Part shown: positions 1 through 64,000 of the stretch, in pieces
How the letters are laid out: the number at the start of each line of letters is the position of its first letter
Numbering within the stretch: position 1 is the stretch's first letter
Source: Guillardia theta CCMP2712
Lineage: Eukaryota > Protista > Cryptophyta
Length of the DNA stretch: 64,000 nucleotides
Direction of reading: 5' to 3'
Assembly: GCF_000315625.1 (NCBI RefSeq)
Contig: NW_005434665.1
Location: 679,220-743,219, forward strand
Made by a program: the position numbers and the translations under genes
Notes under the pieces: generated by a model
What the model saw: the letters and a program-made list of their open reading frames with translations, nothing else
Database searches by the model: none
Told to the model about the DNA's origin: nothing

Positions 1-3000
1 CATTGTCGACTTTCTTGAGACCTGTGATTCAAGATCGACTTCATAAACCAATGTTGGAAAAAAACTTGGCCATTCAATTCCACATTCTCAACAAATGAAA
101 GCAGCATTTTCTTCCCCCGTCGCCACCCTTCTTCTGAAAAACTCAATTTCTGTTTGATCAAGGATACCCAATCATCGATTTGCGATAAGTCCCAACAATG
201 AATGACGCAATCAAGAAGAATTCGCAATGCAAGGCTAACGGAGCTTCTGTCCGCCTCTCCTTTGTTTGCAAATCTGCACAATTTCTTCGCAAAGCTGAGG
301 TAATCAATGTCGAATATTTGTTTGTCTCTGTAAAATCTGATGTTCTCTTCCCACACATTTTGAAGAATTTCAAGCGGAATGGGTACAGATACACCATGCT
401 TCGTCATACACTTTTTTCGTTGATCATCCGTTGTCATAGACCTTTTCTCGTAAAAAAGCATGTATGCGCTGTACGTACGTGAGACCAGCTTAGTATGTGA
501 CCGCGAAGAGTCCATCGGATCAAGTTGCTGTATGCATTCACTACCACCATAGCATGCAGGACCGATGTCCTTTTCATCAAACAACTCGACATTAGTATCA
601 TTGAACAAATACCACTTTGCGGAATCATTGTCTCCGTCGAGGGAAACTGGTTTTCTTTCCTTGATGTAGCTGTAGTAATGTCCCGAGTCAGCTGTACCAG
701 TGTGTACCAAAACTCCTACCAAGTCATAAAGCGATTCATCATCCCCTTCCATCTCTTCAATTGCTTTAATTGGATCATTCCCATTCTTTAGAGCATCAGC
801 AGCAACCTTTTCCCGCCTTTCAATCCCCTGTATGGTATATGGATCCATCTCTAGAGTAAGAGGGAATTCACAACAGTCGTTCACCTTGACTTTTTTCATA
901 AAGTCAAGATCAAACTCAAAACGTTTCAAATGCAATATCAGGGTATTGGGAAGCTCCTTGATACAAATTCGCTTCACAGCGTCTACTTTTCGATTTGCGG
1001 CTTCGCACAAGTACTTGTTATCGCCTTCCAGAGCTTCGCCTTCCACATACAAATTCAAAGATTCGAGAATACTCCTTTTATGCTTTACCTCCAATTGTAA
1101 AGTATAGAAACTTTCTTCCCTCTCTGATTTGTAGGGATTGTCCCCGCCATACTCAATATCTCCAACTTTCACATTTTCTTTGCAGATGATTTGATGCACA
1201 ATTTTGCCGCCGAAGCAATCTCGAAGCAAGTTCTTCTGAGGAGTTTTCTTCAAAGATTCCTCCATTTTTTCGAATAACATATTTAGATACTCATCTACAT
1301 CCATTTGTTGGGTGATATTCAAAGGTTGACCATCATAATCTGTAAAAACCTGACAAAATTCCCAAGTATCATAAAACTGCTTATCACTTTCTTGCAAAAA
1401 GCTGAAAAGACATTGCAGCTGATACATCAGACCATTGAACTGCCCTGTATTCGTATCAACTTGCAACAAATTTCGTCGAAACTCTGGGACATAAAAGAGC
1501 TGTTGAATCAACGAATTCATATAACAGGTTGCACCAAGGTTCCTGAGCCCAACATATCCACATGGAGCTTTGTCAAGTTGCCAAGGGCGATATAAGTACA
1601 AAGAACGGAACTCTCGCCTGTCATGCAGCTTCAGCAAGCAATTGAGCACATCGTTTTGATTATTTTGACAATCTTCAACCATTGCACTGAGCAGGTCAAA
1701 TGCTGTTTCACGGGTTCTTGGAGTCTTGCACTTGGGTGGGCTAACAAGCTTCCTATCTTCCACTGCAGGCAAATCAAACAAGCAATCGAATATGAGATAC
1801 TTGATAAAATCATTCGAGGCGGGAGATTTGAATACAGTATTCTTCAAGTGAGGAGTAAGCTTGATAATTGATTTCAAGGTTATCATGTATCCCTGCAACA
1901 CAATATCCTCTTCCTTTGAATATCTTGTTTCTTTGATCTCGCTGGTCCTGATGCAGTTTACAATCTCCTTTACAGCAATGTCAAAAAAAGGATTGAGTGC
2001 AGTAACCCAGTCTTCACTGCGAGGGAGAAGTCCATTCAAGAGCTCAAAATAGTCGCTGCACGTTGTTGGATATTCCTTTACAGTATGAATAATTTCGAGC
2101 AAATTTTTCATGAAGAAAAAGTGCGGATGGATACAAGATTGATTATCCGAAGGCTCTTCCAGATTCATAGGATCCTTACTCCAAGCTTCAGAATTAATTG
2201 AGCAACCTCGCATAATTTCCGCAACAATTGATTGTCGGACGTTGTCACATGAGGTCGCAAGCAGAGTATCTTTCATCCATACTCCGAAATTCTTATATGT
2301 ATACAAATAGCGTACGCAAAGCGGTATTCGAATAAAAATTGATACGAGCAACTTCATAGCAATGATAGCAACAGTTTCTAATCCCTTTACAACACAAACA
2401 CTTTTGCAGGATGACTGGGTGTCTGGACTGACTGTAGATGAAGGTACAAGGTTTAAGAGCTCATGAATAAATTTTTCCAATTTTGTCTCGTCTTTCAAAT
2501 GCTCCTGAACATTCGAAGCTGTCATTGTTTCCTCACTTTCGATCATAATCATGTGTAAAACCTTCAGAAGCTTGGCCAGACAAGCGTGACTTTGACTTGA
2601 GTTTATGGTACACAATTTCTGTGAGAGCAGCATTTCCAGCAATTCTTTCAACCCCCCCGCGCTCAAGAACTTTGTTCTCCAGCCTTGCTTGCTTCCACAT
2701 TCATCGTCATCTAACAGTATTTCAACAATTTGTAATGCATAGAGTTGGCTGTACAATCCATCTGGTGATAATAGTTTTTTCAAGCAGGGACCAAGGTCCC
2801 TTATACTCAGTAAAAAGTTTTCGTTAGTTGGAAGCAACATTAACAATTCCCATACTTGTCCTGCAATTACTTCTGGCAATTTCAAAAATTCAAAAAGTTC
2901 ATCGAAAAAATCTTGTGCCAAAATATCATGCGGAGTCCTTATATCATTCATCATGTCGTAGAATTCAATCATTGAAGGGAGTGAAGCGTCCATCTTGGGA

Positions 3001-6000
3001 TCCCTGCAGTCAGCCCTTTTTACCCAGTGTACTGTGTCACCATCACCAATCCTTACATCAGAAATTGATCTGCCATCTTCCTTTAATTCCTTACCATGTG
3101 CAAACAAGCGAAGAGTGCGGCTGTCTTCCCCAACTTGCTTCGCAACCATTTCTCGGAGAATGGCAATCGTGAGGTTACGGTCGAACTGCAGGCACAGACA
3201 TTCATCTGTCGCCTGTGCCAAAGGTCGAATTCTGAGATTGACCCACTCGCTTCGAATTGTCCTACCATGCTTTCGCAGGAAAAGGTCTGGGTGCAATGCA
3301 CCTGTTGTCAATTCAAAGCTCTTCAGATAGTGCTTCAAAATCAAAAGGCATCGACTGATCCTCTTGAAATATATTTGATTTTTGTCAATAGCTCGCTTCT
3401 CACACTTTTTTGCTGCACCGCGCATGTGTTTCATACATGTCGAAATGTGTTCTTGCCTTTTTGCCAATACTATCTTCTCGAAATTATCTATCTGGGGCGA
3501 CACATGCTGATACAGACCATTGAGAAATGATATGGCTCTCAATGCCACAGACTCATCTGCCACACCAATTGCTACATCCCACAAATTGGAAATCCCCATA
3601 ATAGAATCGCTCGATACCACCAATTTTGGTTCACGTCCAAATTCACCTTCCAGAATACCCTCACTTCTGTTGAGAAGTGTCATGGCTTGACGAAAAAGGC
3701 TGAAAGATACTTCTGTCATATCTGCCGGATCCATAGTACAAATCAATTGGAACAAGAAGTGCAGATTAGGTAATATTGCTTTGGCAGTCCATTGACTGGT
3801 CAACAATCTTTCAAACCATCCAAAAGAAATCTCCCTCTGTCTCTCATCAATTCCTACTCTCAGAAGTGATTCCCAAAGTTTGTTCAAATGATCTGTTGTC
3901 AGCAACGATCCCTGCATCTCGAGCACAGTTGATATGAAATTCAATCTTCTTTGGAGTTGTTCCTGACGATGTAAGATCTGATTTATTCGTGGGGTGCTGG
4001 ATTGAGAATCGCAACTCCTGTTAAAGCCATTTCCCCTAGGTGTTCTTGGGGTACTAGGTAACCCTTCATCGAATTGCAAGACATTATTTCGAAAATATTG
4101 AAGGTCATCAAGAACCAGATCAAGGATCTCTTTCTCATCTTTCACGCATCCAAAGGTCGACCAGTCTACGTCTGGTTTTTTCCTCTTACTTGCTAAACTT
4201 TGAAACAAGTTATTCATCACAACAAGGCTCTGTGCGACAGATTTGTGTTCTTTCAAGTTGATAATACACCGTTTAAAATATTCTGATCGTATTGACCTGC
4301 ATTCATGTTGATCAAGCAATTTTGCAAAGCATTGTAGACAAAGATTTTGTATTTCAAGCTGGGATAGGCGGAATTCGTCTTGCAACACTTCCCACATAAC
4401 ATTGATTCCAGCAAATTTGATAGAGTCATCTATTTCACCTCGATTACTAAGCATTAAGAAGCACTGGGCCAAGCTGTTGATGAGCTGAACGTGATGAATT
4501 GTGAAACTCGAAACTGGTTGTTGACCAATCAAATGTAGCAATTTTTGAAGAGCATCAGGAGTATGTAGTAAACGAATGACTTTGCCAAGAAGTTCATGGA
4601 TCATTTTGGAAATGGATTCGTGCTGTCCAACGGAAGCATCCCACATCAACTGCACCTCTTGCTTTCCTATCCGATTACACTGAGCTAGGAATAGCAAGAT
4701 CTTACTGCATCTTTTCAGAATTTCAGTGTGGACATTCCTTATGAAAATTTCTTCCAGAATGCGATTTGATGTTAGCCAATCACACATGAAGTCAGCCGTT
4801 ATCCAAACAGACGGCAAGTCATCAACTGACATGTCATCTGGGCGACTGCAAGATCTAGCACTTAAATATTCCACGAATTCGTTGATCTCACCCAGCCCAA
4901 CCAGCCTCCTTTCCAGATAAGGAGATTTTAAGCCTTTAAGTGCAAGATCCAATCGAAATCTATCAACAACCTCCGATGAATCTCCATTCGATGTGATCTT
5001 GTATAAAGTACACAGGATTAACACAATGTCATTCAAAAACTGTGTCTCTGCTTTGACGTCTTCATCTGGAAAATTCAAAATAATTTCCTTCAATTTTGAA
5101 AATATCTTCATGAACCAATCCAAGAAGTCCTTTGTCAAGAATTCCTTAATGCTGAACAGCGGAGACAGCAAAGTCCTTATTCTACCGATTCTTGTACATA
5201 CATCATGCTGCAACAGTGCCTGCTTCAGTTTCCGAAACCCCCCGTTCCGACCAAAGGCATTGATGTTGTGTATGAAACGGCCTTCTACATTGTGTGCTCG
5301 CCCTCGCCTATTCCTTGTTTGACCTTCAGGAGAAGCCATCAGAACACAGAAATACAGCACAAAATATGACAAAAGATGAACAAAGAATTCTTACCTATTT
5401 CGGCGTATATTGCTTCCCGCATTTTGGCTTCATCCTCAAAAGCTTCTACCCCAGTTGGAGCACCATAGCCAGATATTTCTTCATGTACATCTCCGGAACT
5501 GTAGATCGATTAATAAAGCGTAGTTGCACTTCAAGACCATACCTATTCACATAAAATGGTTGATTTCTCTCCATAAAAATTTCATCCAAGATGATATGGA
5601 GCGGTTCAATTCCACATGTCAGCGTTCTCGCTATAAATATTAATGTGTGTCTGAGAAATCTAAATGCTCTATCTTCCATTTCTTCATCCAAATCCCTGAT
5701 TCGGACAGAAAATTTCAGCAATACCCCCAGTTTTACAGGGACATCTCACCCTCGCTTGAGGATGCACATAACAATCTTCGGAAGTGTCGAAGAAGCAAAC
5801 TGCATGCCCACAACATTATCGGATACCAAGTCTTCAGGATTCAAAAATTCCATGTAATCTTCCACGGCTGCTAACGCATTGCTGGGGTCGTCTGCTATCA
5901 AAGTGGAATCAGAATCCTTACAAATCGGTGTGGAATGCAAGAAACCAACCTGAACGAATAGCACTTTCGACCGCCTGTAAGTCTGCCAAAGACAAAATAG

Positions 6001-6130
6001 ACATTTTGCTTCAAGGTTTACAATATCTGTGGATACTTCCTGGATTTTCACACACTCTCTCCTTCTTTCGATAATTCGCGCTCTAATCTTCTATTCTCTT
6101 GAATTGAACACAGCAAAAAAGCATCTCCAT
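1..6130 (-). CDS. Ubiquitin carboxyl-terminal hydrolase, USP9X/USP24/USP34 (fat-facets-like) family; 3' end lies outside the window
   Basis: Hand translation of the minus strand gives the Cys-box GYVGLRNLGATCYMNSLIQQLF (~1495-1560) and His-box GVLVHTGTADSGHYYSYIKER (~655-720) in the same frame. It also gives LPNTLILHLKRFEFD, an internal UBL (RLFAHGKELKEDGRSISDVRIGDGDTVHWV, ~3020-3115) and RLDLALKGLKSPYLERRLVGLGEI (~4885-4955). The main frame is missing from the ORF track, consistent with no stop before position 1. 5' exons correspond to ORFs 5446-5721 and 5746-6051; start approximate. Confidence 0.93.
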
Positions 6131-7557
6131 GTGATTCCTGACAGGCTTGGCTAATACAGACGTCAAATTGCTTGCAGATAGCTCCGTTCAGTGCAATCAA
6201 CCCTCAAACGTAGAATTTCCCGAAATTCTTTTCAACACACGGAACTGCAAACAAAACCTTCGATTGTGAGATGACCTGAACCAACCCTCTTTGCCTGCAG
6301 GTGACTGAAACTTCCCTTAAATCACACGAGCACGCCGCAATCACTCAGCATCAAGCCCCCTGCACCTCCTGATTGCAGCATATCTCCCCAGACTTCCCGC
6401 CACTGCCACAAACCATGACCGAAGCTCAAGCGCGGCAACCCGGTGCTACCACCACCCCTGCTACCATCACCCCCCTTCCTAGCCTGTACCCTTTCTGTTT
6501 CTCACAGCCTTCTGTGAGTCACCGGTTAGGTTGATAGTCCAACCTGGGGTACATTGCCAACAAAGTTGTACCCCTACCATATCCATGGGAATACCCTACC
6601 TTATTCCAAGCTTCTTGCATTAACCTCACCCCTTCCTAGCTCTGCCATGTGGGGTCATAGCCCACCCCCACCCACCAGTTCTACTTTTTCTCAACCCCAA
6701 GATCTTTTTATAGTCTAGTATTAGTGGAACCCACCCTCTCATGGATGATCTCCACTACCCATTACCCCCAGATTGTCTGAGGGGCGACAGGAAAAATCAT
6801 GAGGGTTGGGGTACCCTACCCCACTCTTAGTGCCATTTTGAAGAACATATTTATTTAAAATCACCCCCACCCCTCCAAACTGTACCAATGGTACAGTATT
6901 GTAGGAGAAGGACGGGGTACGAGCTTTCTGCAGGGGTTGGTGGTCTGTCTGTTCTATTTGTACCAAGATCAGAATGCTATAGTATCAAAGCTATAGTACT
7001 CTAACATGGTACGAATCTAAAACTTTTGTAAACGTATATTTATACATTCTTTTATAGCTCATCCCTTGGACTCTTTACTAGAATTGTTTACTTATCATGA
7101 GGTCATTAGCACTTTTCGTATCACGCAAGCTTTGTCGCAGTACGGTTCCATCAGGTACTACCGTAATACCGCATCGAAATGCTGGTACACTTCTTACATA
7201 CCTGGGTCTTTGAGTTCTTTCACATTTGCTACCAAATGATAGCATGTCAACCATGAACAGTATTCTCTATCTAAAAAAATATTGTTGTAACTAAAATATT
7301 TTAGAAATTTTACTGAGCTGCTAGGAAGTCAGTACTGATTTGTTTTTATTTACAGTACTATGTACTGATCAGCAGTATACAAGGCAACAGTACTTGTCTT
7401 GTAGTGATGGCAGGGCAGCAGTACGGTACTGCCGTAGTGAATGCCATGGCCGGGCCCGGGGCCCTGCAGTCCGGTAGCACTCAGAACCGCAGCACACTGG
7501 TGCTAGCGGGGTGGGCTATGAGGGGATGTGGAACATCGAGTTGAGAGCGGCGCGGCC

Positions 7558-8440
7558 ATGGCAGTGGGGACGATGAGGCTGATGTTAATGGTGGCGTTTC
7601 TGGTGATGACACAAGGAGGGGCTGAGGGAAGAACAGGAGCTTGTATCCCTCTGAAGCACCCACTGCTGAGAACTGCAGGTGTTTTCTTGCCTTCGTCGGC
7701 AGGAGGACGATTGATACTCCGGGGTGGTGGGGAAGATGAGGAGGCGGAAGAGGGAGAGGAGATGGGAGAGGGCGAGGGCGAGGGCGAGGGCGAGGGCGAG
7801 GGCGAGGATGTGAGTGATGGTATCATGACTCTAGAGAAGGCAATCAAGGAGGTATGATTGAAATGTGGCAACGGAAGTATACTCAATTCTCCCTTTCAGG
7901 TTTTGCATTACGCTGACATTCACTCTGGATTGGCACGTGGCTTGAAGGAAGTATGCCAGGTAAATTGATTGTGATTGTGGCTAGGAGAAGAATATTTTTG
8001 TTTCGTGGGTTGATGCAACCTCACGTTGCTTGTTTCAGTCTCTAGAGCGAGGGGACGCTCAGTTGGTGATTCTTGCTGAAGATTGCGACAACGGTTCATG
8101 CAGGGAGGTTTTCCGATTTGCAGCTGACTATTTTCGTTCTTAGATACCTACGTCAAACTTGTGAAAGCTCTGTGCAAAGAGAAGGGCGTCTACTTGATAA
8201 AAGTACCCTCCAAGGCCGACCTAGGAAAGTGGGCAGGGCAGGTGCGGCTCGACGCAGCCGGTGATCCCAAGAAGAGCTGCAGCGCTTCATCCATTTCCAT
8301 CAAGGAATTCGGAGAACAGGTAAAAGTGCTCTTTTCTTGCTGCCTTTTCATGATAGTGAATATACCATCTTCAGTCGGAGGGGCTCTCCTTCTTGTTAGA
8401 GTACATCAAGGAAAACGCGGATACTTTAGATGCCGAGTAG
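7558..8440 (+). CDS. RPS12: 40S ribosomal protein eS12 with N-terminal signal peptide, transit-like peptide, LRGG and acidic GE linker (5 exons)
   Basis: Exons 7558-7851, 7900-7959, 8039-~8094, 8144-8319, 8375-8440, all GT-AG. Spliced product: MTLEKAIKEVLHYADIHSGLARGLKEVCQSLERGDAQLVILAEDCDNDTYVKLVKALCKEKGVYLIKVPSKADLGKWAGQVRLDAAGDPKKSCSASSISIKEFGEQSEGLSFLLEYIK, the eS12/L7Ae signature. Confidence 0.92.
7764..7806 (+). repeat. Coding (GGCGAG)n hexamer repeat encoding a Gly-Glu linker
   Basis: About 7 tandem GGCGAG-like units directly visible in exon 1 of the eS12 gene. Confidence 0.9.
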
Positions 8441-8477
8441 TGTTTCTAAGTTTCGAGAGAGAAAGATTCCATGTAAA

Positions 8478-10301
8478 TCACAATTCATCATTGGGTATTC
8501 TGAAGCCAAATCCCAACACTCTGCGATTGCCTTCAGATAGTGATGAACAACTCTTGTCGTCGCATTCCTCTTCGCAATCTCCCTTCTCGCGCACTTTGTC
8601 CGCTTGAGCAACTATACTTCGATAAGTATCGTGCAGTCTCTCTGTGCAAGCATCCCAGTCTTCTGCGACGGTGCAACTGTCGGAATCCCAAAGAATAGTC
8701 CCTGTCTCCTGATCTTTCAGCGTCCTCGGGGATTTGCAGTATTCCTCCCCCAACAAATTGGCACAAATCTCGACAGCCGAGTCTCTCTTATCATCGATCA
8801 ACAACAATGTTTGATTGCCCGCTGTCAACTGCGATGCGCAGACCCTAACGCCGAGCTCGCTCACGCCATTCTGATGGTTGAACGTTAGTGTCATCTGATG
8901 CCCATAGTAGCGGAACCCCTCGAACAGATCGTCCATGGAGACGTACGTCGGCCTGTGTCCATGAAGGAAGGAATTAAGGTAGAAGGCTGCCATCCCGAAG
9001 TTGGAGCTGAAGGTGAAGATCAGGTAGTCACACTCTCCGAGCAGCGCGAGATCAGTATGCACATACTCCATGGGTAGAGCACCTTCCACCTTGGGCTGAG
9101 TGATGATCCGAAACTCCTTTCCGTACTCTGAGATCATCTTTGTCACGGCACTCTTCCGATCAGAACATACGAAGATTGTCCCAACACCCCCAAAGAGCTT
9201 GCGGATGCGCCTAGCCTCGTGAATGTAGTACTTGGTCGGGAAGCGCTGTGCTTCTCGGTTCTTATCCACCCCGAGCCTCATGTGGATGCCGATGATAGGA
9301 TGCTCCCATCCCATGAGCTTCTTTTGAGCTTCGATGAAGCTCCCCAACTTTGGTTTTGGCCGATGGAGGTAATGCGTCGTCTCAGTCCACCACCAGAACA
9401 GATTGGGAGGTTCAGGGAGGAGCTTCATGGCGACTTCAGGCATCTCGAAGATGCGCTCTCGATTCTCAACTCCCCAGAGATCCCCGGAGACCCGCACGTT
9501 GGATATGGAGATGTCATTCATATCCACTCCAGGCAGGGCCCGCACGCTTTCGAGGACATTGGAGGAGGATGCACACCAGGATAGCTCTTGGAGGGAGCCA
9601 AGCTCACCCCATGGAGAACCTTGATTGCTCTCTGTCAGGTTGAAGCGCCACTTCAACTCAGAGTTGACCAGGTTGTTCTCCCAGTCAGGATTCCCTACAA
9701 CGACACGCTGTGTTTGTAGACCGAGAGACATCGCTACGCGCAACCCAAGCAGCTGTGCACCGAAACCAACGATACCCCAGGGCTCCCATATCAAGAAGGG
9801 CATCGAACGACATGAAGTTTGGGGTGGATGCTGATGGTTGTAGAGCATTTCTTGCACCTTGGGAGAATATCGTGCGAAGTCCATGGAGGGATCGATGGGG
9901 AGCTCTTCGCTGCGAATCCCAACCGCTCCTTCAGGGATGGGGATGATGCTCTCAGGAGCTTGCAGCCTCGTGATCTCGAAGGCGGTGTAGTGATCAAGCA
10001 ACCCCGGCTTGCCTGTGTCATCCAACACTTGCAAAAGAAGATGATGAAGCCCTGCTGGCAGCCCTGGCACGCCAACTCTGACGTGAACTTCCCGTGTGCG
10101 CATGATTTCGTTTCCGTTGATGGCAATCAAGACCTGATACCCTGCGAAGTGACCATGTAGATTGTACTCAAAGTAGGCATCAGCATGGTCGAAGATTTCT
10201 CCCTCGTACGGCGTTAGCACCTCAAAGTGGCTCTCTGATCTTGCAAGACATGCGGCGAAGAGGATGGAGAGCGAAAGAAGGTCAGCTCTGACCTGTCCCA
10301 T
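8478..10301 (-). CDS. Alpha-1,6-fucosyltransferase-like glycosyltransferase (GT23/FUT8-like), secreted or Golgi, intronless
   Basis: Signal peptide MGQVRADLLSLSILFAACLARS. GT23 motifs GFGAQLLGL, PIIGIHMRLGVDKNREA, IFVCSD and DLALLGECDYLIFTFSSNFG. N-terminal Ig-like beta region. Confidence 0.8.
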   Translation of the reverse strand: MGQVRADLLSLSILFAACLARSESHFEVLTPYEGEIFDHADAYFEYNLHGHFAGYQVLIAINGNEIMRTREVHVRVGVPGLPAGLHHLLLQVLDDTGKPGLLDHYTAFEITRLQAPESIIPIPEGAVGIRSEELPIDPSMDFARYSPKVQEMLYNHQHPPQTSCRSMPFLIWEPWGIVGFGAQLLGLRVAMSLGLQTQRVVVGNPDWENNLVNSELKWRFNLTESNQGSPWGELGSLQELSWCASSSNVLESVRALPGVDMNDISISNVRVSGDLWGVENRERIFEMPEVAMKLLPEPPNLFWWWTETTHYLHRPKPKLGSFIEAQKKLMGWEHPIIGIHMRLGVDKNREAQRFPTKYYIHEARRIRKLFGGVGTIFVCSDRKSAVTKMISEYGKEFRIITQPKVEGALPMEYVHTDLALLGECDYLIFTFSSNFGMAAFYLNSFLHGHRPTYVSMDDLFEGFRYYGHQMTLTFNHQNGVSELGVRVCASQLTAGNQTLLLIDDKRDSAVEICANLLGEEYCKSPRTLKDQETGTILWDSDSCTVAEDWDACTERLHDTYRSIVAQADKVREKGDCEEECDDKSCSSLSEGNRRVLGFGFRIPNDEL

Positions 10302-10471
10302 GACAGGAGGAGAAGGAGGTCTGACGGAGAACAAGCTGCACAGGTGGTTGAAGTGGAGGAGGGACACCCATGAATGTTGGTGAAATCAGAGGGAGCCATA
10401 GGGGTGGGGTAGTGCCATTTGTGTCTGGACGAATGGAAATGTGACTGGGTGGCGGGATGAAACACGATGCT

Positions 10472-10536
10472 GAGGAGGAAGAGGTAGGGAACGAGGGGAG
10501 GAGGAAGAGGTAGGGAACGAGGGGAGGAGGAAGAGG
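10472..10536. repeat. 26-bp tandem repeat, ~2.5 copies (GAGGAAGAGGTAGGGAACGAGGGGAG)
   Basis: Directly visible upstream of the GT23 gene. Confidence 0.85.
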
Positions 10537-10559
10537 CAAGCATTGATACGATGAACAAA

Positions 10560-13500
10560 AATGAAAGTGAGATGAGTGGCGGGATATTAGAGCTATCAAA
10601 TCCGAGAATCCGCTGACAGTTCTGGTCAGCATTGAACCTTGCATCTGACTTTGCACGGGTATGTTCATTTTAATCGGCTCAAAAATATTAAAGAGGGACG
10701 TCGTTGCTTGTTCGCTTGGCTTCTCACCACAACAGTGCGATCCTGCACACCACGTAAGAACATGTCTGTAATCAGAGGGTTCATCACCTCCGAAACTTGT
10801 CCCGCCAATCTCTCCCTTTGAACTGCAGCAGAACCGCATGTCAGCTGCGGAACGTTCTCAAGCCCTCCAAGGATCAGACCTCATGCCATCCCATGACCCA
10901 CTGCGCAGGAGAGGCTTCATCAGCAAAACTGCTCATAAGCGTCAAAGAGGAGCAATGATATCAATTGCTCGACCTTGACACTGTTAGCCGTTCCACGTCG
11001 CGTTGAATGCTGTACTCGATCATCTTGAACAAAATTAGTAATCTCGCAAATATAAGTTTCATCAACCTTATATCGCTCGTCCTCGTCGCCACGTTCAGCA
11101 GCCGGCGGCCAAACAATCAGACGAAACATCAAATCTGCAGTGCTTTCCTGTATGTGCTGGATCAATGATCCCAGACACTCAGTTCGAAAACTCACTTCTT
11201 CCAAAATGATTGGAGGAAACACTGTAGCACAACTCCAAGCTTCAGCCTCTTTTTGCAAAATCTTGCAGAATGGGTGAGCAACGTAGTGTGCTCTGAAAGA
11301 CTGCAGAACCTGGAAAAATAGAATCGCCATATTGTTCTCGATGAAGTATTTCAAAGGAGCCGTCGAAGTAAACATATTCCTGCAATGCGCGTCATCAAAC
11401 GCGCTACTCTACATCCTGGAAATACCTTTCCACCAGTCTGCCAGGAGCCACAATGGCTGGTGAAACAGATACCTGTAGGATAGAAGATCAGTTTGCTTGG
11501 AGAAGAGGGCCAAACTGACCGATGCTTCAGAATTTCGCAGAATAACATCAATTTGAACATTGTTTGGTTTGGCAGTTACAGCAATCGTATTTTCTGTTGA
11601 TGATCGTCAATTAACAAATGAGTAGAAACCTTGATGGATACCATTATCGGGGGGAGATAGTAGAGGGTTGAAGAGTTCAAGACACATACGCGAGACATTT
11701 GCCTGCAGAACAAGTCAACATTGTAGCGATGAAAAGCATGACATACTCTCTCTGATCGATGACAATGCAACTTAGCAAGCAGAATCTTTCCTAGGATCGG
11801 AAGATTCGCACAAGTGTCGATTGCTTCCAAAAGAGAGCTTCGGAAACTGGACAGAAGGCCATTAAACGTGCAATGATTTAGATTGAGGAAGTAATCTACC
11901 GATGGTGTCTCGCGATGACGTCTAAAGCTGGCAGGATTCCAAGGGAAGGTAGCTGAACCACTAATAAACGGCAAGTACGGAAACCAACAAACAAATCTCA
12001 ACCTGAGGTGGAACCTGAGGCTTGCGAGGTACATGTCCTCCTTGACATCGAGTAAAACTTGTTGCTCGAAAATATGACTTTTCATGAAATACCTTGGCTC
12101 GGTTTCGGCTTTAGTCTTTGTTTATGAGAATGCCTGGGAAAAGGTCAGAGGAGTGTATCCCGTTTTCGACTCTGACCTCAAGAATTGTCTAGCTACTATT
12201 TCAAGAAGAGTACTTCCAGCACCGGCGAATTCTTGAGGTGTAGACGATTCTTCCGTTATATCGACTAGATCTGTCTCCATCTCGCTGGATTCGACCTTCT
12301 CGGTGGTTATCTCACCGTTCACTTCTTTATCTACACTTTCAGGTGGTTCGCTGGCAGGCTCTTCGGTCTGTGAGCAACGAAAACAGATATGTAAGATCCA
12401 CATGATATTCGACAAAACAAATGCGGCTACACACATTTTGATCAAGATGCCCATTGACCTCAACAACCTCGACATCCTGCTTGGTATCCTTCTAATGACA
12501 CGCAGGAATGTTAAAGCTGTACACTTACATGGATAGAATCACCTGTCCATCTTTGTCCTTCCGCTCTTGCTCTGCATTTATCGGTGCAGACTGTAGCAAA
12601 GCTAATATAGGCCCGCATGCCACACAATCTCTGCCAAATGCATAAATGCATGCTTAACAATGCCGTAAAAAGGACTTACCCGTTCACATTTACAGCTGCA
12701 CTGTTGGGAAGTTGACCCAGCGCCTCTATCGAGAGCGCACGAAACAATTCTTTTGCAACTATCGAAGATAGCGCCATGAATCTATGCGAATAAGGATCAA
12801 AAAGAAACACAAAACTTCTGTGCAGTTTGGCTTACAAATATTGATCCAGGTTTGTCGACTTGTTGGGTACAGGGAGATATCCCTCGGGGGGCTGCAAAAA
12901 AAAATTAGCTCACAGATGGAAACCCGCTGCTGACTACGACTTTGAATTTGCGTGTGTCGTTTCCAGGGATGTAGCTGGGATCCATTCTGCATAGGCAACC
13001 AAAATTACTGAATGCGACAGAGTAGAATATCAAGACTCACACGAAGAAGATTCTGCTACACTGGAACTGCTCATTCATGCTTGCCTAGAACAAAGTAAGA
13101 GTTTTGCCGTTGTCAAGACTAGAACAGAATGACCTTGATCAGTCCTTGTGAGGATCGTAGAATCACGCATTCAAACTCTTCGTTGAAGTTTGATCCCGAG
13201 GAAGCGAGGCTCAACGAGATACCAAGAGCTCCGATAGGCCCCTAAGAACCATAACCCATGCCATCCGTCCTTTCAGTCATGCAGCAACTTACCGGCAAAC
13301 GAGAGACACTCGAACTTCGTCCGAGAGGCTTAACATTCCACTTTTCGCTGATGTGACCCAAACTAGTTACAAACTTCGAGTCGATCTGCCAAGGCACGGA
13401 TTTATCAATCCACGGCCTATTTCCAGTAATCCACCAACCAACCTTCAATTCTTCCTGCAATCGGGACATCGTTGTCGACAAGTAAGTATGCGCTCGCTCG

Positions 13501-14041
13501 AACTTTGCAAGTTTTGCTTCAGTGGTTGCAATGGGGTTGAAGAAGTGTGGTTGTCCGCTCGACGCTAAAGTCAAGATTCTGAATGAGGCATGTGAGGAAC
13601 AACTGAGAAATTTTGACTGTGAGTAAATACTTCTTCGATAGCAGGTCAAGAAAGGCAGACAGCTGTAATGTATGATGGGCCGACGCTCGGATCCCGTCCA
13701 CCGCTTCCTTCCAGAGGAAAGTTCCCTGGGCACGAAGAGTCACGGTGAACATGTCGTCGACTACCCAACAAGAATCTCTGTATAGAAGAACAAAATGTCA
13801 CCTGTTCAGGCTTCTTGTCTGATTCCGCTGACTCCTCCGACTTCTTCTTCTGCTCCTCCTCCCTGAACCTCATGAAGGCAACCTTCTTTGCGAACACTTC
13901 CTCGGGATTCTCGGGCGGGAGGAGGGTGACCGATCCATCTGGCTGAACCAAGTCTACTTCGGGCTTGGAAAGAGGCTCCAGTTCGACATAGAGTCGCTTC
14001 CTCCCCACCCCCTCCCCTGGTCCCTCTTCTCTTCCCGCCAT
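10560..14041 (-). CDS. MED17: Mediator of RNA polymerase II transcription subunit 17-like, multi-exon; 3' end approximate
   Basis: Blocks KRLYVELEPLSKPEVDLVQPDGSVTLLPP, FLWKEAVDGIRASAHHTLQLSAFLDLLSKKYL, FERAHTYLSTTMSRLQEELK..FVTSLGHISEKWNV and AKELFRALSIEA match the order and pattern of conserved MED17 blocks as I recall them. The 3' half could be a separate gene. Confidence 0.62.
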
Positions 14042-14803
14042 GCCGCGTGAACCCTCCGCACCCCCTACCCTACAAGGGGGTCCTTGTGATTACCCCTACC
14101 CACATTGCTGACCAAAAAGATTATATGAAAGACCCGGTACGTGGGAATTCCATTCACTTATACCCCCCAGTATCCCGTAAAGTCCCTTGACTCGTACTCC
14201 ACCTTACCCTCAGTCACCTTGGTTACCCCACCCCTTAGTTTCTATGAATTAGCTCTCAAGTACCCCATAATTTAGGGGTAGGTACCCCTACCCTGAGAAT
14301 TGATGCCCTGCCGTTGGCCATGCTGCTCCAGGTCAGGAGGAGGAGGAGGCGGAGGCGGCGGCGTACGAGGAGGAAAGGGAGGAAACATGGATGGTGCCAG
14401 GAAAGATGGTGCCAGGAAAGATGGATACGGGATGAATGTGGGTGAGAGTAGGTGACACGCGGAGTTTCAACACATGGGAAAGGGCATTGGAAAAGACGAT
14501 AGATGGACGATGAATTCAATCAGGATGAGGAATGAATGAAAAGCGGAGATGAGGTAAATAATGGAAGATTTTGCGTAGAGAATATAACTTGGTAGATAGC
14601 AGCATATCTGGATGAGAATCAGAAGGGGGAGGGCAAGGACAGGGGTGTTGTGTATGAAAAAAAATCGTGTTCATAGAACAACGAGAGCAGATATGATTGT
14701 GGGGTGGTGCGTTTGCTGCAGCAGGCAGCAACTTAGATATCAGTGACGCATCGCTCAGGTCTGGTACGATGGGGAAAGCTACAACCTGCAGTGTGGGACG
14801 GGC

Positions 14804-16516
14804 ATGCAAAGAGTAGCATGGATAGCAAGGGTAGCGGCTCAAAGGTTCGGGGCTGCGGGGATCTGGTGTTCTCCTGGCAAGGAAGTCCAGAGGCCGAAGG
14901 AGTTTATCCCAGGGCGCGTGTTTTTGTATCCCTCCGAGCAGGAGCTCGACCCAGAGGCTACTATCCTCTCCCTCGTGGAGGGGGAACCAGAGTCAGAGGA
15001 GGTAGTGATCTCAGTGCTTGTCGAGCTCAGAAGCAAGCCTGCCCCTGGCCTCCCCTCCCTTGCTGCGCATGGCAGCGAGGACAACGTGGTCCCGCCGAAG
15101 AGCAGCAAGTCGGCTCTCAACTACAAGATGGAGTTTGATGAGCGAGGGCGGGTCGTTACTATGATGCCGGCTCCGCTTCCCGGGCCCAGGCAGGGGTACG
15201 ATTTCATGGAGTGCTATGAAAAGATCAACATTTCAGACATCAAAGGTGATTCCGACAACAAGATTTTAACAGCAATGAAACATGTGCTGAGCAACAATTT
15301 CAACACCATCCTCGACATCTTCCTGCATTATGCCACCCCGACGCAGCCCACTGAGGAGGAGGAGGAGGTCGAGCTAGTGATTACCATGAGCTCAATGGCA
15401 CTGTTTGCTCGCACGTGCCACCTCACTTCAGACTCTTGTAGCTTCCTTCAGATCCAGTTGTCCAGTGTGCAGCCTGACCTCATCTACCCGGTGGAGGAAG
15501 AGTGGAACCTCGGGATTTTCGACGCTCGGTACAATTTTCCTGGGTTTATGGAGGCTCTTGCTCGTGAGAGGAGGCTGTGCTCCCTTCGACTGCCTTTGAG
15601 TCTACATGCAGGCATTGCACACCTGAAGAAGTTTGGAATGTTTGCCATTTGCGATCAGGTGCAATGAAACTGGGGGTCATCCAGGCTGACTGTCAGGGGC
15701 AGTTGAACAAGCTGCTTCACACACAGATCCTTCCGTACGCCACTGGTGATGACGTGGACTCCACGAGAGAGCTATTGCAGCGACCGAGCGTGAAGAACAT
15801 CCTGTTCAACCAGAGAAGCGGGATCAGAAAATTCTACCACAAGCGGTTGTGAGCCGCCGCTGCTGACCAATGGTGATGATGATTGCAGGCTGAACCTCGA
15901 GAACGACGTGAGCACAAACGCCCGGTCGATGACCTTGTATGCTTACATCGCAGCCCTCCGAGCGGCTGACCAGCTGGATGAGGAGCTCACACCGCAGGTA
16001 GGCAGGAGCAGGACGAGGAGCAGGAGCTGGATGACGAGGATAACTGACTGATTTTCATCCCTCTCAGTCCGTGAAGGAGATCTGGTTGGCTACAATCTCC
16101 TATGAAGTCCCTCCCGACTTGATCTCAGAGGTGAAATGTTCAGCAATTAGAGGAACCCTGTACTTTTCCTTTCCTTCCCCTCCTCCTTCTCCTCCTCCTC
16201 CTCCTCCTCCTCCTCCTCCTCCTCCTTCCTCTAACCTCCTACCTCCTTCTCGAGCCATCACCTCTCCCATTTCCTGATTCTGCGTTGGTGCGCGATTGGG
16301 ACTACAGGACGACAAGAAGATGGAGATAGCGCTGTGCGAGTTCGAAGAGATTATAGTACGCTCTGTGCTGCACAAGAGCAAGGTATCTTTTACAAGTTCA
16401 ATATCTACAACTTCAATCGCCCAACATTTACATTACAATATGAACAGGTGAACGAAGACGGACTGCCTCAACAGCTCGACCTCTTCATCAAAAGGTTCTT
16501 GAGATACAATGTGTAG
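14804..16516 (+). CDS. Uncharacterised multi-exon protein with degenerate EF-hand-like helical repeats
   Basis: ORFs 14804-15667, 15577-15852 and 16071-16516 join through short GT-AG introns. Segments ILDIFLHYA, FPGFMEAL, QILPYA and LCEFEEIIVR. Confidence 0.55.
16176..16232. repeat. (CCT)n microsatellite in an intron
   Basis: Directly visible. Confidence 0.9.
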
Positions 16517-16543
16517 AGATAGAATGCGAACAGAGCGATCAGT

Positions 16544-19500
16544 TCATCCCCATGCTCTGCCCGATCTTCTTCATCCCGCTCTTGATCCCGTTGAGAGGAT
16601 GCCTGGCCATGTTCTGCGACCCTCGTCAGCCTCTCATCACCATCCTTTCCTTCCCCTTCTTCTCACCTGCGCTGCACTCGCTGCAGATCCTGCAACGGAC
16701 CCGAACTTGTCCAGAGCTCTGACGGCAACGAAGCGCGAGCTCACATGCTCGTGATGCTGCGCCGCCTTCCCCTGCGTCAATGTGAGGAGTGGACAACACG
16801 TGGGGAGGAGAAGCAGCAGGGGAGGAGGCGTACAAGAGCGCGCTTGCGAGTCAGGGGTTTGTTGCCAGCCTTCTGTGCGTGAGAGTGGCTGCCCAGGAAG
16901 GCATCGAGGCCCTTGAGCAGGAACTTGCTGCTGAAAAAACTCTTGCGGAGGCTGAGGAGCAGCCGCTGTTGAAGGTACTTGAGGAGTCCAGTCTGCGTGC
17001 GCAGCTGGCGGATCTTGTCGAGGGGAGGGATTGAGACGATGATGTCGTCAACCCGCTTCTTCCTGAGCAGCCTCTGCAGGAAGGGTGAGGGAGGGGGGTT
17101 GGGGAGGGGAGGTAGGAGAGCAGGAGAAGCAAGAGGGGAAGCAAGCAGAGGAGGAAGCGAAAGGGGAGCAGGAGACGAGGGCAAGAGAAGTACCTCGACG
17201 ATCCTCCCGAACTGACGTCGAATGATGTGACTCTCGTCGCCTGTGGACATGACGCTAAGATGCAACGTCCACTGTTTCCATCGAAGCTCGTCGATGTAGA
17301 TGTATGCCCCAAGATCATGCAGGTCGGTCACCTCCGCCCCTTCCTCGCTTCCTCTTTGGTTCAACACCAAGTCTGACAGGATGCGAATGTCTTCGCGCAG
17401 CGCCTCTTGCAGAAACATGTTGGCGTAGGAGGAGGAAGTGAACTTGGCCGAGAGCGCCGTCCTCTTGGCGTTGCTGCTCTTGTCCGCCCTCTCCTTGAGG
17501 ATCTTCCCGCCGAACCTGACGAGCTTGGCAACGAGACGGTCCTCGAGGAAGACGTAGGGGTCCCCGTTCTCGATGAGCACGTGGTTGAAGTACTTGCGCA
17601 CTCCCGGTTGGTTCAGCTTCTCCATCACTGCGATCTTGCACGCGACGTGATCGTTGGAGTCGAGGAAGACAACCACGGGGAACGGAGTGGAAGGGTCGAA
17701 CTGGTTGTCCAGCTGGAAATTCATGATGGAGAAGGAGACCTTGCGCGAGCTCGAGTCCTGCTCGACGGACACGTTCACGTCCTCCAGCTGTAGATGCAAA
17801 ATCTCCTCCGTGTGGGACCTCAGGTTGTAATCCTCGAGGACGAACCGGAGGCCGACGCTGTGCAGGTGCAGGTAGTTCTTCTTCTGCTCCTCGCCCTGCT
17901 GCCGGTCCCCTCCCTCCAGGTCTCCCACCGCAATGTGCAGCCTCTTGGTCCCTCCGTCCAGGCAAACGGTCCCGGTCAGCTGGCAGGCCTCCATAGCGTG
18001 TCTCCTGGTCATTTGCTGGGGACTCTCGTAGACGTAGACGAAGGGGGAGACAGTGATGGGCAGCTGCCCGCTGCTTGACAACTTCGCGCCGATGGTGATA
18101 ACGTCACCATGCTTCAGCCGGTGCTCGACCACAGGCTTGCCGTTGACCATGACCCCGTTGGTCGAGTTGAGGTCGAAGAGGATCCAGTTCCCGTCGAGGT
18201 CCTGCTGCAGCATGAGGTGTCTTCTGCTCACCAGGGAGGAGGTGACTGAGTCTGAGCAAGCGATAGTGAAGCCCATCTCGCCCTCCTGAGGGAGTGGGTT
18301 CCTTCCGATGATCATCTTCCTCCCTACCAGGAGCTCGATCGTCATCAGCCCCAGCACGTCCATCTTGGTGAACCGATGGCTGAAGGGCTCCTTCAGCTTG
18401 AGGATGTGGCTGCCGGACACGAAAGAGCCTCCACCCTCCGCCGCGCTCAGCTGCTTCTTCTCCAGCAGCGTCCTGACCAGGAGCCCCTGCGAGGACTGGA
18501 AGATGGGGATCCCGATGCTCTCGAGGTTGTCGAGGTCGATGGCTGAGGAGGAGGGGACTTGACAGCCGTCGATCTCGGTGAGCACGACCACCTTAGCGAG
18601 CATCGGCTCGGGCCAGATCATGTCGACCGTCTCGAAGGGCTTCACGCGCAGCACGAGCTTCCTGCTAGCATCCACCTGCTGGAACGCCAGGTCGAAAGAG
18701 CTGTGGTTGGTGATCCTGTGCGGAGCTCGCTCGCTGGGCTCTGTGATGTGTATGTACACTGGTCCCGAGCTCGAGCTCGAGCTGACCTCCACGGCGATCA
18801 CCCTGCCATCGGAGCAGCGAAGGAGGATGGGGCCTAGGCTGTTGCGGACAGGAGCGAAGATGGCGCAGTTGCTGGAGAGGTCTTCGGCTGCCAAGTTGAC
18901 ACTGAGCCTGCACTTGGCTCGTCCTCCTTCGGGGTAGAAGGGCGCAGACTGACCAGGCTCCAGCCAGAGAGTCGGACGACGAGCATCGTTGACGAACCTG
19001 ACGGAGGGAGAGGCTCGTTGCCAGACTACGAGAGGATCGGCGAGGTGGTTGCGAAACACGATCTCGGGCTCGAAGGAGATGACGATGGTCCTGTCAAACT
19101 TACCCGAGGCTGTACTGGTCGACACGTTGAGGTACAGCTCTCTCAGCGGGGTGTCCTGCTGAGTCCGCTCCTTCCCCTTCGAGTCGGGGGTCAGCTTCAG
19201 CTGCAGCCCATCAGCCGTCTGCTTGTCGATCGAGAAACCCTGAGTCCAGCTGAAGCCCTCCATCATCATCTCCAGCTCGTTCCCACCAGACGCAAAGTCG
19301 AAGCCGACGGGGCTTCCGACCGTCAGGCACTTGGTGCTGAGCTTCTCGGACATGGCGTGCGAGGTCTGGCGCACAAAGAGCGGCTCTCCCGTCAGGTTGA
19401 GGAGCCAGTACCGGTGGTAGAGACTGATCCTGAACCCCCCCGTCGACTTGTCCGCGCTGACTTCGACTACGAGCTGCTGGGCCTTGGCTGAGGGGTCGGA

Positions 19501-22500
19501 GATGTCCACGACCTCCTCCAGCTCGGAGGCAGCTGAGTCGCCATGCACGAGGATGCCTGCTGACCAAGGAAGCTTCTTCCCCTCACTCGTCACGATCCGA
19601 AGACGCAAGTGAAGCTCCCGACGCAGGTCGACCCCGAAGATCTGCTCAGACCCCCCCCGCGCTACTAGGCTGTCTGCGATGACGCTCTTGGTCTGGTCGA
19701 TCAGCTGGACTTCCAGGTGGTGGCAGGATAGGTTGTCAACCACCCACGGGGGGTGAAGCTCGACAATGCAGGGGTTCCCAGGGGTCCTCTCAGCTCCCGC
19801 AGCCTTCGTGACGGCGTCCACGAACTTGACCGTCCACGAGATCGAGTCCCTTGCTCGGAGCTTCTGCCGCTCGTACACGGCATTCTGATCCGACGGGTCG
19901 TTGGCTATCTTGGTCGCCTGCGGGTCAATGATCTTACACGTCATCGTCCTCGTGCGGATGCCGGCGTCGCCCGATGCGGAGATCTCGCTCCCTCTCCTCA
20001 TCGCCGTCATCTCTAGATCGCTCGAGGAGTTCCCCTTGAGGATCGGCTGGATGTCCTCCTGCAGCACCTTGTCTCTGTTCCACTTGCTGCTGCTGAGGAA
20101 GTAGGTTCTGCCGCAGTTGGAGGTCACCAGGATCGCGTTGTTCTTCACCAGCATCGACTTCTTGGGCTCAGCCGTCGCTACGTCCTTCCACTCCACTTGG
20201 ATCATCGGCATGTGCTCCATCGTCATGAAGAGGAGGTGACGGGTAGAGAAGACGATGTAGCCATCATGCTTGTGCACGTCTCGGTACCAGGATCCCGCGT
20301 AGATGGCGACGATGGCGTCGTCGGACGAGAGATTGAACGCGCCTCGAGCCACATCGTCCACGTCCTCCTCCACCTGAGTGACCCTGTTCTCCGGCATCAC
20401 CCCTAGGATGGTCTTGTACGTCTCCGCTCTGTTCAGCAGCGTGCGGAAGATGTGCGTCCTCTTGCTCGTCCTGACCTCCAGAGCGTTGGGGAAGACGTAG
20501 GCCGTGCTGGACTTCTGCAGGGAGACGATCTCCTCCACGGGGATGATGAACTTGTGCTCCCCTCCTATCAGGTTCGAGTAGTGGCAGAGCGCAAAGTCCG
20601 TGACGTACAGCACACCCTGTCGGAACACGCCGTCCTGATCGTAGGCACAGGTGAACCAGGCGACGAGCGTCGTGTCGAGCGGTAGCATCTTGCCGAAGAT
20701 GCGTTGGAACTTGATGTCCACACACTGAGAGGAGCGGACGGAGCCGTCATGCACGCTCCTGATCTTGATTGCCTCCCCCTGCAGGTTGCACCAGCTGTAG
20801 TCGAGCCCGTCGACCACGGGGCGGAAGAGGAGGGAGCCGTCTCGGGCATGCTGTAGGGGGACGGAGATGGAGCAGTCAGGGTGGATGACACCGAGCTGGA
20901 GCATCTCGTGGTCAGGGAGGGAGATGGCGCTCATGACGGGGATCTTCGAGCCATTCCTGACGCTGAGCATGGAAGAGACCACAAGGACCTTCTGCCCGTC
21001 GACGCTGCAGAGGTCGCAGACGATGTGGAGGGGGCAGGTGTTGCTCCTCTTGCCCGCGTCCCGCTCGATGATGTACGAAGTTGTCTTCTCCACCTCCATG
21101 GACACCCTGCAGAACACGTTGTGCGCATCTGCAAGCTGCAGGCAGACATGGTTGTCCAGCGCGCTGTCGTCCGAGTAGCGGACGGTCAACTGCTGTCCGC
21201 TCCTCCTCCTCCAGACCTGCTCGTACGTGAATTCCATCCGCTCCAGGCTGCGGACGGTGTGCTCCGATCCGTCCTCAAGGATGCAGACCAGCGGCTCTGC
21301 CAGCAGGTTGTGGATCGAGTAGGGCACGAACTTCTCAGCATGCAGCTGCTGCTGGGTCACAGCTGGGCTGGACAGCGAGTCTCCAAGATCCTCGTTGCGC
21401 AGGATGGCGAACAGCCTTCTGTCGTGCGTCCAGGACTTGATGGTGAGCTGGAGAGACTCGATGAAGGCAGTGGAGATGTGCATGATGCACATCTCGTCGG
21501 CAGCTTCCAGCAGGAGCTGGGTGCTCTTCGGGCCCGAGCTGAACTTCAGCTCGACATCCCAGGGCTCGACAGCGGGCCTCCAGCTGGAGGTCGGCCGGTA
21601 GAAGTACTCGACCCCGAGCCGCAGTTTGGACGTGACCTGCTCCTGCACGCCTGAGATGAGGATGTTGGGGATGCCGATGCGGAGGAGCGGGACCCAGCGG
21701 CCGACGAAGTCATCGACGAGGGTGATGCGCATGTTGAGGCCGAAGAGGCGGAGACGGAGAGGGTTGTCTGCTGCCTGCTCCAACTGCTTGCCGGGAGGAT
21801 GAGCTCTTGACGAGCTGCTCCTCTGTATGGCCCCGTGGCCCTTGGTCGGGTCCGGGGAAGAGAAGAAAACCCGAGACCGCAAGCTCAAGAGCTGGTTGGA
21901 CCAGATGCCTCGGGCAAGGATGATGTCTTCGTACGTGATCATGGCACAGAAGTCAGAAGCTGAGAAGAAGAGCTGAGGGGCCTGAAAGGAAAGATGTGAA
22001 AATTCAGCAGGAGCACGACAACATCAAGGTCGCAACGACCATGATACACAAAGCAAAGCAAAACGACATGAAACCAAAGTATCGCTGAGAGATGGCGTTG
22101 ATGTTGAATGACATAACAGACACTAAAAGGGAAAAAAGCTAGAATTGTCTTGAATTGTCTCACCTGGCCCTCGACATTCCTATGCCCATCTCCCTGGTAC
22201 CACTGTTGGGAGAAGGCGAGCAAACAAGGCCGAACAATCTGCATCCTGGCGTTGGAAGCTTGACGGTGATTCGAGCAAGAGACGAGGGAAAACTCGGCGA
22301 TGTCAACCCTGACGGTGCTCTCTGCCTCGAAGGCAGCATATAACACATCCACGTTGCCGTTGAGCCTGAAGTGATCAGCGTCGTCTCTGTACAAGTCGTT
22401 GACAAGGTCGATGGTCGCATCCGGCAACATGGTCTGCACGATCAGCCCCCCGGGATGTACAAGGCTGTAACGGAAAGCTCCGATCTGTCGTGAAACAAGT

Positions 22501-25500
22501 CAGGCGGCAAACAGAGAGAACTTGTGAGCAGGTGTACAGAGAAAAGAGGGGAGGAGACGAGACAGAGGCAGAGGCAGAGGGGTATGAGGAGAGAGGAGAG
22601 AGAAGGGGAAGGAGATTCGGCGAAAAAAACGGAAACCGAGTTCAGCGGAGGAGTGATTTTGATCCTCACCTTCTCTTGGAAGTCTTGGAGAGCAATCGAC
22701 CTGCCGCTACCTGCTCCTCTTGTCAGCTTCGAGTAAATACCGCATTTGTCGCAACCGACCTAACCAACCCAAGATGCCGAACAGCAAGCCAGTGTCAGCA
22801 ACACCACAGACCTGCAACGATCATGACAGTCAGTTGTCCTTTGAGCCCTCCTCCCCCGATGACGTTCAGCTCCATAAGGAGGCAGACAGACCAAACTTCC
22901 TCCTCAATTTCACATAGACATGATGCAGACCTTGCGGAACAGGAGATCTATCGACGTGTGCATGGATGAGGACTTGAAGAAGTGCAAGATGAAGACTCCG
23001 CGATCCGACTTGATATCAGGAGGGAACGAGAGAAACTTCAACGAACTGCCAAAGTGCATTTCGGACGATGATCTCGAGCTTGCCTCCTCCTCCTGCTCCT
23101 CCGCAGCACAAGAAATAACAGGGCTACTCCTCTTCCTCAAGGCCTCTCCACTGTCCCATATCTGCAAAACCTCCATCACAGGCCGCCCAGCCTCGCATGC
23201 GATCACCTCGAACTTGTCAAAGGTTGTTCGACATCTCCACTCCAGCTTGTCGTCCTCGTCGATAACTTCCACCTTGGTGACATCACGGTCGAGCACAAGC
23301 CTGTCGAACTGCACGTGCAGGCTACGGCCCACTGCTCGGACCATCTCGATCTCGTTCTCCTTACGGGATACGCGGACGTCTAGCTCGACAAGCCCGATCT
23401 GAGGACGACTCACTCGCCCGCATTCGCCTTCGCCTCCTCCTCACCTTCACGTTGTACTGCGAGCGGATGTGTTGCTTCTTGGACCCAAGCTTCGCGTGCG
23501 CAATGTCCTAAAAGCCAGAGATCAACATTACAGCTGCACGTTTACAACTTGTATCGTGAGAGGGTGTCTCATCTTGTTACATGTTACGCCAACTCCACAC
23601 TCCCCTCACCACTGAACCATACCAGGGCTCCCCTCTCCCCTCTCTTCACCTCCTCTCCTCGCGCACCTGCATCAGCATGTCGCAAATATTTCTCGCCTTG
23701 TGCTCGGCTCGCAGGTACTTTGCCTCATGAAAGAAATCATCTTCCGACAACTCACTTCTCTCCGTCATGTTCTCCCCGAAGATTGCCAACAGCAGCGCAT
23801 ACTGACAATCATTAATCGCCCCCTTCGCTTCCTTGAGGTCAATGAGCATCGACAAGCCTCCATCGCCCTCCTCCTCCTGCCTGCCTCCCTTCACCGTCCC
23901 GAGATGCGCAACCCCGTCTATCTTGCTGAAGATCGTCTTCCTGACGCCTTCGATGATCGACTCCATCTTCATGTCCTGCAGCTCCACCGACCACATCCGG
24001 TCCTGCGCCAGCTCCTCGCTCTTTACAAAGAGGTTCACCACCTTGATGCTTCCGAGGTCTGCAGACAAGCTGTCGTTTGACATGGAGTTCCGAGGGAGGA
24101 GGAGCACTGGGTGCTCAAGCTCAAACTCCACCTTTACCTTCGTCGTGCTTATGTCCCTCTTCTGTGCTGCTCCCGTTTCCTCCCCCGTCGAGCTCCCTGG
24201 CTCTAGCATGCTGCTGGCCTCGTCGAGTGCGCGGAGTTTGGAGAGGTAGTGGTTGAAGTCAGCGAGGAATCGCGATAGGATGGTGATCTGTGCATGCCTG
24301 ATCACCATCTTCACCGTGCGATCGAACCCAGGATAGAGGCTCGAGCGAGAATCGTAGGTGGCAATGTCGAAGGAGAGGCAGGAGGCACCGCCATCGTAGA
24401 CTTCGCTCCTAGCCAAGATGTCCTTGTTCATAGTGCCAGCTACGCACATGTCGACGACCTGCAGCGAGAGGAGGTCTCCTGTGATCCTGAAGCATCCGTC
24501 CACGAACCTCGTCACCTTCCCGTCCACTCCCTCCATCAGGATCTTTGCGCAGAAATTCTCGTCCAGCAGGTTGCCGAAGCACATGGAGATGCTGGGCAGC
24601 CTCACGGACATCTCCACCTGATCCCTTGGCCTCTCCTGCTGCTCTCCCCCGCTGGCTCCGTCCCCCTGCGACAAGGAGCCGAGCAGGTTGATGAGGATTC
24701 TCTTCATGATGAGCATGTCGATGATGGTGAGATGGACCTCCAAGGGGCTCGCGCTCAGCTCCACACTCGCTGGTATGCAGCCGACGAGATCCCTGGACCA
24801 GAAATTGGAGAACTGCAACGATGCTGGACGGAGGATGTTGGAGTCCGACCAGATGGGATCGGCGAAGACCTCGTCATCGTAGCTCGTGTAGCTCATCTGA
24901 TGGTCTGCCGGCACGAGTCATCGGCAGCGCAGAGGATGACAAGTGGAGGAGGACACGAGGAAGAGCAAGAAGGGAAAGGGGGCAAGGGGGGGCAGGGAGG
25001 AGGAGAAGCATATGACCTTCTGCAGCTCTGTGGCAGACGATGGTGAACTGCTCAAGGAGCCAGCTGAGCATGAACTCGCGGAATTTCTGCGACAAAGATG
25101 AGGACAAGGCGGTCAACAAGAGGAGGAGGGAACGGAGAGGAGGAGGAGGAGGAAGAGGAGGAGCGAAGGAGGAGGAGTCAACCACCTGAACGAACGAGAC
25201 GGTCAGAGAGCCCTCGAACAGGAAGGCGTCAGACTCAGCAACGGCAAAGTCAGTGACGAGGTGGATCCTGGCATCCTGCAGCTGGGTCTTGGTCAGCAGA
25301 GCTCCTGCTCGAGCCTTGGCGAAGCTGAAACCCTTCTCTTCCTCGTCCTTGCGTGAAGCAACTTGCCCTCCCTTTCCTGCAGCAGGGGGATCCATGAGAC
25401 AAACAGGGAGGGGGGGGGGGGGGGGGAGAATGAGGATTCAGAGGAGGTAGAGGGTAGGTGATGAGGAGGAAGAGGAGCAGAGAAGGAAGGGGAGGAGGAG

Positions 25501-28500
25501 AGGAGGAGGAAGAAGATAAAGGGAGTGGAGGAGGAAGGGGATAAGAAGCAATTGGTGGAAGTTTCAGACAAGCTTCAAGCAACTCACCGAGCCAGGTAAG
25601 AAAGCGGAGGATGAGACCCGCGTCAGCGATCGCTTCGGCCTCACGGAAGATGAGATCGATCCTCATGTGGAACGACGAGGTGCTGGCAAAGTGCAACTCG
25701 ACGCAAGGGGAGAGAGGATGAGACGATTGGCAAGTCAAGAACGGCAAGACTCGCACGGCGTTCATCGGCCGACTGTCGAGCACCTGAGATTTCGTCAGAT
25801 CTTATTGAAGGACAGAGAGGATCCTGTCCACCTTGGCGAACGAGAACGAGACGTCCAGCGACCACCGCAGACTTTCGTCATCCTCGCTCTCAGGGACCGT
25901 CGCCAGGTCAAAGAGCTTGAGGAGGATCTTGAGGTCTTTCCCGGACACGCGGAAGATAGGATCCTTCTCGCCCGAGCTGTCTTGACCCCCCAGCGCAGAG
26001 TAGAAGGAGACGTCAGCGCTCGCAATCTTGATGGTGCATTCCGTGTTGACGAGCTTCCCAAGGGAGTTGTCGACTGCCTTCTGAAGAACATGGTCGATGG
26101 TTTTCATGTTCAGCTTGTCGATAGTCAGCAACACCTCACCCAGCTCATTGACACCGCCGCCCTCCCCCTCTACGACGCATTTCTCCGTCAGGTTCTCTCC
26201 CAGGATGGCCGACAGGATGCCGTACTGCACGTCAGAGAACTCTCCACTGACGTCCTCAAAGCTGATCTCGATGTCGAGCTTGCCCCTCCCATCATCGACA
26301 GTGATCGGACGGATCTTGGCGCTTCCATTGGCGTTGCGGATGATCTCTGTGATGCAATTCTCGCTCTCCGTCGAGTCGATGCGTAGGTGCTGGAGGGTGA
26401 CAGACCATTCGGACACCATCGTGAGGGATGTCTCGTTCATGACTGAGATCCCCCCAAGGTCTGCAATGAAGGTCTGGTGCGAGCACGAGTTCCGCGGGAT
26501 GATCACGATGGGGTGCTGCAGGTCGATGAGGTATCGAGTCGTGTTGCGGCGGAAGTTCTGCCATGACGAGTCCCTTCTGTCCTCCGACTCCTCCCTCCTC
26601 TCCTGCAGAGCTCTCTCCCTAGTACCCCGCGAGAACGTCTGGAAGAAGTACCCGAGGAAAGAAGTCCAGACCCGGCGGAGAAACACGATCCTCGGCTGGT
26701 TGATCTGGATCTTGATGTCCTTGCAGTAGCCGGGGAAGGTAAGGGAGCAGACATCGTACGATCCGAGCTCGAGGTGGATGAGATGATCTGCAGACTGCGA
26801 CGTAGTGAGGATGTACTTGTACATGGAGTTGTTCTTGACGCTCTCCAAGATGTGGATGCCATCGAGGTCTCCCCTCAGCAACGAGGTGCCGTCAGTGAAG
26901 AACGTGGCATCTACCTTCACGTCGTCGAGCTCGATCCTGTACAGGCTCTCCTGCATGACGTCGAGGAAGTCGATGGAGATGCCGTAGCTCGAGAAAGAGA
27001 TTGAATTCTTTGTCTTCTTGACGCTGTTGTTGGAGGTGAAAAACTCTAGAGGAGCGTGCTTCGGCAACAGCGAGCCACACAGCCCAGCCCTCCACAGCTC
27101 CTCCTCTCTAGGAGAGAACGCATCCTTTTCTCTCGGGGAGACCCTCTGCTCCAGCGACGAGATGGCCCGAGCAAACCCGCCGTCCTCCCTGACTGCAATC
27201 TTGTACAAGTTCAGCTTGCCGATGTCCCAGGATTTGGAACACAAGGAGATGGTGGTGGAGATGAGTCTCATCACCTCCTGGTTGAGACAGACATCCAGCG
27301 CCATCATCTTGATCTCGAGCTCCTCCTTGTCCGCCGAATCTACCTTGTGAGAGGCCCTGAACAGCTTCATCTGACTCTTCACCGGCAGCCTTGACATCAC
27401 AACCTTCCTCTCCTCCTCCTGCGTGCGGACGAGGCTGCTCTCCACGTTGAAGTCGGTCATCGTGACACTCCACGACACGATCTTCTCCTGCTTGATCCAG
27501 CTGTTGATGCCGCAGAGGTTGAGGACAAGAACGTCGCTCTGCTCCTGGTCTGCGAGGACACGATCTTCTCCTGCTTGATCCAGCTGTTGATGCCGCAGAG
27601 GTTGAGGACAAGAACGTCGCTCTGCTCCTGCAGCACCGGGCGGTCATTTCCTTGGAGCTCGACGATGACGTTGTCGAGTTGCGCCTCCTTCCTCCCCCTT
27701 GGCCACCTCCTGCAGCACCGGGCGGTCATTTCCTTGGAGCTCGACGATGACGTTGTCGAGTTGCGCCTCCTTCGGGATGTCCCAGCTGACCAGCGGGTTG
27801 ATGGCCTTCTGCGCCATGCGTATAGAGCTGAGCCAGAGGTTGTGATGGTGAGCCGCGAAGATCTGCAGGGCCTGACGCCCAGCAGCCTCTGGTTGGATCT
27901 CGATGACCTTGAGCCCCTCCACACTCGCAGTCTGGAAGTAGCTCGAGTCGATCTCGACGATCTCATCCGGGGCGACCTCCTCCCCGTCTGACCTGCACAG
28001 GTGCAGCCCCGTCCTGTGCAACCTTACCCACCTCCAGCACCATCCGTCCCTTGACTTGATCCCGTTGATAAGGAGCCAGCCGGCCAAGAGGACGGCCGGC
28101 GACCTCGCCTTCCTGCCGTATACCGTCGTGTAAGTCCACGAGGAGATGATGCGGAAGATGTCTTGCAAGCACTCCTTGGACGCCGTGAACTCCATGGAAG
28201 AGACCAGAGCTTCGACTACGACCTCCTGGTTTGAGTTGACTTCGTTCGTGATCAAGTGACTGGTCACTGCAAGGTGCGTGTCGTCCATGATGCAGTCAGG
28301 TGTCACGTGCTCGGTCTCCTGAGACTTCAAGTTGATTCCCCTCAACAGATCTATTCCGATCTTCTCTACTCGAAACAGGAAAGTTGCAAAGTGACTCTCC
28401 AAGCGCCCTTCTTGGCTTGCCAGATTCGCTTTCTCCTCGTCACTCAATGACCCATTCTTCACCGACACATCCCCCAACTTGAGCAACAAGCATGAAGCTA

Positions 28501-30454
28501 GTTTGTCTTGATGTACATTCTCGTAGATCAACATGTTTGGCGCGGCAACGTGAACGTCGATAGCATAGTGAGCCCTTACTTTTCCGCGCAAGCTGCTCCC
28601 TCCTTCACTACCAGGTTGCCGATACCTCTTGAGACCTGAATATGCGTCCTTTGCGAACCGAGCTGCTCTTTCAATGTCCAAGGAGGCATCTGAAACTTCC
28701 CAGAAGCAGACGAGATTATGCATGATGTGAGGACTGAAGACCAGCTCCAGCTTAGTGATGTGCAGTTCAACACTCGTGTCATTCCTTTGCGTCGAGATCT
28801 TCTTGCTGTAAGCCATGTCCACCAGATTGGATGAACGATCCTCGGACTCTATCTCGCCTCCTTCGATTCGCCTGCACAACAAGTGGCCAGTGAGTACATC
28901 CCTGACTTGAAAAGAAGAAATCTTTGATCCTAAGGCTGTCTCTTTGGAATTCTTCATGATGTCGAAGGAGGATAGAGTCATTTCATACGAGATGTCAAAG
29001 TGAGAAGCTTGATCTATCAGACGAAGCTCGCACCGCTGCAATCGTAAAGCGACATGAAATCTCCTGCTTTCCATGTTCTGACTGATGCTCGAGCTTGAGT
29101 AAGTCTCGCCTATTTCAAGTGTATGCACATCCAAGGCAGCCAGCAAGGATTTCTTCTCTTCGGCAGACAGCCCTTGGAGTGGAGAGGCGATGGCATCTTC
29201 AACTGCTCCCTCGGGTGCCGCTTGCGACTTGGGAGCTGTCATGCGACTCCACCATGAAGCATTCGATTTCCTCTTGGAAACATTCGCTTGCTTTGATTTC
29301 ATCGCCTTCAAGGCAGTACACCTGAAGTAGACTACGTCATGAAAGGCGTACTGGTCTTCGAGCTCTTCGATCTCTTTCTGCTCTTTCACATTCAGATCTT
29401 CTCCCCGCTGTTTTGTGTATATTTGAATGTACTTCAGACGATGCTTGCGACGCTCCAACAAGTAGCCTACACTTCGCTTCCTCCTCCTCTCGCGAATGTC
29501 TTGGATCAGAACGTTTTGGATGTAAAGCCACCAGCCTCGAGGATCTTGCGCTGGAGATTTGCTAGGCCTGCCACTTCTGCACAGGGAATCGTCCCTCCAA
29601 TGTATGAAGAAATTCAATATTTGGAGAGAAGATCTGTACTGATCTCTGAAAAGCTTAAAGTCGACCGAATCTAATTGTATGGAAACCTCTGAGTTCGGTA
29701 GGTCAGGGTTCCGTTTGCCTGTCCTTTGATGGAACAAATCCAGCTGAACAGACGTTGGGCTCAAAATGTACTTGCTGCCGCCATGCATGCGTATGTCTTC
29801 AATGTTTGAAACTTTCTCACAGTCTACGCATAACCCTTCAAGCAGTACACTCTTGGACACATTGAACTCTTTGGAACCCTCCACCTCGGCATTTGTCAAA
29901 GACAAGCTGTCAAACATCAAGCCTAGGCTCGTTTGCGTCTCATGATCATAGAGCCTCAGCTCAAAGGTGGACACATGCACCTCAAGCTTCCTCACGAACG
30001 CTCGGAATGGGATTCCCTTGCCAACTTTGGTCGCTTCCGGGTCATCATTAGCCTCCGATACCGGTATGCTTTCTTCCAGCTGCAATTCCCATTGCTCAAG
30101 TAGAGCTCGCTTAGCCTGTTGCTCGATATCTTTGACTTGCTGTGGACTCAGTTTGCTGTCCTTCTTGCTTTGAACAAGAATATGAAAAGAGTCTATGCGA
30201 ACCTGGATCGAATGTTTCTCTTGCCAAACAACTTCGAGCTTTTTGAGAGAACCTGAAACCACTTGAACAGGAACTGCCATTCCATCCAGACAGGATGTCT
30301 TGACTTGGATGTTCTCCGCGGAGATGGTCCATACTTTCCCCTGTGTCTTTGCCTGCAAATTCTTTTTGTCGATGACCAGCCAACTGTGAAAGAAGTTTAC
30401 AAGTTGAAACATGGTCATCTTGCTTACCGTCCAACATACTTGGAGAGCAGCCAT
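16544..30454 (-). CDS. VPS13: VPS13-family bridge-like lipid transfer protein (~4000 aa, multi-exon) with PH, two GRAM and one FHA domain insertions
   Basis: Chorein-N (VPVQVVSGSLKKLEV, QQAKRALLEQWE), PAQDPRGWWLY, VAAPNMLIY..LLLKLGDVSVKN, two mid repeats (HPIVIIPRNS..ADLGGISVMN and HPVLLLPRNS..ADLGSIKVVN), SSWRPAVEPW, VAB-type repeats (PYSIHN, PWVVDNL, YWLLNLTG, HRITNHS) and C-terminal FQLDNQF..TPFPVV. Built from ORFs 27644-30454, 25802-27478, 23646-24914, 22910-23413, 21939-22439 and 16777-21942. Confidence 0.92.
27474..27773. repeat. Two overlapping exact tandem duplications (74 bp: 27474-27547 / 27557-27630; 67 bp: 27625-27691 / 27707-27773) forming an intron in VPS13
   Basis: Base-by-base comparison. 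GT at 27706 and CAG/GAG acceptors at 27545/27542 on the minus strand. Confidence 0.9.
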
Positions 30455-30739
30455 GATATGATTCTTTGCTTCAGCCAGTCCAGCATTTCGTCTCTCAATC
30501 TCCCTCGCGGACGACTTTCGGATCGGTGACTGGTGAATGTCCTGACCCTTAAGTTGCTATCTGCTCAAGTTATGGATGCTGGCTCCCTCCGCACACGGCA
30601 GGCAGAGTGCATGAGGGAGGAGCTTGCTCACTCCCATCATCCTTATCTCATCTCTCATCCCCTCACGACGCAGTGCCGCGGGGGCACGGCCGGACACATT
30701 CCTCAGTCCGCACCATTCGAGTGGAGGAATATCGCAAAT

Positions 30740-33660
30740 CTTTACTCAAAGGCGTACAAAAACACATCCGCCTCAGGTAAGTCTAATCGAATTCCTTGAG
30801 CGGCACTGCCAGACAACTCCTGCCCCGGCCGTCGGATTCTTCAAGCGCTATCCCAGTCGCCGTGGCAGGCCGGGGGGCGGCCCGGAGTCAAACAAGCCGC
30901 CCGGGGCGAGTTTACGTTTTACTGGGCGCCGCCGCATGGTCCCACACTGCCGCATGAACGCTCGCTCTTTTACTCAACTTGGCAAATCATAGTTAAGTTA
31001 AAAATCACTATTGGGCTACGTAATAATACCGTACGGTACTACGGTAGGACCGTTGACTCTTGAAGCCGGCTCGCTCCCGGCACGTTCTCTGCCCGGCCGC
31101 TTGAAGGTGTCGGACCGTCTTTACTCAAAAGATTAAATTAAAAATCAGCCGCCGAACTTCTGACTGAAGCCCCCCGGACTCCGACTCTGAGGCTCACTGA
31201 CGGCGGTCACTGAGTCAGTACGGTCAGCCCTCAGGGCCTGCCGTCACCCTGACCCGGGCCCGGGCGGGCCGCGGCAGTCGGACCGGCGGGCCGCCGCGGC
31301 GCGGCGCGGCCCGGGCGCCGCGGGGGCCGCCGCCCGGCCCGGCGCCCGAGTCACTTATCCGATGATCTGCCTGAGGCTCGGCTCGGAGCCTGGCCGGGCC
31401 GAGCCTGGCCGGGCCGCGCCCGGGTATTACACGGTAGTACGGTCAGTCGGGTTGAGTAAAGGGGAATCATTCACGTTTCAAATGCCGGCGGGCACGCTCT
31501 CTCTCTCTCTCTCTCTCTCTCTGTTATCTGAAGTTCTCTCCTCAGACTCTCTTATCTTATCCTCCTTCTCTCGTCATTGCATCAGCTCGCCAGCCATCTC
31601 CCTTATCTCTGCACTGCACATCTAATAGCCCTGCATGAAAATCTTCTTCAGAATGGACAATCCTTGAATGGTTATTGCCCACTCAGCATGACTGTGAACT
31701 TGACGTTGTATCATCGTATCTTGACTTGGATCTGCTGACATTCTCTTGTTTGAGTGACTTTCTGACGTCCGATGTAACGTACTATTTCAGAAACTCGGGG
31801 GGAGGATGAAACGTATGCCAGCCGTGCCAGTCAGATAGCGCCGAGTTAACAAAAACTCTCCTGTAAACCAAGACGACTTACGTGGCGAGGCGGCATGTAG
31901 TACATGGGATGAAGAGGGGACTTTCCTAGCCGTCTTGTTAAGGTCCTCTCATGTCTGGATGCTTGGGTTTCACATCCTAGCATACAGTCTATCTCTCATG
32001 TGCTCCTCAATTCTGTTTTTGTGTGCATTAAACTCGGTCTTGAGCAAAAACTGTCTTGTTACAACTAAGGTCGATGTGATATCTGCGTGAGGCTTTGGAC
32101 TAGTACAAGTCTAACAAACTTGTATTCCGTCGGTTATGAGCCTCGATTACATGCTCAATCATGTTGATCTTATATTTGGTTAGTTGAATTGTTTACTGGA
32201 GTTTTTTCTTTCTTGGTATTGTTTTCCGTTACTGTTGAAAATTCATGCAACTTTCTATCAAGCCTTACACATTCGGTCTCTCTAGCCGCAAGTTGCTTAG
32301 GCCTCTCATCCCAGCCTCAATTTGTTTGATTGATCTTCGAATAGGAAAAACAAGCCTTTCCCCAGCCAGATTGGTCGGTCGAATATCTGCTTAACCGTGT
32401 GGAAACGCACTTGAAGCTGATTCGATTCTTATTTTCTTGATCTTTGAGTAGGATCAAATGGAACTCCCAGGAGATCTGGCGGAAGTTTCATGTCATGGAG
32501 CTAGGCTGTGGCATGCATAACTGGAGCTACTTCTGGATCGGCGAACAAGGTACAACTGCAAATTATCTTCAGATGCCTTGAAACGGATGTTCCAATCTCG
32601 CGGCAGCAATCTCTGGTCACAAGTTCTTTACGGTTCAAAAATTTATCTTTTGGTCTTCAAATGCTGGCGAGCAAACTTCTCTCGTCTTCTCTTTTATTTT
32701 CTCTCTTCTCAGACACTCTTATCTTTACTCTATCTCTCTTCATTGCATCCGCTCGCCAGCCATCTCCCTTATCTCTGCACTGCACATCTAATAGCCCTGC
32801 ATGAAAATCTTCTTCAGAATGGACAATCCTTGAATGGTTATTGCCCACTCAGCATGACTGTGAACTTGACGTTGTATCATCGTATCTTGACTTGGATCTG
32901 CTGACATTCTTGTTTGTGTGACTTTCTGACGTCCGATGTAACGTACTATTTCAGAAACTCGGGGGGAGGATGAAACGTATGCCAGCCGTGCCAGTCAGAT
33001 AGCGCCGAGTTAACAAAAACTCTCCTGTAAACCAAGACGACTTACGTGGCCGGGCGAGGCGGCATGTAGTACATGGGATGAAGAGGGGACTTTCCTAGCC
33101 GTCTTGTTAAGGTCCTCTCATGGCATGTCTGGATGCGTCTGGATGCTTGGGTTTCACATCCTAGCATACAGTCTATCTCTCATGTGCTCCTCAATTCTGT
33201 TTTTGTGTGCATTAAACTCGGTCTTGAGCAAAAACTGTCTTGTTACAACTAAGGTCGATGTGATATCTGCGTGAGGCTTTGGACTAGTACAAGTCTAACA
33301 AACTTGTATTCCGTCAGACTGTCACTACTGAAATACCGGGCGCGGCCCGGGCGCCGGGCCGCCGCCGCCCGGCGCCCGAGTCACTTATCCGATGACTCTG
33401 CCTGGCTGAGGCTCGGCTCGGAGCCTGGCCGCCGGCCCGGCCGAGCCGGGCCGGGCCGCGCCCGGGTATTACACGGTACTAGTAGTACGGTCAGTCGGGT
33501 TGAGTAAAGGGGAATCATTCACGTGACTGTCACTACTGAAATAATAACTTTGAGTAAAGAAATAAAACCCGGGCCGCGGCGCGGCCCGGGAGCCGGCCCG
33601 CCGCCGGGCCCCCCGCTCAGCCGGGTGACTTGTGACTAATAACTTTTGAGGGTGGATAAG
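30740..33660. repeat. Non-coding repeat island: GC-rich ~180-bp element x2 (31301-31476, 33339-33524) bracketing a ~560-bp direct duplication (31574-32131, 32740-33315); possible degenerate mobile element
   Basis: Direct alignment of the copies. 19-bp direct repeat GACTGTCACTACTGAAATA at 33317 and 33525. TTTACTCAA/TTGAGTAAA motif x6. (CT)n at ~31497-31521. No recognisable transposase or RT ORF. Confidence 0.8.
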
Positions 33661-34093
33661 ATTAATCATGTTGGAGAAAAGGGGGTACTTTGAGGGGGAG
33701 GGGACGGGTAGTGATAGTCCTCAAGAAGCACGGCGATACCGTGGATACAAAAGGGTGGGTCCCAAATTTGACAACTTGAAGGTGTAGACGGGCATCATGA
33801 GATGACTCGAAGGGGGTCCATGGTGAGGGTGGGTGGTACGTAGCCTAGTAGTAGGGGGTGATGAGAGAGCGTGGGGAGGAGTCAACTAGAGCGCATATCA
33901 ACTGGGATCATAGATGGTGGGGTACATTCTAACCACCCTACCTCTCGAATCATGGAATCTTATAACTTGGTAGGGTAGGGAAGTAGCTATTCCACCCCAC
34001 CTACCAAAATCCATTTCAAGCATAGGAAAATAACGGGTGGTGGTAGAAGAATGGGAGGGGTGGTCGTCGTATATTGGGCGCAGAGGATCTAGT

Positions 34094-35960
34094 ATGCAGA
34101 TGCGACAAGGCGGCGAGGTAGCAGCTCGACGCCTGGGCCGAGTCTACTCCTGCTCTCTCCTAGCCTTGGGATCGGAGCGCAAAAGTCTGTCCCTTGTCTT
34201 CCTCTCTCTGTTGCTTTGCCATGCTATCCTCTCTCCCAGCATGGCCTCCCCCCTCGGGAAATTCGATGACCCGGATAAATACGTGCAAATTATGCGAAAA
34301 CTGCTGGAGGCAAACACCACCGACCAAACTAATAGTACAAGCGAACTGTCAACTACTAATGCAACATCCAGCTCCAGCAACTCTCTAGGTACCACCAGCA
34401 ACTCCACAAACAATGATACCTCTGTCAAGAGTAATTTGAACAACACAAGTATCATGAATACTTCGGTATTCATCGACACAAGTGCAAGTTTCTCGCCCCA
34501 AACAACCGCCGCACCAACAACACCTGCGACTTCAACTCCATCTCCTGTCATACCTCAACTGCCAATCGGTGCTTCGGTTATCGCAAGTGAAACTTTGACT
34601 CTACCTTCGGATACCGTGCTACAGAGCCAGGGCTTTGTCATGCAATTCAAAGCTGCCTCATACGTGAATGTTGGTGCAAATATTCCAGCGGGAGCATGGC
34701 CCAAGGACGATCGAAGAGTGCCCACGCTTACTGTTGTCTCCTTGAATCTGACCGCAGCCAACATCACGCTTCCAGCTGCATCCAGGGTTGTTCCAGTTTA
34801 CTCTGCAGACGTGTTTGACCTTTTGTGCTCGATAGGTCGGTGGTCCAGTGATCGAGTATGGACCAAGCGGGTATTCTTTGGGGGTTGATAAGACGATGTT
34901 TGATCGAAAACTCGATTCGCAGGATCAAGTTTCTGCTTCCCGTCCGTCTTGCCCTGCCAATATCCAGCACGACTGTATTGGGAAAGAGCGAGGAGTTAGT
35001 GGTTCACGTATACAATCAAAGCTCTAGGATGTGGGAAAGGTTACAAGACTTAAACAAGTGATGCTTCTTCAATCATTTCTGTGATAATAGGCGACCAGTC
35101 ACCTCAAAGGATGTTCCGACCCCTCCCGAAGGAATTGTGAGTGTTGTTGCAAACTCGTTTATACTCGCTCATCACATCCCAAACTTGCAGGTGTACGGAG
35201 AAACGATGAGCTTCTCTATGTATGCGGTAGGATAATTCGTTTGTCAAGATCCCATCACTTATTCTGTGGATCCAGGCATTGGTGGTTCCGAAACAGAAAT
35301 CTAGGTATCGAGCTATTTGTCAAGGAGAAGGAAATTCACATTTGATTCGCAACAGCAAGAAATGCGGAGATGGTTGCATTGCGGGAGCTGTGATCGGATC
35401 GATCGTCGGTTTTGGTGTCCTGGTGGGTGGCTTTTGGTATTTCACGCAGTATCAGAAGATGTCAAGTGGAGGAAGCGACGTGGTACGCATGAACTCTCGC
35501 ACACTCGTACAGGACTCATGTGGATTTGAACAGGAGCGAGAAGAATCAGGACGAGACGAATCAGGACGAGGGCGGGCGCCTGCAAGCTCGCAGCCACCAG
35601 CGGTAAGTCGTACTGTCAGAGCAGGCTGGAAGCTTACGTATCTCTTCAGACTCGCCAAGCACAAGCTCACAGCGAAGAGGTGGTTTTCTGATCTCCTTAT
35701 TAGACCGTTCTTACCCTGCGGCAGAACACTCCACGCGAACTGCATGAAAGGACTGAAGAGGAAGAAATGGTTCGATTTGTGTTTCCCTTCACAACTTGAC
35801 ACTTATGAAGGAGGAGGATGACCGACGTGCCAACAAGTCGACAAAGAAGGAATCGAAGGAAAAAGTATGACAAGAGAGGGTTTGACAAAATCACTGATAG
35901 CCTGATGCTGATTTGCAGGAGGATTCTGATGAAGACGACAGTCATTATTATGACGTGTAG
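34094..35960 (+). CDS. Single-pass type I membrane glycoprotein (signal peptide, S/T/N-rich stalk, beta-sandwich region, TM, acidic tail)
   Basis: Hydrophobic SLVFLSLLLCHAILSPSMA, many NxS/T sequons, TM GCIAGAVIGSIVGFGVLVGGFWYF, last exon EDSDEDDSHYYDV*. Confidence 0.7.
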
Positions 35961-36107
35961 ATAATCCTCGTTGGTGAAATTAAATACCGTGTACCAGTGG
36001 TGTGCGTATTTTGAAGATTCTACCTAATTTACAGCGCTTGATGAAACTGCAGGAGCAGTAGGAGCAGGAGCAGTGGAAGTAGGAGCATTGGGCCAGTTGG
36101 AGGAAGT

Positions 36108-37066
36108 TCAGATGTAAGTGCCTGCGAGAGAGCTTGCGAGGATACTTCTCCATATCTTGACGTGAATTACTTGACCTGCTCGCCGGACCTGGATGTTAAC
36201 GCTCGTTCCGGGAAGACCGCTACATGCTCGTTTCAGATCTGAGGGTCACAGGTGAGGACGACAAAAGTTGCAGGACACAGAGAAGCAGCACCGCCTGCAG
36301 TTCTGATGCATTCTTCATCATGGTCGTCTAGATTCGCTTCATTGGCATTCTTCACATGCTCCCTCAACCTCTTCAGATCGTCCTCCGTCAGCCCATCTGT
36401 CTGGATACACGGGGTGTCTTCGACTTGCTCGATGCGATCGCCCAGCTGAAGCAGGCTGGACGTGTCTGCGTTGCTTCCCGGAGCGATCCCATCGACCACG
36501 AAGCTCAAGTCCTCCTCCTGTCTCACTGAGATGCCAACACGAGCTTGCTGCGCCAGGTCGCACGCGGCCGTCCAGAAGCTTGCACCATCTCTCAGCAGAG
36601 CACATTCAATAGAGTCTCTACCTGCTCAGCCCCTGCTGCAGGTGCTGCAGGCCGGAATCAATAGTTTCACATGGCGGCTTGCAACTTTCGTCTTGCATCA
36701 TGAACATGTCACCATAGAAGTCAGGGTCAAGCACTGGCACGCTGTACATGTGCGAATCATACACAGGGGAGAGGATGCATCGGTCACAGATCCTGCCAAG
36801 GGAAGCATCAGTCCCTGTCGTCACAACCGGCTCTGTCCTTACCCCTCTTCCTGCAGAGTTCTACCATCGACAAGCATCCTGCGGCCCTTCATGATCTTAG
36901 GCGCGTCCCATCCATTGATATGCCATGCTCCCGACATCTCTTTGCAGAAATCCATCCGCCCGACACGCCTCCTGAAAGATTCCACCTTCTCGCTCGAGCA
37001 GGCAGGAACAGGGATACAGATGGAGGATGGGGTCACCATCAGCACTGTGAGCTGCTGGGAGGACAT
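36108..37066 (-). CDS. Protein with N-terminal ubiquitin-like domain and C-terminal PDZ domain
   Basis: KIMKGRRMLVDGRTLQEEG|ICDRCILSPV resembles the ubiquitin segment GKQLEDGRTL. PDZ: FVVDGIAPGSNADTSSLLQLGDRIEQVED...GLPGTSVNIQVRR. Stop at 36108 after LAGTYI. Confidence 0.7.
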
Positions 37067-37189
37067 GCATAGACGTCGACGAGGGCAGAGAAGACAGGGG
37101 CGCAAGGACAGAGGTCAGAGGGAACTTGAGTTGCAATGAGGTTGAGCCAGGTGCAGACGGAGATGATTCGAAGAGATTCAGAGGAGGAG

Positions 37190-37490
37190 AGGTATGATTG
37201 AGAGGAAGGGAAGGGAGAGGGAGAGAGGATGGGGCGGGGGGGCGGGGGGGGCGGGAGGGGGGAGTGCTCAAGAGGAGGTGCGGGCAGAGGTGGGCAGAGA
37301 GGTGGGGGTTTTTCAAAAAGGATGGGGAGGAGGGGAGGAGGGTCGGGGTGGAGAGGGATGGAGGGAGGGGGGGAGGGAGGGAGAGCGATCGATAGTTTGG
37401 GCTATGAGCTGATTGGATTTCGATGGTATAGGAGGACGAGGCAGGGGGGAGGCAGGGGGCAGGGAAAGGAGAAGGGAGGGATGGTAAGGA
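37190..37490. other. Purine/G-run tract with G-quadruplex potential upstream of the UBL-PDZ gene
   Basis: GGGGCGGGGGGGCGGGGGGGGCGGGAGGGGGGAG and many further G3+ runs. Confidence 0.6.
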
Positions 37491-37859
37491 GGTTTGGTCA
37501 AAGAATCCATGTGAGGTGCAGAGGGTGCCGATGGGACCACACAGAGGAGACAAGCAAGAACAGGCCACAATATGATGAGCGAGGAGAGAAAGGGATGGTG
37601 GAGGAGGTTTTAGTCTTGTTGTCTTCATTTCTTGCGAGCATGAGGAGTGCTGCTAGCAAACCTCGGATGCGAACCCAAAGAGATTGTCCGTTGCCGGCAC
37701 AAACTCAGCAGGCGAGATGGGCGAAAAGATAGTCGACCCACAGAAAAATCTACAGCCCGATCGAGAGAGTCACGAGGAAGCAACAGTAGCTGCTAGGGAA
37801 GAGACAGTCATCCACGCACATCCGAGGGCTCTATGCCACCATCCTAGGAAAAGCAGCAT

Positions 37860-38590
37860 CGTCACAGAGTGAACCCGCGATCCCCGTGCAAGGATCACAG
37901 GCGAGTGAGGTGCTCGGGAGGCTTCAAAGACAAAATCCTCACCTCTTGTGAAACCCTCTGGCCGGTCGGTGCGACAAGACCCTAGTCTTTGACTTCATGC
38001 CGGCGGTTGTCAACGGCCACTCTTGCATCGGAACCGAGTTGATGTGGACCTGATGCTCCCACTTGTGGTCCTTGGGAGCGTTCAAGTTCGTGTCCAACGA
38101 TTTGATCACCTTGACACCAACATGAGGAAGGCGGGAATGGGAGCAAGAGTAGCTTCACCTGATTTACTCCTCGACGGCCCTGCTCGGGGAAACTTACCCT
38201 CCCGCTGTCAAAGTCTGAAAATGGCACTCAGTTCAACGAAGAGACTCTTCGAGGATAGAAATAGCAGAAGGAGAGGAATGAAGAGCATCGGGAGAAGGAG
38301 GAGATCGGGAGGAAGCAATTCAATCTCCAGCTCAACAACCAGAAGCCCCGATGTGAACACAGATGGCGATCAGAGTGTTCAGTGTCATCACCTTCAATCG
38401 AGAAGAGCTGCTGTCCCCTGTATGGAATCATCTTCATAGCCAGCGACGTTCTCTTGACCCGCATGTTCGCGCTCAGGACAACCAACATGAACAACATAGC
38501 CGCCGCTAAGCCCGCCATCACCATCGGAACCGACTCCCTCTTCACCATCGTGCCCCTGATCGTGCCCCTTCGCCTCTGTTCACCCATCAT
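37860..38590 (-). CDS. Small hypothetical protein with N-terminal membrane anchor (multi-exon, end uncertain)
   Basis: MVMAGLAAAMLFMLVVLSANM hydrophobic segment followed by short spliced exons (DFDSGR; VIKSLDTNLNAPKDHKWEHQ). Confidence 0.4.
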
Positions 38591-39734
38591 GCCTGGTCTC
38601 CCTCTCTTAGAATGGGAAATGAGGGTGATGATGAAGTTAAAATAGTTTTTTACTTACAAGAAAGTTACTTACAAGGGGGGTAGGGGTGGTCATCGCCCCC
38701 GTTTTGTCTTTTTCTTTCTTCGCTCGAAATTGCCATAATTTCAATGGATAGAAACAAGACAAACAACAATTAGAAGACATACTGGACTCTATTCCATTTT
38801 TTTTATACATGACTTGAGGCCCCCACAATGGCAGTCGGTTGATTGGTTTGGGCGGGAGGCGGCGCTGTTTCGCGTTAACTCTATCCTTGGCATCGTCCTC
38901 CAAGACAGAGATCTTGTGTTTGCTGTAGAAGTCTCCCTCCCTGGCATGCTTTTTTCTTGGTGTTGCTGAGTTGAGAGGTATCGAAAACTTTTCGAGCTGG
39001 AAGAGGTGCTAATGAAAGCATGGAAGGGAAAAGCTGAGGAATGCTCTCATATGTGATCGAATTGAAGAATTTGATTTGTCATGAAGACATAGAGAGAATT
39101 TAGTCGAGTTTCATAATATTGCTAGAAGGGTATTGGCGGGAGGGAACGCCTGAAACTTTGAATACAAGGGATCCATTTTAGTGTTCATACTGATCTATGA
39201 AGGTTTACAATAGGAGAAACAAACGAGAATATGTCATTGTTTCAATTTCAGTCAAATAATTTTCGATTTCTCGAGGTATACTTGCAAGCGACCTGTTCTT
39301 TTATAGCATTATTCGAGACTGTCATTCAGAACTAATAGGGTAATTGTCGCTTCAGATTTTATGCTCTTGAATTCGATCATCGCCATCCTATTCCTTCTGT
39401 GGTTTGCACATGCTTAGTCATAGCATAGTTGCGTCGTTAGCTTTTTCTTTGACGACATTGAGGAACACTGAAGCTGTTCAACTATCATCGGGATTGAGTC
39501 CCTTTCCTGCATTTCCAAAGCACCTGTATTAAGATGCATATCTACTTTTTGGGGCTTGTTCTCTTGCCTTCAAGCTGATCTTCTTTTTTTGTTAAGAAAA
39601 CTCTAGATTGATGGTGATATTGACATTTCATTGTCTTCAACAGAAAGGGAACTAGAATCTCAAATATTGGACAGTCCAGGTGACAATTGTTACACTTACT
39701 GACCAAGACTTCAATTAATTGTCCTTGCAGGATC

Positions 39735-40416
39735 ATGGAACGCGGTCAAATCACGTTGCTGCTAGCTGAGGTAGCTTGCTCAATGACAAAGATCAAGAGT
39801 GCAGAGGATGAAGCCGAAGCTTTGAGTCGTCCAAAGCTGCAGTCTGGGAGCGAGCGCGCAAGGGGCGAGCACGACGTGGAGGGTGCTTGTGACCGCAGCG
39901 TAGAGGTCACAGTTACCTCGGATGGAACTGTCGATGATGACAAGATCACCTTATTCCCCCGACGGAAGGCTGGGCAGGCCAGATCAGGAGGAGGTCATGG
40001 GCCAGTCATACTTTCGCTCGAGCTTCTTGAGCAGTTCTACAATATGCCGCTTCATCTTGCAGCGAAGAGATTGGTAAACTTGTCGTTGAGATTGTAGAAG
40101 TTTGCGCAATGACATGTTGTTTCTTTGAAAGGGAATCTGCCAGACTGCAATCAAGAAAGTCTGTCGGAAGCTGGGCATCAAGAAGTGGCCTTACAAAGAG
40201 AAGAAGAACTTCGCAGGAAAGCCATATGTCGATGTCAACGCAAAGCTCCCAGCCATGAGAGATGCTTCAGTGGATTGCAGCAGCTCGAGCCTGGATGGGA
40301 GCCCGGATCACAAAGAAAGCACCCTGTTTCTCGGCAAAGACCATGACGATGACATGTTTGGAGCAGTTCGCGCCTTGTTAAGTCTGACCGAGTCGCCTTT
40401 GCTGAGCTCCTGCTGA
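39735..40416 (+). CDS. RWP-RK domain transcription factor
   Basis: ITLFPRRKAG...LSLELLEQFYNMPLHLAAKRL|GICQTAIKKVCRKLGIKKWPYK, with one intron at ~40074-40130. Confidence 0.9.
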
Positions 40417-40689
40417 GGGAGTTTCGCTTCCGACTTTCATAGTACTAGATATGTGTATACTTCTCCTCCCTCTTAGCTCCTTTGACGTCTCTCAAATCTG
40501 CGGTAATTTCCTCCTGTGCAAGACCTTGGGAACACAGATCGGACGTTATCTCACACTGAGTTGACAACTTCATTGTTAAACTTGTTACATCCTTTGCAAT
40601 ACAGCCCGTGCGATACTCTCCCATGCCTGTTAGCTGCTCCAACATGTAACTCGGCAAGCAGCCACACCTTGCTCCTTGTCCGACCGCCT

Positions 40690-41388
40690 CTAGTCCATCC
40701 TCCTGAATCGTGGGTTCGGACGGACCGGCTGCTCCAGCTGGATCCCGAGCCACTTGCCGAGGGCCTGCACGTGCGGACGTCAGAGGTTGAAGTGACCTGC
40801 GATGATGGGCGAAGGTTCACCGTGAACTGGCAGAGCCAGCCGAAAGTCGCGGTAGGGAAGATGTCGGTGAAGGGGAGGATCTTCAAGGGAGTGTCAAGTC
40901 AGAGGGCCGCAGGCACAAGGAGGAACTGACTTCCTCGATGAAGGCTATCCCACTCAGCATCCGGTTGCCGTACCTGCCGTCTGTCATCAGGACATGACGG
41001 CTGGATGCGAGCTGGCATACATCTGGAAGACCAGAAGACTCGAGAGCGGCGCCCAGAACACGTCAAAGAACTCAGCGATCTGTCAGGAAATGATGTCAGC
41101 AACTTTCTTGCAGACCGTGTGAACAGAGATCAAGGCAAAGTTAGTCGAGATGAAACATGGAGATAACATCTTCAGCATGGAACAACTCCAATACAGCTCA
41201 AAGAAGGACGACGATGCTCGTCGTCATGCAGCAAGGAACCAGGAAGAGAGAGGAACTGACGACAGCTGCGAGGACAATCAAGCCCGACCAGCACTCACCA
41301 CAGGGATGAGGTAGGAGAGGATTCCGATGATGTCGATGACGATGGAAAGCATGAGCTTGCTCCACTTCTCTTCGCTCATCCTCACCAT
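40690..41388 (-). CDS. Small multi-exon membrane protein of an uncharacterised family also seen in bacteria
   Basis: Exons give KLMLSIVIDIIGILSYLIPV / EFFDVFWAPLSSLLVFQMY / ILPFTDIFPTATFGWLCQFT / ALGKWLGIQ...RRMD*. Confidence 0.6.
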
Positions 41389-41912
41389 CGCAGCTCCAAC
41401 GCGCTCAGTCCATCCTTCCATGGTTCTAACCTGCTAACTCCACCACCCCCACCTTCTCATTCCCAATGAATCACCCCCACCCTCTTAGCGAAATCGAACA
41501 CTCTCGGTTTCCTTCCTCTGCCTGTACGTGACTTGACGGAGACGCAGGAGGCAACCAAGGAGATGTTGGGGGCGGGGAGGGAGGGATGGATGGAGAGAGG
41601 AAGGGAGTAGACAGGAGAAGATCGTAGGGAGCACTGAGAGAGTGAGAGATGAAGAGCTGCGCAAGGATAGCTACAGCAAGAGGAAGAGAAGGCGAAGCAA
41701 GGTGAGGGAACGTCGGAACGAGAGCACGGTGGGGAGAGAAAGGAGAAGATATGAAATGAAGGTCTGCAGCCTGTGGGAGGAGAGGAAGGAGACTGGAAGA
41801 AACAGGGAGAGATAAGGGAAAGATAAGGGGATGGAGTGAGAAAAGATAGAGGAGAGGCAGAGATGAAAAAGAAGTTTCAAACAGATTCCCATGGGCGCAA
41901 ACCAGAGCAAAA

Positions 41913-41913
41913 G

Positions 41914-41956
<43 letters not shown>
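41913..41956. repeat. (GCAG)n tetranucleotide microsatellite
   Basis: About 11 perfect units. Confidence 0.95.
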
Positions 41957-42150
41957 ATCCTAGCCACTGAGAGGTTGAGAGCAGGTCACTGAGAGGAAAA
42001 CTAGGGCGCAGAAGGATAGGAAGGTGGAGGGCAACATCGAGGAAGATGTACAAGTAATGGGATACTTGACAGATGGAGAGAAGAGACAATCAGGAAGTGT
42101 AAAGAATAGAGTGATCTCAAACCGAATCAGTTCAATGTTTTCATTCAACA

Positions 42151-45100
42151 TCAGTTCTTAATGCAGTTAAAGTTTTTCGCTACCTGTCCCTGATCACCAG
42201 AGTCTCCTTCCATTGTACCATCCTCTTCGCTGAACCGCCTCACCATATCTTGCGCGTATACAACGCCGTCTTCAATGCCATGTTCCACGGAGTATTTCCT
42301 TTCCTTTCCTATCTCCACATCTTGTGTTGCTGTTTCAATCGTCTCTCCCTTGACCTTCTCCTTGCTGCCGTCTTTCTGCGGTTTGCCTTCGTCTGGTGAC
42401 GAGTCGTTGGTCTTCGAGCTCTGCAACGTTTGAAAGAACTGATACGCTGTCGTGGCTGCCTTGTACCCATCCTTCGCAAGGCTTGCAAGAATCATCGGCA
42501 TGATGGAGACGACGACGAAGGCGAAGTACATGCTGGTGACGTCAGCGGAGCTAATCAACCCCATCGCTCTCAGCAAGAAAGTCAAGCAGATGCCCACGTT
42601 GCCGAGAGCAGCAAGAAGCTGTGTCCCCCATGCCCGCCAATCAAGCTGAGGGGTGAAGATGATGTTCAGGACCAGGTCGAGGAGGAGCATGGCGGTCATG
42701 CCGGAGCTCCTTGCCTTGCCGTCTGGCAGCATGTAGACCATCAACGCATGCACAGGCTTCACACCGATGGAGTAGACGCCATACCACCATGCGTGCCGGC
42801 AGACCTCGCCAACCAACATGCCGAAGCGAGTCATGAACCGCCAAGACTTGTCCTGCCCCTCCAGGGTCGAGTCAACACTCCAGTTGCCCCGGACCAAGGA
42901 GGAGGCCAGTGTCCCGGTGACGGCAATCCCCGACGAGATTTTCTTCTCTTTCACCAACTCAGAGAGTTGTTGCTTGAGCTCTACCCACGTGTCTTGAACC
43001 CGCCGCTGCTCCCACACGATACTTCCTCGCTTCGCCAGCCAAACCAACCGCAACATGGTCAAGACCTCAACGACAAGACATGCAAACACCAGCGCCCCGA
43101 AGATGATGTAAGGCAGACATCCACTCGACATGGCGGCAGCCGTCGCGAGCGAAAGTCCCTGGACTTGAGTGATGGATACAGCTAACTCCCACTTGGGAAA
43201 AAGAATCCTGCGGTGATCAGGCGAGGCCTCTCCTTTGCGACATCGCGCGATCTGATTCGAGACGAGACGGAGGAGCGAGGCGGCGGACAAGGCAGCGGCA
43301 CAAGCCACCAAGGTGGACAAAAGCTCGTTCTTGGATTGCTTGGCCCGATCGCAGGTGGAGTTCGATGACACATGAAAGATGGAGAAGAACTTGTAGTTGG
43401 ACCATCCCAGCTGCGAGGAAAGGTCTGACACGGCCTCGGTGCTGCTGTTTCCTCCGAGCTGCCCTGTGATGGCGATGAACTGAGTCTGCAGGATCAGGGA
43501 GGTCGCGAACGAGCTGCTCCTGCCTGTCGCTCCTGAGGCTCCTGTCGACGAGAGGGAAGGCAGGACGGAACTTGCCACGGCCCCTACGGCCACCGAAGAT
43601 GCAGAGATGGCGGTGGAGGTGGCGATGATAGTCGAGACTGAGGTGATAGCTTCTCTAGTTAGAGTTCTGTTGATCTTGACCGGGGGCGGGGGTGGAGGTG
43701 GTGGAGGCAGAGAGAGAGGAGGGGTGGTAAGGATGGCAGGGAGGACAACGGTGGTGGTTTGAAGCCTGCAGGCAGTGCAGAAGCCTCTCTGGTCCTTGCA
43801 CAACCCTGACATACAATGAGCATCCACCGACATCCATACACTCAAGGTCGAGGAAACGAGGCACGAAGGGATCTGCCCCAGCAGAACGTCATTCGTCTTG
43901 GCGATGCTGTTTGTGGCGTCGTTCTCTCGCCAGCTCATCGTGACGTGCTCTAGAGTCGCGATGCCCCCACTTGAGCTTGAGTTCTGGTGCTCCCACGGGA
44001 GCCTCAAGCTGTTCATCCTCATGTCGCCATGCGCGAGAAGCGTGGCTGGGCCCATGAAGCTGAAGTCCAGCTCGACACAGGATGTCTTGTTTGCGCCTCC
44101 TCGCATGTCACCGGTGGACCCCAAGGTGGAGTTGAAGGTCAGGCGGTTCCGGTCATGCGTCATGACGCTGAGAGCTACCTCAAGGCTGGTGGCGGCAAGA
44201 GCGAAGTGAGCGAGGAAGTCTTGCACGGTGTTGGCTGTCGGGCCATGCACCAATACCGAACTTTGAACCTCGAAGATGATGCTCGAGGATGCTGACCGAC
44301 GTGCCAGGGAAGCGAGGGGAGGAGCATCCTCAACGACCTTCATCGAGGCCCCGTAAACTCCACTCTGAGAGCTCGTGACCTGGAAGATGAACGACCAGCT
44401 GTGGTCGACGTCGGCGCCAGGGATGCGCAGGGTGGTCAGTGCGGTGAAGACGAGCTGGGAGGTGGAGGCGATCAGCTGGAGTTGGAGGACCTCATTGACA
44501 AAGAAGACGAGGTTACCATCCCTTGAGATGCTGAGGGAGGCGTGAGGGTCTGCTTGTAACCCGACGCTTCCTTCCAGCATCAAGTCACTCCACATCTGCC
44601 CGTTCACCACCATTGAGTTGGCTGTCTTGGCTATGAGCGTCTCGAGTGCTGACTCGTATCCTCCAACTAGAGACGAGGTCCAGTCAAGCACAGCATCCCC
44701 ATTGCTGCTTGCTGTGATTGCGCTAGAGCCGTTGAGAAGGTTGTTGTTCGCCCATCCCATGACCATCATGTTCATCCTGATTTTGTCTCGGTGGTTTGAC
44801 AGACCGTCCATGGACAGGTTCACGAGAGAACTGAAGGACTGTTGTCTGTAGTTGTACCAGTAAGACAGGATTGTCACATCGAACTCTCCCGAAGCGTCAA
44901 GGCTCGTCAACTGATCAGCCCTTGCAAGCTCGAGTGTCATGCTGTATTTGCTTGCCAAAAGGTCAGACGTTATGCTAGTGACGCCAGCCTGATTCCGGTT
45001 GGACAAGTCTTGTTTCGTCACGTGAGTTCCCTGCAGTGTCGAGCTCCAGTTCAGCAGACGCTCTTTGTTCCTCGTCACCGTCATCAAGCTCGATCCATTC

Positions 45101-48100
45101 CGAAGCTTGTCGAGGGCGCTGGTTGTCAGCGCCGCCTCGACAAGGATGTTCTCGTCGTTCCACTGGAGGTCAACCGATGACTCAGAATCCATGCCGGACT
45201 TGTAGGAAACTGAGTGGCAAGTGGCTGGGGAAGACACGTTGTGCCAAGAGCAGTTCAGAACCTCGTCCTTGAATGAGGTTAATCGGAGCCTCCCGTCCCC
45301 TCTAAACTTGTTTCTCGCCTTGCCCACAACGAGGATGGAAACCAAGTCACCCATCAGTGACATGTTGCTCAAGTCTGTCGTCACAAAGCTTCCCGCGGCT
45401 TGCTGCAGCATGGCAGGCTCATTGTTGGAGCTGTCAATGTAGATTCCTGTCATGAAGTTATCCCACTCAAGCAAGCCATCGCCGTTGTGATTCAACAACA
45501 CAGTGCTTGACCAGTTCAGCAGATGGCGCTCATTCAGCCCCCCTGCCACCATCATGTCCATCGTCACGTTGTCTTGGTTGGACCAGCCGTTGATTGACAT
45601 GTGCATGCTGACATCAGAGCTATTGGGTGAATCATCGTAGCAGTGAACTCCCGAGCGGTTCAAGACTTGACTGCGAGTAACCAGTTCGCCTAGACAAGGG
45701 GACCAGCATTGACCAGCGTTGACCGCGGTTGTATTTACGTCCAGCTGCCAACCAGCTCCAAGACCCTTCTCCCCATCGTCCGTGCCTAGCCGGAGGTTCG
45801 TCACATAGTCACCTGTCAATGCGCACAAGACTCGCTGGGTGTACGGGAAAGGGTCGGCAGACGAAGTAGCATCAGGAGTGATGAGAGAGGCACAACGATA
45901 ACGAAGAGCTCCATCGAGATCGAGAACTTGTTTCTGATTTGCTCTCACTCTCAACAGACTCGATCCGTTCCACTGCTCATTGCGAGCGTTCCATGACACG
46001 TTGCTGTCCACCTGGAAACCCGAACGGTCCCACTGGCCGTCCAACGACAGGCTGAGATTCACGCTGGACGTGTGGATCGGGTCGTTACAGAACTCGGTGA
46101 GGCCGGTGTAGGTACAAGTCTGGAAGGAGCAGTCGTGCAAGTCCGAACTGTTCGACCTCCACAACACGTATCCCCCGAGCTCAAGCTCCTTGCTGCTGCC
46201 GCCTGACCCCAGCTGAAGCCGTGTTGAACAATTCACAGAAATTAGGTCGAGCTGCGACGAGACCGAGATGTCATGACCATTCACGTAGTAGTTGATGGAT
46301 CGTTGAGATGAAGTGACCTCTCCTTTGATCATGCTGCTCCAGTCAAAGACATTCACGTCGCCTAATCGATTTTGAAATCTACCTCCCAGCATGATGATGC
46401 TGGGGTTCTGCTGGATTCGGCTACTGACTGAGCCAATCAGCTCCCACAAGACTGTTCTATTGGTGTCCATGACCCTTAGCGCAGCGAAGGACGTGTTGAC
46501 TGGACTCAGCTTGTCAAAGCCTGAATCTTGAAGGGTTCCATAGTCCAGCTCGAACAAGTCTTGCATCAGCTCGCTGCCGCTGGCGTTGATTTGAATGAGA
46601 AGAACAACCATGCGGGTGCTCTCCTCTACCAGCCCATCGGGTTGATCATGATCTGGATCGAAGCCAAGAAGATTCCGAGCATCTTGCACGGTGAGTTTAC
46701 GGAACGTGGTGACGTTGACTAAGATGGACAAGAGAGGGGTTCCTTGGCCAGACACAAAGTAGCTTTTCTCAGCCAGAGCAAGTGAGACTGATGGGAGCAG
46801 ATTTGGACTTCCTCTGGGGTTTGAGGAGCTCAGGTCACCTCCAGCACAGATTCGAAGTTGCCAGTTGGCGAAGATGTCTGATATCATGCAGCTGGAAGCG
46901 TTCTGACTCACACTTGCCGACTGCCTGCGACTCCTTCGATCCCAACGGGGCACACTGTGCGACTCTTGGGTGAAGATGAAAGTGTGCTCGTTGCCCAGCA
47001 CATCTGTGAAGAAGCGAGAAGACGGAGATGAGGCTGTAGCTGAGACTACCACACCTCGCACTGGATGTGCTGTCAATGCCTCCATGGCTAGTTCCACCAC
47101 CGGGAGTATGCTTTTTGTGCAGGCGTCTTGAGCACAAGTGATAAAGAGCCCGGTCTCTGTGTGCCTTGTGTCTCCGAGCTCAGAGGCAGAGACGTTGAGG
47201 CTGGTTGCAGCCAGCCAGCTTCCATATGAGGAGCCAACCGTGAAGATGGCGCGCGAGGAAGCCATGGCTGTGCTCCGGTTGAGCATGGATAGGTCGCCCA
47301 TTACTCTCATAGAAACGTCGAACGCAACCTCAGGCAGATGGACCAGCAAACTTGCGATGGCACCCGTCGTATCCTGCAACACTGGGAGCTCCAACCGGAG
47401 GAAGAGCGTTTGGCTTTCCTGCTCCAAAGATATTCCATCTTGCAAGTCTATCCCATCCTGGACAGTGAAATTTTGCAAAGTACTGTTGATTGACTCTGCA
47501 AAACTATGAAAAAGAGTGTCTGAGATTTCGTCATAATGCTGGAATTTCAGAAGCGACCAATATAGCTTCATACCTGTGACAGTTTTGCACGTGATACCGA
47601 AGCTGAAATCGTTTCCTTGGCCTACTAGAATCTTCAAGGCTTCAATGTCAATGGAGTGAACTGAGCCATGGAGTGCCTGAACAGCGGTATCCTGCTCAGG
47701 TCGTGTCTCCAGTAGCCGGATGGGTCCTTGAATAGATAGTTTGGCGAAATCCTCCACTGACACTTGAAGGTTCTCAATGACCGAGATGGTGCATTCTGCG
47801 GACAAGAGGTCGATCTGATGAATCCATGAAGCTGCTGGAGGAGCAAAGGTGGTCACGTTGAACGATACCATGCTGTGCTGGGGAAAGAAGATTTCTATTT
47901 TGGTAGCCCTGGCCTGAGGTTGAGGCGGACAAGGCCAGGTGCAGAGCACAAAGGCAACAAGCATGACGACCAAGAGCAAGGCAAGTGCGAGGAGAGGCCT
48001 CCAGCTTCTGCGGTTCTGAGCCTTTCCGAGAAGTGACAAGCGATCATGATCGACCTGCTCGTCATCGAGCTGATGCATCGCAGAGTGGAACCATGCGTCC

Positions 48101-48165
48101 AGGTTGACACCATGAAAACTCGACCTGGACCTCCTCCTTTCACTTGTAGAGAACTTCAGCGACAT
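42151..48165 (-). CDS. 2004-aa intronless membrane protein: N-terminal TM, large glycosylated repeat ectodomain, poly-Pro linker, C-terminal multi-TM (TRP/FLC-like) domain
   Basis: Single ORF. TM LLALALLLVVMLVAFVLC; C-terminal block ILQTQFIAITG..LSSQLGWSN..FPKWE..RFGMLV..WWYGVY with ~7-8 hydrophobic helices. Confidence 0.75.
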   Translation of the reverse strand: MSLKFSTSERRRSRSSFHGVNLDAWFHSAMHQLDDEQVDHDRLSLLGKAQNRRSWRPLLALALLLVVMLVAFVLCTWPCPPQPQARATKIEIFFPQHSMVSFNVTTFAPPAASWIHQIDLLSAECTISVIENLQVSVEDFAKLSIQGPIRLLETRPEQDTAVQALHGSVHSIDIEALKILVGQGNDFSFGITCKTVTGMKLYWSLLKFQHYDEISDTLFHSFAESINSTLQNFTVQDGIDLQDGISLEQESQTLFLRLELPVLQDTTGAIASLLVHLPEVAFDVSMRVMGDLSMLNRSTAMASSRAIFTVGSSYGSWLAATSLNVSASELGDTRHTETGLFITCAQDACTKSILPVVELAMEALTAHPVRGVVVSATASSPSSRFFTDVLGNEHTFIFTQESHSVPRWDRRSRRQSASVSQNASSCMISDIFANWQLRICAGGDLSSSNPRGSPNLLPSVSLALAEKSYFVSGQGTPLLSILVNVTTFRKLTVQDARNLLGFDPDHDQPDGLVEESTRMVVLLIQINASGSELMQDLFELDYGTLQDSGFDKLSPVNTSFAALRVMDTNRTVLWELIGSVSSRIQQNPSIIMLGGRFQNRLGDVNVFDWSSMIKGEVTSSQRSINYYVNGHDISVSSQLDLISVNCSTRLQLGSGGSSKELELGGYVLWRSNSSDLHDCSFQTCTYTGLTEFCNDPIHTSSVNLSLSLDGQWDRSGFQVDSNVSWNARNEQWNGSSLLRVRANQKQVLDLDGALRYRCASLITPDATSSADPFPYTQRVLCALTGDYVTNLRLGTDDGEKGLGAGWQLDVNTTAVNAGQCWSPCLGELVTRSQVLNRSGVHCYDDSPNSSDVSMHMSINGWSNQDNVTMDMMVAGGLNERHLLNWSSTVLLNHNGDGLLEWDNFMTGIYIDSSNNEPAMLQQAAGSFVTTDLSNMSLMGDLVSILVVGKARNKFRGDGRLRLTSFKDEVLNCSWHNVSSPATCHSVSYKSGMDSESSVDLQWNDENILVEAALTTSALDKLRNGSSLMTVTRNKERLLNWSSTLQGTHVTKQDLSNRNQAGVTSITSDLLASKYSMTLELARADQLTSLDASGEFDVTILSYWYNYRQQSFSSLVNLSMDGLSNHRDKIRMNMMVMGWANNNLLNGSSAITASSNGDAVLDWTSSLVGGYESALETLIAKTANSMVVNGQMWSDLMLEGSVGLQADPHASLSISRDGNLVFFVNEVLQLQLIASTSQLVFTALTTLRIPGADVDHSWSFIFQVTSSQSGVYGASMKVVEDAPPLASLARRSASSSIIFEVQSSVLVHGPTANTVQDFLAHFALAATSLEVALSVMTHDRNRLTFNSTLGSTGDMRGGANKTSCVELDFSFMGPATLLAHGDMRMNSLRLPWEHQNSSSSGGIATLEHVTMSWRENDATNSIAKTNDVLLGQIPSCLVSSTLSVWMSVDAHCMSGLCKDQRGFCTACRLQTTTVVLPAILTTPPLSLPPPPPPPPPVKINRTLTREAITSVSTIIATSTAISASSVAVGAVASSVLPSLSSTGASGATGRSSSFATSLILQTQFIAITGQLGGNSSTEAVSDLSSQLGWSNYKFFSIFHVSSNSTCDRAKQSKNELLSTLVACAAALSAASLLRLVSNQIARCRKGEASPDHRRILFPKWELAVSITQVQGLSLATAAAMSSGCLPYIIFGALVFACLVVEVLTMLRLVWLAKRGSIVWEQRRVQDTWVELKQQLSELVKEKKISSGIAVTGTLASSLVRGNWSVDSTLEGQDKSWRFMTRFGMLVGEVCRHAWWYGVYSIGVKPVHALMVYMLPDGKARSSGMTAMLLLDLVLNIIFTPQLDWRAWGTQLLAALGNVGICLTFLLRAMGLISSADVTSMYFAFVVVSIMPMILASLAKDGYKAATTAYQFFQTLQSSKTNDSSPDEGKPQKDGSKEKVKGETIETATQDVEIGKERKYSVEHGIEDGVVYAQDMVRRFSEEDGTMEGDSGDQGQVAKNFNCIKN

Positions 48166-48607
48166 CTGTCTTGATAAGGGGTTTGATGTTGGGACAACAA
48201 CTGATCACGCTATTCACTTAGAATGTTCTTGTCAAGTAAAGCATGACTGATCACGATTTTCAATGGCAAAGCCTATCAACCCGGTTAACAATATTGTGCT
48301 GTAATGTCCTGCCTTTTGCAACTGAAATCAGCATTTTTCATTTGGATCGAACCTACAACTGGCCCTTCATGATTGACATTTTTAATCTACTGACGTTCTT
48401 ACTGTCTTTTTCACCTCTTTCAATTTTTCCCCAGCATTTCTCATCTTTTTATCTCTCTTTGCTCCTCGTTAGTTGTCACGTCCTTTTTTGTCTTCCTCAT
48501 CATCATCGTCCTCTGTCTTAGATACTCTTCCATGCTCTTCAATGCTCTTCCTACATCTATTTGTCCTAGATATTCTTACCATGCTCAAGGCTCCCAGTCT
48601 CGAGTCA

Positions 48608-48716
48608 TCATTCTCATCCTCCTCCTCCTCATCATCATCATCACCACCACCACCACCAGCGAGCAGTTCATCAGTCAGCATCAGCATCGCTGCATCAGCA
48701 TCAGCATCATATCACA
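48608..48716. repeat. Compound trinucleotide/hexanucleotide microsatellite (TCC/TCA/CCA/GCATCA)
   Basis: Directly visible. Confidence 0.8.
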
Positions 48717-49625
48717 TCCATCCTAGGCCCAGTTCTTGTCCTGCTAACTTCCCTAGAGTCATTCCGAAGTTCACCTGCATGGCCGACCGGCTTGAACTTG
48801 CATGGGCCTCCATGATTCCGTGACTGGCCCTCCTCCAAGTAAATCGATAAAACAATAACCTGGTCCCACCCCTACCCCTCAGGTTCTATCCTACCACCCC
48901 CCACCTTCATCTGCACCGCTAGGCAGTCGGATCTCATAGCAGGAGAAAATGTACTACCGGTGTACGGCAATGCATCGAACTGGTTTAAATCGTGGGCGGT
49001 GTACCAGAAAGTTTGGATTTCCTTGGTTTAAAATGGTTTGAACCGCTGATTCTGATTCAGATCGGCTGTCATCATCGGTTTGTGGGTCGCAACTACAATG
49101 GAGGCTGCGAGACAGTCAAAGGTCCCCGACCATCACAAGAGACTGATAGTAGGTGTAACTTTGATGTTGATGAGGGCTTACTCGGATAAGTTTCTTGCCT
49201 GCCGTTGAACAAGTTTTCAATCTCAGGGCCAACATCCTTTACTCAAAGTGAAGCCAACAGTATGGTACGGTACTGGTACCCGGTAATAAATCCCTCCTTT
49301 TTACCGTCATAGTTTACAATCAGTAACACCGGCGGTACGCCGAGGACTCAGTTCACGGTTTCCGGGGGCTGAACCACTGGCCCAGGCTGGGGAATGTAGC
49401 CGCTACTGAAAGTTGACCCTGACAACGGAGACTGTCCGATCGCACCGGCGGGCGCATACAGTGAGAACCAACCATTGAACCCAAGTTGCTCACTAGTGAA
49501 CTTGAACATCCGGTCACCGGGAAAGGAAACAGCCCGGCGCAAGAGGGCTGACCGTCAGTGACTTGGATGTAGACCGGGACCGGGAGTGGATGTAAAAGAA
49601 CTGGGAGGGAGGAGTGGGGGGAGGC

Positions 49626-49630
49626 AAAAA
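49626..49630 (-). terminator. Pol III oligo-T terminator of tRNA-Phe
   Basis: TTTTT on the minus strand about 40 nt downstream of the tRNA 3' end. Confidence 0.6.
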
Positions 49631-49670
49631 GAAGGCGCACACTTTGGTTGCAGAAGCCATATTCAGCTTC

Positions 49671-49743
49671 TGGGCTCGCCGTGGATCGAACACAGGACCT
49701 TTAGATCTTCAGTCTAACGCGCTCCCAACTGCGCCACAAACCC
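49671..49743 (-). tRNA. trnF-GAA: tRNA-Phe (GAA), intronless, no encoded CCA
   Basis: Reverse complement GGGTTTGTGGCGCAGTTGGGAGCGCGTTAGACTGAAGATCTAAAGGTCCTGTGTTCGATCCACGGCGAGCCCA folds as a full cloverleaf, with anticodon loop CTGAAGA and T-loop TTCGATC. Confidence 0.96.
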
Positions 49744-49774
49744 TTGCGCCTTATAAAGGTAGGTCTATGTATGG

Positions 49775-49783
49775 TTTATATAC
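49775..49783 (-). promoter_or_regulatory. TATA-like box about 32-40 nt upstream of tRNA-Phe
   Basis: GTATATAAA on the minus strand at roughly the spacing typical of plant/algal Pol III genes. Confidence 0.45.
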
Positions 49784-50084
49784 CCTACCTTACCACCCCT
49801 CATGACCCCCTGACGTAGGGTTTTTGACCCCTCCCTGTAATACTTGCCTCCTCCATACACCTTGTGCGATGAGACGATGCGATGCCCTCTCCCGCCGTCT
49901 CATCCTGATCCCGCTCCTACTGTATGCTCCTCGCTCCTCCTCGCTCCTCCTCGCTCCTCAGCCATGAACTCCCAACCTCACATTCACCACCAACTTCCAC
50001 AAAACATTTCATCCATTTTTCAATCTTAATGAATTGTGCTAGCTCTATGTCATGCTAACGCTACTCTAACCGACACATACAAGA

Positions 50085-52656
50085 ATGAGGACGGGGTGGT
50101 CGGGTGTAGCAGACATCTATGTGCGATAGAAACCAAATCAAAGAACACAGCGGTGTTTCGGGCGTCTTCACCAATGATTGACATTTTGTATTTGATAGTC
50201 TGTTTGTTCCCATCTTGTGAGCCACAGGAGCGATGGAGTCACCAACAGGTTCAGACTTGTGATTCTATTTCTTTGTCCTGTTCCCCTTATTGAGCATTCA
50301 GAGAATTCTTGGTGGTGGAGCAGAGCTGCCTCGAAGATATCGAATGCAGCTGATGCGATGTCTGCCAAGACTGTCCGTCTCTGGGATTTTCATAGTGGAG
50401 CTACTGACGTGATCTGTGTTCGTCATCAGGCAACCTTGTTTCTTTGAGTTCATGAGTTCGCTCACTCGCAGCTCAGGGTGACAATGGGGCGTACATGTAC
50501 AGTTGCACAGATTTTCATGTGCATGCGGCTCGTGACACCAAGAGCTTCCTCAGCGACGAATCTGTTGATATCTTCGTCAATGGCAAACCAACGGATTTCA
50601 AGATGTCCGTGAAGGAGGATCACAATTGCGCGTTCTTCGATGGAAGCTTGAAGCTCACTTCGGAACAAATTGCAAAGTTGAAGCTGCATGTGGGGATCAA
50701 CGAAATCTCTTTTTCAGTTTCATCTGCTCCGAACACAAGATTTGTGGCAGAGGTTTTTTTATGGGATGCCAACAAAGCCATCGTGATCTGTGACATTGAT
50801 GGTACCCTCTTGCGGTCAGATCTTCTCAGTTTCAGCGCAAGCAAATTGGGCTTTGATTCGGTTCACAATGGTGCTTGTGAAGCGCTGTCGGCTCTTGATG
50901 CAGCAGGCTATCAAGTTGTTTATGTAATCTGCATTCACGCATCTCCTCGTTGTTAATCTTTTCCAACAGCTTAGTGCGAAACCCATTTCCAAGGCTTCGA
51001 GAATGAGAGATTTCTTGAAAAGATTCACAACTCCGGATGGTCAACACCACTTGCCCACTGGACCTCTCATCACTGCTACCGACAGAACTTTGCAAGCTCT
51101 GGTGAAGAGCTTGCGATCAGAGAACGAATTGAGCAACTTCAAGACGCATGTCTTGCAAGACATCGTACAGGTTCGACCCTACTTCAAACGCAACCCTGTA
51201 GCTCTCGAGTGATTCCTTCCACAGGTTTTCAACCCGCAATGTTCAAGTTCGCCAGACTTTATGATCTTTTCTGCTGGCTTCTGCAGCAAGTGAGTCTCCC
51301 GTGGCTCATCCCCATCTGATCGGATGCAGGCCGGCAGATGCTCAGGCATATGCGGCGGCAGGGATACCAAGAAACCGTATCTTCATAGTAGATCAAAACG
51401 GCAGGCTGTCCATCAGGGAAACGCGCGCAGTATATGAATCGTATGAGGAGCTTTTGAACGAGTTTCCAAGATTGTTTCCTCCAGCTCATGTAAGGAGGGT
51501 GAGGATGTTGAGGAGGATGATTGTGTTCCAGATCATGATAGAGAAGGAGGCAGAGTTGAGAAGAAGCGTCAACAATGAAGTTCATACAAGTGAAAATGAG
51601 GATCATGACGGCCTTGGATTGGAGCAGGGTCAGGGGGCGTCCTCTCCTTCACTTACTTTTCAAATCAACCCTCCTCCTGCTGCTCGCAGGGGTTCGCCAA
51701 CAGATGAGGTTCTCCATGATCTTTCTTCAAACACAGAAACATGTTCTGATGTGCAACCAATCAGATCCAGCCAGACTCAGGCGACGATGAAGTCAAGAAA
51801 GACGATGACTTTGACCCTGATGAATGGAGGAGGTCGGAGAAGAAACGGCTGAAAGAGAAACGTATTGCAGAAGCGAACGCAAGGTACACTTCATCATTGT
51901 TTAATCATTACAGGTGATAATGTCGCTAGGTGGGGGTTTGGCCCATCATCTTCTCCACAAGGTCAAGTCTTGCCATCGAAATCGGTTTCTCGTGTTGAAG
52001 ATGAAAGCGAAGAGCGAAGCACGATGGTCAATTTTCAAGATCAGGACAAGGAATGTCGAGATAACATTGCTTCCTCTCCTATCGAATCCGAGCAAACCGC
52101 CGAAAATCATGACATGGATGAATCAGATTTGACTGACAAGATGGTAAACCTGGTTGGTGTTGCTTGCAAGTAACGAATCATCGGCAGGATCATTTCAACA
52201 TCTCGAACACCGACGAAGCTGATTCTGTGGAAGAGAAGAACGGGCCTGCAGAAGGGATGGTTGAAGACAACTATACACCCGTCGGCCTTGGGCTGATCTT
52301 CAACAAGTGGGATGGCTCCCCTGGGCTTGTGATCAAGAGGATCAAACCGGACAGTGCAGCATCAAAGAGTGACATTGCTGTAAACTCCCAAAGTCACTGA
52401 GAAGAATCTTGACAGTTCGACTGTTAGGTCGGCGATCGCGTGATAACGATAGACAACACGGTGCTCGTGGACATCAGGAAGCCCAAGGATCTTGCTCGCT
52501 TGACCCACGTCTGTCCTCATCTGCTGACCGTAGGCTCTGATCATTCTGTCACAGGGCCGACCGGGATCGAGTGTCAACGTCAGGGTCCAACGGCAGTCCG
52601 GCCAAGAGGATGTAGTCGTCCTCGTTCGTCCTTCGACCGAGACTTCGAGGGAGTAA
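50085..52656 (+). CDS. Lipin/PAH1-like phosphatidate phosphatase (N-LIP + LNS2) with probable C-terminal PDZ domain; start approximate
   Basis: SGATDVICVRHQ..SCTDFHV..VDIFVNGKPTDFKM (N-LIP); LTSEQIAKLKLHVGINEISFSV..LWD..IVICDIDGT; YLSAKPI; LPTGPLI; DAQAYAAAGIPRNRIFIV. PDZ: VGLGLIF..GLVIKRIKPDSAASKSDIAVGDRVITIDN..GPTGSSVNVRVQR. Confidence 0.8.
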
Positions 52657-52806
52657 GGCAGCAGCAAGTTCCAGCCATGATAAAAGTATGTTCAGTTCCT
52701 TGACCCTCCCCCCGCTTCTTCCAAATCTTCTGTGTCACTGCGCGACACCCCTACCTCTCTGAACCATCATCGTTAGCTATATACAGTAATCCACCCATGG
52801 AAGCCT

Positions 52807-55250
52807 TCAGCATGATCCCTGCGATATGTTCTTTGGATCTCGAGGAAGCAGCTTGTTGCACATGAGGCTCCAGGCCGTGTGGACGCACTCGTTCTCGGCT
52901 CTCACCCTGAAGTAGTACCGAAACCCTCCCTGGAGGTCCGGGAAGCGGAACGCGCAGTGGGGGCCGACGTAGAGGGTATGGAAGTCTTCGTCCCTCAAGG
53001 GGTTGACATCGAGGAGGGGCAGCATCTGCAACCTCTGGTGGTTCAAACACTCGTCAGTGGGTCGACACAATCGCCTCCTATGGCTTTACGTAGGTCGTCG
53101 CAGTCGCGATCGCGTTCCAGGTCAGAAGCGCGACGTCGTTGTCTACAACATCGCAATACAAGAGAGGTATCGAAGTTGCCAACTGAAATCTTGAAAGCTG
53201 ACTTTCAAGTCTGCGGCTCTGATGTCACAACCACAGGAAGTTTGCTAATCGATGAGATGTACCTTGCTATTTGTGTCTTCAGCACGCAGTTCTCAGTGTA
53301 CACATGTTGAGGATTGCGAGCGTCTCCATTGCCAACCATCAAACAGCTGTCAGCACATCTCTCCTTGGGGAGCAGGCTCACGACATGCTGGTCAGCCTTC
53401 GGAGGCTGGTTGGCCTCCTCACTCTCTGTCGACGCTTTGGAAGGATGGTAGCCCTAGAGCCAGCACGCGTCACATCGAGAGCAGCCGGCAGTCAACTGGT
53501 ACGTTGGAGGTGCGCAAGCTGAGCCCGTCCTGAGGAGGTAATCTCACAACGGGCAGCAGGGTTCAGCAAGAGGTTGCCAGTCACCTCGTCCTCCTCCAAA
53601 ATTTCCATCGGAATCGGAACTTCCTTGATGACAACTTTTTCAACCTACAGGGCGTGAGCTCTTCGACGTGGCAGCTCTCGCGTGTGACCTCCACTGGCAC
53701 CTCCTTGACGACCACACGCTCTACCTGCAAACAGTCTCAGCAGAAGAACTTCGCGAGGAGTCTCACACTTACTGGGATCTCGACGACTTTCTCGACGATC
53801 TTGTCCACAGGAACCTGCAAGTACGTCAGGCCCGGCAATCGACACGTCGTCCCTTGCAGCTCACCGCTATCTCCTTCTCTACAAGTTTCTCTACTGGAAT
53901 TTCAATGAACTTTTCTTGGATTCGAACCTTCTCGACCTGCACGCATTGCTTCACCTCCTAGCAAGCCCTCCCAGCGGAAGCGTCTGGACCTCTCGGAAGA
54001 ATCCGTTCTCGCTGGCCCCGGCCACTACCTTCTCAACGGGGACTTGAACTTCCTCCTTGACAATCTTGTCGACAAACACTGGGACTTCATTCCGAACAAC
54101 CTTGAGAAGAGGTTAGCACAAGCTCAAACCACAACTTGTCTCTGACCTTCTCGACGGTGATGGTCTTGAACCTGTCTATAGGGCGGTCTACAGGGATCTC
54201 CTTGATCACCTGATGCAGTGTTTCAGCACTGCAGCATGCGACTTGCTGTCACCTCTTTCTGTACTATCCTATCCACCGGCACCTCCCTGTCTTGCAGCAC
54301 GATCTTTCCCCTCGATCAGTTGACCGCGCACTTAATGTCTTGCCGTGTCACCTTCTCCACGGGAACTTCCACATACTTTTCGCTCGCAGCATCCCCGGCT
54401 CTTGTCTGCACATCAAGTCAGCCTGTCACGAGGCAACAAGTCTCTACCAAGGAGCTCCTTGATGATCGAGGAGACAGATTTCGCATCCCCCTGACAGCCA
54501 GTCAAGGCCTTGCCCTCCTCCCCTCTTCCCGTTACCACTTGTTGAGGTAGCTCGTGTGCGTGTCGTAGTGCTCCGACTCGTAGGGGTTCCCGTTGCTCGG
54601 GCTGGGGCCTACACGTCATGAGCCAAGGCAGCAAGGGCGAGAGGAGGTGACCTGGGTAGAGAGGCTGCCGATGGCTTTCATGGTCTCTCGGGAGATAGCT
54701 GGCATACTGCAGGGATGCGGAGGTTATGCCGTGAAGAAGGAGCGAGAAATGTCACGTGTGAAGGTTGTTGCGAGGAGCTCATGACGTTCATGCTCTGACT
54801 GTTGTAGTTGCTTGCTGGCCAGCAACTCCCGTCAGATCTCGCAGAAGCACAGCACATGCTCGCACTCCCAGTGACGTAGAGGCGATCCTCGCTCATGTAC
54901 TTCCTCGGAGAAGTTTGCAGGTGAGGAGAGCTGTAGTTCTGCAGGGATGCGGTCGGCAGCACACTGACAGGGACGAGTAGAGGAGAGAACTGCGAGGGAT
55001 CGCTTGTAGTCACGACAGCTACTGTGCGAGGAGACGGCACATATCCCTGTCACGTCTTTGTCAGCCCCAGCTGCGAAGCATCCGATCTCTCAAACTTGCA
55101 GACCTGCAGGTACTGAGCTCGAGGGCTCGTGCTGTAACCAGGCCCGTACTGAGAGCCGCCGCCGTCCTGCCTCGATGCGTACATCTGAGCTGCCGCACGA
55201 TTATCAGTCAGCAGCTCACCCTCAGTTCAGCACTGACAAAGTAGATTCAT
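52807..55250 (-). CDS. VPV-repeat (articulin/alveolin/epiplasmin-like) cortical protein with C-terminal fibronectin type III domain; start uncertain
   Basis: Many micro-exons encoding EVPVDRIVQKE, IKEIPVDRPID, EVPVFVDKIVKEEVQVPVEK, VPVDKIVEKVVEIPV and VVIKEVPIPM. FN3-type LYVGPHCAFRFPDLQGGFRYYFRVRAENEC..TAWS. Confidence 0.65.
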
Positions 55251-55969
55251 CTATGCTCGCCGCACCCACTGTCACGGTAAGACCATCTCTCCAATGGACT
55301 CAAAACTGATCATCGGATGGATCTGACCGTACGGTCAGAGTGCTGTTCTGACAGTGAGTCCCTTCAAGTTCTCTCAACCTCTTTCCCCCTTCTATCCTCT
55401 GCCTCTCCCTGCTTGGAGAGTCTCCATTCCACTGACGTCTGTCTGCCGCATTCGCCTCTCCGTCGCTACGGTACGGGCGGGTACCCGGACTACTAGCAAC
55501 CAGTGACTGAGAGACCCGGAAACTAGCAAGGCAGCACCGTGACTACATCAGCTAGCAGATCGGACCGTTTCATCCGTTCCAAAATGGTTATTTTTGTAAC
55601 TGCCAGAAATGAGTAACGGTTGCCATGGGGAAGCGAACCGAGCGGAGGTAGCAGTGGGAGGGGGGGAGAAGAGAAGAAGGCGAGATGAAGCAGTCAAGGA
55701 TGTGATACGAGATCAGACGAGACAGACGAGAAGAGAGTCCGGGAACACGATGCAGAGAGTGAGTCAGAGATGTCAGGTGGCTGTCAACAACACTACGTTT
55801 CATGGCGAATGGCATCATGGTGCTGGTGCAATCGACATGGTGTAGACGAGCATACAGCATGATGTCGATGATAGGATGTGCAAAATCTGAAGTGAAGTGT
55901 AAGAACTTCTGCTCAACAATTGGATGAAGCCCGATTGCTCCAACATTGACCGATACTAGAAACCGAATC

Positions 55970-58900
55970 ATGAGCTCGAGATATGCCGAGCCGAAAAGAA
56001 CACATTGGGAGCCAGACTATGCACGAACGACATGCGCTGCAGCTGAGTGCGAAGAGACACTTCAGATGTTTCGCAGACATCATTGTAGAAGATGCGGGAA
56101 GTTGTTCTGTGCCAAGTGTGTCGGGGGCGGTTTGATACGACGATTAGATGTGAACGCGGACTACTCGCCTCGAGGAGTGTTCTGCTCCGTTTGCTTCGAA
56201 TGCTTCGTCGAGAAGAACGGATGGTTCTCTCCCGTCGGCAGCGATGAATGGAAGAAAGCGTCAGAGGGGTTCGTGAAGGATAGGACGCAGCAGTTCTTGG
56301 CTGACCGGGAGGAATGCGCCGGAGAGAAACTCTACAGGGAGAGGCTCGCCAAGGAGATTCCTTTCTCGTTGGCATGGAAGAAGGAAGTCATACATCTGCT
56401 GGTCGCAGAGAGCCTCGAGAGCGATCCGAAACGCAGGAACGTCACCCCCAAGAGCCGTCAGCACTGGGTGAACGAGCGCAACGTGCAGGTCTGTGGAAAC
56501 AACGAGTGCCGCACTCCATTCACCATGAATGAGAGAAAGCATCACTGCCGGGTGTGCGGGCGTGTGTTCTGTGACGCGTGCTCTCCGAAGAGACTTGATC
56601 CCTGGCGATACTCCGACGATGACAGGGGAGAGGCGCACTTGGTAGAGGAGAAGGAAGACGAGAAGAACTCCCGTTTGGAGCGGGTCTGCCATGTTTGCTA
56701 CAAGGACCTTGAATCCCATAGAGTCTTCCTTCAGTTCCGTGCTTCGATCTCTGCGTCCGGCTCTCACGTGCTGAGCAACCTCTATCAACCCATCTCCGGG
56801 TACGTCGCGGCAATCAAGGAGGCCATGGTCAAGCTCCGCCGCTCTGTGGAATACATCGAGCGCATGTGTGCTCTGCATGGTAGCCTGTACCTCTTGCTCG
56901 TTGCCTGCTCGTCTGACGGCTGTGTCTTTGCTTTCTTCAGATTCCTTCACCGGGGCTGAAGAAGAGGACCCCATTCACCTCGCCACTGCTGATATCCTGG
57001 AGCTCAGAGCCGAGCTGGTCGTCCTCTTTAAGAAGTACGAGGACAGGTTCAAGAACAGGATTCTGGTGTGGGAGGGATGGAAGTACTGTCAGCTCCTTGG
57101 TGAATCCTCTCCTGTCGTGAACAGTGCTGGGCAACCGACAGGCTTGTTCGCGTGGCAAGGCAGGATCTTGTCATATGAGAGCAAGGAAGACGGCCAGTGC
57201 ATCATCAGGAGTGACTTGCAGCATGATAAGGTGAGACCTGGCGAGATTCTCTATGAAGGAGAAGCGGCGGGGAATATAGAGGAGCAGTTGAAGGTGTTCC
57301 GGAATCTCAAGCAGCAGTTCACCAGCTTCTGGAGCAACTACAAGCATGGCTCCTTTCACTCCCTGGTGCAGAGGGCAGAGACCGCATTCCTCCTCGCCTC
57401 CAACATCCCCAAGTTGACTCGCTGCGAGGATGGACGCATTGTGCATCAGGGTCAAATCAGGCAGTCCAACGACTGGGTCTTTGCGGAAGGGAGCGAGATC
57501 AGCGGCAAGATCGAAGGCCACATCCTCGTCCAGGTCCTCCAGGCATCTCACCTTGACACCCTCGGCATCTCCGTCAAGAAGCTGAGCTCTGTCGCTGTTT
57601 TGCGATGCTCGGGCCGGTTGAAGATGTCAAGCAAGCAGAAGCGGACAGCAAGCCCTTGCTGGAACGAGACGTTCTCGTTTCCCATCGCGTCGGTCGAGCA
57701 AGACATCCTTGAGATCGAGATCATCAGTGGCTCGCATGACCTTGGGAAGTGGGCGTATGGCATCCAGGAGATCGTTCACGAGATGGGAGGAAGCATCAAA
57801 GGATGGGTCTTCCTCACCCCTCCCGCTTGGTGCAACGACCACAGCGAGAAGGCGCAGATTCGCATCTCCGTCAAGTTCCTCTCACTCGACGTTGCCACTA
57901 CAAGCTCGCAGGAGAACTCCTGGGGCATCGCAGGGGATGCGAAGAAGGAGATCTCCTTGCCCAAGGTATCGACGCTGGTGGATGAGGAGGAGGACCTGCG
58001 GCAGATGTCAAACCTGCTCCTCCACGACAATGTCATCCAGACGGTAGAGAAGGAGCTTGTCAAGGACGATTGCGTGCAGCTACAGCCCGATCCGTCGGTA
58101 ATATCAGCTGAGGCTCAGCAGGAGGAGGAGGAGGATGAGAAGGAGGGTTTGAGCGTTGCTGGATTGGAACCGTCGCATCATCCTCAAGGAGGAGAAGGTC
58201 AGTGGGTGTATGTGTCCCTTTGCACTCTCTTGACGAGTCAGCAGGGGAAGAAACCCTGGGCAGTCGACCAGAGGAGCTTGTCGATGACGACAAGGACACG
58301 ATTGGGAAGCTCAAGGAGTCGTACGTAAGGACTTACCTTGCTTACAACGAGGTTCGAAGGTGGCAGCCGGACAACCAGATAGCTGAGGTGAAACTTCATT
58401 CCCCCTCCTGCCTGGTACTGACGATCTCAGGTCTTTGCGCGCAAGCTTCAGAGCAAAGTAGAGACTCTCCTCAAGGACACGCTGGAGGTGCTGCCCTCCT
58501 CCTGGCAAGGTGAAAGCTGACGGCTACAGGCGGTCGGAGGGTCCCTGCAGAAGTGCGTGGAGCTCGTGGACATGGACTGGAAGGTGACGGTCCGTGAGCT
58601 CTGCTTGTGAGTTGAAAGAGAGCGACAGGCCGTTCGCTCGGAGGTCGTGATGGCTGTTAAGGATGCCGGAGAGTCGAGCTTCCTCCTGACCAAGTGAGGA
58701 AGAGGCCCGTGCTCTTGTCGCTTCTCATGCTCCGATGTAGGGAAGATTTCGCGAAAGTTTTGCCCATTCCAGCTCCCACGAACGCCAAGAAGTGAGTCTC
58801 TTGCGACTGAGAGCTAGTTGCTAATGGCTTCACAGCATCCAAGAGATGAGCCAGGCACGGAACTTCTGCTCCAAGACTGTGCTAGACCGCGCGATGAGCC

Positions 58901-59070
58901 TGATTGTGGTTGCGCTTAACGGTGAGGGAGGGATAGCAAGGTCTGTGGACTTATTCCCTTGCCCAGTGTTGGAGAAGGAAGGAGGACAGCCGAACTTTCC
59001 TCAGCAGCATCAGATGCTCGAGAGAAGTCGGAACGAGTTGAACAAGCTGAAGCAGACGGTGAAGGAGTAG
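55970..59070 (+). CDS. Tandem FYVE zinc-finger protein (Vac1/rabenosyn-5-like) with an inserted C2 domain
   Basis: [27 protein letters not shown] and [28 protein letters not shown]2: [41 protein letters not shown]. Confidence 0.85.
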
Positions 59071-59161
59071 TTGAGAGCCTAAAGCCTTTTACTTGAAAAT
59101 ACAGAACGTCTCAGTTCCATCCACAGGAGCTTACGCACCCTCTCCCCTCTCCTTCTCATTT

Positions 59162-60073
59162 TCAAACTGGAACGCCCGGAGGCATCTCGTAGACGTATCC
59201 CATGGGGTAAGCTGCTCCCTGCTGGTACATTTCCAGGGGGACCTGACCGTAGGGCATCCCTGCCAGACCCATGCCATCGATCCTCCCTGTGATCCCGTCC
59301 ATCTCACTTCCGATGACCTGAGCTCTTGGCGCGTAGCGGATGGAGTCAGCAAAGTTGCCAATGATTTCTGTCTCCTTCTGCAGGGCATTCGCGTACCAGC
59401 GGCAGTCACCGCTCACTGCAGCGTCGTAGGAAGCAGTGAGGAAAACAGAGGTCTTCTCTATCCTGTCCATGGTCGCCTTGCGGGCAGCTGATTGCAGCTT
59501 GTTGGCGTTGGCCAAGGCCAGAACAGCCTTGGAGGCGGCAGCTCCAGCGTCCTTGGCGGCCTGCTGGGACTGCGTCTTGGCATTCTTGAAGTCGACGGCG
59601 GAGTTGTCACCGGGGGTTTGACCAGCGTTCATCATCAACTGCCTGAGAGAGAGTTGCTCCTCCATGAGCTTCAAATCATCCTGCATCTTGTCGGCTCTCT
59701 TCTCACTGTCCAAGGCGGCGTCCTGGAGATTCTTGGCCTCGTTGAGGGCGTTCTCGGCAGCCAAGTATGCCTTCTTCTCCGCCTCGACCGCGTCTTCCAT
59801 TGCCTTCCTCAGGCTGCCCGCTGGTTCCCCCAGCTGTGAAAACCGGGAGTCACAGGTCTCTGGGATGGGCTTGCCCTGTTCGTCCTTGAGGTTGTTGCCG
59901 CTCTCGTCCTTCTTGTATAGGATCTTGTTCGAAGAGTCGCGCACGACGTCCTCCTCGATCACGGGGTCGATGGAGTAGTCCCTGTAGATCGAGCCGAAGT
60001 CGCCGGAGAAGGCGTTGAGGTTCTCGGAAGTGACCGGGTCGAAGTACTTGAACTTTGCTCTGCTCATGGTCAT
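59162..60073 (-). CDS. Coiled-coil protein, paralog of the 61313-62575 gene (an upstream exon is possible)
   Basis: 303-aa ORF with strong codon bias and shared motifs KFKYFDP, DAAVSGDCRWY, SIRYAP, GYVYEMP. Confidence 0.75.
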   Translation of the reverse strand: MTMSRAKFKYFDPVTSENLNAFSGDFGSIYRDYSIDPVIEEDVVRDSSNKILYKKDESGNNLKDEQGKPIPETCDSRFSQLGEPAGSLRKAMEDAVEAEKKAYLAAENALNEAKNLQDAALDSEKRADKMQDDLKLMEEQLSLRQLMMNAGQTPGDNSAVDFKNAKTQSQQAAKDAGAAASKAVLALANANKLQSAARKATMDRIEKTSVFLTASYDAAVSGDCRWYANALQKETEIIGNFADSIRYAPRAQVIGSEMDGITGRIDGMGLAGMPYGQVPLEMYQQGAAYPMGYVYEMPPGVPV

Positions 60074-61312
60074 CTAGAAAGACAACAAAGTCAGACGGGG
60101 GAAATCAATCTTCCAGCTTCAAAATGCACGGATATTGTGTTTTAAGGAATCGTTTGTCTCATCTCAACTCATCTCGATCAAAGGGACAGGGATCGGTGAC
60201 TAGATAAAGTATCGTGTTTGTCTCACTTGAAACTTTTTAATTTACCCCTAGCAATTGAGTCCAATGATAATCAACCCTTCAACATGTTGAACATGATTAA
60301 AGCACTTAACTATGAAATGGATTCTGACAAGTAGTCATTACTCAGCCAAATGTTGTTCTTCTATGTTTGGTGTACTCATTTGGTATATCTTTTCTCTAGC
60401 ATCAGATGCTCTTTGTACTCCCGTCTACCCAGTCGAGCATCGGCTCCAGCCTACGATCTTCGTGGCTGCACCCATTTCACAGGCAATCGATTCTATTCCT
60501 CTCTCAGCCTTGCCCTCGCCATTCCCCTCCTCAAGCTCGTTCCTCCTCATCACGCCTACTGATCTTGCTCCTCCTTCCTCCTTCTTCGACATCTTCGCTT
60601 CCAATTGCGAGAATGCCGACATGGCCTGCGGATTCTCCTCGCTGGACCGCCCCCTTACCACCGGTCAATGGAGTACCCTCACCCACCCCAAACACCCAAA
60701 GTTTTCCTACACCCCATTACCTCTTCCTCCACCCCTTTCCTTCGATGAAAATAGGGGGTAATTTCAGGTCTTTCTTTGACCTCACCCCCTAATTTTGAGA
60801 ACTTGTGGTGCACTTACACCTGAGACCGGTACTTTGAACACCCCTCACCCCCATCGATCTGGTTACCACAGATGACGGATTTCGAAGGGACCACCCCCTA
60901 CCCCCCTGTTTTCATAACCCCTTAGCCCTGACCCCCACTTGAGTCTACCTTACCATGAGGAATCACTAGAATTGTACTGCTTCTGTCCACCCCACCCCAC
61001 TAAAATGACGTTCGGACCCACCATTGTTATATCACACTAGTCAAGTCATTTCGAATGACCCTACCCCTCATCCCCTCAAGGTACATCCCTACCCGTCCCG
61101 TTGTGGTACCCCACCATGCGATTGGTGCGGCTCCAGTCAAGCCTGGTGGGTCATTCTGCGTAACGGCACTTTAGATAGCCTGGAGATCTGTTATTCTAGT
61201 AGAAATAGTCGAAATTTGGTTATTTCCATTACTGCAAGCATGAGACATATCGACTATCAAGCGAATTATGTCAAATAACCAATTTTCCGGTTGACGCAAA
61301 GAGGAGAGGAAC

Positions 61313-62575
61313 CATGGTGGACGTGGCGGCGTTGGGGATTAACGAGAATGCGGCGATGGAGCTTGGACTCTTCGGTCAGTAAAAGAATGATTGCAGTATC
61401 TGCGAGAAATATGCCATTCGACTCGATTTGTTGTTCTTTATGATCTCTCTGTCTCCTGAATGCTTATGTCACGCACCTGTTCCCTGTTTCCCATTTCCCG
61501 TCAGAAGATCTGGAGCTCAAGGAATTTTTGTTCATGGCATTTGATTGCATCAGACATCCTTGTAGATCTGATTTTGCAACCTGACTATTCACTTTCAACT
61601 GTGTTGTAGTGTTGACTAAGGTCTCTCAAAACTGATGTGATTTGTTCAATGTTCACATTTCATTCATGTGACTACTCGTTTAATGTAACGAATGAGGAAG
61701 CATAGCTCTTGTGTGCATGTCTGATATCTTGTGCGTCTGCTGATCATTTTGGTGTCATTGCAGATGAGGGAGAGCTTGACAAGCACAAAAACAAGTTCAA
61801 GTACTACGATCCCGAGAGTCCCATCAAGCGGATCGCAGCCGTCGGGGTCCAGGAAACCATTCCCAGCGACCTCGACTCCAGACTCAAGAAGGAGGTCATC
61901 GAGTCAAGGAAAGACATGGACGAGCAGATGCAGAAGTACACGGCCTTCCGCAACAACCTGCAAAAAGCTCTGGACGACACCAAGAAAGCCAACCAGGAAG
62001 CTACTGTGGCAGAAAAGAGTGCTGACGAGGCTCAAGATGCTCTGAAGCAGCTTGAGTCACAGGTCGCTTTCTACAAGAAGGTCCTTCCGGACAATGCGAG
62101 CATTGCGACTTTCGAGACCCAGGTCAAGGATGCCAAGACCAAAGCGGAACAGGCAGTTCGTGCCGCCAGTGCTTCGGCCGAGAATGCTTTCAAGCTTGAG
62201 GAGATCTCTAACCTTCAGTCGAAGATGCTTTCCAGTCATGCAGCTCTCTGCGCTAGAAAGCGCGCGCAGTGGATCGTGAACTGCTACAAAGCCGCTATTC
62301 GCGGGGATGCGCAGTATTTGGAAGAGGCCAACAAGGTTCACACCAGCGTTATCGACCAGTATGAGGCCTGCATCCAGAAGGCCCCGACGGAGGTTCCTGC
62401 TCAGCTCCAGTTTCCTGTCAACGTTGGAACCGTTCAGTATCCTGTCTTCAACCAGATTGTCACTCCTCAGTACATCCAGGGTTACGAACTGCCCACCAAC
62501 TTTGTGGCTGGGCAGCCTTACTTCGAGAATATCGTGACCAGCACGGCTTCCACCGAGCCCAAGTACGTTTGTTAA
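61313..62575 (+). CDS. Coiled-coil protein, paralog of the 59162-60073 gene (exon 1 ~61313-61373, exon 2 from ~61764)
   Basis: MVDVAALGINENAAMELGLF|DEGELDKHKNKFKYYDP...KAAIRGDAQY..CIQKAP..QGYELP; the GT-AG intron keeps the frame. Confidence 0.75.
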
Positions 62576-62650
62576 ATTAATGAGCAGCACGTCTTAAACG
62601 CGTTTGATAAAGACTGGGAGTGTGTAAGGGTTGTTGGCGCTGCGTCACCT

Positions 62651-63653
62651 TCAGTCTACTGCTGAGTCCACTTTCTTTCCGATGATGCGAGGCCGACCTT
62701 GCACGCTCGATTCGGCCTGTTGGAAGGGGTGCTCTCGAATCCACTTTACAGCGACCCACTTCTCCCCGCTCAGGGGCGGCAGACCTGAGTGCTTTGAGTT
62801 CGAATCCGGCGTCAAGTCCTTCTTGATGTTCCACAACCTGTCATGCAAGTTCAGTCGCCAGCACGCAGATCGGGCTATCCGTGTACAAGATGGCGTCCCC
62901 GGAAGCAACCGTGATCTTGGTGTTCACCGAGTTGAAGAAGGTTTCACCTCCCGAGTCTGCGCTCTTCAAGTAGATGATCACTGTCGCTATCCTGTTTCCC
63001 CCTGCAAGCAACCACAGGTTCAGAGGACTTCAACAGTCACAACACTCGCTCTTGCCTTTCCCCAACAAATCGCTCTTTGCCGGATCGATGTAATCCACGT
63101 GCTCTGAGCATTCTAATCACATTCATACTCGAGCGCTCAATTGCAAACAACCTGGATAGAAGTCGCTCTGGGCGTATCGGATGATTTGGAACGCCTCCCC
63201 GTGGGACGAGCTGGTTCGGGTAAGATTTGCGAGCTTGTCTTCAAGGCGACGGACAAAATCATTCTCATTGAAGTCTAGCGTTGCAACCTCGTGCTTCCGA
63301 GGATCATCGCCAAGGACAGGAGACTGAGCATTTCTCTTCATACCCCTCGCTATCCCAAGGTCCCTGAGGTTTTCACACTCCTCCTTACTTAACAAGTTGT
63401 GCAGGACAAATATCCGAGGGCTCTCCATGATTTTCTCTATCCAGAACTCGCGCACTACCTTTCTTGAGGAAACCTTCGACTTCTGTATGGGCTGCGAGCT
63501 GTACTCAGAGTCATCAGGCTCCTGGTCTTCATAGTACGTCATTAAGCTCGACGTCGTGAAGGCAGCGAGACCACACGTGAACAGCATGCACAGAGCACGG
63601 AACTGTGCCTTGGACATGGATCGTCTCCATCCTTCTTTCTTCTTTCCTGTCAT
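62651..63653 (-). CDS. P4H: Prolyl 4-hydroxylase alpha-like 2OG-Fe(II) dioxygenase
   Basis: SPRIFVLHNLLSKEECE, GEAFQIIRY, HVD, RIATVIIYL..GGETFF, SKHSGLPPLSGEKWVAVKWIR; N-terminal signal anchor. Confidence 0.9.
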
Positions 63654-64000
63654 CGGGAGCTCAAGGAGTCGATCACGGACGAGGCATCGTTCGCTCCTGC
63701 GCCCCTTCCCCGCCCATCAACCTGAACAGACTACTGCTGAACAGAACTGGCAAAGAGAACGAGGGCTGTGTGGGGATGAGGGAGTCCGCTCATCTGGCTG
63801 ACCAGCTATCATTTCACTCAATAATTTGACCATCGGTGGTCAAATGTTCCCCGTCTAAAGACACTAGCAAGCATGGCAAGGGCGCTCCTGGTGGTAAGCA
63901 GAAGAGGATGGGGAGCGGGATTGAGCCAGGGCGATGGAGGGCGAGAAGGAGGCGTGTAGAGAACAGGAGTGAGAAGAGAGAGAGAGGAGGAAGAGGAGAA

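What the first reader, a model, noticed from the sequence alone, without database searches (positions are those of the whole stretch)
7558..7830. Cytosolic-type ribosomal protein eS12 with a bipartite import leader ending in a ubiquitin-tail mimic (RLILRGG)
Seen in sequence: an ~89-aa in-frame extension precedes the eS12 core. It has a hydrophobic signal peptide (MRLMLMVAFLVMTQGGAEG, plausible AEG|R cut), then a basic, acid-free 33-aa stretch ending RLILRGG (7708-7728), then an abrupt switch to an acidic GE linker. Established: ubiquitin ends LRLRGG and is cut after GG by DUBs. In algae with red complex plastids, signal + transit peptide with a non-aromatic +1 residue directs proteins to the periplastid compartment (PPC), which in cryptophytes holds nucleomorph 80S ribosomes and an ERAD/ubiquitin-derived translocon (SELMA). 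eS12 sits next to eS31, which is itself made as a ubiquitin fusion. Inference: this nucleus-encoded eS12 supplies the nucleomorph ribosome, and its leader is removed by a DUB-like peptidase recognising LRGG, i.e. a ubiquitin-mimic maturation step. I recall RGG-type cleavage motifs being noted in related algae, so novelty needs a literature check.
Basis: partly seen in the sequence, partly recalled or inferred. Interest (0 to 1): 0.85.

Follow-up and report, generated by a model that had tools for sequence, protein, structure and literature searches.

The report
Imported eS12 with ubiquitin-tail leader
In the alga Guillardia theta, a nuclear gene makes ribosomal protein eS12 for the ribosomes of the alga's leftover red-algal cytoplasm, and its import leader ends in a conserved copy of the last residues of ubiquitin (L-x-L-R-G-G), a mark shared by many other imported proteins that probably shows where the leader is cut off.

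Summary
Window 7558-8440 (+) holds a five-exon eS12 gene, and transcript contigs from three runs confirm all four introns. An 89-residue leader sits in the same exon as the start of the core. It has a hydrophobic signal peptide, then a basic, acid-free 33-residue stretch ending RLILRGG, then an acidic GE tract.

The genome is Guillardia theta CCMP2712. It also has a leaderless eS12. Published tables show no rpS12 in three cryptophyte nucleomorphs. So delivery to the periplastid compartment (PPC) is well supported.

L-x-L-R-G-[GA] plus an acidic tract is conserved in all six other leader-bearing orthologues (Hanusia, Baffinella and four unnamed), while the rest of the leader drifts.

The motif is not special to eS12:
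- 12 of 52 genomic LRGG-x-acidic sites follow an in-frame signal-like start, against a 3% base rate.
- eS7, also missing from the nucleomorph, has a nuclear copy whose leader ends in MRLRGG, directly followed by Met.

Cleavage at GG and a deubiquitinase-type enzyme remain untested inferences. I found no paper describing the motif. This scan has noted the same motif on many other pieces of this genome, and four follow-ups agree. The origin of the gene (red alga or host) is unresolved.

The parts
7558..7851 (+). Exon 1: the whole leader plus the first residues of the eS12 core, in one open frame
   Evidence: Splice donor at 7852 confirmed by transcript joints. The Baffinella orthologue has the same layout in its first exon (L101 3001-3321).
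7558..7629 (+). Signal-peptide-like N-terminus (residues 1-24; a second Met at residue 6; proposed cut after A-E-G)
   Evidence: Hydrophobic run and small -3/-1 residues read from the sequence. A hydrophobic signal-like start is kept in all seven orthologues and the A-x-G end in most. SignalP was not available.
7630..7728 (+). Transit-peptide-like stretch (residues 25-57): 5 K/R, no D/E, first residue Arg (not aromatic)
   Evidence: Composition is typical of the other leaders found in this genome.
7711..7728 (+).
   Evidence: L52, L54, R55 and G56 are invariant in 7 orthologues. The same motif lies behind signal-like starts at 11 other loci and in periplastid eS7 (L099).
7729..7818 (+). Acidic G/E/D tract (residues 58-87), probably the disordered N-terminal tail of the mature protein
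   Evidence: An acidic tract follows the motif in all orthologues. The host eS12 also starts with an acidic tail.
7764..7807 (+). Hexanucleotide repeat (GGGCGA x 7.3) encoding (GE)n
   Evidence: read laying skipped this region as a repeat.
7852..7899 (+). Intron 1 (48 nt, GT..AG)
   Evidence: Joint present in contigs of X1, X2 and X3.
7900..7959 (+). Exon 2 (eS12 core)
7960..8038 (+). Intron 2 (79 nt)
8039..8093 (+). Exon 3 (eS12 core)
8094..8143 (+). Intron 3 (50 nt)
8144..8319 (+). Exon 4 (eS12 core, L7Ae-fold region)
   Evidence: Pfam PF01248, 2.1e-9.
8320..8374 (+). Intron 4 (55 nt). Its position (GEQ|SE) is shared with the host eS12 copy and with Baffinella.
8375..8440 (+). Exon 5 with the stop codon

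Best explanation
The gene encodes the eS12 subunit of the 80S ribosomes in the periplastid compartment (PPC) of Guillardia theta. The PPC is the leftover cytoplasm of the red-algal endosymbiont, and its nucleomorph has lost rpS12.

Proposed route:
1. The signal peptide takes the precursor into the ER and is removed there.
2. The basic, acid-free, non-aromatic-start transit-peptide-like stretch carries it across the periplastid membrane through the ERAD/ubiquitin-derived SELMA machinery.
3. In the PPC the leader is cut at the conserved L-x-L-R-G-G, right after GG, by a protease that reads a ubiquitin-like tail. If ubiquitin was attached to the leader during import, the same cut would remove it.
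4. The mature protein begins with the acidic tail and joins the 40S beak.

Shown: gene structure, expression, eS12 identity, presence of host and leader-bearing paralogues, absence from nucleomorphs (literature), motif conservation, and motif recurrence in other leaders.

Inferred, with my odds:
- PPC location: about 0.9.
- The motif is a functional element: about 0.9.
- It is the cut site: about 0.6-0.65.
- The enzyme is deubiquitinase-like: about 0.35-0.4.
The stated confidence is for the whole chain.
For: Gene and expression: five exons, all introns joined in three transcript sets, leader region present in RNA-type contigs from 7551. Core is eS12.

Targeting logic:
- A leaderless paralogue lies at G000:C160 and is itself expressed (P0063).
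- rpS12 is absent from three cryptophyte nucleomorphs (PMC3879969 Table S2).
- A non-aromatic first transit-peptide residue marks PPC proteins (stated in PMC4494062).

Conservation: seven orthologues from Guillardia, Hanusia, Baffinella and four unnamed sources keep L-x-L-R-G-[GA] plus an acidic tract, while the rest of the leader diverges.

Generality:
- 12 of 52 distinct LRGG-x-[DE]3 sites in the genome have an in-frame Met plus hydrophobic start within 120 residues upstream. A scrambled GLGR control gave 0 of 20. The positional base rate is 3.0-3.4% (binomial p about 1e-7).
- Carriers include PPR, ankyrin, SAP-like and UBA-like proteins, none a typical secreted protein.

A-priori test: eS7 is also missing from the nucleomorph. 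It has two nuclear copies. One is leaderless. The other has a signal peptide plus 16 residues ending MRLRGG, followed at once by the Met at which the public model starts.

Junction: Met also follows GG directly in Baffinella eS12 and in locus L072. This fits a leader grafted onto the ancestral start codon, as in natural ubiquitin-ribosomal-protein fusions.

Context from the literature: the PPC has ubiquitin, E1/E2/E3 and a 26S proteasome. The peptidase that removes PPC leaders is unidentified ('TPLs are somehow then removed', PMC5756292). A UfSP/ZUFSP-like peptidase of unknown role is encoded in all four sequenced cryptophyte nucleomorphs (PMC6559170).
Against: - There is no direct evidence of cleavage at GG (no mature N-terminus data).
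- Most deubiquitinases need the globular ubiquitin body. The leader has no ubiquitin fold: only 33 residues, and no Pfam ubiquitin hit.
- ptDUP, the only proposed periplastid deubiquitinase, has no cryptophyte homologue, and I identified no candidate enzyme.
- Arg two or three residues before a cut also fits M16 (MPP/SPP-type) presequence peptidases.
- PPC specificity of the motif is not proven. Two carriers have an aromatic residue at the likely signal-peptide cut (L022 Phe, L060 Trp).
- The signal-peptide calls rest on a simple hydrophobicity rule, not SignalP.
- Public gene models for eS12 (P0001) and eS7_2 (P0200) start downstream of the leader.
- Extension of the mimic to R at -5 is not significant (4/12 versus 5/40, p = 0.11).
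Confidence: 0.4

Rival explanations
1. Same targeting to the PPC, and the motif is the cut site. The enzyme, however, is an ordinary presequence peptidase, such as an M16 MPP/SPP-type metalloprotease using an Arg at -2/-3, or another endopeptidase. The likeness to the ubiquitin tail is then convergent or incidental.
For: Arg at -2 or -3 from the cut is the classic rule for mitochondrial processing peptidase (established knowledge). The leader has no ubiquitin fold. ptDUP is absent from cryptophytes. One LRGG-leader protein (L060) has a weak M16_C-like region (E = 0.002, below Pfam cut-off) and could be such a peptidase.
Against: M16 sites are loose. They do not normally give an invariant L-x-L-R-G-G across genera or exact RLRGG in unrelated proteins. 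No M16 enzyme is shown to be in the PPC.
Confidence: 0.22
2. The motif is not a cut site. It is a recognition or retention element: a ubiquitin-tail look-alike bound by the SELMA/Cdc48-Ufd1-Npl4 or ubiquitin-conjugating machinery, or, together with the acidic tract, a stop signal that keeps the protein in the PPC. The leader is removed elsewhere or not at all.
For: Import across the periplastid membrane depends on ubiquitin machinery. In chlorarachniophytes the acidic C-terminal part of the leader is reported to decide PPC retention (my recollection of Hirakawa et al. 2010, not checked here). An acidic tract follows the motif in every eS12 orthologue.
Against: The motif sits exactly at the boundary between the leader and the region homologous to leaderless paralogues, with the ancestral Met directly after GG in eS7, Baffinella eS12 and L072. 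eS7 has no acidic tract after the motif. Ubiquitin-binding domains recognise the Ile44 patch rather than the tail (established knowledge).
Confidence: 0.2
3. The leader is not translated. Translation starts at an internal Met (M69 or M90), as in the public ORF P0001, so this is simply a second cytosolic eS12 and the upstream frame is a chance 5' UTR feature.
For: The public ORF calls for eS12 (P0001, 127 aa) and eS7_2 (P0200, annotated 'cytoplasmic type') begin after the leader. No single G. theta contig bridges the GE repeat.
Against: The leader frame is open, starts 7 nt or less from the transcript contig ends and is conserved as protein in six other sequences, including complete transcript ORFs and the Baffinella genome. 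The synonymous codons of LRGG differ between loci. A true host cytosolic copy exists.
Confidence: 0.04

Closest known systems
Bipartite topogenic signals of cryptophyte periplastid proteins (signal peptide plus transit-peptide-like region without an aromatic first residue; Gould et al. 2006, as cited in PMC4494062)
   Same: A signal peptide followed by a basic, acid-poor stretch whose first residue is not aromatic. The cargo is a cytosolic-type protein needed in the PPC.
   Different: A conserved L-x-L-R-G-G at the end of the leader is not part of the published description. I found no paper mentioning it. The leader peptidase is still called unknown (PMC5756292).
Natural ubiquitin-ribosomal protein fusions (Ub-eS31/RPS27A, Ub-eL40), cut after LRLRGG by deubiquitinases
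   Same: A ribosomal protein preceded by a removable N-terminal piece ending in (R)LRGG, with the mature protein starting at the next residue.
   Different: There is no ubiquitin fold here: only about 33 residues and no Pfam ubiquitin hit. The piece is a secretory/import leader, and cleavage is not demonstrated.
LXGG-specific papain-like proteases (coronavirus PLpro and similar), which also deubiquitinate
   Same: A precedent that a linear L-x-G-G site without a ubiquitin body can be cut by an enzyme with a deubiquitinase fold (established knowledge).
   Different: Those are viral polyprotein processing enzymes. No such enzyme is identified in cryptophytes.
PEXEL (RxLxE/Q/D, plasmepsin V) and oomycete RxLR-dEER host-targeting leaders
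   Same: The architecture: signal peptide, short spacer, a short Arg/Leu motif, then acidic residues. In PEXEL the motif is a cleavage site.
   Different: The leader has no RxLxE/Q/D or RxLR match (checked on the sequence). The destination compartment differs, and those motifs are cut in the ER by an aspartic protease.
Mitochondrial/stromal M16 presequence peptidases (Arg -2/-3 rule)
   Same: A basic presequence with Arg shortly before the mature N-terminus.
   Different: The strict L-x-L-R-G-G conservation is much tighter than M16 site preferences. No PPC M16 enzyme is known.

Membership tests
Ribosomal protein eS12 (Pfam PF01248 L7Ae/L30e/S12e fold) | Sequence match to eS12 over the whole core | tested here: met
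   PF01248 on exon 4, E = 2.1e-9. PDB eS12 chains of 80S ribosomes match at 1e-30 to 1e-20 over residues 3-119 of the 127-residue core.
Ribosomal protein eS12 (Pfam PF01248 L7Ae/L30e/S12e fold) | Incorporation into a 40S subunit | not testable with these tools
   Needs purification of PPC ribosomes or cryo-EM.
Cryptophyte PPC-type bipartite leader | N-terminal ER signal peptide | tested here: inconclusive
   An 11-residue hydrophobic core and A-E-G at -3/-1. A hydrophobic signal-like start is kept in all seven orthologues and the A-x-G end in most. No SignalP or ASAFind run was possible.
Cryptophyte PPC-type bipartite leader | Transit-peptide-like stretch: basic, acid-poor, first residue not aromatic and not Leu | tested here: met
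   Residues 25-57 have 5 K/R and 0 D/E. The first residue is Arg if the cut is after AEG. The rule is as stated in PMC4494062.
Cryptophyte PPC-type bipartite leader | Cargo needed in the PPC and not encoded by the nucleomorph, with a separate host cytosolic copy present | tested here: met
   rpS12 is absent from three cryptophyte nucleomorphs. A leaderless paralogue lies at G000:C160.
Cryptophyte PPC-type bipartite leader | Experimental localisation in the PPC | not testable with these tools
   Needs GFP fusion or immuno-EM.
Ubiquitin / ubiquitin-like modifiers | Beta-grasp ubiquitin fold | tested here: not met
   Only 33 residues lie between the signal peptide and GG. No Pfam ubiquitin hit on exon 1 at E <= 0.1.
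Ubiquitin / ubiquitin-like modifiers | C-terminal L-R-G-G tail | tested here: met
   LILRGG here. MRLRGG, IRLRGG and QRLRGG occur in other leaders. Compare ubiquitin LRLRGG and NEDD8 LALRGG (established knowledge).
Deubiquitinase substrates | Hydrolysis of the peptide bond directly after GG by a deubiquitinase-fold enzyme | not testable with these tools
   No proteomic N-termini and no candidate enzyme sequence in hand. Complex prediction was not run for that reason.
PEXEL / RxLR host-targeting motifs | RxLxE/Q/D or RxLR within the leader | tested here: not met
   No match in residues 1-62 of the model (sequence, checked by eye).

The most novel reading that the evidence does not exclude
Cryptophytes remove the import leader of periplastid proteins with a deubiquitinase-type protease that recognises a six-residue ubiquitin-tail mimic (L-x-L-R-G-G) at the leader/mature junction. 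One cut would then strip both the leader and any ubiquitin attached to it during SELMA transport. That would explain how imported proteins escape the periplastid 26S proteasome even though cryptophytes lack ptDUP. It would be a presequence-processing principle not known from any other organelle.
Probability: 0.33. Interest if true: 0.9.

Novelty: new variant of a known kind. Interest (0 to 1): 0.72.

Why it matters
How leaders of periplastid proteins are removed, and what ubiquitin does after ERAD-derived (SELMA) import, are open questions. Reviews say the leaders are 'somehow removed' and call the lack of a cryptophyte ptDUP a conundrum (PMC5756292, PMC12412216).

A short, invariant ubiquitin-tail motif at the exact leader/mature boundary turns these questions into simple experiments: N-terminal proteomics, GG-to-AA mutants and inhibitor profiles.

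The ribosomal proteins eS12 and eS7 are the cleanest anchors for the motif's destination. An 80S ribosomal protein behind a signal peptide can only be useful in the PPC.

Practically, the finding shows that public G. theta models are truncated at the Met after the leader (eS7_2 is annotated 'cytoplasmic type'). Published PPC proteome predictions therefore probably miss such proteins. LRGG could also serve as a predictor of the mature N-terminus.

Tried and rejected
- Raw genome counts of the DNA pattern for LRGG-x-acidic were not above the reversed-pattern control (76 versus 66). They were about three times a scrambled-order pattern (26). The signal lies in what is upstream, not in the raw count.
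- Extension of the mimic to Arg at -5 was not significant (p = 0.11).
- Origin by phylogeny: a 133-row tree puts the leader-bearing clade (support 100) apart from the host copy and next to a clade containing land plants. The AU test does not reject host copy and PPC clade as one group (p = 0.79; the constrained tree even scored better). Red-algal versus host origin is unresolved, and no named red-algal eS12 was available.
- Metagenome scan for more orthologues: the alignment was too variable, and a single-protein scan found nothing.
- Metagenomic gene calls in the PPC clade (P0153-P0160, P0197) are exon fragments without the leader exon.
- Curtis et al. 2012 and Stork et al. 2012 are not held in the library.
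- Literature searches for LRGG, RGG or RLRGG together with cryptophyte or periplastid terms found nothing.
- PEXEL/RxLR and RGG-box readings were rejected on sequence.

Full report
1. WHAT IS THERE

The window belongs to a genome of 87.1 Mb in 669 contigs. A protein encoded on contig C99 of the same assembly is filed at NCBI under Guillardia theta CCMP2712, so this is the nuclear genome of that cryptophyte.

At 7558-8440 on the + strand I built a five-exon gene of 216 codons: exons 7558-7851, 7900-7959, 8039-8093, 8144-8319 and 8375-8440. An in-frame stop lies 13 codons upstream of the ATG.

Exon 4 matches Pfam PF01248 at 2e-9. The 127-residue core is identical to a public transcript ORF, P0001. 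It matches eS12 chains of solved 80S ribosomes at E = 1e-30 to 1e-20 over almost its whole length.

All four GT..AG introns are spliced out in transcript-type contigs of three independent runs. Contigs cover the leader-coding part from 7551 (X2) or 7563 (X1) to 7722, and nothing is laid upstream of 7551. The reads tool skipped the GE repeat (7723-7817), so no single G. theta contig bridges leader and core. In the genome they are one open exon. The same holds in the Baffinella frigidus genome (L101 3001-3321) and in complete transcript ORFs of other cryptophytes.

2. THE OBSERVATION

- Residues 1-24 have a hydrophobic core and A-E-G before the proposed cut.
- Residues 25-57 have five K/R and no acid, and end in RLILRGG (7708-7728).
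- Residues 58-87 are an acidic G/E tract, partly a (GGGCGA)x7 repeat.
- The eS12 fold begins near M90.

3. WHERE THE PROTEIN GOES

- A second eS12 gene lies on contig C160 (46% identity over exon 4). It has no leader and starts with a short acidic tail. Its transcript is in MMETSP (P0063). It shares the intron position GEQ|SE with the window's gene.
- Table S2 of Maier et al. 2013 lists the ribosomal proteins encoded by nucleomorphs. rpS12 is absent from Guillardia theta, Hemiselmis andersenii and Cryptomonas paramecium.
- An 80S ribosomal protein that enters the ER can only be of use in the periplastid compartment (PPC), where nucleomorph mRNAs are translated.
- The first residue after the likely signal-peptide cut is Arg. 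A non-aromatic start is the published mark of PPC rather than stromal proteins (PMC4494062).
I put PPC targeting at about 0.9.

4. THE MOTIF IS CONSERVED

A search with exon 4 against 1.8 billion representatives, plus two word-based searches, returned six further leader-bearing orthologues: Hanusia phi (P0002), Baffinella frigidus (P0006, KAJ1484829.1) and a close relative of it (P0163), an MMETSP transcript (P0161), and two unnamed sequences (P0003, P0162).

In their alignment (A1) the only invariant leader positions besides Met1 are R51, L52, L54, R55 and G56, followed by G or A and then an acidic tract. The rest of the leader varies in sequence and length. That pattern indicates selection on a short linear motif.

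5. THE MOTIF IS GENERAL, NOT AN eS12 SPECIALITY

I scanned the genome for DNA that can encode L-R/S-G-G-x-[DE]3 and read 72 of the 76 hits.
- Of 52 distinct true LRGG sites, 12 (including this gene) have an in-frame Met followed by a hydrophobic, uncharged stretch within 120 residues upstream.
- A scrambled-order control (G-L-G-R-x-acidic) gave 0 of 20.
- The rate for random in-frame positions in the same ~290 kb of fetched DNA is 3.0-3.4%. The binomial p is about 1e-7, or below 1e-4 with my stricter manual count of nine.
- The leaders are basic and acid-poor.
- Recognisable domains in the carriers are PPR repeats, ankyrin repeats, and weak SAP, UBA-like and M16_C-like matches. All are intracellular types.
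- Codons for LRGG differ among loci, so the signal is at the protein level.

I then made a prediction: another ribosomal protein missing from the nucleomorph should show the same leader. eS7 has two nuclear copies. The C85 copy is leaderless. The C99 copy reads: signal peptide, 16 residues ending H-M-R-L-R-G-G, then Met and the eS7 core.

The NCBI model for that gene (P0200, 'S7e_2, cytoplasmic type') starts exactly at that Met. Met also follows GG directly in Baffinella eS12 and in locus L072. The motif therefore sits at the seam between an added leader and the ancestral N-terminus.

6. MECHANISM

Shown: a conserved six-residue element, identical or nearly so to the C-terminus of ubiquitin (LRLRGG) or NEDD8 (LALRGG), at the end of import leaders.

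Context from the literature:
- Transport across the periplastid membrane uses an ERAD-derived, ubiquitin-dependent machine.
- G. theta imports a nucleus-encoded ubiquitin with a bipartite leader (PMC12412216).
- The peptidase that removes PPC leaders is unidentified (PMC5756292).
- ptDUP is absent from cryptophytes, which reviewers call a conundrum given their periplastid 26S proteasome.
- A UfSP/ZUFSP-like peptidase of unknown role is encoded in all four sequenced cryptophyte nucleomorphs (PMC6559170).

Inference: the leader is cut after GG by an enzyme that reads a ubiquitin-like tail. If ubiquitin is attached to the leader during import, one cut would remove both.

Against: most deubiquitinases need the ubiquitin body, no enzyme is identified, and no mature N-terminus is known.

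Rivals:
- An M16-type presequence peptidase using Arg at -2/-3.
- A recognition or retention signal rather than a cut site.
- An untranslated leader (unlikely).

7. ORIGIN

A tree of 133 eS12 sequences recovers the leader-bearing clade with full support, away from the host copy and beside a group containing land plants. The AU test does not reject a single cryptophyte clade of host and PPC copies (p = 0.79). Whether the gene came from the red alga or is a retargeted host duplicate is open.

8. NOVELTY AND PRIOR NOTES

PPC-targeted ribosomal proteins are expected from the published model (PMC3879969). The conserved ubiquitin-tail end of the leader is not in any paper I could search.

I found the genome-wide pattern before consulting the scan's notes. 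Those notes show the same theme recorded on many other windows of this genome: 52 notes mention LRGG, and four follow-ups reach the same reading.

What this window adds:
- The ribosomal-protein argument that ties the motif to the PPC.
- The fulfilled eS7 prediction.
- The seam-at-the-ancestral-Met observation.
- The finding that public gene models are truncated at that point.

Noticed in passing
window 8478-10367 (-): A 629-residue open frame with an alpha-1,6-fucosyltransferase (FUT8 N/catalytic) domain (Pfam E = 5e-12) and a signal-anchor-like start. It converges on the eS12 gene. Transcript contigs run from the eS12 3' end straight into it, so the 3' ends of the two genes abut or overlap.
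   Followed up: partly
L099 (G000:C99:99200-100500, - strand): The public NCBI model 'S7e_2, cytoplasmic type' (P0200) starts at the Met right after an unannotated in-frame signal peptide plus ...HMRLRGG leader. The label 'cytoplasmic type' hides a likely periplastid protein. The protein also has a C-terminal extension of about 75 residues compared with typical eS7.
   Followed up: partly
L060 (G000:C119:103131-106153, +): A 611-residue open frame with a signal-like start, a leader ending VLIRLRGG and a weak Peptidase_M16_C-like region (E = 0.002, below cut-off). It has Trp at the likely signal-peptide cut. It is a possible organellar processing peptidase carrying the motif itself.
   Followed up: partly
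L079, L084, L089-L091, L093, L094, L097 and others: A dispersed repeat, at least 9 near-identical copies on different contigs, that encodes ...GLGRGEEERDSSPNDDQEGMGML.... It is probably a mobile element and surfaced only through the scrambled control pattern.
   Followed up: no
G000:C136:82906, 85774, 97478, 100362 (- strand); L063: Four identical copies of an LRGGKDDD-encoding site within 18 kb, spaced about 2.9 kb and about 11.7 kb apart. This looks like a local segmental duplication of a gene without a recognisable signal peptide in the same frame.
   Followed up: no
G000:C8:1063032-1063172 and G000:C36:57298-57684: Only one clear nuclear copy each of eS30 and of eukaryotic-type uS13 was detected, although both are missing from the G. 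theta nucleomorph. Either the second copies are intron-rich and were missed, or the PPC shares or lacks these proteins.
   Followed up: no
L028 (G000:C30:442024-445046, -): A PPR-repeat protein (Pfam PPR_2, 1e-22) behind a signal peptide and a 73-residue leader ending in LRGG plus an acidic tract. It is a candidate RNA-binding factor for nucleomorph or plastid transcripts.
   Followed up: partly

Follow-up and report, generated by a model that had tools for sequence, protein, structure and literature searches.

In templated insertions and serial template switching, as described for polymerase-theta end joining and FoSTeS/MMBIR (PMC7954356, PMC8654963, PMC12426944), sequence deleted at a break site is replaced by copies of its flanks. 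Intron gain by AGGT tandem duplication (Hellsten et al. 2011, PMC3265369; potato RdRp, PMC4974935) starts from duplicated exonic sequence, and a GT supplied by the duplicated AGGT permits an in-frame removal that restores the ancestral mRNA. Transcript RNA guides or templates the repair of breaks at intron-containing loci (PMC11390984, PMC12065846), the intron being deleted precisely in the cases known. Exitrons (Marquez et al. 2015, PMC4484396) are a known class of coding, stop-free segments, multiples of three in length, that lie inside long exons between GT and AG bounds. Here we analyse a 300-bp structure in a VPS13-like gene of Guillardia theta that shares traits with each of these systems. 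A fused copy of two flanking sequences, B and A, is nested in what appear to be the remains of a coding segment, termed X, that would originally have separated them.

The structure resembles templated insertions in the apparent replacement of deleted break-site sequence by flank copies, in the 6-nt microhomology at its internal junction and in the confinement of all pieces to ~300 bp, which gives it the look of a single event. It differs from them in that the template is itself a deletion derivative, with the flanks joined without X, and in that the copy sits within the one segment that it does not contain. A limited literature search retrieved no description of such a B-x-BA-y-A arrangement, from which we claim no absence. 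With AGGT tandem duplication the locus shares the duplicated exonic sequence, the in-frame removal between GT and AG, and identical copies, hence a young event. Unlike those cases, it is not a simple tandem; its GT stems from a Val codon already present in the ancestor and not from a duplicated AGGT; and the candidate splice would delete 28 conserved codons, so that the ancestral mRNA would not be restored. The proposal of the sequence-only reading that an intron was born by duplication sits poorly with a GT in a non-duplicated spacer and with two distinct repeats nested round a fused copy.

RNA-guided or RNA-templated repair likewise leaves, in genomic DNA and at its own locus, a junction without its GT...AG segment. 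In those cases, however, the intron is lost precisely, whereas here the ends of the segment stay in place with the junction copy between them; moreover, relatives have coding sequence at this segment, and the 6-nt repeat offers a DNA-only route to the same junction. X would agree with an exitron in being coding, a multiple of three, stop-free, located inside a long exon and bounded by GT and AG in G. theta, but the donor GT is absent in the relative Hanusia phi, and X can be called only a putative exitron. The structure is best classed as an unusual templated deletion-insertion of very recent origin within a coding exon, not as an old intron.

A nested duplication in a VPS13-like gene

The window, which is the whole 64-kb stretch of DNA analysed and spans C9:679220-743219, carries on its minus strand a VPS13-like gene with very long exons, extending from ~16.8 kb to past 30.5 kb. 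Among the Pfam matches, VPS13_N scores 132 bits (cut-off 80), above its gathering score, and the VPS13 adaptor-binding domain (VAB) 125 bits (cut-off 22.6), while VPS13_M is weak and falls under its cut-off; GRAM and FHA domains are matched as well. Judged by the VPS13_N and VAB scores, the host gene is a member of the VPS13 / repeating beta-groove lipid-transfer family. The C-terminal exon of 1721 aa (16777-21942, minus strand) unites VAB, GRAM and FHA, an uncommon mix for a VPS13-family protein, and the stretch immediately upstream of the structure resembles an inserted PH-like domain (GWCWRWV motif).

The structure occupies positions 27474-27773. Read along the minus strand, its order is B (67 nt), a 15-nt spacer (s1), fused B+A (135 nt), a 9-nt spacer (s2) and A (74 nt) (Table 1). 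The B1/B2 and A1/A2 pairs are 100% identical without gaps, with no difference in 141 duplicated nucleotides, and perfect repeats as long as 67 and 74 nt cannot reasonably be ascribed to chance. The fused B2+A1 amounts to the two flanks joined without X, through the CAGGAG that they share. The repeats are spaced by 82 and 83 nt, which sum to the 165-nt insert; with these spacings, B2+A1 is read one base off frame. The insert thus preserves the overall frame, and what is observed directly is a 165-nt block that is internally out of frame and carries a TGA created by its out-of-frame interior. In the comparison with the Hanusia protein described below, A1 gives a separate weak match to residues 881-909.

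This anatomy, with its exact repeats, had been given by the sequence-only reading, as had a stop of the unspliced frame at 27644, and every coordinate was confirmed. The same holds for its splice arithmetic: deletion of 27706-27542 (GT...AG, 165 nt) yields LQE/QSD in frame, and deletion of 27706-27545 (162 nt) stays in frame with one extra Glu.

Table 1. Features of the structure and of its surroundings in the VPS13-like gene.
Feature	Position	Strand	Description
Upstream open frame	27647..30556	-	VPS13_N match
B1	27707..27773	-	Native 67-nt repeat copy, ends CAGGAG, codes ...KEAQLDNVIVELQGNDRPVLQE; Hanusia P0001 alignment to residue 853
s1	27692..27706	-	15 nt, GTGGCCAAGGGGGAG, in frame, codes VAKGE, starts GT (proposed donor)
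B2	27625..27691	-	Inserted repeat of B with 100% identity, shifted by one base from the gene frame
Stop	27644..27646	-	TGA in gene frame, inside B2
A1	27557..27630	-	Inserted 74-nt copy of A, fused to B2 via CAGGAG (27630-27625)
s2	27548..27556	-	9 nt, CTCGCAGAC, in frame, codes LAD, contains CGCAG at 27550
A2	27474..27547	-	Native 74-nt repeat copy, starts CAGGAG, codes QEQSDVLVLNLCGINSWIKQEKIV
Downstream continuation	25832..27541	-	Continues the exon in the same frame; weak VPS13_M match; identity to Hanusia P0001 80%
Intron reference region	24905..25587	-	Three clear GT-AG introns
Reference introns	25587-25377, 25185-25087, 25016-24905	-	Join open frames

No template of at least 8 nt for either spacer was found within ~1 kb on both strands. 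Genome-wide, s1 has two other exact matches besides the locus. One of them extends to 18 nt (AG + s1 + G) in an unrelated coding exon (C56:246232-246249). This match is probably due to chance, although a distant filler template would look alike; we judge it so because the sequence is codon-like and a control count reached about half of the observed one, and the homology to Hanusia set out below supersedes it. A transposon or introner reading was considered and dropped, as the structure has no inverted repeats, no target-site duplication logic and no further copies.

The spacers match the two ends of a coding segment in Hanusia phi

In HMMER searches the exons were queried separately, not as a joined spliced model. 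With the 916-aa upstream exon as query, a match was obtained to P0001, the Hanusia phi protein EP00960_P020245 of EukProt, a set that we take to be transcriptome-derived. P0001 is 79-82% identical to the G. theta sequence on both sides of the site, and has, between ...PVLQE and EQSD..., a further 28 residues that are in frame and free of stops, AARPEGERRRTWSLSLKADRASVSLADE. BLASTP aligns the two proteins without gaps through s1 (VAKGE in G. theta, AARPE in Hanusia; of these 5 residues, 2 are identical and 2 conservative), and on the other side the alignment starts exactly at s2 (LADQ and LADE, respectively). Since s1 pairs with the beginning and s2 with the end of the 28 Hanusia residues, they are, as judged from these alignments, the 5' and 3' remnants of an ancestral coding segment X, which would have measured ~84 nt (28 codons) with a CAGGAG direct repeat on either side. 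Relative to Hanusia, ~57 nt (about 19 codons) are absent from the middle of X, if X was of equal length in both species. The spacers had been taken for the only novel bases of the structure; they are locally unique, yet homologous to Hanusia coding sequence. It follows that splicing, which had been thought to restore an unduplicated sequence, would instead remove a conserved 28-residue segment.

More distant sequences are also coding at this position. In the metagenome contigs L008 and L010 and the proteins P0014 and P0048, ~30% identical and informative on the continuity of the reading frame rather than as close comparisons, the region is a single uninterrupted ORF; over X they align with Hanusia without gaps and have an alternating hydrophobic pattern in common with it. 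The G. theta paralogue (C4:1042781-1046659, minus strand), which is 25% identical to P0001, is open across the equivalent region in a single frame of 1879 aa, with no intron there; it probably corresponds to a second Hanusia protein, P0004. In the AlphaFold model of P0014, the X-equivalent residues 392-414 coincide with a predicted strand (396-411) that follows the PH-like domain; with a mean pLDDT of 42, the model lends weak support to a beta-strand at this place. Taken as aligned, these sequences indicate that X is conserved protein-coding sequence rather than an intron. The sequence-only reading had looked to the intron position in orthologues, and Hanusia, the distant relatives and the G. 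theta paralogue are all coding there.

We regard it as very improbable that X is instead an old spliceosomal intron common to Hanusia, with P0001 derived from an intron-retaining transcript. The Hanusia X is 84 nt long, in frame and stop-free, as a retained intron could be by chance in roughly 10% of cases. However, it starts with Ala-Ala-Arg-Pro-Glu-Gly-Glu, for which the genetic code allows a GT in no codon and at no codon boundary, and a GT is impossible throughout its first eight codons. The distant relatives also carry a segment of equal length in uninterrupted genomic ORFs, and in the G. theta paralogue no intron interrupts this place. A pre-existing spliceosomal intron was accordingly judged unlikely: the ends are GT and AG, but the segment is not absent from the orthologue and the composition is not intron-like. 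An alternative form of the earlier proposal, an existing short intron whose middle was overwritten from a spliced-mRNA (cDNA) template, survives in part: the middle was overwritten, but the 28 coding residues of Hanusia and the open frames of the relatives and of the paralogue speak against an intron.

The integrity of the locus bears on a further explanation, an assembly, cloning or sequencing artefact at a true locus of simple B-X-A form. A single assembly stands behind the structure, and template-switch chimeras are possible in vitro. Against this, both an X-less copy and a lost middle of X are required, and mis-assembly of a simple locus cannot yield both. The window contains no assembly gaps, and the locus is single-copy in the 87.1-Mb, 669-contig assembly, with no second copy or haplotype. 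In the window plus 200 kb from two other contigs (264 kb in all), no other perfect short-range duplication of comparable complexity was seen, which makes a pervasive assembly artefact unlikely. An artefact is thus unlikely, with a small chance of being the right explanation. On one of the sampled segments (C1:120001-130000, L013), a repeat of 267-nt period with perfect blocks of 50-76 nt (1258-3460) and a 28/86-nt minisatellite (9603-9760) were seen, both unrelated to the structure.

Candidate splice sites and composition of the 165-nt block

The ends of the block fit the GT-AG rule, with GT at 27706-27705 and AG at 27543-27542 or 27546-27545, and this raises the question of whether the block, whatever its origin, is now a newborn spliceosomal intron of 165 (or 162) nt, so that the gene would make a full-length protein minus X. 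As a reference we used three unambiguous introns of the same gene, leaving aside its first downstream intron, whose GT-AG pairs are ambiguous. The donors of these introns vary (GTGAGT, GTGGTT and GTCATA), their acceptors are uniformly GCAG, and the local sizes range from 99 to 211 nt. The candidate donor, GTGGCC, is similar to the GTGGTT of the neighbouring intron, 165 nt lies inside the local size range, both acceptors give in-frame products, and every downstream exon is still open, all of which agree with a spliced block.

The composition of the block points the other way. The reference introns are 78-83% pyrimidine (65-80% in their last 40 nt), their coding strand being rich in long CT/CCT runs, whereas the block is 42% pyrimidine, compared with 45% for the exon; its last 40 nt are only 40% pyrimidine, and it has no pyrimidine-rich tract. 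The acceptor that most closely resembles the real ones, CGCAG/A in s2 at 27550, would define a 157-nt intron and cause a frameshift. The in-frame splice would delete the whole of the conserved X, leaving a product without a conserved predicted strand. As for the GT...AG fit, it is a coincidence of about 1 in 16, given a repeat that ends in AG. The open downstream frames carry no weight either: with no differences in 141 nt and uniformly intact downstream exons, so little time has passed since the event that the absence of decay does not inform on function. Text searches for a G. theta gene model or transcript of this gene, over lengths of 55-525 and 808-2572 aa, yielded nothing from G. theta and at most Hanusia itself. 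Present-day splicing of the block is therefore doubtful in our view, though it keeps an appreciable chance.

Template switching as the probable source of the block

Any model of the structure requires a template that spans the site without X, either a slipped DNA strand or a transcript from which X was spliced. The reading that we prefer, with a probability of about 0.6, is a very recent templated deletion-insertion in an ancestral exon B-X-A, during which synthesis would have switched to a bridging strand that lacks X. The 135 inserted nucleotides match the flanks B and A at 100% identity, their direct source lying within a few hundred bp of the site, and the microhomology, scored at the internal junction, is 6 nt (CAGGAG). 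Because the duplicated sequence shows no differences in 141 nt, and the remainder of the gene keeps an open frame and an even level of conservation, the event would be very recent and would belong to the lineage of the sequenced strain.

The proposed sequence of steps is as follows. Slippage between the two CAGGAG repeats would generate an X-less strand bridging the locus, and X would then be nicked or broken in mid-segment. The 3' end thus formed, in s1, would re-prime at the start of B and copy 135 nt of the bridge with strand displacement, after which the new strand would be joined to the other half of X, in s2. As a result, ~57 nt of the middle of X would be swapped for a 135-nt direct copy of B+A, with 15 and 9 nt of X remaining at either side. 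Such a path would fall in the class of FoSTeS/MMBIR- or polymerase-theta-style serial template switches. It implies that the fused B+A, which had been taken for a spliced exon-exon junction, need not be one: it sits in the CAGGAG repeat, as microhomology-mediated slippage or deletion would give. The path is complicated, with three template switches in one event, and the X-less junction fits a GT...AG pair exactly, for which a spliced-RNA template would account without slippage.

Such an RNA or cDNA template is the other possible source of the X-less sequence. X would be an exitron (GT at 27706, AG at 27542), and a break inside it would have been repaired from ~135 nt of spliced transcript that was joined to both halves of X. 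The coincidence of the X-less junction with a GT...AG pair is then expected, two non-homologous junctions suffice instead of three switches, and both RNA-directed break repair at intron-containing loci and exitrons are described phenomena, which counts for an RNA template. Splicing, however, needs no 6-nt repeat, which beyond the AG would be a coincidence of ~1/256, whereas slippage predicts one. Furthermore, X is conserved coding sequence, with a GT impossible at or near the homologous donor position in Hanusia, the composition of the block is exon-like, and known RNA-guided repair yields precise intron loss, not a nested insertion. We hold repair from spliced RNA to be improbable. A DNA source of the X-less template is favoured over spliced RNA, since slippage predicts the 6-nt repeat, the GT...AG fit is a coincidence of only ~1/16, X is conserved coding and the donor GT is absent in Hanusia.

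In the most specific form of the RNA proposal, an exitron-spliced transcript templated the repair of a break inside the exitron, so that the block would be a DNA fossil of an exon-exon junction that may now splice as a newborn intron. This form seems to us quite improbable; if true, it would have caught in nature both RNA-templated repair and the turning of coding sequence into an intron.

Implications for the gene and for intron gain

Under the preferred reading of a DNA-templated deletion-insertion, the locus represents a natural, multi-step templated rearrangement in a coding exon at zero divergence, with each piece traceable, and an example of how a locus can gain a copy of a deleted or spliced version of itself. 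The case further illustrates how a scar may easily be mistaken for a new intron, given its GT...AG ends, its length divisible by three and its in-frame removal. As read from the reference strain, one VPS13-family paralogue is probably truncated: if the 165-nt block is not spliced, what the gene encodes is limited to the protein's N-terminal third, and if it is spliced, the protein would be without the conserved segment X. Should the block be spliced, or should its template have been RNA, the locus would bear on intron birth and on RNA-templated repair in nature.

The database matches to the VPS13-like region included P0064 (MGB1607659.1), a 245-aa fragment that is 33% identical to it and comes from an 859-nt contig of a metagenome-assembled genome labelled 'Promethearchaeia archaeon'; it most likely reflects eukaryotic contamination of an Asgard bin.
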